Below are positions 1 through 24,199 of a DNA stretch of 24,199 bases, piece after piece. A program made the position numbers and the translations under genes. Where the stretch lies: the IMG/VR virus record IMGVR_UViG_2061766007_000921. One strand, 5' to 3'. Source of the stretch: an uncultured virus (IMG/VR IMGVR_UViG_2061766007_000921). Its lineage: Duplodnaviria > Heunggongvirae > Uroviricota > Caudoviricetes. The notes beneath the pieces are model-generated. The model had not been told where the DNA came from and did not search any database. It worked only from the letters and a program-made list of their open reading frames with translations. How positions within the stretch are numbered: the stretch's first letter is position 1; each line of letters opens with the position of its first letter.

Positions 1-77
1 ATTGGCTATTGTCTAACAAAGAAAATATACAAAAGCATAATTTCTAATACGTGCTCTACCAACTGAGCTACCCCTCC
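1..77 (-). ncRNA. 5' half of a tRNA-like RNA with an extended or interrupted anticodon arm; runs off the window edge
   Basis: Minus strand reads GGAGGGG TA GCTC AGTTGGTA GAGC A (canonical acceptor 5' strand and D-arm, 77-52). The next 51 nt contain no canonical anticodon arm, T-loop or acceptor 3' strand. Confidence 0.7.
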
Positions 78-188
78 ATATTTCTTATTTCAATGAACAA
101 ATTAAAACCTGGTTTTACTAAGAGTGGTTGTTATTACTACCAGGAAACCTTCCTCTTAGTTTAAGCTAAAGAAATTCTTTAGTTTGAG

Positions 189-283
189 TGGTGGGAAGAG
201 AGGGACTCGAACCCCCTTACTGCAAGGCCAATACGACAATTTGTGTTCAGGTTTGATTTACAGTCAAGTGTCGTTATCTTCCC
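189..283 (-). ncRNA. Non-canonical tRNA-Tyr(GTA)-like RNA with rearranged D-arm
   Basis: Acceptor GGGAAGA/TCTTCCC plus A-CCA; T-arm GGGGG-TTCGAGT-CCCTC; anticodon hairpin TTGA-CTGTAAA-TCAA. No D-arm in the normal position; ACGACA (274-269) pairs with TGTCGT (238-233). Confidence 0.8.
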
Positions 284-291
284 AAAAAATA

Positions 292-888
292 TCAATTTTT
301 TGTATGATAAAATTCTCTCCAATTACTAAATGTTTTATCAACTGCGAGTGTTTTCAAATATTCAATATCATATTTGTCTGTTGTGTGTATTACTCTGTGA
401 CAATTTGGACAAACAATTATTAAATTGTCAGCATCATTAGTTCCTCCTTTACTTTTTGGAACAATATGATGAATGTCACAAGAACTTTCATTCCAACCAC
501 AAATTGAGCAAGAACATTTTGCTCTATACAATATTTTTGATACTGTCCTTGATGACAAGTCTAACAAAGATTGTACCTCTTCTTTAACATGCACTCTTTG
601 TAATTTACAATCATTACAATGAATGTGTCTTCCTTTCTTTATTTGGCTCTTTCTTACAAATTCTTTTCCACATTTTTCACAAGTATAATGATATTCTTGA
701 TTTTCGTAATAAACTTTAATGCCATTACGTATTTTATCAAGCCGCTCCTGTGTCATTGGTCTAGAATTTGCACAGCTCAAAGAACAACAATGTTTGTATC
801 TTCCAGCTTTCCAATCAGCATCTGAACATGTTACTTCATATTCTTTTCCACATCTTTTACAAATACATATATGTGTTTGCTTTTCCAT
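292..888 (-). CDS. Free-standing HNH (homing) endonuclease with N-terminal zinc-binding repeats
   Basis: HNH motif CSICGW...DIHHIVPKSKGGTNDADNLIIVCPNCHRVIH; N-terminal CKRC, CSLSC, CEKC and CNDC modules. ATG at 888 (MEKQTH, 198 aa) preferred over the ORF-track start at 924. Confidence 0.9.
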   Translation of the reverse strand: MEKQTHICICKRCGKEYEVTCSDADWKAGRYKHCCSLSCANSRPMTQERLDKIRNGIKVYYENQEYHYTCEKCGKEFVRKSQIKKGRHIHCNDCKLQRVHVKEEVQSLLDLSSRTVSKILYRAKCSCSICGWNESSCDIHHIVPKSKGGTNDADNLIIVCPNCHRVIHTTDKYDIEYLKTLAVDKTFSNWREFYHTKN

Positions 889-979
889 AAAAAAATATAA
901 ATTTATTTTTATATTTATTCTCAAAGCCTTATAAAAAATTCACTTTTTCTACAGTCACTCGCGATTTCAAAGAACTTAG

Positions 980-1065
980 TGGGGGAGGAGGGATTCGAAC
1001 CCCCTGAGTTTCTGATGTGCTTGATCTACAGTCAAGTGCCCGACCACCATCCGAGCAGCTCCCCC
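980..1065 (-). tRNA. trnY: tRNA-Tyr(GTA), CCA not encoded
   Basis: GGGGGAG/CTCCCCC acceptor with A73; D-stem GCTC/GGGC; CTTGA-CTGTAGA-TCAAG; 15-nt poorly paired variable region; GGGGG-TTCGAAT-CCCTC. Atypical C8 and G37. Confidence 0.9.
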
Positions 1066-1078
1066 ATTTTTAAAATTG

Positions 1079-1151
1079 TGCGTCCGTCGAGATTCGAACT
1101 CGAGACCCCAGCATTAAAAGTGCCGTGCTCTACCAGCTGAGCTACGAACGC
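1079..1151 (-). tRNA. trnK: tRNA-Lys(TTT), CCA not encoded
   Basis: GCGTTCG TA GCTC AGCTGGTA GAGC A CGGCA CTTTTAA TGCTG GGGTC TCGAG TTCGAAT CTCGA CGGACGC A forms a full cloverleaf. Confidence 0.96.
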
Positions 1152-1173
1152 ATAATTTCAAAGAACTTAATTT

Positions 1174-1253
1174 TGGTACATAGGTGGGACTCGAACCCAC
1201 GTGAGATGATCAAACTCGAACCTGACATAAGCGTGCACAAACTTCCTATGTAC
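1174..1253 (-). ncRNA. Aberrant tRNA-like RNA with two T-loop motifs, possibly His-like
   Basis: 8-bp GTACATAG/CTATGTAC closing stem ending ..ACCA; perfect T-arm GTGGG-TTCGAGT-CCCAC. Interior holds AAGT-TTGTGCAC-GCTT and TCAGG-TTCGAG-TTTGA instead of D and anticodon arms. Confidence 0.7.
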
Positions 1254-1257
1254 TTTG

Positions 1258-1331
1258 TCGGGCGCCCCAGATTCGAACTGGAATTACATCGGTATCAGCG
1301 ATGCGTCCTCAACCTATTAGACGAGCCCCCG
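1258..1331 (-). tRNA. trnI: tRNA-Ile(GAT), CCA not encoded
   Basis: CGGGGGC/GCGCCCG acceptor (one G.G mismatch); GTC/GAC D-stem; CATCG-CTGATAC-CGATG; 4-nt variable loop; TCCAG-TTCGAAT-CTGGG; A73. Confidence 0.88.
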
Positions 1332-1367
1332 AATATTTAAAGAACTATTGTTTCTTGTTTTACATTG

Positions 1368-1398
1368 CAAATATAAAAACTTTTTTTCTACCTGCAAA
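1368..1398 (-). promoter_or_regulatory. Bacteroidota-type housekeeping promoter inside the tRNA operon
   Basis: TTTG (1398-1395), 19 nt, TATATTTG (1375-1368), matching the Bacteroides -33 TTTG / -7 TAnnTTTG consensus. Confidence 0.8.
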
Positions 1399-1414
1399 AT
1401 TTATTTTAAAAATT

Positions 1415-1577
1415 TTATAAAATTGTTTTCTTTCCATTCATACAAGCAATATAATACAATATCTGAGTCTCTGTAAGATTATTAAACCATTCATCAAAAT
1501 ATTTGTAATACTTCTTAATTGTATTATAAGTAAATTCTTTATACAAATAATCTCTTAAATTTTGCCCCGCTTTCCAT
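1415..1577 (-). pseudogene. Small (~53 aa) phage gene with an apparent 1-nt frameshift near its 5' end
   Basis: The ATG at 1577 closes after 12 codons. Removing one base near the GGGG run (1568-1565) gives MESGQNLRDYLYKEFTYNTIKKYYKYFDEWFNNLTETQILYYIACMNGKKTIL*, which fills the gap between tRNA-Arg and the internal promoter. Confidence 0.5.
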
Positions 1578-1599
1578 AATTATAAGTTTTTAATTGTTG

Positions 1600-1672
1600 T
1601 ACCCCCTAGAGGACTCGAACCCCTGCTGAAGCATCCGTAGTGCTTTGTGCTATCCAATTACACCAAGAGGGC
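1600..1672 (-). tRNA. trnR: tRNA-Arg(ACG), CCA not encoded
   Basis: GCCCTCT TG GTGT AATTGGATA GCAC A AAGCA CTACGGA TGCTT CAGC AGGGG TTCGAGT CCTCT AGGGGGT A forms a full cloverleaf. Confidence 0.94.
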
Positions 1673-1681
1673 AATTATATT

Positions 1682-1726
1682 AAAATTAAAACCTCCTTAT
1701 TCTTGTTGTTGAATGAGGAGGTTTTT
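1682..1726 (-). terminator. Attenuator terminator upstream of the tRNA operon
   Basis: AAAACCTCCT-C-ATTC AACAACAA GAAT-A-AGGAGGTTTT followed by AATTTT, ending about 10 nt before tRNA-Arg. Confidence 0.8.
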
Positions 1727-1765
1727 GTATCTTTATATCTTGTTATCTTATACACATCTTCTCAT

Positions 1766-1849
1766 TCAACTTTGTACACAGAGTTTTAAGCGATAATAAA
1801 TCGCTGCTGATTTAATAATGTTAATGGAATATGTGTTTCTTGTTATCAT
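1766..1849 (-). CDS. Putative attenuator leader peptide MITRNTYSINIIKSAAIYYRLKLCVQS (27 aa)
   Basis: Short ORF directly after a consensus promoter; its TGA stop lies inside a strand complementary to the 5' arm of the downstream terminator. Confidence 0.72.
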   Translation of the reverse strand: MITRNTYSINIIKSAAIYYRLKLCVQS

Positions 1850-1867
1850 AATTATAAATTTTATATG

Positions 1868-1898
1868 CAAATATACAAAAAGATTTTTATCTTGCAAA
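1868..1898 (-). promoter_or_regulatory. Bacteroidota-type promoter driving leader peptide and tRNA operon
   Basis: TTTG (1898-1895), 19 nt, TATATTTG (1875-1868). Confidence 0.82.
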
Positions 1899-1934
1899 TT
1901 ATTTATTAAAATTCTGTGAGAAATTTCTCACATT

Positions 1935-2297
1935 TTACAGTTGAACATCTTCTATATCAACACTGGTTGTAATAGTCTTAATTTTTGCTGCTGCAATATT
2001 TTTCCAAACAGCTCTTCCTACTGAAGATGGACCGATGCCATCATATATATCTGTAGTCTTAAACTTTCCTCTTTCAAGCCATGCATTGAATTCTTCTTCA
2101 TTTCTTGTTGATTCTACATTACCGGTTTCATCAGCTACATAATAAATTGTTTCAACATTCTCTGATGGAACTAATTGCAATCTTTTAGGAAACAAAGAAT
2201 CTGACATTCCTTCTGTTATGAATTTCAAAACATCTTTCTTACCATAAGATTCTACAAGTCTTTGAAGCTCTTTTCTATCTTTATCTATTTGTTTCAT
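1935..2297 (-). CDS. Shared-leader family protein 4 (120 aa), putative head-packaged protein
   Basis: Begins MKQIDKDRKELQRLVESYGKKDVLKFITE; start moved to ATG 2297 by alignment with the three paralogues. Confidence 0.85.
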   Translation of the reverse strand: MKQIDKDRKELQRLVESYGKKDVLKFITEGMSDSLFPKRLQLVPSENVETIYYVADETGNVESTRNEEEFNAWLERGKFKTTDIYDGIGPSSVGRAVWKNIAAAKIKTITTSVDIEDVQL

Positions 2298-2313
2298 ATT
2301 TGTATTTTTAAGT

Positions 2314-2904
2314 TTAAATAACAATGCTTTCTATTTTCTTAATTTTATTATCTATAGCTTGTTTCTTCATTTTGAGCTTATTTAAAATATTAGACATTTT
2401 ATTGTTTTCATTAAGATAAGCTTTCAATAAGTTTCTATCTGTTGTTATATAAAGTGCTCCTGTTTTATCTTGAAGTTCTGACTTTCCCTTTATTTTATAT
2501 CTGCAAGATTCATGTTCATAACCTTCCCAATCTCTATGACCTCCTGAAATATTATTATCATAAAATTCTATTACTAATGGAACTCCTTCATATTCAAATT
2601 TAGCACTGTAAGTATAAGCAGTATAAGTAAATTCTGCCTTTTCCCAACCGGTTTCTGTTCTATTATTAACTTTAAAATTTCCAAGATATGTAATTTTATC
2701 TATAAAAAGTTCAGTATCATAATAATTGTCATTAGTAAAAGCAATATACATCTCTGTTCCGGGTGGAGTATTTTGAAGCAAAGGACAATTAATACTTGAC
2801 TTTCTTGCTTCATTTATACTGTCAACATATTTAATTACATCTTTCTTACCATAAGACTCTACAAGTCTCTTAAGAATATTTCTATCTCTAACTATTTGTT
2901 TCAT
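2314..2904 (-). CDS. Shared-leader family protein 3 (196 aa)
   Basis: Begins MKQIVRDRNILKRLVESYGKKDVIKYVDSINE; unrelated body; C-terminal coiled-coil-like tail. Confidence 0.88.
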   Translation of the reverse strand: MKQIVRDRNILKRLVESYGKKDVIKYVDSINEARKSSINCPLLQNTPPGTEMYIAFTNDNYYDTELFIDKITYLGNFKVNNRTETGWEKAEFTYTAYTYSAKFEYEGVPLVIEFYDNNISGGHRDWEGYEHESCRYKIKGKSELQDKTGALYITTDRNLLKAYLNENNKMSNILNKLKMKKQAIDNKIKKIESIVI

Positions 2905-2927
2905 TGTTTGTGCTGTTTTATATTATT

Positions 2928-3710
2928 TTATGAAAGATATATTTGAAGGACTTTTTCTCCTCCCCAATTTGTATAATCTACAACAGAGCCGTAATAACAT
3001 ACAAAATTTGGATCATTTTCATATGATTCATTAGAATCATAATGTTCATCATCATTCTTTTCTACATATACTATATTATCAAGTGACTTATAGTAGTTTC
3101 TACCGTTTCCTTTATAAAAAGCAATAAACAAGTCTGTTCTACATCTTTCACATCCTTCAATATCAACTATACCATCTAAATATCCATTTGGATCTGCATC
3201 AGAAGAGACTGAACCTTCAATTCTTTCTCTATCATATAAACCTTCATTCATATGATAATTTTGAATTGTTTTAAATTTTCTTTCTACTGTATCTTTTAAA
3301 AATTCTAAATGTTTTCTGCAAGTGTCAATAATATCATCTATATCACGTCCAAATTCATATCCGATTCTAAGATATCTTGCTTCGTTAAAAAACTTTCCTA
3401 TCCAATCACACAAAACCTTTAAGTTTTCCTTTGCTTCATAGTCAGAAGAATCATCATATATAAAATATGTACGACCGGGTTTAGAGAATCTTATTTTATC
3501 AATAGATTTAAGAACTGCATCACATCCTGTAAGTTCACACGCTCTTTGAAGATATTCATTACCTGCTTGTTCATATTCATCTGCAAGTGCATCAAATTCA
3601 GAATTAGATTTATATTCATTCAAATGTCTTACATAATTCAAAACATCTTTCTTGCCATAAGACTCTACAAGTCTTTTAAGAGAATTTCTGTCTTTATCAA
3701 TTTGTTTCAT
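2928..3710 (-). CDS. Shared-leader family protein 2 (260 aa)
   Basis: Begins MKQIDKDRNSLKRLVESYGKKDVLNYVRHLNE; internal HMNE/G may separate two cargo domains. Confidence 0.88.
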   Translation of the reverse strand: MKQIDKDRNSLKRLVESYGKKDVLNYVRHLNEYKSNSEFDALADEYEQAGNEYLQRACELTGCDAVLKSIDKIRFSKPGRTYFIYDDSSDYEAKENLKVLCDWIGKFFNEARYLRIGYEFGRDIDDIIDTCRKHLEFLKDTVERKFKTIQNYHMNEGLYDRERIEGSVSSDADPNGYLDGIVDIEGCERCRTDLFIAFYKGNGRNYYKSLDNIVYVEKNDDEHYDSNESYENDPNFVCYYGSVVDYTNWGGEKVLQIYLS

Positions 3711-3728
3711 ATTATAAATCTAAAATTT

Positions 3729-4304
3729 TTAAATTTTTACTGCTCTATTCATCATAGTCTTTATAATACTATCATATGATTCATTACGATGTGTTTTTGC
3801 ATAATTATACATAGTAACAAAATCATTTGCAAATTGTGCAGGATTTGTATATTGAACTTTATATGTTACTTGATTACTATCTTCATCTTCATAACCAACT
3901 AAAAATATAATATCTTCTGTTTCAGGATTAATTAAAAGTGCAGGAGCTAAAATAATATCATCTTTTCTTGGCATCCAATTATTTCTAATAAATTCATCTT
4001 CTACTGGACCATTATTCCAAAGAGTATCGGGAGAAACCCAAATATATCCGTCATCATCTTGATCATAATCTTCAGTCATGAATTCTTCAAAATTGATTCT
4101 TTGCTTACGGAACGCAGCAGTAACAGGAGCTTGTAAATTTCTTACAATATCTTCCAATTCTTCATATTTTTCAAAATCATCTTCATCATCCCACCAATCA
4201 TCAGTGTTTTCATTAAGATGTCTTACATAATTCAAAACATCTTTCTTACCATAAGACTCTACAAGTCTTTTAAGAGAATTTCTGTCTTTATCTATTGGTT
4301 TCAT
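3729..4304 (-). CDS. Shared-leader family protein 1 (191 aa, acidic)
   Basis: Begins MKPIDKDRNSLKRLVESYGKKDVLNYVRHLNE, followed by a D/E-rich body. Confidence 0.88.
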   Translation of the reverse strand: MKPIDKDRNSLKRLVESYGKKDVLNYVRHLNENTDDWWDDEDDFEKYEELEDIVRNLQAPVTAAFRKQRINFEEFMTEDYDQDDDGYIWVSPDTLWNNGPVEDEFIRNNWMPRKDDIILAPALLINPETEDIIFLVGYEDEDSNQVTYKVQYTNPAQFANDFVTMYNYAKTHRNESYDSIIKTMMNRAVKI

Positions 4305-4354
4305 ATTTCTTTACATAAATTTTTATTCACCAAACTTTAAATATTTATTTTAAC

Positions 4355-4381
4355 AAAAAAAGAGAACAAAATGTTCTCTTT
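4355..4381 (-). terminator. Intrinsic terminator
   Basis: AAAGAGAACA-TTT-TGTTCTCTTT plus T-run, 20 nt after the stop at 4401. Confidence 0.8.
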
Positions 4382-4400
4382 CAATTATTCAATTTTATTT

Positions 4401-4730
4401 TTATGAAACATGTATTATATAATCCATTCTACTCCAACCTCCACTAGAATCAACATATTCAATCTTTTTATCTAAAACAGATTTATCTGGAAAATCACTA
4501 AGCAATGAACCATATCGGTATTCACATGTATTTTCATTTAAAACAATATCACTGTTTATAGAAAAATATCCCCACTCTTCTGGATATTCTTTGATAACTT
4601 CGTCTATAAATTCTTTTACAGTAGTTGCTTTATATTTTGTTACACTATATGGAGCAGTGCAATCTCCTCTTTCTGGTCCAACTCTTCTAAATTCCATATC
4701 AAATAAAATTATTTTATTTAAAACATCCAT
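4401..4730 (-). CDS. Hypothetical protein (109 aa)
   Basis: ORF overlaps the end of the upstream gene and is followed by a terminator; no recognised motif. Confidence 0.8.
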   Translation of the reverse strand: MDVLNKIILFDMEFRRVGPERGDCTAPYSVTKYKATTVKEFIDEVIKEYPEEWGYFSINSDIVLNENTCEYRYGSLLSDFPDKSVLDKKIEYVDSSGGWSRMDYIIHVS

Positions 4731-7189
4731 TCAAGAATAGTTGTATAATCTCTTGAAATATCATCGAATGATATTGTATGATCAAGTACATATTGATACT
4801 GTGCTAAATAATCTTCTGTAGTTTCAAATGCTTTAATTACATTTTCTGAAGAATCTTCTTTAAGCTTATTCAAGAAAAATTCTTTAAGTTCTTTAAGTTT
4901 CTTGATAGATTCTTTAAGTTCAGTCTTTGAATATACAGATTCCTCAACTCTACCATCACGGGCTTGAATGTTAGTCTCAATCAATGAATACACATTGAAA
5001 AATCTATCATAATTCAAATATCTATCAATAACACTTATAAATTTGTCATTGTTATAAGATGCTACTACTACTCCAGCATAATCTTCATCTACAATTGTCA
5101 TAGTAAGATCTTCAAGATTAATATATGCACCAACAATATTAACAGAAGGAGAAGTAAGTCTAAATCCAAGAGTCACAGTGTCAGGAGCCCAAGTAGTGTC
5201 ACCTCTCTTTCCAAGTTGATCGCGCTCCATAACTCCACAGTATGCATTCTCTGCTAAAAATCCATGATTGTTAAAATCATTTACAGAAAGAATAAGATGT
5301 TTATATCCTGCTCTTTTTGCACCTTCAATATTAATATCAATATATTCAGCACATTTGCCAACACGATGGCGAACATCACCAGAAAATACCCACCAATTGT
5401 TCTTACTTGAATTGTAGTTATTACAGTTCCAAGAAATAACATTAGGACGTTCATTTCTATAATCATCAGTATATAATGATGCTGACAAATCAAGATCTCT
5501 TGTTCCATCTGGATCTTCCCATCTGCAGTAAAATCTCAAAATTCCAGTTGAATTTTTAAGATTGTATTTAGTTCCCTGAGGAAGCTGACCAACTGCAAAA
5601 TTCATGCTTCTCATATTCTTAGGAAGCATAATATTCTTAAGAGCAGGATCTAAGAAATACTTATCTCCTTCAAGAGAATCCTTTGCTGCAAATCTAGCAA
5701 CCAATTCAGTGTACAAAATATCAAGGATCTTAGATTGATATTTCTCATTCATTTTTTCAAGAGAAGGAAGATTGACAATCTTTCTATCACCTTTCAATAC
5801 TACATAACGCTTGTTAAGCTTTTCATCAGTATTTCTAAGATAAAAATGGTCAAGAAGCTCATAAATCATTTTTGTAGAAATATTATGTGCTGCCTTAGAC
5901 AAAGCATCCAAAACAATGTCTTCACATCCTGGATAATTTCTAATAAGATTATCAATATTTCTGCCAAACTCACCTGGACGTTGCATATAAAGAGCCAAAA
6001 GCTCATCAATATTTCCATTCTTACGAGCGTTTTCTACTCTTCCTGCATAGGTAGAAATATAAGTTCCTGCATTACGAAGAATAACAAACATCTCACAAGT
6101 CTTAGGATATTTCTTGCAATATTCACCAGGATGAAGTACTTCACCAAGACGAATCCAACGCTGACGATATTTCTTCATATCTTCAAGAATCTGCTCCTGC
6201 TTTGCAAGAGAAGAATTTTCAGAAATATACTTCTCAATCATAGCAAGAATATTTCTACGCTCAGCACGTTTAAATTTCTTGAACTTAAATGGAATGCTCT
6301 CTACTCTAAATCTATTCTCAACTTGAGAACGAATAGAATTTACATAACGATTATATACTTCTTCTCCCCAGCGTCTTCTATAATATTCTATAGTCTTATA
6401 ATTACGATCATTGAGAATAGTATCTTTCATATAATTCTGCAATTTAGGAACTGCAGGAAGACAAATATCTCCATCAGAAAGATATACAGCAATTCTAAGA
6501 ATATCTGTAATTGAATTGAACTTAAATTCATTGTCAAGATTACATGCTACTACACAAAGAGTCTCTTTGAATGGAATTTCTTCAGGAAAGACATCATCAT
6601 AAGTTGCAAATGTTCCATCTGCAAACTTAATATCTTTATAATGTTTGCAAAGATATTCTACATTTTCTTTATCTGCAGCAGTAAGAGATTGAGAGCTTGA
6701 AAGAATATTTTTGAAAAGATCAACAAATTCTCTCATAGAGATAGGTTCAATCATCTTATATTCATCATGAAGACAAGAAGCATATACAACACGCATTTCT
6801 GCATCATCTGTAGTCATATGATTTCTCATATCAGCTCCTGTAAGATAATGAATAATCTGTCCCAAGAAAAATTCAGTTTCAGACATTTCCATTACACCGA
6901 ATGGAAAATTTCCAAACAATGATGCATACATACCGTTATCTCCATATGCATCAACAAGATAATTATTAATATCTTTAGCATATGCTGTAAGTTCATCCTC
7001 TGAAAGAGAATTAAGATACTTAACACATTCTGTGCTAAACATAAATCCATATCGCATTACTTCAGCCTGAATCTGAATAACTACTGGAGAAACTTCATCC
7101 ATTTTGAAGTCTTCAATATCAATCTTATTTTCAGTGTTAACAATAAGATATCTTTTTGAAAGAGCGATTGTTTGGAAATTCTTGTTCAT
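4718..7189 (-). CDS. Large stress-response-type protein: helical N-terminal region plus C-terminal TerD-like domain (823 aa)
   Basis: Motifs EIPFKETL, WIRLGEVLHPGEY and QRPGEFGRNID, then TerD-like W...RDLDLSA...FSGDV...AEYIDI. Confidence 0.75.
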   Translation of the reverse strand: MNKNFQTIALSKRYLIVNTENKIDIEDFKMDEVSPVVIQIQAEVMRYGFMFSTECVKYLNSLSEDELTAYAKDINNYLVDAYGDNGMYASLFGNFPFGVMEMSETEFFLGQIIHYLTGADMRNHMTTDDAEMRVVYASCLHDEYKMIEPISMREFVDLFKNILSSSQSLTAADKENVEYLCKHYKDIKFADGTFATYDDVFPEEIPFKETLCVVACNLDNEFKFNSITDILRIAVYLSDGDICLPAVPKLQNYMKDTILNDRNYKTIEYYRRRWGEEVYNRYVNSIRSQVENRFRVESIPFKFKKFKRAERRNILAMIEKYISENSSLAKQEQILEDMKKYRQRWIRLGEVLHPGEYCKKYPKTCEMFVILRNAGTYISTYAGRVENARKNGNIDELLALYMQRPGEFGRNIDNLIRNYPGCEDIVLDALSKAAHNISTKMIYELLDHFYLRNTDEKLNKRYVVLKGDRKIVNLPSLEKMNEKYQSKILDILYTELVARFAAKDSLEGDKYFLDPALKNIMLPKNMRSMNFAVGQLPQGTKYNLKNSTGILRFYCRWEDPDGTRDLDLSASLYTDDYRNERPNVISWNCNNYNSSKNNWWVFSGDVRHRVGKCAEYIDINIEGAKRAGYKHLILSVNDFNNHGFLAENAYCGVMERDQLGKRGDTTWAPDTVTLGFRLTSPSVNIVGAYINLEDLTMTIVDEDYAGVVVASYNNDKFISVIDRYLNYDRFFNVYSLIETNIQARDGRVEESVYSKTELKESIKKLKELKEFFLNKLKEDSSENVIKAFETTEDYLAQYQYVLDHTISFDDISRDYTTILEWMF

Positions 7190-7217
7190 ATATTGTTTGA
7201 TTTAAAGATTAACAAAT

Positions 7218-7305
7218 AAAAAAGCGGATAGAAAGTCAGAAAAATCAATAAAATGTATTAGCTTAAATAATTTCACAATAGAAGTATCTGGTCTTATAGC
7301 CGCTT
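7218..7305 (-). ncRNA. Structured RNA element upstream of the TerD-domain gene
   Basis: AAGCGG-CT-ATA-AGACCAGA-TACTTC...TCTGACTTT-C-TAT-CCGCTT plus T-run: a long interrupted stem around a ~45-nt AT-rich loop. Confidence 0.55.
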
Positions 7306-7354
7306 ATAAATGTATATATATTGAATAAAAGAACTGAATTAAAAATTATATATA

Positions 7355-7603
7355 TTACTTTCTCGAAAGTTTAATGTCAAGCTCATTTTCTGAATTTTCT
7401 TTTCCTTTGTAGATATAATCACAATAATCATAATCATTGACAATTGTCTTAGGATTAGGAAACTCATTAAGTTCTCCGTCTATAAATTTTTGTTTATGTG
7501 ATCTAAAATAAGTCTTAAGGCTGCTTCTAATTGCACGGCGATACATCTTATGTATTTTTCCATTGCCATCTTTGCAAATTGGTTTCTTTTTTGACCTTGA
7601 CAT
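7355..7603 (-). CDS. Small basic phage hypothetical protein (82 aa)
   Basis: MSRSKKKP...YRRAIR...VNDYDYCDY; lies 24 nt downstream of a consensus promoter. Confidence 0.8.
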   Translation of the reverse strand: MSRSKKKPICKDGNGKIHKMYRRAIRSSLKTYFRSHKQKFIDGELNEFPNPKTIVNDYDYCDYIYKGKENSENELDIKLSRK

Positions 7604-7626
7604 TGTTTATCTTTTTAATTACAGTG

Positions 7627-7657
7627 CAAATATAATACAAAAAATTTAATCCGCAAA
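7627..7657 (-). promoter_or_regulatory. Bacteroidota-type promoter
   Basis: TTTG (7657-7654), 19 nt, TATATTTG (7634-7627). Confidence 0.8.
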
Positions 7658-7659
7658 AT

Positions 7660-8379
7660 TTAATTGAAAAAAATTATTAGTGATTGTCCAAACTGATTCA
7701 ATCCTTCTGCTGGTATATCAATTCCACTAATATTTCTATTTACTATTAAAAGAGCAGATTGTACATCACTATGAATTTTATTGTTTATATAATCACTATA
7801 ATATGCATAATTAGTATTCTTTGTAAAAAATGATATAGGAGAATAAGAATCATTATTTATATCATCATTAAACACTGGATTATATGTAGTATGTATATCT
7901 TCAATAATATAAAATCCTTCCTTTTTTAACATTTTATACAAATACTTCAATGTAATCATCTGATGTTTACACATATGACTTCCGTCATCAATTATAAAAT
8001 CAAATAGTATATCATTGGTTTGACAATATGCACACAATTTCATTAATGAGATTTCATCAGATTGGTCCATATTTATAAAATGTATATTATTTCCAATAGA
8101 CTTTACAATTTTTTCACAATCTTTATTAATATCAATACAATAAATTTCACACTGTCCTTTATAGTAATCATTAATCATATTGATGCTTCCGCCATCTTCA
8201 ATACCAATTTCAAGAACAATAGGATGTTTATTTTTAAATTTACTAAAATAATAATCATAAAACTCTGTGTATCCATGATGAACTGATCTTCCAAGAATTC
8301 CAGCATCATTAATGTTACCCGTATAATACATTCCTTTGTCTGTGCTATACCTATTTGCTATGATTGTCAAGTCTGTCAC
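7660..8379 (-). CDS. Class I SAM-dependent methyltransferase, sugar O-methyltransferase-like (MycE/ElmM type)
   Basis: STDKG...HGYTEFY...VLEIGIEDGGS...FDFIIDDGSH...GFYIIEDIHT. Confidence 0.85.
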   Translation of the reverse strand: MTDLTIIANRYSTDKGMYYTGNINDAGILGRSVHHGYTEFYDYYFSKFKNKHPIVLEIGIEDGGSINMINDYYKGQCEIYCIDINKDCEKIVKSIGNNIHFINMDQSDEISLMKLCAYCQTNDILFDFIIDDGSHMCKHQMITLKYLYKMLKKEGFYIIEDIHTTYNPVFNDDINNDSYSPISFFTKNTNYAYYSDYINNKIHSDVQSALLIVNRNISGIDIPAEGLNQFGQSLIIFFN

Positions 8380-9038
8380 TTTTTAAGTTCTTTTTTATAA
8401 ATGTTATAAAATTCATCTTCTGATATTACATGCATTATAGAATTTCTAATTTTGATATTTGAAAATACTTCATCATAATCTAATGTAGTAGCATCATACA
8501 AAGAAAAATCTCTAATACCATTATATTTGATTATGCAACAACCTTCTTCTCCAGGTTCAGATGAATTTGGATTAATATCTAATGTATTATAGTCAATTCC
8601 TGCTTTATACAAGTTTACTATGGCTTTCCATACAGTTCCATTCCATGTTGTGCATGGACGAGATTCATCTTGAAATTCCTTTTTTACAGGAAGGCAATCA
8701 TGAATTATAATATATCCTCCAGGATTTAATGAATTATATGAATTTTTGATATCTTTAACAACTTGAGATGCAATATGAAGTCCGTCAATAAAAATCAAAT
8801 CATATGTCTTTTTATAATTCAAAAAGAAATCATCTGATGTCATTTTATATGTAACGACATTTCTCATTTCATATTCATACAATTCTGGCTGTTCAACAAA
8901 CGGATCAACAGACTCTTTGTTTGCGGAGTGAACGTTATAATAATTTTTATTAGGATCGCACAATCCTATTTCCAAATAAGATTTTTTATATCCTAAAATA
9001 TTATCAAAGAAATAATTAATAAGTTCGGTTCTTGACAT
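8376..9038 (-). CDS. Class I SAM-dependent methyltransferase (Methyltransf_24-like)
   Basis: YLEIG...SVDP...TSDDFF...YDLIFIDGLH...PGGYIIIHDCLP...WNGTVWKA. Confidence 0.88.
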   Translation of the reverse strand: MSRTELINYFFDNILGYKKSYLEIGLCDPNKNYYNVHSANKESVDPFVEQPELYEYEMRNVVTYKMTSDDFFLNYKKTYDLIFIDGLHIASQVVKDIKNSYNSLNPGGYIIIHDCLPVKKEFQDESRPCTTWNGTVWKAIVNLYKAGIDYNTLDINPNSSEPGEEGCCIIKYNGIRDFSLYDATTLDYDEVFSNIKIRNSIMHVISEDEFYNIYKKELKK

Positions 9039-9040
9039 AA

Positions 9041-10354
9041 TTAAAATAGCGGAGTAGAAGTTCCAAATTTTGGCTTAGCATATTCTTGTGGTTTACTTAA
9101 CCACTCCTCAAATATTTTTTTAGTTGTTTTGTTGCAGAATTGAGAATACTTGTCATAGATCGCCTTCCTCTGCAAAAACTTTATATGATTGTAATAATTC
9201 TTATCTGAAGAAATGAGTTCAACCTTCTTTGCGAAATCCTCAGGGGTAGCAACGTACATAAAGTTCTTAAGTTCTTTATCATCAATATATTTATGATCCT
9301 TATCATATGGTTCATAAACAAAAGCAATTACATCAGACAGCATCGCATCAAAAAATCTAGGAGAAATAAAATCATTAAATGTTATTTCATCTGCAATAAC
9401 AAATGTAGATTTAGCATGTTGTCCAATATAAGGTATCAAATCATCATAAAACAAAGAAGAAACTCTGTCAAATCTTCCATGATCTCTAAACAGGTTCTTT
9501 GATGATGTTATAAGAAGATTCTGACCGTTGACTGCAGTATAGAAATTTTCTATAATCTCCATTCTCTTTGAACCCCTGTTATAACCATGATATTCTGATT
9601 TATATTCTTTAGTATCATAATCATAAGATTTCAATTTATTAGCAACATTGTCTGTCATTGCTTGATAAGTAAAAATTGGAAATGGAGCCCAAAGTTTAAC
9701 AGTCTTTGGAGTAAGTTCATTTCGTGGAGAAAGCTTACTTAAAAATGTAGGATAAGAACTACCACAATGTGCTATAATGCAATTGTTTATACATTTTTCT
9801 ACATTTGGCCAAACATTACAATATTCTTCAAATACAGATTCAGGTACTATATGTCCAAGTGTTTTATACTCGAACATTCTACGATTGAACACAATAAACG
9901 GATTAAGATAATGAATTTCAGGATCATCTTGAATTATATAATAATGACCATCACCGTGTTTTTGATACCACTCATTGACTCTTAATACATTATAAAAGAA
10001 ATCAGAGTAAATATATCCAAGAAACATATTTAATGCAGCTTGAACTTGAAATATATCATCAGCATCATCAAGACAATGAGGCTCTTCAATTTGTCTCATG
10101 CAACCTTTGAAAAAATCAAAATCTGTTTCTGTTCTTCCTTGAAAAGTAGAAGCAAAATATACATTATCATATTCATATACCTCAAGAAGAAAATTCTTAA
10201 GTGCTTCATATGTCTTTGTAGAAATAAGTTTGCTTGACAAAGAAATATATTTTGTCATGCAAATAATTGCTGCAGTTTTTCCCTTTCCGTAACCAGGTTT
10301 AAAATCGGATTTTAAATCAGGAATATTAACATGAATATTCTTTGATTTGTCCAT
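9041..10354 (-). CDS. T4 beta-glucosyltransferase-like DNA glycosyltransferase (GT-B, GT63-like)
   Basis: Colinear resemblance to T4 BGT as recalled: YIIQDD ~ YLFTD (catalytic Asp); YHGYNRGSKR ~ YGGSFRSGQR; FVIADEITFNDFISPRFFDAMLSDV ~ LIIGDKNYNDNFITLRVWETMASDA; YDKDHKYI ~ FDTKHRII. Start at ATG 10354 (TAATG overlap), 437 aa. Confidence 0.8.
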   Translation of the reverse strand: MDKSKNIHVNIPDLKSDFKPGYGKGKTAAIICMTKYISLSSKLISTKTYEALKNFLLEVYEYDNVYFASTFQGRTETDFDFFKGCMRQIEEPHCLDDADDIFQVQAALNMFLGYIYSDFFYNVLRVNEWYQKHGDGHYYIIQDDPEIHYLNPFIVFNRRMFEYKTLGHIVPESVFEEYCNVWPNVEKCINNCIIAHCGSSYPTFLSKLSPRNELTPKTVKLWAPFPIFTYQAMTDNVANKLKSYDYDTKEYKSEYHGYNRGSKRMEIIENFYTAVNGQNLLITSSKNLFRDHGRFDRVSSLFYDDLIPYIGQHAKSTFVIADEITFNDFISPRFFDAMLSDVIAFVYEPYDKDHKYIDDKELKNFMYVATPEDFAKKVELISSDKNYYNHIKFLQRKAIYDKYSQFCNKTTKKIFEEWLSKPQEYAKPKFGTSTPLF

Positions 10355-10833
10355 TAAAGTTTTACTGCCAGTATTCTTTCTAACTCGCTGCATAAATCAT
10401 TATCATTTATATTACATCTATATTTAAATATATTCTTAAATATTATATCGTCATAATTATCAAGATCATATCTACATATTAAATCATTTGTCCAATTATA
10501 ACAAATTTTTTCAAGTTTTTTACAATCATCTATTGTCATACAAGAAGGATAAAGTCCTAATAATCGTTGCAAATATAATTTTTGTATATGATCAAATAGT
10601 TGTCGTTTTACTTCTTCTGATACATTTGATATCCATTCATATTTAGATAATTTCAACCATGACAACGGTACATTATCCTTTTGAATATTACATGTAAATA
10701 TATTATAATTTATACTTCTATCACATTTAAAAAGTATATTTAAAATTAAATTTTCTCTTGAGCAATGTAATACATCTATTCTCCAAGATAATATATATAC
10801 ATTAATGTATTTTTCAACTTTATCTTCTTTCAT
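10354..10833 (-). CDS. Hypothetical protein (159 aa)
   Basis: ORF coupled by overlaps to both neighbours. Confidence 0.7.
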   Translation of the reverse strand: MKEDKVEKYINVYILSWRIDVLHCSRENLILNILFKCDRSINYNIFTCNIQKDNVPLSWLKLSKYEWISNVSEEVKRQLFDHIQKLYLQRLLGLYPSCMTIDDCKKLEKICYNWTNDLICRYDLDNYDDIIFKNIFKYRCNINDNDLCSELERILAVKL

Positions 10834-11167
10834 AATCTAAATAAACATCTCCATATAAAATGGCAGGTTCATCAGGTTCATCAATGCTTAATCCTAATTC
10901 TCTTTTTCTAAAAACTGTTGCTATATAACTTCTAAAGAGTTTAATATTTTCTTGCTCTAATATTTTTTCTTTAATCTCATCTATTGTTTGATAAATCATT
11001 TTTTTATCATTATCAGAATTTATCACAACTTTAATTCGTATATAATCATATGCAAATTTATTAACAATAAAATTATTATCATTTGCAACACAATATACAA
11101 ATCTATTTCCTTCTATTCTATATGAACCTAATATAAGAGATTCATATATAACATTAACAGCTTTCAT
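10820..11167 (-). CDS. Hypothetical protein (115 aa)
   Basis: TAATG overlap with the upstream gene. Confidence 0.75.
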   Translation of the reverse strand: MKAVNVIYESLILGSYRIEGNRFVYCVANDNNFIVNKFAYDYIRIKVVINSDNDKKMIYQTIDEIKEKILEQENIKLFRSYIATVFRKRELGLSIDEPDEPAILYGDVYLDYERR

Positions 11168-11601
11168 TATTTAGCAAAAGATTCAAAACAAGAATTCATT
11201 ATTGAATGAAATTTTTCTGTTATTGTTTCCTTAAGTGATGTATCTTTTTGATGTTCTTTTTTTGTCATATCAAAGAAACTATCATTTTTTAAAGAAAGTA
11301 AAAAATCTTCAATTTCATTTGTATATGCTAATCGAACATTACCATTATAATATGAATGTTTATTATCTCTTTCAATTTTATATGATGAAAATTCATTTTT
11401 TACACCCATTAATACTACTCCTAATCCATTTGCATACATCCATCCATCATGTAAAAATACATTTCCATTATCTACACATGTGAGAAATGTACCAACTCTA
11501 TATTTGCTTTTGCTAGGAATTACAAAATCCATATAATAAAGTTTTCCTGTTGGTAGAGGCATAGGTTGTGTTGATATAGAATTTTGTGATATTTTTTTCA
11601 T
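11167..11601 (-). CDS. Hypothetical protein (144 aa) with N-terminal capsid-protein-like motif
   Basis: Starts 1 nt after the C5-MTase stop; N-terminal STQPMPLPTGKLYYMDF. Confidence 0.78.
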   Translation of the reverse strand: MKKISQNSISTQPMPLPTGKLYYMDFVIPSKSKYRVGTFLTCVDNGNVFLHDGWMYANGLGVVLMGVKNEFSSYKIERDNKHSYYNGNVRLAYTNEIEDFLLSLKNDSFFDMTKKEHQKDTSLKETITEKFHSIMNSCFESFAK

Positions 11602-11602
11602 G

Positions 11603-12829
11603 TTAAAATAATTCTATAGATGAAACTTCTTGATAATCAATCCTTTGTTTGATATTATCTTGTTTTATAAAATTAGAATTAGTCATTTTTAATTCACCAT
11701 TTATAAATTTAATAACATCATTTGTCATATCTTGTGCAGTTTTAACAGGTACATTCTGTGTAACATGTTGAAGATTTCCAGAAATAAGTTCAAAATCTGA
11801 TGGCATTCCCATCATAGCAAGTATTTCTCTTGTTGTTAAAAATCTACATTCTTTTGGATGAAGAGTCCAATGCATATTCTTAGAAATAATTGCATTTGTA
11901 GTTCCTTTATAAACTTGTGGCTGTGGAGCAAAAAATCCAAGTCCCTTTTTAATTTTATCCCAACGATAATTTATATAATACCACGGTGTTCTATGTCCTT
12001 GGTCAGACATCAATCTGTCTTTTCTTGGATCATTTGCTAACCAATCTTTATACTCTTGCCAAAGATTATTGTACTTTATATAATCATAAGGATTACGAAT
12101 AGAATACTTATCAATTTGATTATAAAAGAATTTGATATATTCATCATATGAATCATTACAATATTTCTTCATAATCCAATCCATTTCTGGATAAAGCTCT
12201 TTTGGATTTTTATCAATTATTCTTGTGCATTGTGTTCCGACATTTTTATCAAGAATAAATTTTTCATAAACTTCACCTGGAGTATTATGATAAGGCATAA
12301 CTGGACATTTACCACCTTTCCAGAAAAAGAAAAATGTTCTTACACGTTCTTGTGGAATTCCATGTAATGACGTATTTGTTTTATAAATTGTAAATCCATA
12401 GTTATACTGTTTAGCATAACTTCTAAGAGTATTCAAAACTTTTTCATTTTGTTCAGAATACAATCCTGGCGCATTCTCACCCCAATAAACTTTAGGTTTT
12501 ATATTCTTAAGAGTAAATTCAGCAACTTTATAAAGCCAATTATTAGTAGCATTATCTGCTCCCTTTGTTGCAGTATTCAAATTTGACATTCCTGCACAAG
12601 GACAAACAGAACTTACAAAATCTATATTTGAAAAATCAAGATTTTCATTTAAAGAATTAGTTTCAGAATCTACAACATACCATTTTACATCTTTCCAATA
12701 ATTCTTTAAGTTAGACTCATTCTTTGAAAAAACATCATATGATAAAACACATTCTGGTTTTTTACCAGTAGCATTATAATTTGCAATTGCCATTCCACCA
12801 ATGAGTGGAACAAAACATATATACTTCAT
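11603..12829 (-). CDS. DNA (cytosine-5) methyltransferase, phage type
   Basis: Variant motif I PLIGG; IV CPCAGMS; VI ENAPGL; VIII PQERVR; IX RFLTTRE...MGMPSDF; X QNVPV. Confidence 0.9.
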   Translation of the reverse strand: MKYICFVPLIGGMAIANYNATGKKPECVLSYDVFSKNESNLKNYWKDVKWYVVDSETNSLNENLDFSNIDFVSSVCPCAGMSNLNTATKGADNATNNWLYKVAEFTLKNIKPKVYWGENAPGLYSEQNEKVLNTLRSYAKQYNYGFTIYKTNTSLHGIPQERVRTFFFFWKGGKCPVMPYHNTPGEVYEKFILDKNVGTQCTRIIDKNPKELYPEMDWIMKKYCNDSYDEYIKFFYNQIDKYSIRNPYDYIKYNNLWQEYKDWLANDPRKDRLMSDQGHRTPWYYINYRWDKIKKGLGFFAPQPQVYKGTTNAIISKNMHWTLHPKECRFLTTREILAMMGMPSDFELISGNLQHVTQNVPVKTAQDMTNDVIKFINGELKMTNSNFIKQDNIKQRIDYQEVSSIELF

Positions 12830-12857
12830 AATCTAAGATATTTGAATATTGTATAGT

Positions 12858-12889
12858 AAAAAAAGGAATTTGATTTACAAATTCCTTTT
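12858..12889 (-). terminator. Intrinsic terminator
   Basis: AAAAGGAATTTG-5 nt-CAAATTCCTTTT plus T-run after the stop at 12911. Confidence 0.8.
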
Positions 12890-12910
12890 AAATTTTAAAA
12901 ATTATATTGT

Positions 12911-13888
12911 TTATTCATTATAAACATCATACATAATACCCATAATCTCATCTTTCCATTTATTCCACATCACATCTAATCTTCTAGAATAATAGTCATC
13001 ATCTTCAAAGTCTGTGCAATAAATTTCATCAAATGCTTCCCAAAAATCATCTGTTGCGTATTCAAAATATCCATAAATATCACTTTCATCTGTAGGATCT
13101 GCAATATCATCTTTTATTTCTACTGCAATATTATAAACTATATTATGAAGAACTTGCGGCATTTTATCTGGAAGATTATCCAACATATTCAAATTTCTTC
13201 TTCTATTAAACATTCCTTCACTTAATTGTTCAGCAGTCATTTTACTATTATTTAATTCATTTCCAAAAATCCAACGATATGCTGTATTTTCCTTTAATAT
13301 ATTCTTGAACTCTTCTAAAAATTGATTAAGTTCTCTTCTTGATAATGATATACTACTCTTTATTATAATTGATTTGAAATATTCTTCTATATCATCCCAA
13401 TGATTTTCACCGTCATTCCAATATTTGTCATTAATAAAAGTTAAAATCTTTCTTGCAAATAACATAGCGGATTTAGTATCAATATGATATGAAAGTGTTT
13501 CAATCTTATCATTTGCTGCAATTATTGCTGCACACAATTCATCTGCTTTTGATAATTGTGCTGATTCAAAAAGTTTTTTAGATTTATAATAACTAACAGT
13601 AGATTCTGATATTTGTACCGGAACTCCACCAAGAGTAGTTAGTTGTTTGTTTAATAAATTAACTTGTTGACGAATATTGTAAACGTTTTGGTCATATGTT
13701 CTCTTTAATGCAGTCAATCTTCCTTGAAGTCCAGTAATTTCTTGTTGAATTTGAGCAATTTTTGCCTGTGTTTGTGGATCTGCAGAAACTGTTGTTGAAG
13801 AAGTTTTGTTAGTATCTAATGATTGATTTCCTTGAGAATTATTATTAGAATTAGTTTCTTCTTCAAATACTCTGTATATTTTTTTCAT
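12911..13888 (-). CDS. Hypothetical protein (325 aa) with coiled coil; possible head or core protein
   Basis: Q-rich coiled coil at residues ~40-85; several hydrophobic-x-E motifs (VFE, ISE, LFE, LSE) at apparent domain boundaries. Confidence 0.8.
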   Translation of the reverse strand: MKKIYRVFEEETNSNNNSQGNQSLDTNKTSSTTVSADPQTQAKIAQIQQEITGLQGRLTALKRTYDQNVYNIRQQVNLLNKQLTTLGGVPVQISESTVSYYKSKKLFESAQLSKADELCAAIIAANDKIETLSYHIDTKSAMLFARKILTFINDKYWNDGENHWDDIEEYFKSIIIKSSISLSRRELNQFLEEFKNILKENTAYRWIFGNELNNSKMTAEQLSEGMFNRRRNLNMLDNLPDKMPQVLHNIVYNIAVEIKDDIADPTDESDIYGYFEYATDDFWEAFDEIYCTDFEDDDYYSRRLDVMWNKWKDEIMGIMYDVYNE

Positions 13889-14720
13889 TATTCTCTAAAT
13901 TCATTATTTGTAGATTATTTATCTGTTCTGCTGCATATGATATAATGTCTTCAACAAGCGAATCACTATAAACAATTTGTGGTGAATATATTTCATAATC
14001 AGTTTCACCTATTCTAACAATAAGAGGTATTATTTTATTTGTAATTTTATATTTGTTGCGCAGCATATAAGTATACAAATAAAGCTGTACTGTGTATCCG
14101 TTTAAATCACATGAATCATATTTATAAAGAGGCCCTCTCATTTTTTCAAATGAATTTGCAACTGAAATTTTCTTAGAATTTTTCCAATCAATCAATATAA
14201 GACAATCAGTAGATTCAGTGGGTTTTAAAGAGAACAATGCATCAAGTCGTCCGTTTATTTTCTTTTCTTTATCAAAAAGCATTAATTCTCTTCCTACAAA
14301 ATCTATTTTGTTTACAATATTATTATTGTAAAATTCTATAAATTGATTGCACTTGTTTTTCTGTATATCTGTTAATGAGTTTAAAAACTCTTCATTAGAT
14401 ACAGATTCATTTATATTAGGAGTAAGAATTCTTTCAATCCAAGAATCAAGTATTTTTCCATTTTCTCTTCCAATTCTTGCTTTCTCTTCCCAATTTTCAA
14501 GAATTTGTTCAATTGACATATGATAATATTCTGAATACGGATCATTATAATATTTGTCATATGTTTTTTGCGCTACTGCTTCTTTGTCAAATGGAGCTTT
14601 AACTGCTTCTACAATTTTAGAAACAGAATAAGGACAAGCTTTATATATTGCAAATTGCTGAGTTTTCTTTGCAGTAGTAGATTTAATTTCTTCTAACAAT
14701 CTAGTGTATTCAGAATTCAT
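13863..14720 (-). CDS. PD-(D/E)XK (Cas4/RecB-like) nuclease
   Basis: RE...GRLDALF...LIDWK...YTVQLYLY. Confidence 0.85.
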   Translation of the reverse strand: MNSEYTRLLEEIKSTTAKKTQQFAIYKACPYSVSKIVEAVKAPFDKEAVAQKTYDKYYNDPYSEYYHMSIEQILENWEEKARIGRENGKILDSWIERILTPNINESVSNEEFLNSLTDIQKNKCNQFIEFYNNNIVNKIDFVGRELMLFDKEKKINGRLDALFSLKPTESTDCLILIDWKNSKKISVANSFEKMRGPLYKYDSCDLNGYTVQLYLYTYMLRNKYKITNKIIPLIVRIGETDYEIYSPQIVYSDSLVEDIISYAAEQINNLQIMNLENNEKNIQSI

Positions 14721-14737
14721 ATGTTTATAATTTAACT

Positions 14738-14745
14738 TATAAATA
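14738..14745 (+). promoter_or_regulatory. Candidate gp55-dependent late promoter for the plus-strand glycan operon
   Basis: Exact T4 late consensus TATAAATA 27 nt before the ATG at 14772; a gp55 homologue is in the window. Weak on its own in AT-rich DNA. Confidence 0.5.
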
Positions 14746-14771
14746 TTATAAGTAAAACAAACAGAATATTA

Positions 14772-15614
14772 ATGATTCCTAACAATAATATTATTTTTGA
14801 ATACGAAAAGTATAAAAAAGATTTGATTTCATTTGCAAATAGAAAAAAGATAAGTATAAATTTAGATAATCCTATAACTATAAATGATAAAATAAATTGG
14901 ATTAAACTTCATCCAACTTTATTAAAATCTTTTTGTACTGACAAAATAAAATTACATGAGTATTCGAAAGAAACTCTTGGTGAAGATATTTGTATTCCTA
15001 TATTAAAAATATATGATGGAAATACAATCAATAATTTAAATGATTTGCCAAATCAATTTGTTATAAAATGCAATCATGGATGCCAATATAATATCATTGT
15101 TAAAAACAAATCTGATCTTAATTTAAAAACTGCAAATGTCAAACTAAATAAATGGATGAATACGAATTTCGCATTTATAGCAGGTTATGAAATGCAATAT
15201 GATAAAATTGACAGAAAGATATTTGCAGAAAAATATATGGGAAATATAAGTGATTATAAATTTTGGTGTTTTAATGGTGAACCCAAGTTTTGGGTGTATT
15301 CTTTAGGAAATAATGGACAAATGACTAATCACTTAAATTTTTATGATTTGGATTATAATTTATTAGAGTTAAATAATGAAATACATCCAAGAGACAAATC
15401 TATACATCCTGATTTTCCAGACAGAAAAATATTTAATGAAATGGTAGAAATAGCAACAAAATTAGCAGCGCCATTTGATTTTGTTAGAGTAGATTTATAT
15501 TGTATTGATAATAAAATATATTTAGGAGAGTTAACATTTACTCCTTCTGGAGGATGGATGAGATTTGGAAATGATAGTAAAAATCTTGGAAGTATGATTA
15601 ATTTAAATAAGTAA
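14772..15614 (+). CDS. TupA-like ATP-grasp protein
   Basis: NPITINDKINWIKL...DK...LPNQFVIKCNHG...AEKY...DYKFWCFNGEP...FDFVRVDLY...YLGELTFTPSGG. Confidence 0.9.
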   Translation: MIPNNNIIFEYEKYKKDLISFANRKKISINLDNPITINDKINWIKLHPTLLKSFCTDKIKLHEYSKETLGEDICIPILKIYDGNTINNLNDLPNQFVIKCNHGCQYNIIVKNKSDLNLKTANVKLNKWMNTNFAFIAGYEMQYDKIDRKIFAEKYMGNISDYKFWCFNGEPKFWVYSLGNNGQMTNHLNFYDLDYNLLELNNEIHPRDKSIHPDFPDRKIFNEMVEIATKLAAPFDFVRVDLYCIDNKIYLGELTFTPSGGWMRFGNDSKNLGSMINLNK

Positions 15615-15618
15615 TATT

Positions 15619-16458
15619 ATGGTAATTACAGAATTATATGGACGTGTCGGAAACGCTATGTTTATGATTGCTATAGGATTGTATATAAGTAAAAAACTTA
15701 AAGTACCTCTAGCAGTTAAACCGAGATTAGCAATGAAAGGAAAGGATAGAGAAGATTACTATCCAAAAGAAATATTTCCTTATGAATTCTTTAGAAATTT
15801 CAAACAACTAAAGATGGATTATGATGTATCAAAGTTTCAAGGCGTAGGAAATGTTAAAAAATATAATTCATACAAAGATTTTGCTATTCAAGATAATATT
15901 ATCATAAGAGATTGGTTCATATCACAACATTATGTTAATTATGAAGCAATAAAAGATGTTTATGTTCCATCTAAAGAACTGAAAGAAGAAATTTTTGATT
16001 TATATAATCCAACTAGAAATACATTAAGCATGAATGTTAGACGAGGAGATTTTTTAAATCCTTATCATGTTAATCTTGGTTGGCATAGTGATCCTAAAGA
16101 ATATTGGGAAAATGTATATAAAGCATTAAACAAAACATATGATAAAATACTAATAACCTCAGATGACACCAATTGGTGTAAAGAAAACTTAGATTTTGCA
16201 GACAACATAATAATTGTTGATAAACAAACTGAAAACTCTAAAATATTTTTTGATTTGTTTTTACCTACATTTTGTGGTGATAATGCAATAAGTGCTAGTA
16301 CATTTAGCTGGTGGGGATCATATTTAAATCGAAATACTGAAAAAACTGTAATAATGCCATATCCTTGGAAAACAAATGATCCTATAGGTTCTGGAAATAG
16401 ATTTTATTATAAAGGAGTTAAAAAATTTGATATTAATTCATATCAACTTATAAATTAA
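15619..16458 (+). CDS. GT11 alpha-1,2-fucosyltransferase-like glycosyltransferase
   Basis: GRVGNAMF; NVRRGDF (HxRRGD variant); SDDTNWCKE; SASTFSWWGSYLN...VIMPYPW. Confidence 0.88.
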   Translation: MVITELYGRVGNAMFMIAIGLYISKKLKVPLAVKPRLAMKGKDREDYYPKEIFPYEFFRNFKQLKMDYDVSKFQGVGNVKKYNSYKDFAIQDNIIIRDWFISQHYVNYEAIKDVYVPSKELKEEIFDLYNPTRNTLSMNVRRGDFLNPYHVNLGWHSDPKEYWENVYKALNKTYDKILITSDDTNWCKENLDFADNIIIVDKQTENSKIFFDLFLPTFCGDNAISASTFSWWGSYLNRNTEKTVIMPYPWKTNDPIGSGNRFYYKGVKKFDINSYQLIN

Positions 16459-16474
16459 TATAAACTAATGTATA

Positions 16475-18442
16475 ATGAAAACGTTATTGTGTGCAATTGC
16501 TAAATTAGAAAATCATTATATAGAAGAGTGGATTATGCATTATAAAAAACTCGGAATTAGCAAAATAGTGTTGTATGATAACAATTCATTAGAGAGTGAG
16601 TATTCTGAAAAATTGTCAGATGTACAATTAGTTAAAGATGAAATAGAAAATGGATTTATTGATTTGTATGAAGTATTTGATGAATACAAACCGCAATTAA
16701 AATGTTATAATGAATGCTATGCCAAATATTCACAAGAATATGACTGGTTTATGTTCTTTGATATTGATGAATATTTAATGCTTGAACGCTTTGTAAACAT
16801 TGATGATTTTTTGAATCAAGATATTTTTAAACCTTATGAATTAATACACATTCCTTGGAAATTATTCGATGACAATGATTTAATTCATATAAAAAACAAT
16901 GATTACTCACTTGTAAATCGTTTTACCAGACCAATTGAAGTAAAACAACCAAATAAATTTAAATTAAATCAAGAAATAAAAAGTATAGTAAGAGGACATC
17001 TAAACAAAGACGTACGTTTTACTAACACTCCACATACAATAAATTCTGTAAAATTAAAATGTTGTAATCCTTCAGGAAGACGTGATGATGCATTAAACCA
17101 AAAAACAAAATTAGTATATCACAAAGGAGCTTGGTTAAATCATTATATATGTAAATCTCTTGAAGAATATTTGAATATTAAGAAAATGAGAGGTGGAGGA
17201 ATAACTCCAGCAACATCATCTCGTTATAAAACACATTTCTATTTTATATACAATGTAAAAACAATAGAAAAAATTCAATACATAAAAGAAATAACTAATG
17301 AAGATATAAAAATGACAAAGAAAGTTGTAACATCTCCATGTAATTTTATAAGCACAAAAACAAAAATACAGCCAAATAAACCTGCACTTAGAGCTGGATT
17401 AAACAAATCAATAAAAAAGCCAAAAATTGGAAATACTGATATTAAAGTAGCAGTTTGTTGTATAATAAAAATGGAGAATCATTATATCCTTGAATGGGCA
17501 AAATATTATAAAAAACTTGGTGTTGATAATATTATATTATATGACAATAATGATGTTGACGGACCAATAGCAGAAAATATAAGAGATATACCTGAAATAG
17601 CAGAAATGATAGATTCAGGATTCATTATTCATCATAAAATTCCAGGAGAATCAGTGGCCCAAGTAAAATATTATACACAGTGTTATAAAGACTATGGAGA
17701 ACAATATGACTGGATTATGTTCTTTGATATTGATGAATTTTTAACAATAGATCCAAACTTAGAGTGCAATAATGTAAAAGAATATCTTGCTCTTGAAATA
17801 TATGACAAGTTTAATATGATTCATCTAAATTGGAAAATTTATGATGATAACAATTTAATAAGAGTTGTAGATAATGATTATAGCATTCAATCAAGATTTA
17901 CAAGAGAGTTGTCAACATCATTCCCAAATAAAAATTATTTAAACAAAGAAATAAAATCAATTGTAAGAGGACATCTCAAAAATATAAAATTTGTCAAGAA
18001 TCCTCACACTTGTGAAGGAACAGGTATTGTATGTTGCAACGCTCTTGGCCAAACAACACTATCCAATGTACAAAAATCTCAAATTGTTGTTCACAAATAT
18101 GCATGGATAAATCATTATATTTGTAAAACAATTGAAGAGTATATACATATTAAAATGGTAAGAAAAGGCGGTCATACAAAACATGAAAAAGGATTGAGAT
18201 ACAGTTTGAATTTCTTCTTCACATATAATAAAAGAACTGCTGAAAAAATCAATTATATTAAATCATTAGTAAATACTAATGTATTGTCACAGGATGTAGT
18301 AGAATATGAATCAAAAATTCCTGCTGTAAAGAAAGTAGTAAATTCACCATCGCCAGTAAGAAAAATTTCATACAGTTCAAATATTATTAAAAAGACAATT
18401 CAACCTCCAAATAAAATTTCATCTTTGTATAAAAGCAAATAA
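16475..18442 (+). CDS. Tandem two-domain GT-A glycosyltransferase (GT2-like / GT92-like)
   Basis: Two homologous halves, each with K.ENHYI.EW..Y.KLG...I.LYDNN, YDW.MFFDIDE (DxD), EIKSIVRGHL and W.NHYICK..EEY; K/P-rich linker and tail. Confidence 0.88.
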   Translation: MKTLLCAIAKLENHYIEEWIMHYKKLGISKIVLYDNNSLESEYSEKLSDVQLVKDEIENGFIDLYEVFDEYKPQLKCYNECYAKYSQEYDWFMFFDIDEYLMLERFVNIDDFLNQDIFKPYELIHIPWKLFDDNDLIHIKNNDYSLVNRFTRPIEVKQPNKFKLNQEIKSIVRGHLNKDVRFTNTPHTINSVKLKCCNPSGRRDDALNQKTKLVYHKGAWLNHYICKSLEEYLNIKKMRGGGITPATSSRYKTHFYFIYNVKTIEKIQYIKEITNEDIKMTKKVVTSPCNFISTKTKIQPNKPALRAGLNKSIKKPKIGNTDIKVAVCCIIKMENHYILEWAKYYKKLGVDNIILYDNNDVDGPIAENIRDIPEIAEMIDSGFIIHHKIPGESVAQVKYYTQCYKDYGEQYDWIMFFDIDEFLTIDPNLECNNVKEYLALEIYDKFNMIHLNWKIYDDNNLIRVVDNDYSIQSRFTRELSTSFPNKNYLNKEIKSIVRGHLKNIKFVKNPHTCEGTGIVCCNALGQTTLSNVQKSQIVVHKYAWINHYICKTIEEYIHIKMVRKGGHTKHEKGLRYSLNFFFTYNKRTAEKINYIKSLVNTNVLSQDVVEYESKIPAVKKVVNSPSPVRKISYSSNIIKKTIQPPNKISSLYKSK

Positions 18443-18480
18443 GTTATTTAACTTTTTAAAATAATAGTGATAAAATATAT

Positions 18481-18666
18481 ATGAAGCTGTCACCTAAAAT
18501 AAAAATAGGATGTAAATCCTGTAATAAGAACAATGTTAACAATATTGATTTTGATATTAATGTTGGAACTTTCGGATTAAGTCCAATAAAACAACAGCAC
18601 AAAGTTACAACAATACTTCCAAGTAAATCAGTTAAAACAAGTAATAAAGTAAAATCTCTTTTTTAA
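18481..18666 (+). CDS. Small basic hypothetical protein (61 aa) with CxxC
   Basis: GCKSC; TAATG overlap with the next gene. Confidence 0.65.
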   Translation: MKLSPKIKIGCKSCNKNNVNNIDFDINVGTFGLSPIKQQHKVTTILPSKSVKTSNKVKSLF

Positions 18667-18932
18667 TGATACACATAAATAAAGAAAAAGTTCCTCTAAA
18701 ATATTTGATTCACTTTACTAAAACAAATCCATCTAAATTTGATTTGTTATATGAAATTGCAGAATTTCTTGAAGAAGAAGGAAAAGAAGAATTTAATGAA
18801 TGGGAACTTAAAAATAAAACACAGTCAAGAGTTGATTCTCTTGAAGAGAATGTACAATTTTTAATTGATAACGGATTTATAGAAAAGCTTAAATATACAA
18901 AATATAGATTGTTAAAACATTTATGGAATTAA
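18666..18932 (+). CDS. Hypothetical protein (88 aa), possibly winged-helix
   Basis: C-terminal VQFLIDNGFIEKLKYTKYRL resembles a wHTH recognition helix and wing. Confidence 0.7.
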   Translation: MIHINKEKVPLKYLIHFTKTNPSKFDLLYEIAEFLEEEGKEEFNEWELKNKTQSRVDSLEENVQFLIDNGFIEKLKYTKYRLLKHLWN

Positions 18933-18962
18933 AAAAGAGAAGATTAATAAATCTTCTCTTTT
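18931..18962. terminator. Bidirectional terminator between convergent genes
   Basis: AAAAGAGAAGATT-AATA-AATCTTCTCTTTT, overlapping the rmlA stop. Confidence 0.8.
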
Positions 18963-19855
18963 AAGTATTTCATGTAATTGTTATTTCCGTAATATTTCAA
19001 ATTTTCTTGTAGTTGTTCTACTGTAAGCCATTTATTTCGCAATCCTATTTCTTCAAGACAAGCAACTTGAATTCCTTGACGATTCTCAATTGTTTCTACA
19101 TAATTAGCGGCTTCAATAAGACTGCTGAATGTACCAGTATCTAACCAAGCATATCCAGATTCTAACAAAATCAAGTCAAGCATCATTCCTCCATCATTTG
19201 CACAAGTTTCATTATAAGTTTTATTAACTTCTGTTATTTCATACTCTCCACGTGCTGATGGTTTAATTGTTTTTGCAATATCAATTACAGAATTTGGATA
19301 AAAATATAATCCAGTAACTGCAATATTTGATTTTGGATTTTCAGGTTTCTCTTCTAAAGAAACTACAGAATATAATTCACCTTCTCTATTTTGTGTTACT
19401 TCAGCAACACCATATCTACTTGGATCTGCAACTTGATATCCAAATACTACTGCTCTTGGATTAAGTTTATCATCTGCTATTTTTCTAGCAATTTTAAGTT
19501 TTGCTTGCAAATTTGGTCCATGAAATATATTATCACCCAGTACTAAGCATACACTATCATCTCCAATAAATTCTTCACCAATAATAAATGCTTGTGCAAG
19601 TCCATTTGGTATATCTTGTATTGCATATTGCAATTTAATTCCAAAACGTGAACCGTCACCTAACAATTTTTTAAAGGAAGACTGATCTTCAGGTGTAGTA
19701 ATAATAAGAATGTCTCTTATTTTTGCTTGCATTAAAACTGATAGAGGATAATAAATCATAGGTTTGTCATAAATTGGAAGCAATTGCTTGCTTATTCCAA
19801 GAGTAATAGGATGAAGTCTTGTACCTGCACCACCTGCTAAAATAATACCTTTCAT
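18944..19855 (-). CDS. rmlA: Glucose-1-phosphate thymidylyltransferase
   Basis: [18 protein letters not shown]...[18 protein letters not shown]...LGDNIFHG...EEKP...TGLYFY...[11 protein letters not shown]...WLDTGT. Confidence 0.97.
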
Positions 19856-19887
19856 ATCATTAAATTTATTCTATATAAAAATATATC

Positions 19888-19918
19888 AAAAAAGGAGCCA
19901 AGATATTCTTGACTCCTT
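19888..19918 (-). terminator. Intrinsic terminator
   Basis: AAGGAGTCAAGA-ATA-TCTTGGCTCCTT plus T-run; the U.G pair fixes the minus strand. Confidence 0.82.
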
Positions 19919-19938
19919 AATTTATTTAATTATTTTTA

Positions 19939-20382
19939 TTACATTACAGTAATTTCTGATAACAATATGCTTTTCATCTTGTCATCAATTTTAAAAACAA
20001 ACTTACTAGGATTGATTTCTACCATTGGAATTCCATCATAAATTTCTCCACGATATTTAAATGTAAGATATCCTCTATCACATTCTTTCAATTTTAATTC
20101 ATCTCTAAGAACATTTAACAATGAATCCATTCCCTTGTTAACTTTTACATAGTCAACATTATCATCTTCTTCATCTGATACAATAACATCAGAATCCATA
20201 TCATATAATGAATCAGAATTAAATTCATCTTCTTCATTTTCATCAAAATCTAAATCATCATACTTATTAGAAGTAAGTTGATCATACAAATCTTTTTCTT
20301 CTGTTTCATCAGCAAAATCATCAAATTGTGATTTCTCTGGAGTTGCTTTAGAAAATCTATCACTAGCTACTAATCTTCTCAT
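19939..20382 (-). CDS. Acidic hypothetical protein (147 aa)
   Basis: D/E-rich N-terminal half and small beta-rich C-terminal domain; followed by a terminator. Confidence 0.8.
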   Translation of the reverse strand: MRRLVASDRFSKATPEKSQFDDFADETEEKDLYDQLTSNKYDDLDFDENEEDEFNSDSLYDMDSDVIVSDEEDDNVDYVKVNKGMDSLLNVLRDELKLKECDRGYLTFKYRGEIYDGIPMVEINPSKFVFKIDDKMKSILLSEITVM

Positions 20383-20411
20383 TTAAATACTTTGTAAAAT
20401 TTGTGTATTTA

Positions 20412-20990
20412 TTATGAATTACGATCATTAATTATGTCATTTGTAGAAAGATCTACCATATCTAGTAAATTTTTCTGAACATCTTCTGGAATTTCATCTA
20501 CTGTGTGAATGACAGGCTTATTCATTTTTTCAAATTTTGCTCTCATTCTTTCTTCTCTCTTCTTTGCCTTTTCTTCATCAAACAAATAATCATACATTCC
20601 CTTTTTTGCATTACGCAAAAATTGTCTTTTAAGATTACGTTTTTCTGGTCCAGACAATACTCTTCCACAAGTCTGTACATAGTTTTCAAAAACTACTTGA
20701 GCACGATATTCTGGGCTCTTCATTACTCGTTCATTATGTTCACGAATAATTCTTTGTTTTTCTTGTTCCTTTGCAAGAGCTTCAAGATCTACTTCAGTTG
20801 CAGTCTCTGTAGAATCTTTTTTTGTACCTATAAATCCAAGAGATTCTGTAGAAAATGATTTGCCTTCTTCGTCAACAGAATTATCTAACAATGATGTTGT
20901 TTCATTATTTTCCAAAACCTCTTCATTGTCAAACAATTTAACATCTTCTTGTGGTTCAAGTAATGACTCAATATTTGTATTTTCTTGCAT
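20412..20990 (-). CDS. Hypothetical protein (192 aa)
   Basis: Acidic N-terminus, charged helical C-terminus; co-oriented in the operon. Confidence 0.8.
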   Translation of the reverse strand: MQENTNIESLLEPQEDVKLFDNEEVLENNETTSLLDNSVDEEGKSFSTESLGFIGTKKDSTETATEVDLEALAKEQEKQRIIREHNERVMKSPEYRAQVVFENYVQTCGRVLSGPEKRNLKRQFLRNAKKGMYDYLFDEEKAKKREERMRAKFEKMNKPVIHTVDEIPEDVQKNLLDMVDLSTNDIINDRNS

Positions 20991-21032
20991 ATTGTTATTA
21001 TTTTAAAATTTATCTTAATTATTTTATACTAA

Positions 21033-21470
21033 TTATATTGAATATATTTCATCAGTTATTGGTACACATATAGAATCTGGAAATTTCATTTTACCTAATT
21101 GCCTCCACGCTTTTGCATATCCATTTTTACATACTGAAGTAATATAAGCAAATGCATTTTCTGAAACATCAGGATTAAAATTTTTCCAATATCTTATGCA
21201 ATCCATAACTGCACTAGATATACAGTCTTCTCTATCTGCAGGATTATTATATCTAAGTTTAACAGATAATCTTTCAGCAATTTGTTTAAACATTAACACT
21301 GCCTCAACTGTAAGTTCTCCTTGTTCTCTGCTTTTTTTAAGCTCTGCTAAAAGTTCCGAATTTTTTACATAATGTCCTGATGCAGGTTTTTTAGGTTGAT
21401 TAAGAGTTTCATCAACAAATTCAACTCCTTCAGCAGCAGCCTTTAGTTGAGCTTGTCGCTTTGTAGACAT
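21033..21470 (-). CDS. gp55: T4 gp55-like late-transcription sigma factor
   Basis: HYVKNSELL...IAERLS...EDCISSAVMDCIRYWKNFNPDVSENAFAYITSVCKN matches the gp55 pattern YVNNKELL...IAEGLS...NFD..K..NPHAYITQ.C.N. Confidence 0.85.
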   Translation of the reverse strand: MSTKRQAQLKAAAEGVEFVDETLNQPKKPASGHYVKNSELLAELKKSREQGELTVEAVLMFKQIAERLSVKLRYNNPADREDCISSAVMDCIRYWKNFNPDVSENAFAYITSVCKNGYAKAWRQLGKMKFPDSICVPITDEIYSI

Positions 21471-21502
21471 TTATTATTTAATATTAATTTTATAAAAATT
21501 AT

Positions 21503-21536
21503 AAACAAAAACAAGGAGAACGATTTCTCCTTGTTT
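21503..21536 (-). terminator. Intrinsic terminator
   Basis: AAACAAGGAGAA-ATCG-TTCTCCTTGTTT plus T-rich tail. Confidence 0.8.
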
Positions 21537-21564
21537 AAGCTTTAACTAATTATGATTTATAGAT

Positions 21565-22401
21565 TTAATTTATATCATCAAGAATAGTTGTTATAACTTG
21601 TGATTCTTGAGCCATTTCTGCAATAATCTTGGCTTTTGGAGGAATATTTTCATTGTCATCATTAAATGCAACTGTTAATACTCCAATAGGAGAATATTTT
21701 CCTCTAAGTATCATAAGAGCCAATGTTGATGCTCTTGTCAGCTTCATCTTTGCTGCAAAATATGGATCCTCTTCTTCTATGTCCTTTATAGTTCCAATCC
21801 AAGATCCTTCTTTAAAATGTTTTGCAATAAATGGAAATTTTGCTAAATTAAAATCTTTAAATTCATCAGAAACATAATCATATCCTGGAGAAACTTCTTC
21901 AGATGTCATTGATAAAAATATAAATGGCAGTCCTGAAAGATTGTTTGTTCCATTGTGCATTTCACAAAGAGTTACTCTATCTGCTCCAAGATTTATAATC
22001 AATTCTTTAAGTTTATTAGAAACTTCTGCAGTAGCTTCAAATCTTTTAACAACTAAATTATTATGAACTTTGTCTTTTTGTTTGTTCTCTGCTTCTACAA
22101 AATCTTTATAAACTTTTGCAGTATCTGACAAATGATTTTCATTAGTCAAACTCTTTGCTATTTGATATATTCCACCAGAAAGCAAGAATACTATAAACAA
22201 TCCCCAAATAGATGTATTTGTAAAACTACCGATAAACTCAGAAGGATTAATCAATATATTTGGATTGCTCATAATATATATAGCAATTGCAATCAAAGTG
22301 ACAAGACAAACATTTTTAAAATAATATTTGAATCCCTTTGATGATGTCTTGATAACTTGATCTTTAACATCTTTTATATCTTTAAAATGACTATTTCCCA
22401 T
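21565..22401 (-). CDS. Membrane protein with two TM helices and a GAF-like C-terminal domain; putative holin
   Basis: Hydrophobic segments at residues ~30-45 and ~64-82; ADRVTLCEMHNG...PIGVLTVAF fits a GAF-like pattern; architecture recalls T4 holin T. Confidence 0.55.
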   Translation of the reverse strand: MGNSHFKDIKDVKDQVIKTSSKGFKYYFKNVCLVTLIAIAIYIMSNPNILINPSEFIGSFTNTSIWGLFIVFLLSGGIYQIAKSLTNENHLSDTAKVYKDFVEAENKQKDKVHNNLVVKRFEATAEVSNKLKELIINLGADRVTLCEMHNGTNNLSGLPFIFLSMTSEEVSPGYDYVSDEFKDFNLAKFPFIAKHFKEGSWIGTIKDIEEEDPYFAAKMKLTRASTLALMILRGKYSPIGVLTVAFNDDNENIPPKAKIIAEMAQESQVITTILDDIN

Positions 22402-22412
22402 TATTTTACAAA

Positions 22413-24086
22413 TTACATTTGAATTGGTCTAACAGAATTTGCAGGTAAATTAATCAATGTTTTTGTTCCATCTTCTAATGTTATAAGAGTTCTAACAGGA
22501 TCACTTGTTCCATTTGAAGAATTGAAATCTTTAAGATTAATAAGAACGTTTCTTAAAACTTCACCTGTTGAAGTTATTTCAACACCTTCTACATAATCAT
22601 TAACATTTGCAAATTCATTTACATCTTCTGTTACTTCAATATATTTTTTCTTAGCAAAAACTTGTTCATTTTCAACAACCATTCTTATGTCATCCTCAGG
22701 TTGTGCTGCAATATATTCTGAATATTTTACAAAACAATTATTTGGAGTGATACGGTTGTTATTCATAAACAATCCACAATGAACAAATTGTTCAAACAAT
22801 CCTTTCAAAGTAGCTTCATCATATTTATACGGATTCTCTACAGTATCAGGACGATTTCTTAACATCTTAACCTGTGACTGTGAATATTCAAGAGTTCTTC
22901 CGTTTACATTAATAATAAAGTTATTGTTAAAAGGAAGCTTAGCAATTATTTGTCCATTACCTGCAGGACAAGACACCCAATCAAGGACATTTGGCTCTGC
23001 ATATTTTATTTTTTGCTCAGAAGCTTTTGGATCTTCAGATTCATTAAGTTTTGAAACTTTCTTTGGAGTTTCTACTGATTCTCCAATTTTTTGTTTCTTT
23101 CTTACTTTGAATTTGAATTTCTTTTCAGGTTTACTTTCTTCAGATTTTTCATCTGAATCTTCTGATGATTCTTCAGATTTTTCTGAGTCTTCAGATTTTT
23201 CATCATCATTTTCTTTGTTTGAATCATCTTTTGACTCATCATCTTTTTTATCATCTTCATCATCTTTACCTTCATCTGAAGAATCATCGTCTGATGAGAA
23301 TAAAGCGCTCTCAGAAGTTTCAAAAGTTGTATTTACATCTTTGAAAGGATCGCTCATTTCCTGACTCTCATCAGAAGAATCTGATACAACATTTTTATCA
23401 GTATCAATGTCATCAGTGTCAAGAGTTACTTTTTTACCAGTTTTGGTATCTTCTATAGTAATCTTAACTCCTTCATTCAACAATTCTTCAGACAATTGAA
23501 AAAAATCCTTTACTGAAATAGGAGTCTTTTCACCGTAAAATGATTCTAAAAGTTTTTTAGTCTTTTTGCAATCTTCTGGACGAATTGCAATTCTCATAGA
23601 CTCATCTATACGGCCAACAGAAATTCCTTTACCTTTTAGCTTCTGCTCTAAAAATCCATTATAAGGAACATCTATTGTAATATTTGATTCATTAATACCT
23701 TTAAATTCTTTTTCGTTTTGATATCTTTCAAGAAACATTTTTGCATCTTCATCAATATTTCCATCCTTTGATGCTGCATATGTACTTAAAGTTTTATATA
23801 AGTCCTTTGTTTCTTTAAAGCTTTCTGTAACGATTACAATATGGTCAGCAACTTTGTTTGATGAACCAAACATTGCAGCATAATCTGCAGTATAAGGAAG
23901 AACAACTTTTACCTTTCCTTTGCTGTTGTCACGAAAAAGAACAGATTCATTTATTGCTTTTACTTCTTTAATTTGTAATGACTCATTTGCAGGAGCAACA
24001 TCAATTGTTGAAGGTTTATTACTTATACAATTTTTTAATTCAGGGAAGAACGTGCAGAATTGAGCTTCTGAGAAGTTTTTCCACTC
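22413..24086 (-). CDS. Large acidic protein, 5'-truncated by the assembly gap; possible prohead core or internal head protein
   Basis: The frame stays open from the annotated ATG (23873) to the N-run (EWKNFSEAQF...YAAMFGSS). Contains a D/E/S/K low-complexity tract and many INES/IDES/LLES/LNEG/IGES/LNES motifs. Confidence 0.8.
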   Translation of the reverse strand, partial: EWKNFSEAQFCTFFPELKNCISNKPSTIDVAPANESLQIKEVKAINESVLFRDNSKGKVKVVLPYTADYAAMFGSSNKVADHIVIVTESFKETKDLYKTLSTYAASKDGNIDEDAKMFLERYQNEKEFKGINESNITIDVPYNGFLEQKLKGKGISVGRIDESMRIAIRPEDCKKTKKLLESFYGEKTPISVKDFFQLSEELLNEGVKITIEDTKTGKKVTLDTDDIDTDKNVVSDSSDESQEMSDPFKDVNTTFETSESALFSSDDDSSDEGKDDEDDKKDDESKDDSNKENDDEKSEDSEKSEESSEDSDEKSEESKPEKKFKFKVRKKQKIGESVETPKKVSKLNESEDPKASEQKIKYAEPNVLDWVSCPAGNGQIIAKLPFNNNFIINVNGRTLEYSQSQVKMLRNRPDTVENPYKYDEATLKGLFEQFVHCGLFMNNNRITPNNCFVKYSEYIAAQPEDDIRMVVENEQVFAKKKYIEVTEDVNEFANVNDYVEGVEITSTGEVLRNVLINLKDFNSSNGTSDPVRTLITLEDGTKTLINLPANSVRPIQM

Positions 24087-24100
24087 NNNNNNNNNNTAAC

Positions 24101-24199
24101 ATATTTTTTCTTAGCAAAAACTTGTTCATTTTCAACAACCATTCTTATATCATCCTCAGGTTGTGCTGCAATATATTCTGAATATTTTACAAAACAATT
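24101..24199. repeat. 99-bp copy of 22641-22739 beyond the N gap, probably an assembly artefact
   Basis: Identical except g22689 vs a24149, a synonymous GAC/GAT change. Confidence 0.85.

What the first reader, a model, noticed from the sequence alone, without database searches (positions are those of the whole stretch)
189..283. Internally permuted tRNA-Tyr: D-stem 5' strand and D-loop moved to the far side of the anticodon arm
Seen: order is acceptor, TA, ACGACA, C, anticodon hairpin (GTA), linker, TGTCGT-ATTGG, linker, T-arm, acceptor, ACCA. ACGACA sits where a D-stem 3' strand normally precedes the anticodon (compare GGGCA-CTTGACTGTA in the canonical Tyr gene at 980-1065). Its perfect complement TGTCGT, followed by a D-loop-like ATTGG, lies in the variable region. 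Tyr identity elements (G1:C72, A73, GTA) are intact and CCA is encoded, unlike the four canonical tRNAs. Inference: an L-shaped tRNA with rewired connectivity, acting as a nuclease-resistant tRNA or a decoy. Intact stems argue against simple decay.
Basis: partly seen in the sequence, partly recalled or inferred. Interest (0 to 1): 0.85.

Follow-up and report, generated by a model that had tools for sequence, protein, structure and literature searches.

The report
Rewired tyrosine tRNA of phages
This is a real and conserved phage tyrosine tRNA gene in which one strand of the D stem and the D loop sit inside the variable arm instead of their normal place, an architecture that standard tRNA finders miss.

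Summary
On the minus strand of 189-283 there is an acceptor stem, an anticodon hairpin (GTA), a T arm and ACCA, but no D arm. ACGACA (274-269) pairs perfectly with TGTCGT (238-233), which is followed by ATTGG. It is neither decay nor misassembly. I collected 31 distinct homologues from viral contigs and 81 more parsed from metagenome contigs, all with anticodon GTA. The helix is kept through compensatory changes. A second covarying helix (CTG/CAG, the variable-arm stem) crosses it, so the core is a pseudoknot. The genes lie in the tRNA clusters of large phages. In 11 of 12 records examined ARAGORN finds no canonical tRNA-Tyr. In three CheckV-complete genomes Tyr is the only one of 20 specificities missing, and each has exactly one rewired gene. 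The same rewiring occurs in tRNA-Ile (GAU, UAU) and in a second tRNA-Tyr family. Best reading: a working tRNA-Tyr with a transposed D-stem strand. Nuclease evasion (Septu and retron-Eco7 cut the tRNA-Tyr variable arm) is plausible but untested. Eight full-text searches found no description of this architecture.

The parts
277..283 (-). acceptor stem 5' strand GGGAAGA (tRNA positions 1-7)
   Evidence: Pairs with 193-199. All 7 pairs covary in 31 homologues, 96.3% of cells paired.
275..276 (-). U8-A9 equivalent (TA)
   Evidence: TA in 31 of 31 aligned members.
269..274 (-). helix H1 5' strand ACGACA; takes the place of the D-stem 3' strand (22-25) plus position 26 and runs straight into the anticodon stem
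   Evidence: Pairs with 233-238. The 5 core pairs are each paired in 31 of 31; 12:51 is GC 24 / AU 7; 13:50 shows five pair types; the sixth pair is kept in 21 of 31. Present in the MFE fold.
252..268 (-). anticodon arm CTTGA-CTGTAAA-TCAAA; anticodon GTA at 259-261; C.A mismatch at the top pair
   Evidence: Anticodon GTA in 31 of 31 aligned members, and in 81 of 81 parsed metagenome members found with a pattern that does not fix the anticodon. The C.A top pair occurs in 4 of 31.
247..250 (-). helix H2 5' strand CTG(A); variable-arm stem
   Evidence: Pairs with 220-223 (3 pairs plus A.G in this copy and in its nearest relative L209). Family: 98.3% paired, 3 of 4 pairs with compensatory changes. 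Chosen by RNAalifold.
239..246 (-). A-rich linker ACACAAAT; its 3' AAAT is invariant
   Evidence: Invariant columns in A1 and A3. In 11 of the 31 sequences AAAT was fixed by the search pattern; in the other 20 it was not.
233..238 (-). helix H1 3' strand TGTCGT; takes the place of the D-stem 5' strand (10-13)
228..232 (-). D-loop-like ATTGG (candidate A14 ... G18 G19)
   Evidence: The A and the GG are present in 31 of 31. They were not fixed by the pattern, which found 19 of the sequences.
224..227 (-). variable spacer CCTT
   Evidence: Not conserved in sequence or length across A3.
220..223 (-). helix H2 3' strand (G)CAG
200..216 (-). T arm GGGGG-TTCGAGT-CCCTC
   Evidence: 100% of cells paired, 3 of 5 pairs covary. 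Matched by RF00005.
189..199 (-). acceptor 3' strand TCTTCCC, discriminator A (192), encoded CCA (189-191)
   Evidence: Discriminator A in 30 of 31; CCA in 2 of 31.
292..924 (-). HNH endonuclease gene between the canonical and the rewired tRNA-Tyr genes (context)
   Evidence: Pfam HNH E 8.3e-12; PHROG HNH families. A contig of run X4 joins 217 to 1068 with 66 other letters, so that haplotype lacks this gene and one Tyr gene.
979..1065 (-). canonical class II tRNA-Tyr (GTA, G37) in the same cluster (context)
   Evidence: ARAGORN. In run X3 it differs at 8 places plus 2 insertions, while 205-283 shows none.

Best explanation
Window 283->189 (minus strand) encodes a functional tyrosine tRNA of a conserved, phage-borne structural class that I call type A. 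The acceptor stem, T arm and anticodon arm are canonical. The segment that normally follows U8-A9, namely the D-stem 5' strand and the D loop, is absent from that place. U8-A9 instead runs directly into ACGACA, which plays the D-stem 3' strand and continues into the anticodon stem. Its partner TGTCGT, followed by A-N-U-G-G (candidate A14 ... G18 G19), lies inside the loop of the variable-arm stem (CUG/CAG). The two helices cross, so the tRNA core is a pseudoknot. Shown here: the sequence anatomy; covariation of all five helices; an invariant GUA anticodon; its place in tRNA clusters; and that it is the only tRNA-Tyr candidate in most phages that carry it. Inferred: it folds into an L shape with the GG docking on the T loop, it is matured by RNase P, it is charged by TyrRS through A73 and the anticodon, and it decodes UAY. 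More speculative (about one in three): the rewiring persists because it remodels the variable arm and removes the D loop, the regions that tRNA-directed defence nucleases recognise or cut, so the phage keeps tyrosine decoding when host tRNA-Tyr is destroyed.
For: (1) Family and covariation. An anticodon-free scan added 11 more distinct type A. On 31 distinct sequences 97.1% of cells pair, against 39-50% when partners are slid, and 0 of 500 shuffles reach the covariation score. The H1 core is paired 31 of 31 at each of 5 pairs, two of them covarying. H2 is 98.3% paired with 3 of 4 pairs covarying. (2) Identity. Anticodon GTA in 31 of 31, and in 81 of 81 parsed metagenome members where it was not imposed. 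Discriminator A in 30 of 31. U8-A9 in 31 of 31. A73 and U35 are the main tyrosine identity elements (section 'Tyrosine identity' passages of PMC9976931). (3) Slot-filling. I ran ARAGORN over every listed RF00005-hit region of 12 type-A records. A canonical tRNA-Tyr appears in 1 (G001). G003, G011 and G032 (CheckV 100%) have 19 of 20 specificities and lack only Tyr. Each of the 12 records has exactly one type A gene, inside the tRNA cluster. (4) The design recurs. Rewired tRNA-Ile(GAU) is present in all 4 records where ARAGORN finds no Ile among the large sets (G002, G005, G014, G024). Rewired tRNA-Ile(UAU) occurs in 7 distinct sequences. Type B pairs 99.7% in its 6-bp H1, with all 6 pairs compensatory, in 64 sequences. 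(5) This copy. The covariance model scores it at 98.3 bits, against 100.6-113.9 for the five relatives searched in the same call. An independent DNA run shows no change in 205-283, while the HNH gene has 7 changes and the canonical Tyr gene has 8 plus 2 insertions. (6) Context for the defence idea. Septu and retron-Eco7 cleave tRNA-Tyr in the variable loop or stem, T5 tRNA-Tyr resists through a distinct variable loop, and a homing endonuclease (SegB) amplifies a phage tRNA-Tyr locus (passages of PMC13096335; passages of PMC11555353). Here an HNH gene sits between two Tyr genes.
Against: No direct evidence of transcription, processing or charging. The only RNA-library contig touching the element covers 200-244 with 4 differences, and such libraries can hold DNA. 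The L shape and the GG/T-loop contact are inferences; no 3-D tool was available. RNAalifold, which cannot draw pseudoknots, picks H2 and omits H1, so the two helices could also be alternative states. This copy has a C.A mismatch at the top of the anticodon stem and an A.G in H2. Both are shared with some relatives: the C.A in 4 of 31 and the A.G in 2 of 31. The window and G001 also carry a canonical tRNA-Tyr, so here the rewired gene is not strictly needed for decoding. The 'missing Tyr' tallies depend on ARAGORN and on the RF00005 hits that were listed; 15 and 7 low-scoring hits were not listed. Covariation comes from related sequences and reflects few independent events. Members were found with patterns that fix parts of the anticodon loop, T loop or H1 3' strand. 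A phage TyrRS accompanies type A in only 7 of 38 records (1 of 9 at >=90% completeness), so no dedicated synthetase is implied. Nothing tests nuclease resistance.
Confidence: 0.8

Rival explanations
1. It is a tRNA-shaped decoy or sponge. It binds and occupies tRNA-Tyr-directed defence nucleases (or TyrRS or modification enzymes) but is not used on the ribosome.
For: The window and G001 keep a canonical tRNA-Tyr beside it. Defence nucleases that act on tRNA-Tyr exist, and overexpressed phage tRNA-Tyr partly protects host tRNA-Tyr (passages of PMC13096335). The rewired core might not fit the ribosome.
Against: In 11 of 12 records it is the only tRNA-Tyr candidate, and in three complete genomes Tyr is the sole gap in the tRNA set. 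The anticodon loop (U33 in 30 of 31, GUA in 31 of 31, purine 37 in 31 of 31), A73 and the 7/5 acceptor-T geometry are all conserved, which is more than a nuclease decoy should need. Rewired tRNA-Ile fills Ile gaps in the same way.
Confidence: 0.1
2. It is a decaying or recombination-scrambled tRNA-Tyr pseudogene, produced by activity of the neighbouring HNH homing endonuclease.
For: It sits beside an HNH gene. A haplotype without the HNH gene and one Tyr gene exists. ARAGORN rejects it. There is one mismatch in the anticodon stem.
Against: The same architecture is present in 31 distinct viral-contig sequences and 81 parsed metagenome sequences, with compensatory changes in every helix. It occurs in phages that share no detectable homologue of the window's 823-aa gene. 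There was no change in an independent sample, while its neighbours varied.
Confidence: 0.03
3. It is an assembly artefact (a chimeric join inside a tRNA cluster).
For: tRNA clusters are repeat-rich, and contigs in other runs show several joints in 1-2400 (table 5).
Against: Two contigs of an independent run (X3) cover 1-229 and 205-1117 with no listed difference inside 189-283, only an AG insertion behind 284. The same gene order of segments recurs in dozens of unrelated assemblies.
Confidence: 0.01
4. It is a tRNA-like RNA with a non-translational job, for example a regulatory RNA, a primer, or a switch that alternates between H1 and H2. Its tRNA features serve only for processing and stability.
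For: H1 and H2 cross, and nested folding programs pick one or the other. The clusters also hold tRNA-like genes with H1+H2 but no anticodon hairpin (type D: L270 7166-7251, L272 3184-3267).
Against: The anticodon is invariably GUA even when not selected for (81 of 81). The Tyr slot argument applies. The loop lengths (about 10 and 9-12 nt) allow both helices at once.
Confidence: 0.05

Closest known systems
Bacterial class II tRNA-Tyr (long variable arm)
   Same: GUA anticodon, A73, G1:C72 in this copy, 7-bp acceptor, 5-bp T stem, and a variable-arm stem that starts one nucleotide after the anticodon stem and ends 3 nt before the T stem. Identity rules from passages of PMC9976931.
   Different: There is no D arm between positions 9 and 26. 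The D-stem 5' strand and D loop lie inside the variable-arm loop, giving a pseudoknot. ARAGORN does not recognise it.
Phage tRNA-Tyr used against Septu / retron-Eco7 (T5, T6, SP15)
   Same: A phage-encoded tRNA-Tyr in a tRNA-rich region next to a homing endonuclease. Resistance in T5 is attributed to a distinctive variable loop (passages of PMC13096335 and PMC11555353).
   Different: Those tRNAs are canonical cloverleaves, and evasion works through abundance or small loop differences. Here the whole D/variable core is rewired, and no defence test exists.
allo-tRNAs and other tRNAs with 8/4 or 9/3 acceptor branches (Mukai et al. 2017, PMC5389517)
   Same: Non-canonical tRNAs found in metagenomes and phages and missed by standard tools. 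The sister family type B has an 8-bp acceptor, a 3-4-bp T stem and a 6-bp D-stem equivalent.
   Different: Those keep the normal order of arms. Passages of that paper mention neither tRNA-Tyr of this kind nor a pseudoknot. Type A keeps the 7/5 branch.
Tyrosine-accepting tRNA-like structure of bromoviruses (BMV TLS-Tyr)
   Same: A viral RNA with non-tRNA topology that still presents A73 and anticodon-like U35/A36 to TyrRS (passages of PMC9976931).
   Different: TLS is the 3' end of an RNA genome, has a pseudoknotted acceptor end, does not decode and is not a classic L shape when free. Here the RNA is a free-standing gene in a DNA phage, with normal acceptor, T and anticodon arms.
Mitochondrial D-armless tRNAs (e.g. 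tRNA-Ser AGY, nematode tRNAs)
   Same: No D arm at the usual place, yet functional in translation (passages of PMC7609411).
   Different: They simply lack the arm and are shortened. Type A retains a D-stem equivalent and a GG loop supplied from elsewhere, and is longer (92 nt).
Circularly permuted and split tRNA genes (red alga Cyanidioschyzon, Nanoarchaeum; recalled, no call)
   Same: The gene order of tRNA segments differs from the canonical order.
   Different: There processing restores a canonical mature tRNA, and the rearrangement is a rotation or a split. Here it is an internal transposition that no circularisation could undo, so the mature RNA itself must be rewired.

Membership tests
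tRNA (canonical cloverleaf; Rfam RF00005) | 7-bp acceptor stem with unpaired discriminator | tested here: met
   GGGAAGA/TCTTCCC + A. 96.3% paired and covarying in 31 homologues.
tRNA (canonical cloverleaf; Rfam RF00005) | T arm with 5-bp stem and TTCRANY loop | tested here: met
   GGGGG-TTCGAGT-CCCTC. 100% paired.
tRNA (canonical cloverleaf; Rfam RF00005) | anticodon arm: 5-bp stem, 7-nt loop with U33 and purine 37 | tested here: met
   CTTGA-CTGTAAA-TCAAA; the top pair is C.A in this copy. Family 97.4% paired.
tRNA (canonical cloverleaf; Rfam RF00005) | D arm (stem-loop) between positions 9 and 26 | tested here: not met
   Only 6 nt lie between TA and the anticodon stem. Infernal deletes the D arm. 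ARAGORN makes no call, including with relaxed and mitochondrial settings.
tRNA (canonical cloverleaf; Rfam RF00005) | score at or above Rfam's gathering threshold | tested here: inconclusive
   31.6 bits against 29 in the permissive run, but not reported in the default gathering run.
Bacterial tRNA-Tyr (function) | anticodon GUA, A73, G1:C72 | tested here: met
   Family: GTA 31 of 31, A73 30 of 31, G1:C72 22 of 31.
Bacterial tRNA-Tyr (function) | tyrosylation by TyrRS and decoding of UAY | not testable with these tools
   Indirect only: it is the sole Tyr candidate in 11 of 12 phage records.
Type A rewired tRNA-Tyr (family defined here) | match to covariance model R1 over its full length | tested here: met
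   98.3 bits, E 3.9e-23, model 1-97. The window was one of the 20 training sequences, so it matches partly by construction.
Type A rewired tRNA-Tyr (family defined here) | H1 (post-U8A9 strand with variable-region strand) and crossing H2, then A-N-T-G-G | tested here: met
   ACGACA/TGTCGT 6 of 6; CTG/CAG 3 pairs + A.G; ATTGG.
Plant-virus tRNA-like structure (TLS-Tyr) | 3'-terminal element of an RNA genome with pseudoknotted acceptor end | tested here: not met
   It is a stand-alone gene in a DNA phage tRNA cluster with a plain acceptor stem.
Circularly permuted tRNA gene | 3' half upstream of 5' half, so that rotation restores the canonical order | tested here: not met
   The order is acceptor5'-D3'-anticodon arm-var5'-D5'/D loop-var3'-T arm-acceptor3'. 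This is a transposition, not a rotation.
tRNA pseudogene | loss of pairing or conservation; no purifying selection | tested here: not met
   97.1% of cells paired over 31 sequences with compensatory changes. Unchanged in an independent sample.

The most novel reading that the evidence does not exclude
Large phages carry a whole class of decoding tRNAs (tRNA-Tyr in two families, tRNA-Ile GAU and UAU) whose D-stem 5' strand and D loop have been transposed into the variable region. This gives a pseudoknotted core that still forms an L shape, is charged and works on the ribosome. The architecture is maintained because it makes these tRNAs invisible or uncleavable to host tRNA-directed immunity such as Septu/PtuAB, which cuts the tRNA-Tyr variable arm.
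Probability: 0.3. Interest if true: 0.92.

Novelty: new variant of a known kind. Interest (0 to 1): 0.85.

Why it matters
The order of arms in the cloverleaf is treated as nearly universal for decoding tRNAs. A conserved, covarying family in which one D-stem strand and the D loop come from inside the variable arm would show that the L shape can be built with different strand connectivity. It also matters practically. ARAGORN misses these genes entirely, so tRNA inventories of large phages undercount Tyr and Ile, which affects codon-usage, host-independence and recoding analyses. The link to tRNA-Tyr-directed defence systems becomes directly testable. Such tRNAs could also be starting points for orthogonal tRNA design. 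The claim of novelty rests on eight full-text searches that found nothing. Subscription journals and closed supplements were not covered.

Tried and rejected
These steps led nowhere.
- Exact-word scans of viral contigs with two stretches of the element found nothing.
- blastn of the element against named phages gave only T-arm-sized hits.
- No whole genome is held for the window.
- The 823-aa neighbour has no relative in IMG/VR by pattern scan, nor in G001-G005. Synteny could therefore not be used.
- Earlier-findings look-ups were empty.
- A scan with the anticodon stem-loop alone returned only canonical tRNA-Tyr genes and coding hits.
- A 7-base pattern search of five records was uninformative.

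Ideas tested and dropped.
- A dedicated phage TyrRS partner. It looked promising in G003-G005, where tyrS was the only aaRS among the four Pfam aaRS families searched. It did not generalise: 4 of 33 further records, and 0 of 7 at >=90% completeness.
- Levitt-type covariation between the nucleotide after A14 and the nucleotide before the T stem. I saw none, by eye, on A3.
- Compensatory pairs in the second odd element (1173-1253), using the RNA-contig variant. No consistent helix emerged (by hand).
- RNA runs. Contigs cover only 200-244 of the element, so they give no verdict on expression.
- The genome-contig scan found no type A in 185,579 species genomes, only type B. The pattern was exact-match, so this is weak evidence of absence.
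- The promoter/terminator scan gave nothing decisive.

Full report
**What is at 189-283**

Read on the minus strand, the 95 nt are GGGAAGA-TA-ACGACA-CTTGA-CTGTAAA-TCAAA-C-CTGA-ACACAAAT-TGTCGT-ATTGG-CCTT-GCAG-TAA-GGGGG-TTCGAGT-CCCTC-TCTTCCC-A-CCA.

ARAGORN calls four canonical tRNAs nearby (Tyr 979-1065, Lys, Ile, Arg) but not this gene. Rfam's tRNA model reaches 31.6 bits (threshold 29) only in the permissive run. It does so by deleting the D arm and inserting 32 nt in the variable region (absent).

The minimum-free-energy fold contains ACGACA/TGTCGT, but the z-score is only -1.85. The window alone is therefore suggestive, not proof.

**Setting**

The window is AT-rich (25-34% GC). It encodes an HNH endonuclease, DNA methylases, glycosyltransferases, an exonuclease and a late sigma factor with PHROG matches. 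The HNH gene resembles those of Lak megaphages and crAss-like phages at the DNA level. Runs that hold the DNA are mostly labelled bovine or goat gut metagenomes. It is a piece of a phage, and the element closes a minus-strand tRNA cluster.

**Homologues**

Exact-word scans failed. I then scanned viral contigs for a Tyr anticodon loop followed 32-52 nt later by a T loop, a spacing too long for normal tRNA-Tyr.
- 25 loci are the window's architecture (type A, 19 distinct sequences).
- 83 loci are a second architecture with the same topology (type B).
- 11 loci are other things.

A second scan fixed only AAATNGNNGTANTGG and the T loop, not the anticodon. It gave 37 loci, 28 of 30 distinct stretches being type A, all with GTA.

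The other 31 stretches did not pass my parser. Among the 25 of them printed I saw canonical tRNA-Ser genes, type D elements, truncated copies and a few type A variants.

No type A was found in one-genome-per-species bacterial and archaeal contigs; only type B appeared there.

**Covariation**

On 31 distinct type A sequences including the window (alignment A3) I counted pairs for the structure I specified, pseudoknot included.
- Overall, 97.1% of cells pair, against 39-50% when partners are slid by 1-3 columns. No shuffle of 500 reaches the observed covariation score.
- H1 (window ACGACA/TGTCGT): the five core pairs are each paired in 31 of 31. Pair 12:51 is GC in 24 and AU in 7. Pair 13:50 is GU 17, CG 6, UG 4, AU 3, GC 1. 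The sixth pair holds in 21 of 31.
- The metagenome set adds further H1 combinations such as ACAAC/GTTGT, ACTGC/GCAGT and ACATC/GATGT. That set was filtered for pairing, so it is not an independent count.
- H2 (window CTG/CAG): 98.3% paired, with UA/CG and GC/CG exchanges.
- H1 and H2 cross. RNAalifold cannot draw pseudoknots; it returns acceptor, anticodon arm, H2 and T arm and omits H1. The single-sequence fold returns H1. The loops between the strands (about 10 and 9-12 nt) are long enough for both to form, but alternation between them is not excluded.
- Invariant single-stranded positions include TA after the acceptor, AAAT before the H1 3' strand, and A..GG after it. These match U8, A14 and G18G19 of ordinary tRNAs by position. 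The match is an inference.

**Is it the phage's tRNA-Tyr?**

I took 12 type-A records: five chosen first, then all seven further records with CheckV completeness of 90% or more. I located all listed RF00005 hits, fetched those regions and ran ARAGORN.
- Each record has exactly one type A gene, inside the tRNA cluster.
- ARAGORN finds a canonical tRNA-Tyr in only one record (G001).
- In G003, G011 and G032, all rated 100% complete, 19 of 20 amino-acid specificities are present and the one missing is Tyr each time.

The same logic holds for isoleucine. In G002, G005, G014 and G024 ARAGORN finds no tRNA-Ile. Each holds a gene with acceptor, TA, a short strand, anticodon arm (GAT), linker, complementary strand, A-rich/GG loop and T arm. 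This is the same transposition without H2, which I call type C. A UAU version occurs in 7 distinct sequences. Its 3-bp helix reads CGC/GCG, CGG/CCG or CGT/ACG there, and CCG/CGG in a further copy in G032.

Type B, a Tyr family with an 8-bp acceptor and a 3-4-bp T stem, pairs 99.7% in its 6-bp H1, with all six pairs showing compensatory changes in 64 sequences.

The rewiring is thus a recurrent, selected design, and type A is best read as a working tRNA-Tyr.

**This copy**
- The covariance model built from the first 20 sequences scores it at 98.3 bits. The five relatives searched in the same call score 100.6-113.9, and the next class of hits scores 45 or less. The window was itself one of the training sequences.
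- Its C.A at the top of the anticodon stem is seen in 4 of 31, and its A.G in H2 is shared with its nearest relative L209.
- The encoded CCA is seen in 2 of 31 and is not a family feature.
- In an independent DNA run (X3), contigs cover 1-229 and 205-1117. No difference is listed inside 189-283, against 7 substitutions in the HNH gene and 8 substitutions plus 2 insertions in the canonical Tyr gene. This argues against misassembly and for constraint.
- A contig of run X4 joins 217 to 1068 with 66 other letters, so a haplotype exists with one Tyr gene and no HNH gene.

**Expression**

Expression remains open. One metatranscriptome contig covers 200-244 with 4 differences, which proves nothing.

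**Why rewired?**

Published work shows two relevant things (passages of PMC13096335 and PMC11555353). Septu and retron-Eco7 (PtuAB) block phages by cutting tRNA-Tyr in the variable loop or stem. Phages answer with their own tRNA-Tyr, and a homing endonuclease in the tRNA region can amplify that locus.

Type A buries the variable-arm loop in a helix and removes the D loop, and here an HNH gene sits between two Tyr genes. Escape from tRNA-directed nucleases is therefore a natural hypothesis, but I have no test of it.

A dedicated synthetase is not the explanation. A bacterial-type tyrS with the C-terminal SYY domain is present in 7 of 38 type-A records (split into two ORFs in G003), but in only 1 of 9 records at 90% completeness or more. 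In G001-G005 it was the only aaRS among the four Pfam aaRS families searched.

**Comparison and novelty**

Type A works like a class II bacterial tRNA-Tyr but fails the defining D-arm feature of the cloverleaf.
- It differs from D-armless mitochondrial tRNAs because a D-stem equivalent is kept.
- It differs from permuted or split tRNA genes because the mature RNA must itself be rewired.
- It differs from allo-tRNAs because in those the order of arms is normal.
- It differs from plant-virus TLS-Tyr because that is a genome end and not a decoder.

Eight full-text searches and passages of two reviews of non-canonical tRNAs found no description of this topology. Infernal-based pipelines may already list such genes as low-scoring tRNAs without noting the structure; I could not run tRNAscan-SE.

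I rate it a new variant of a known kind, of high interest.

Noticed in passing
window 1173-1253 (-): A second tRNA-like gene that ARAGORN misses. It has an 8-bp acceptor-like stem whose extra first pair would be G-1:C73 (the tRNA-His signature, recalled), a perfect T arm GTGGG-TTCGAGT-CCCAC, no D arm and an internal degenerate T-arm-like hairpin. I could find no clean anticodon arm. An RNA-library contig of depth 67 (X18) covers 1117-1259 with 10 differences.
   Followed up: partly
window 1-75 (-): The 5' part of a tRNA (GGAGGGG-TA-GCTC-AGTTGGTA-GAGC) with a canonical D arm. After that it does not continue as a normal anticodon arm before the window ends. It may be an intron-containing or otherwise unusual gene cut by the window edge.
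   Followed up: no
L120-L238 (83 loci), e.g. L148:281-368; genome loci L244, L245, L247, L252, L255, L258, L263, L265: Type B is a second rewired tRNA-Tyr(GTA) family. It has an 8-bp acceptor, a 3-4-bp T stem, a 6-bp transposed D-stem helix (99.7% paired, 6 of 6 pairs compensatory) and usually an encoded CCA. It also occurs in Planctomycetota/Phycisphaerae MAGs, Tateyamaria and a Neisseriaceae MAG. Two copies with identical gene sequence lie 36 kb apart in Neorhodopirellula pilleata, as if flanking an integrated element.
   Followed up: partly
L266:857-938, L272:7410-7491, L270:1996-2077, L273:7709-7788, L268:5427-5506, L331:6112-6196, L334:1292-1372, L336:16263-16425, L276-L284: Type C covers rewired tRNA-Ile genes (anticodons GAT and TAT). 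They show the same transposition of the D-stem strand and a GG loop into the variable region, but have no variable-arm stem. They fill the Ile gap in four phage tRNA sets.
   Followed up: partly
L270:7166-7251, L272:3184-3267 (also L408, L409, L424, L437): Type D elements have acceptor, T arm and crossing helices H1 (ACGGC/GCCGT, TCCCA/TGGGG) and H2 (TTCTGC/GCAGAA, TTCTAC/GTAGAA). Only 7 unpaired nt stand where the anticodon hairpin should be. The function is unknown.
   Followed up: no
L266-L273 (clusters of G001-G005): Many ARAGORN-called tRNAs for class I amino acids (Glu, Trp, Asp, Asn, Gln, His, Cys, Met, Thr, Lys, Arg) are 83-92 nt long, with long variable arms. Several 105-120-nt tRNA-like genes and two tmRNA calls also sit in these clusters.
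   Followed up: no
L322:1423-2706, L323:1186-2487, L324:1417-2717: Phage-encoded bacterial-type tyrosyl-tRNA synthetase (TIGR00234, with SYY C-terminal domain) occurs in 7 of 38 type-A records. In G003 it is split into two overlapping ORFs of 251 and 182 aa.
   Followed up: partly
window 979-1065 (-): The canonical tRNA-Tyr has G at position 37 and an unpaired 16-nt variable region. In run X3 it differs at 8 positions plus 2 insertions, far more than its surroundings.
   Followed up: no
window 218-1067: A contig of run X4 joins 217 to 1068 with 66 other letters. This haplotype has one Tyr gene that carries the rewired gene's 3' end and has no HNH gene, which suggests HNH-associated gain or loss of a Tyr gene.
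   Followed up: no
window 964-976 and 1155-1167 (-): An identical 13-nt motif AGTTCTTTGAAAT follows two tRNA 3' ends. A similar AGTTCTTTAAAT precedes tRNA-Ile. It may be a processing or promoter signal. There are 3 matches with up to 1 mismatch in the window, against 0.6 expected.
   Followed up: no

Follow-up and report, generated by a model that had tools for sequence, protein, structure and literature searches.

To our knowledge, the control of phage tRNA expression has barely been studied, and it is an unusual stretch of DNA in front of a phage tRNA-Arg gene that raises the question here. Between the promoter and the tRNA lie a short open reading frame (ORF) and a terminator, and it might be asked whether transcription of the tRNA is governed by a ribosome that translates this leader, which tRNAs such a device would sense and which it would supply. 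The locus resides on the minus strand of a 24,199-nucleotide sequence from an uncultured virus of the Caudoviricetes, a rumen phage (IMG/VR record IMGVR_UViG_2061766007_000921); this whole stretch is referred to as the window, and the features described below that lie within its first 1,935 positions are on the minus strand unless indicated otherwise. An initial annotation had proposed that a leader-peptide attenuator may switch on the phage tRNA operon when those same tRNAs run short.

Layout of the leader and its surroundings

The window has a G+C content of 28% and harbors phage-type genes, including an HNH endonuclease, several DNA methyltransferases, glycosyltransferases, an exonuclease and a late sigma-like factor, the latter recognized by a family match at 21033-21470. 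Metagenome runs of bovine and goat gut, taken from 12 studies, contained DNA near-identical to the window. A scaffold gap of ten N is located at about 24090, within the last ORF region. Upstream of the leader lies a 129-aa gene with its stop at 1935, homologues of which are about 80% identical in other collections. Directly 3' of this gene, a weak hairpin with a short T run (GAATTTTAAT, 1915-1932) comprises seven pairs at -8.5 kcal/mol. The N-terminal word of the 129-aa neighbor, KDRxxLxRLVESYGKxDV, recurs in many otherwise different small proteins (P0007-P0018) and is also found inside a 369-aa ORF (1831-2940, minus strand) of L002, the contig of the one relative described below; by its behavior, the word appears to be a shuffled module.

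When the sequence was re-read, the promoter, ORF, pairing segments and terminator claimed in the initial annotation were all recovered in place. The promoter, P1 (1868-1898), is of the Bacteroidota type and reads TTTG-N19-TAtaTTTG, with TTTG at -33 and TAtaTTTG at -7, a pattern that corresponds to the sigma-ABfr consensus of the Bacteroidetes cited in PMC7366714. The strict pattern occurs four times in the window, three of these being intergenic, and four or more matches were obtained in 11 of 100 shuffles. Judged from the -7 box, the transcript would start at about 1864-1861. From P1 to tRNA-Arg extends a leader of about 190-194 nt that contains the ORF as well as the terminator.

The leader ORF (1766-1849) consists of 27 codons followed by TGA (ATG at 1849-1847, TGA at 1768-1766) and encodes the peptide MITRNTYSINIIKSAAIYYRLKLCVQS. 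Within it are located segment 1 (1820-1836, codons 5-10), a candidate anti-antiterminator, and an inner hairpin, AGCGAU/AUCGCU (1789-1805), which spans codons 17-20 including CGC and is part of the minimum-energy fold. Segment 2 (1749-1770) is the 5' arm of the antiterminator and holds the leader stop codon, as had been stated: TGA at 1768-1766 falls inside 1770-1749. Segment 3 (1708-1729) is the alternative partner of either segment 2 or segment 4. The terminator hairpin (1688-1725) has 10 + 4 pairs and an 8-nt loop, and is followed by a U-rich tail (UUUUAAUUUUAAU, 1675-1687). The first gene after the switch is tRNA-Arg(ACG), which was identified by ARAGORN at 1599-1672 and starts 15 nt past the stem.

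P1 is paralogous to P2, the promoter of the tRNA-Ile gene further downstream. Their alignment reaches from -45 to about +45, pairs the first part of the P1 leader with the tRNA-Ile leader, and is interrupted only by 15 inserted nucleotides in P1, in which the start region and the ATG are located. The 16-nt start region with its ATG (1862-1847) is repeated at 1590-1575 in the window, and this repeat is absent in L002. With regard to the origin of the leader, a decayed tRNA in the 145 nt after 1817 was considered and dropped, as none was detected by ARAGORN or Rfam. The idea that segment 2 goes back to the 3' terminal part of the gene upstream was likewise rejected; the match of 14/17 is at chance level among the listed repeat families. 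A scan of 900-2400 for Rfam riboswitch, T-box or leader families at E up to 1 returned none of these, but tRNAs and chance-level matches only.

Competition between terminator and antiterminator

Folding of the leader (1865-1675) resulted in a minimum-energy structure that combines helix 1:2, the inner hairpin and the terminator, in line with the arrangement put forward initially. Its energy is -36.4 kcal/mol, as compared to -20.1 +/- 3.3 kcal/mol for shuffles (z -4.96). Taken in isolation, the competing folds are nearly isoenergetic, with -17.4 kcal/mol for the 1:2 region, -16.7 kcal/mol for the 2:3 region and -17.1 kcal/mol for the terminator.

Helix 2:3 is a perfect pairing of 10 bp between 1770-1761 and 1717-1708. 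Its significance was assessed by determining the best duplex between the terminator 5' arm and the 135 nt upstream and by comparing it to dinucleotide shuffles of the upstream part. The energy of the 2:3 duplex, -16.8 kcal/mol, was reached in none of 2000 shuffles, which had a mean of -6.2 +/- 1.8 kcal/mol, and a perfect run of at least 10 bp with the terminator 5' arm occurred once in 2000. Among the natural 27-nt words of the window, a set which includes real hairpins, 2.9% match the energy of 2:3. The best upstream competitors of the five other terminator-like hairpins in the window attain only -3.3 to -8.1 kcal/mol. The competition of 2:3 with 3:4, that is of antiterminator with terminator, is real and beyond chance.

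The 1:2 duplex has an energy of -13.5 kcal/mol, which is equalled by 11% of the shuffles and by 3% of the natural words, and by itself this pairing is not significant (p about 0.11). Of the three attenuator helices that had been described, 2:3 (0 of 2000 shuffles) and the terminator stand, and 1:2 is a candidate that is present in the minimum-energy fold without being significant alone (11%).

A consensus terminator scan flagged the hairpin 1725-1688 on the plus strand only. The minus-strand hairpin was missed because the scan assigns four A-U pairs to the stem, and the remaining tail fails the T rule. A role of the hairpin as a terminator for convergent transcription was considered and dropped, the nearby plus strand being without a credible gene.

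Start site, codons and geometry of the leader ORF

The ATG of the leader ORF is the first one after the promoter and lies about 13-16 nt past the putative transcript start. In a matrix derived from 28 gene starts of the window, its context scores 4.57, a value as high as which is found for 2.1% of 1033 ATGs; the leave-one-out mean of the true starts is below it, at 0.24 +/- 4.4. The ATG is preceded by A at -3, -6, -11, -12, -13 and -15, and according to the description in PMC7366714 these positions are enriched for A in Bacteroidetes mRNAs, in which a Shine-Dalgarno sequence is absent. A search with the extended leader ORF matched no predicted protein in a collection of 5.8 billion proteins.

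The codon content of the ORF was set against the usage in the genes of the window, a comparison which had already been envisaged. TAT, ATT, AAA and CGC account for 10 of the 26 codons following the ATG, as opposed to 17.4% of the 7231 codons in the window genes (p 0.009), and the enrichment of all codons readable by the four tRNAs, for which 21.4% would be expected, has a p of 0.036. An equal codon share was found in one of 118 other short ORFs, and intergenic trinucleotide frequencies resemble the coding ones. With respect to codons 7-22, the initial count is correct in that 10 of these 16 codons are TAT, ATT, AAA or CGC; the enrichment over the ORF is only modest, however (p 0.009-0.036), and the sub-window was picked post hoc. 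The caveat that ATT, TAT and AAA are common was well founded, since with shares of 4.6%, 5.5% and 7.2%, respectively, all three are the commonest codons of the phage. CGC is rare, with 6 occurrences among 7231 codons in the phage, and is present once in the leader, where it doubles as the 3' arm of the inner hairpin AGCGAU/AUCGCU. It is the only leader codon read by tRNA-Arg(ACG).

Codons 7-13 overlap or adjoin segment 1. The run ATT TAT TAT CGC TTA AAA (1801-1784, codons 17-22) sits in the 49-nt loop that separates segments 1 and 2. With CGC in the A site, a ribosome would be expected to occupy about 1807-1778, which would leave segment 2 free and segment 1 uncovered, and a ribosome positioned at codons 17-22 could probably exclude 1:2 only sterically. 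At the stop codon, a ribosome would cover the core of segment 2 in the manner of the classical model.

Conservation of the leader

Nucleotide and protein searches against GenBank phages gave only tRNA-level matches or remote homologues, scans of IMG/VR and a protein-alignment scan of JGI metagenomes yielded no relative, and the conserved 23-mer had no match in GTDB genomes. The lone IMG/VR match, L003, was rejected, since it shares a 20-mer by chance, belongs to a giant-virus bin and has neither leader nor tRNA. The 20-mer of segment 2, when searched in JGI metagenomes, led to one true relative, the 3021-base contig L002, while a second locus with this word, L001, was dismissed as a chance match.

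The upstream genes of L002 differ from those of the window. Its layout is that of the window, with the hairpin, P1, a 27-codon ORF, the terminator, tRNA-Arg(ACG), a uORF with a small ORF, and P2 in the same order. With respect to the expectation that ORF and helices should recur in relatives, the 27-codon ORF, segment 2, the terminator arms and 2:3 are all kept in this single one. Over the whole leader, 178 of 192 positions are identical. The identity amounts to 61/62 in P1 and the 5' UTR (1911-1850), 47/57 in ORF codons 1-19 (1849-1793), 84/84 from codon 20 (CGC) to segment 3 (1792-1709), 5/8 in the terminator loop (1710-1703), 28/28 in the 3' arm and U run (1702-1675) and 40/74 in tRNA-Arg (1672-1599). 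The changes spare segment 2 and both terminator arms.

The ORF of L002 has acquired 10 substitutions within codons 2-19 and still comprises 27 codons. The resulting leader peptide, MKTRNTYSIKNIQSAVIYYRLKLCVQS, is changed at 5 of 26 residues, with two synonymous changes, no indel and no stop. The frame is left open by 52% of random sets of 10 substitutions, and third codon positions take six of the 10 changes, which is not significant.

With respect to the helices, C1708 is replaced by U in L002, by which a G-C pair of 2:3 becomes G-U and the pairing is kept. The inner hairpin AGCGAU/AUCGCU is out of register. Segment 1 shows two one-sided changes, and three other substitutions create the sequence CAUUCAA, which pairs with the segment 2 core. 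The 1:2 region of L002 folds at -17.0 kcal/mol (-17.4 kcal/mol in the window) with a duplex of -14.9 kcal/mol (-13.5 kcal/mol in the window); 24% of random mutants reach this fold energy and 8.5% this duplex energy. A consensus fold of the two sequences, which has no statistical power, contains 44 pairs with no compensatory change and one one-sided change. The body of tRNA-Arg(ACG) is 54% identical between the window and L002 (961-1033), with the same anticodon loop, and it seems that the tRNA at this position has been either replaced or subject to rapid diversification.

Additional sequences were obtained from contigs of public runs, of which parts without coverage were not taken as evidence. 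A goat-gut contig of 1925 bases (X8) covers 979-1606 and 1673-2259, and its tRNA-Arg slot was classified as 'same length, diverged'. Among the differences listed for this contig, beyond which the table holds another 44, at least five are in the leader, including the leader-peptide changes T3I, I11N and V25M, and none of those listed is in a helix arm. A contig from a bovine run (X3) is 99% identical to the window over 1854-2309 and has no match to it below 1854. Because this contig keeps the upstream gene (99%) yet diverges below 1854, some relatives lack the leader, which is dispensable there. A joint of 1594 to 1868 in X3 was not counted as a deletion variant; it is supported by 21 bases on one side, and these match the repeated start region. 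Contigs from two runs carry two extra bases in the tail (1675-1687), with a longer second U run. Finally, a 398-base contig from an RNA library (X17, depth 3.6) spans 1435-1830 and thereby leader codon 7, the terminator, tRNA-Arg and the small gene. This contig fits read-through, and could also stem from DNA carry-over.

The tRNA array and the scope of control

Downstream of tRNA-Arg, ARAGORN identified tRNA-Ile(GAT) at 1331-1257, tRNA-Lys(TTT) at 1151-1078 and tRNA-Tyr(GTA) at 1065-979. The array had been counted as four tRNAs; more are present, including a further tRNA at 283-192 (Rfam, 31.6 bits). An HNH endonuclease gene (292-924) is situated within the array. The 5' part of another tRNA (1-90) is cut by the window start, and between tRNA-Ile and tRNA-Lys resides an acceptor/T-arm minihelix (1165-1253), for which weak tmRNA-3'-end and YrlA-like matches were the only ones obtained. 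L002 has a different, Cys-rich ORF of 212 aa after P2, at the place of the window's tRNA-Ile. As judged from these sequences, the tRNA array is mosaic among relatives.

P2 (1368-1398) is located 35 nt before tRNA-Ile. A 21-mer of its -7 region is found exactly in 64 loci of species-representative genomes (L004-L067), 56 of which are Bacteroidota by record title, comprising rumen and gut Bacteroidales as well as Prevotellaceae. In 36 of the 60 loci that were scanned, a tRNA follows about 17-40 nt downstream in the same orientation. In Kaistella and Chryseobacterium, this is often tRNA-Asn. Based on the exact word in 56 Bacteroidota loci and the tRNA downstream in 36/60, P2 is an ordinary tRNA promoter of the host type, and the presence of such a promoter in a phage supports a Bacteroidota host.

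Between tRNA-Arg and P2, a pattern scan found no terminator-like sites. This interval contains a 12-codon uORF (MESGAKFKRLFV, 1577-1539), which is identical in L002 at 39 of 39 bases and overlaps the TTG start of a 43-aa ORF (1546-1415), both being located behind the switch as well. The overlap could reflect translational coupling or a frameshift.

Because P2 drives tRNA-Ile, -Lys and -Tyr, the switch can gate only tRNA-Arg and the small downstream gene. Control over the whole phage tRNA operon, as originally envisaged, can therefore not be upheld, as these three tRNAs stand behind a promoter of their own; the reservation that an internal promoter at 1368-1398 might bypass control turned out to be justified, given that P2 has the features of a host-type tRNA promoter. 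Similarly, the proposal that those same tRNAs are sensed is not supported in its general form: the leader has one CGC for the gated tRNA, ATT, TAT and AAA are merely the commonest codons, and the codon run lies outside segment 1. Self-sensing by a tRNA can be maintained only in the case of tRNA-Arg, with its one CGC codon.

Possible functions of the leader

The reading that we tentatively prefer, at somewhat less than even confidence, is that the leader between P1 and tRNA-Arg is a transcription attenuator, which is most likely read by a ribosome on the 27-codon ORF. The attenuator anatomy suggested at the outset is retained in this reading, with the helix competition, the good ATG context and the stop codon in segment 2 all kept in L002. 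The elements, the significance of 2:3 and the retention in L002 are observed; from these, we infer that the ORF is translated, that ribosomes stall on it and that read-through is regulated. The terminator 3:4 would compete with the equally stable antiterminator 2:3, which in turn would compete with 1:2. A ribosome that has arrived at TGA would mask segment 2, so that the terminator forms. In contrast, a slow ribosome on codons 7-22 would leave segment 2 free and keep segment 1 off it, 2:3 would form, and RNA polymerase would continue into tRNA-Arg and the uORF/43-aa gene. In this way, the switch might couple the output of tRNA-Arg to decoding speed, with tRNA-Ile, -Lys and -Tyr remaining outside its control.

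A read-out by the ribosome appears to be the most economical account of the placement of the ORF, the statistics being weak and the sequences two in number. In favor of an attenuator, the gene following the leader is tRNA-Arg(ACG) in both sequences despite an identity of 54% in the tRNA body, and with 194 nt the P1 leader is an outlier compared to the roughly 17-40 nt at the usual tRNA promoters of Bacteroidota. Against it, recent recombination or a function as small RNA could account for the conservation of the 3' block, and the inner hairpin also provides an explanation for the CGC codon.

The order of promoter, short ORF and strong terminator would also suit an independent cassette that produces a small RNA of about 180 nt or the 27-aa peptide, with tRNA-Arg being transcribed by leak-through or from an unrecognised promoter. 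This possibility, which we consider unlikely but worth serious attention, gains from the fully conserved 3' half, as seen in many small RNAs, from the match to a late-sigma family in the window (21033-21470) and from a peptide that differs at 5/26 residues next to a 43/48-aa ORF that is similarly diverged by eye; moreover, attenuator RNAs have been described to act in trans elsewhere once terminated (PMC6614838). However, an upstream competitor of equal strength, unique among six terminators, would be left unexplained and tRNA-Arg would be left without a recognizable promoter, and neither the 5.8-billion-protein collection nor Rfam provides a match for the ORF or the leader, respectively. Alternatively, and slightly less likely, the terminator may be conditional without being read by a ribosome; the ORF would be incidental, and a protein, a small RNA, a tRNA or the kinetics of folding would decide between 2:3 and 3:4. 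Such a switch would build on the statistically solid part of the data, the competition of 2:3 with 3:4 and its conservation, and the 84/84 identity from codon 20 to segment 3 is as would be expected for an RNA or protein binding site. It would also sit well with the weak evidence for the ORF, of which 52% of random variants stay open, 5/26 residues are changed and the codon enrichment is modest. What makes us doubt it is that a first ATG in a good context and a stop inside segment 2 would have to be a coincidence; no candidate factor is known, and riboswitch, T-box and leader families of Rfam are without match at E up to 1.

It is improbable, in our view, that the arrangement is evolutionary debris, in which a duplicate of P2 with a 15-nt ATG insert became P1, landed upstream of a terminator and regulates nothing. 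P1 and the first 45 nt can indeed be aligned to P2 plus the leader of tRNA-Ile when the 15-nt insert is disregarded, the 16-nt start region is repeated at 1590-1575, and the tRNA region is mosaic among relatives, with a differing upstream gene in L002. Yet the leader is identical at 178/192 positions in L002 as opposed to 40/74 in the adjoining tRNA, the changes in L002 avoid the terminator arms and segment 2, and the 2:3 complementarity is far beyond chance.

If the ribosome-read attenuator is assumed, it might further be speculated that the phage autoregulates a replacement tRNA-Arg(ACG), the leader being flipped to the antiterminator by pausing at CGC and the neighboring Ile, Tyr and Lys codons. 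A failure of Arg(ICG) decoding, for example due to a host anticodon nuclease, would then yield tRNA-Arg(ACG) on demand, and the exchanged tRNA body next to a conserved leader would represent an arms race over the tRNA in which the sensor is retained. We regard this extension as quite doubtful.

Comparison with known systems

Altogether, the layout looks like a classic attenuator in an unusual use, in front of a phage tRNA-Arg. The general logic of leader-peptide attenuation has been outlined in PMC1183508. With the attenuators of amino-acid operons in E. coli (trp, his, thr, ilv, pheA), the locus shares a short ORF close to the promoter, a set of three predicted helices that would exclude one another, with 1:2 as a candidate, a stop codon at which a terminating ribosome would cover segment 2, and an intrinsic terminator upstream of the gated gene. 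Unlike in these systems, a tRNA rather than a biosynthetic enzyme is gated, the leader contains codons for several amino acids, a single one of which belongs to the gated tRNA, the main codon run is located between segments 1 and 2 instead of in segment 1, and the setting is a phage with a Bacteroidota host and no Shine-Dalgarno sequence. T-box riboswitches lead to a similar outcome, in that the state of a leader with terminator and antiterminator reflects how much of a given tRNA is available. T-boxes recognize uncharged tRNA by direct binding, regulate genes for aminoacyl-tRNA synthetases and amino-acid metabolism, have a conserved T-box sequence and occur mostly in Firmicutes, whereas the phage leader had no T-box match in the Rfam scan of 900-2400. 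The leaders of whiB7, erm and yxjB, in which slow translation of a uORF relieves a terminator, have been described to sense a general slowing of ribosomes (PMC10274678, PMC6851288). They gate resistance or stress regulators and not tRNA genes, and no sequence relation to the phage leader was found.

In Bacteroides thetaiotaomicron, short ORFs located within long 5' UTRs follow the same rules for promoter and start site (PMC7366714). They are unvalidated ORFs of a cellular genome, and the passages of that paper describing them place none in front of a tRNA gene. Ordinary tRNA promoters of Bacteroidota have the -33/-7 pattern of P1 and P2, and P1 is followed by 194 nt with an ORF and a terminator. 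Literature searches at the level of abstracts gave no description of leader-peptide control of any tRNA gene, in agreement with the earlier remark that no phage tRNA array was known to be controlled in this way. Phage tRNAs have been discussed as counter-measures to host defences that cleave tRNAs (PMC10264068, PMC11464382, PMC11555353). If the ribosome-read attenuator is correct, the phage leader would add a direct feedback loop, in which the decoding speed measured by the leader results in more tRNA. It would, in addition, provide a worked example of ribosome-mediated attenuation in the Bacteroidota, a group for which this mode of control is mentioned in PMC7366714 as a suspicion only.

Follow-up and report, generated by a model that had tools for sequence, protein, structure and literature searches.

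The window analysed here, a 24,199-nucleotide stretch of an uncultured virus genome, contains four tandem minus-strand open reading frames (ORFs) that all begin with MKxIxxDRxxLxRLVESYGKKDV and whose common leader, from here on the tag, closes with HLNE, HLNE, SINE or FITE (Table 1), as an earlier note on this DNA had described. Tag DNA is also the leading direct-repeat family of the window, with four copies of 99 nt that are 77-95% identical to the copy at 3615-3713; the copy at 4209-4307 is the one at 95%, which bears out the near identity reported for the first two leaders. A profile built from the four tags gives these same four 67-71 bits, a circular score; three copies in another genome, absent from the training set of profile A3, score 58-74 bits, so the shared tag lies far beyond chance. 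When copies were counted with the leader profile, as had been proposed, the 148-kb contig to which the window belongs held these four and no fifth, all its other six-frame segments scoring at most 8.2 bits. Behind the tags, no two of the four cargos are significantly similar (best blastp E 0.024), so that the description of a leader fused to unrelated cargo stands, except that gene 2 holds two cargos joined at HMNE (residue 156). The terminator and AATAAATA element that had been placed ahead of the array are both present, and the region 1300-5000 contains 4 terminator-like sites, against 0.8 in shuffles. The likely source run covers 1700-4800 with zero letter differences, but the breaks between its pieces fall within the leader repeats, leaving the original assembly as the sole basis for the cassette order.

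Table 1. Tagged genes and neighbouring features in the window (positions counted from the first letter of the window).
Feature	Position	Strand	Description
Gene 1	3729..4304	-	191 aa: tag + 159-aa acidic cargo, net -22
Tag 1	4209..4304	-	32 aa, last residues HLNE
Gene 2	2928..3710	-	260 aa: tag, cargo A (124 aa), cargo B (104 aa); net -18
Tag 2	3615..3710	-	32 aa, last residues HLNE; DNA 95% identical to tag 1
Internal HMNE site in gene 2	3243..3254	-	residues 153-156; cargo A/cargo B junction; crossover point in X6
Gene 3	2314..2904	-	196 aa: tag + 164-aa cargo, net +1
Tag 3	2809..2904	-	32 aa, last residues SINE
Gene 4	1935..2297	-	120 aa from its ATG: short tag + 91-aa cargo, net -5
Tag 4	2211..2297	-	29 aa, last residues FITE; three residues shorter
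Intrinsic-terminator-like hairpin, closes upstream operon	4358..4382	-	11 pairs, then TTTG
AATAAATA, late-promoter-like motif (gp55-type, inferred)	4342..4349	-	45 nt 5' of gene 1
Weak terminator-like hairpin, between array end and tRNA cluster	1915..1932	-	
tRNA-Arg of tRNA cluster adjoining array	1599-1672		

The position of the locus, between a gene for an 823-aa protein and the tRNA cluster, is fixed, and its content differs in each of eight relative loci. Contigs of related strains from four of four runs (four studies) likewise differ from the window; they were compared at 85% likeness, and their joints may stem from repeats or other organisms. X6 joins position 4216 to 3249, an in-frame skip of 966 nt, or 322 codons, that leads from tag 1 straight into cargo B; the joint leaves 5 ambiguous letters, falls on the HLNE/HMNE codons and has 255 letters on its shorter side. 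Because X6 thus fuses tag 1 to the second half of gene 2, we read this gene as two cargos. The same arrangement is backed by P0020 and L036 (97% identity), in which, as in P0098 (83%), cargo B occurs singly behind a tag and starts exactly past the window's internal HMNE. Cargo A also occurs singly behind a tag, in P0110 and P0114 (35% identity). Other strains are rearranged elsewhere in the array. X3, X5 and X9 carry a gene-4-type tag directly 3' of the promoter; in X3 and X9 a gene-1-type tag comes next, after 460 unlike letters. X9 has a further cassette 3' of gene 3. Exchange therefore occurs at or near the tag in related strains, and tag DNA, even just the cut-site codons AATGAA, acts as a crossover point. 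With the repeated tag and cut-site codons as crossovers, new fusions stay in frame and keep the release site.

These exchanges uphold part of the proposal that leader DNA serves as a recombination handle, and they are also what would be expected if the repeat were mainly a DNA element, combining a translation start with a recombination handle like the hyperplastic-region repeats of T4-like phages, its peptide a passive by-product. The high DNA identity of tags 1 and 2 would suit such an element, as would the slightly greater likeness of tag copies within a locus (0.813, against 0.777 between loci; permutation p 0.008), for which kinship alone could suffice. The pattern of substitutions speaks for the peptide instead. 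Among 23 DNA copies, differences at codon positions 1, 2 and 3 amount to 0.17, 0.085 and 0.40, and this third-position excess implies that selection acts on the peptide. Residues D7, Y18, G19, D22 and E32 are invariant in 59 aligned proteins, yet most of their codons vary, and the in-frame internal copies described below serve no translation start. We consider a mainly DNA-level role very improbable. Since the tag is conserved at the protein level, its use as a recombination handle is a side effect of that conservation.

Conservation has a sharp end. Position 32 is Glu in 59/59 aligned proteins and Asp in none, and conservation collapses at position 33. Outside the window, all 19 tag copies from the eight loci end in (L/I)(N/D)E; they were found via a degenerate DNA pattern that stops at V23, before the site, and so form an unbiased set, whereas the site formed part of the queries behind the protein-search sets, whose E32 counts are in part a product of selection. 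An inner site, with the cut between LVE and S, was weighed as the principal cut site and dropped because it is replaced in the remote members P0163-P0166.

The virus is a T4-type jumbo phage of cattle gut. The contig, whose virus record is 27% complete, encodes a T4-type portal and a gp55-like late sigma factor, with a weak beta-glucosyltransferase match, and most of the runs containing the stretch carry bovine or goat gut labels. Protease and capsid genes are absent from this incomplete contig, and the evidence on both therefore comes from a relative, G001 (364 kb, 94% complete), found with the degenerate DNA pattern for the tag core. It shares 94 of the contig's 128 ORFs at a median identity of 55.6%, in largely the same order, and ORF coverage is 89-91% in translation table 11. 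G001 is the one complete relative studied; a query of viral_contigs with a glycosyltransferase-like gene returned only two near-identical 364-kb records. The G001 capsid protein shares 50% identity with its counterparts in Prevotella Lak phages, and on this basis a Bacteroidota host is likely.

The head genes of G001 include PF03420 and PF07068 matches over cut-off (gp21-family protease and gp23-type head protein, respectively), the protease being fused to an acidic scaffold-like region and followed by gp23. A cut is predicted in the N-terminal piece of the protease between HLNE and S at residue 19, the same letters as the tag end, and another in the capsid protein between ALNE and E at 51; the capsid protein of Lak-A1 also has LNE in its N-terminal part. 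Together with the T4-type portal, these sites support the idea of a T4-like capsid-targeting tag that had been put forward for the array, with the amendment that the tag is not always a leader. Cleavage after E32 is likely. Genome-wide, the pattern [LI][ND]E within the first 55 residues is not enriched among G001 genes with a late motif (8/71 versus 31/285, p=1.0); a broader site pattern, chosen afterwards, is found in 23/71 of the late-motif genes and 34/285 of the others.

The late motif itself, NATAAATA, is found in the 120 nt preceding 29 of the 128 ORFs of the window's contig (9 antisense) and 79 of the 356 in G001 (34 antisense), mostly near -30. The G001 genes so preceded include those for the capsid, the protease-scaffold fusion and the portal, along with many outside the head set, non-structural ones among them. 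Upstream of at least one tagged gene, [AGT]ATAAATA is found in 7 of 8 testable loci (L031 is negative; L036 is cut off). This motif, shared with the head genes, suggests that the tagged genes are expressed late. RNA runs X19 and X20 yielded few contigs, of 151-228 nt and a depth of 2-3, too thin for expression, and X22 gave 0 reads.

With residues 1-40 of gene 1 as query, a word-based search returned 84 proteins, of which 83 have LNE or INE exactly nine residues past the core motif, the remaining one stopping before it. The profile search across 1.84 billion representatives gave 95 matches, one of them false (P0162), with modules of 29-35 residues; among 93 scorable ends, 79 are LNE, INE or LDE, 86 end in E and 7 lack E at position 32, counts that are partly query-selected. 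In 15 of the 95 the tag is internal, in 8 of these behind one common domain of ~270-320 residues, and 10 of the 15 have a further hydrophobic-x-E site just upstream (a pattern chosen after viewing). An in-frame Met is retained in several internal copies, some of which may therefore be fusions that can start internally. G001 contains an additional copy within a 642-aa protein and a diverged stand-alone tag ORF of 45 aa directly ahead of an acidic 1601-aa protein in which such sites abound, and P0155 is a stand-alone tag protein of 44 aa. Given its internal and stand-alone forms, the tag is a portable module and not strictly a leader. Searches of viral_contigs yielded 0 matches to the exact leader DNA and no relatives with gene 1 or the upstream 823-aa protein as queries, and gene 1 had no match among 50,697 phage records. 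We found no description of the tag in the literature searched; subscription journals and supplements may hold one.

Two AlphaFold models predict, with modest confidence, that the tag forms a helix, a turn at Gly19 and a second helix that runs to residue 32, with low confidence over the tag itself (pLDDT 48-77). Both predicted helices are amphipathic and flank the invariant Tyr-Gly turn. A stand-alone domain had been named as a reading that would speak against capsid targeting, and the 45-aa ORF and the predicted hairpin do go in that direction. The hairpin might be a retained self-association or docking domain that recruits cargos to a partner outside the head (the replication or transcription machinery, the membrane or each other), with LNE merely the end of helix 2. 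Such a domain would agree with the predicted amphipathic helices, the 15 internal copies and the stand-alone versions, and with a length far beyond the 10 residues that, in the accessible portion of PMC9026906, suffice in T4. It would leave unexplained why the invariant terminal Glu and hydrophobic P3 match the sites at the protease and capsid N-termini, why the same site also delimits cargo B and the internal copies and why a late motif lies upstream of the array; nor does the tag match any solved domain among PDB sequences (best E 0.92, short tags being below search sensitivity). We regard a retained domain of this kind as unlikely.

Cargo diversity is high, as the earlier note had expected. 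The 94 cargos (90 from the profile search, false P0162 included, plus the window's four) fall into 54 clusters at E 1e-5 and 49 at 1e-3, and, with content differing in all eight relative loci, cargo turns over strongly and is not invariant among relatives. Tags themselves are gained or lost: the gene 3 cargo has an untagged homologue 3' of the G001 capsid gene (27% over 157 columns, E 2e-6, 356 ORFs). The gene 4 cargo carries a full-length tag in P0126. Known families are rare among 87 tagged proteins (86 of the 95 profile matches, after removal of 8 short ones and P0162, plus P0012), with matches in Pfam for 3/87 and in PHROGs for 4/87, and no enzyme or anti-defence family was recognised among them bar one weak vWA and two doubtful matches. 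An RmlD match in P0006 probably reflects a chimera, since P0107 shares the cargo start without it. The window's four genes gave nothing convincing in Pfam and PHROGs. At the level of structure, the gene 1 cargo has a predicted alpha/beta fold without known match, and cargo B in the gene 2 model stays under pLDDT 50. Fold searches returned nothing at E <= 0.001 for genes 1 and 2 in BFVD or for gene 2 in the PDB, and no usable match in the ESM Atlas for gene 1 and cargo 3. PsiB, MotA and AcrIIA11 were dropped as fold matches of gene 1, the best VIA Z of 5.9 being within noise.

Most cargos are acidic. Their median net charge per residue is -0.089 (n=89; not independent) versus -0.015 (n=427), and 65% of cargos lie below -0.05 compared with 17% of other ORFs. 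Internal cut-type sites number 39, with 31.2 expected; not being rich in such sites, the cargos would survive maturation. This acidity resembles that of scaffold proteins and raises the alternative that the cargos are packaged and cleaved but stay in the head as accessory core or filler, providing acidic counter-charge or tuning assembly, and are not injected effectors. The dearth of recognised enzyme or anti-defence families would fit that role, as would the head-assembly defects of T4 IPIII mutants given in the accessible text of PMC9026906. Cargos, however, are without the dense cut sites of scaffold-like proteins, and an arms race would account better than a structural role for some fifty unrelated folded families with strain-level turnover. 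A filler role thus seems rather unlikely, slightly more so than a retained domain.

The reading we favour, and think reasonably probable, is that the tag is a core-docking, protease-released capsid-loading tag that works like the T4 capsid-targeting sequence (CTS), with no sequence match to it found. The tag hairpin would dock each late-made protein onto the prohead core; the gp21-family protease would then cleave behind the terminal Glu of the tag, E32, as well as at further sites of this kind. Freed cargo would then stay in the mature head and possibly be injected with the DNA, while recombination would swap cassettes in frame with the release site intact. Packaging of the tagged proteins is likely, a little less so than their cleavage. 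That cargo is injected and has an anti-defence or host-takeover role, for which analogy and cargo turnover are the grounds, is a possibility to which we give somewhat less than even weight. More speculatively, the hairpin might be a portable core-docking domain, functional in N-terminal and internal positions alike and excised by cuts on either side; with cut-site codons as crossovers, the locus would then be a combinatorial one that builds cleavable polyproteins, and the roughly fifty orphan, mostly acidic cargo families an injected counter-defence reservoir (e.g. DNA mimics) against the immunity of rumen Bacteroidota.

If the favoured reading holds, this single motif gives access to about fifty orphan families, likely delivered at infection by abundant ruminant-gut jumbo phages, which would qualify them directly for anti-defence screens. 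Mapping the partner would also be far easier with a folded hairpin of 26 residues, five of them invariant, that occurs naturally on its own than with a 10-residue peptide, and the strain data show how tag loci acquire and exchange cargo. The underlying principle is already known from T4.

In T4, IPI* and IPIII are anti-defence internal proteins. The system described here resembles the T4 one in its T4-type portal, protease and capsid, packaging and release being proposed here from sequence, and in having a conserved tag with a hydrophobic-x-Glu end on unrelated small proteins whose cargo varies among relatives; the part of PMC3012670 that is accessible likewise describes the T4 internal proteins as diverse defence proteins conserved only in the CTS. 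According to the accessible portion of the preprint 10.1101/2022.04.14.488369, IPIII is required on one E. coli strain and acts without its CTS from the cytoplasm. PMC9026906 gives 10-19 residues for the T4 CTS and a basic character for the internal proteins, and in its account an Asp in the cut position prevents processing. Measured against this, the tag here has ~30 residues, three times as many as the T4 CTS, and is predicted to be folded; it is often internal or stands alone, whereas the T4 propeptide is strictly N-terminal; and the cargos, of about fifty families, are mostly acidic, features that sit uneasily with the favoured reading. The protease of this lineage is moreover fused to scaffold in G001. 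As it lacks two T4 features, the short, strictly N-terminal tag and the basic cargo, we do not class the tag system as a member of the T4 CTS system. No sequence match to T4 CTS or internal proteins was found in 50,697 phage records (gene 1), PHROGs or PDB sequences, where short tags fall below sensitivity.

By capsid protein, the closest named relatives are the Prevotella Lak megaphages, which also resemble G001 in a homologue-like acidic protein near the capsid gene (judged by eye). Lak megaphages have genomes of ~540 kb and read TAG as Gln, whereas in the present lineage the genome is ~364 kb and translates well with the standard code. A quick first look with the tag profile gave no match in Lak-A1, weak evidence of absence. 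The Jug phages, a gut phage clade of 360-402 kb defined by genome identity in the accessible part of PMC12880540, include the size of G001 in their range. A further parallel comes from the phiKZ-like phage SPN3US, whose gp47, gp53 and gp54 have long propeptides with several Glu sites, as given in the available portion of PMC5694885. As in our system, where an inner LVE-S site precedes the terminal LNE, these propeptides exceed those of T4 and hold more than one Glu site, and identical N-termini stand on diverged proteins, for which the same portion of that paper proposes a targeting role. The SPN3US proteins belong to a different phage lineage; on the evidence of that text, most are core virion proteins related as paralogues, and their sites read A/S-x-E, whereas here a single portable tag is found on unrelated, strain-variable cargos.

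Judged by sequence, more than one proposed head-loading tag may be in use by the phage, with three genes of the 364-kb relative G001 carrying a second, distinct N-terminal tag (see table) and short N-terminal pieces ending in LYE or LVE standing at the start of several further genes that have the promoter-like late motif. In many arrays the opening gene carries a domain that precedes the tag; this domain gave no match in Pfam and PHROG comparisons and is also found in the tagged proteins P0086, P0130, P0136, P0137, P0142 and P0152. The stand-alone tag-like ORF of G001, with which protein P0155 is grouped as a further case, may be the origin of the tag, or a regulator. The acidic protein encoded next to it has 12 [LIM][ND]E sites versus 4.2 expected, and may be a candidate partner of the tag.

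Coordinates of features in the window and its relatives
Feature	Location	Remark
AAA-type protein, 1537-aa protein, partial paralogue	G000:C1:96577-105361	adjoining; vWA-like motif in 1537-aa protein
Second tag, MxIxYI(S/T)E|GVFKNP	G001:C1:255967-257511, 257508-259190, 267777-268874	three genes
Domain N-terminal to tag	L029:1439-2575, L031:5239-6552, L033:507-1817, L036:1831-3021	~270-320 residues
Stand-alone tag-like ORF	G001:C1:50441-50527 (L009)	45 aa; directly upstream of 1601-aa acidic protein gene
Beta-glucosyltransferase-like gene, nearby C5 cytosine methyltransferase	window:9041-12829	
823-aa gene	window:4718-7189	phrog_33734 (unknown function); upstream neighbour of array
Prohead protease and long acidic scaffold-like region	G001:C1:350382-352448	fused in single 688-aa ORF

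Window 22413-23873, a 486-aa ORF that is probably the truncated end of a far longer gene, corresponds to the C-terminal part of the 1601-aa protein; the contig end (24035-24199), which repeats 22638-22739 (102 nt, 98%) and adjoins a run of Ns, is an assembly artefact. In the window, L031, L033 and L035, the array has the 823-aa gene as its conserved neighbour on the upstream side; the gene is likewise kept in G001, but there tRNAs intervene. Within gene 2, the end of cargo A, IQNYHMNE (window:3243-3266), resembles the tag end minus two codons and may, from this likeness, be what is left of a further tag copy.

Because the beta-glucosyltransferase-like gene (weak PHROG match; G001 counterpart 82% identical) lies near the methyltransferase gene, the gene content suggests that the phage DNA is modified. 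T4 requires IPI in the context of modified DNA.

The tagged cargos P0014, P0091 and P0104 look like lone vWA domains. In G000, LNE/LDE sites are present in all three products of the AAA-type/vWA-like gene set, which resembles the MoxR-vWA pair described from group 2.2 jumbo phages (PMC7824862).
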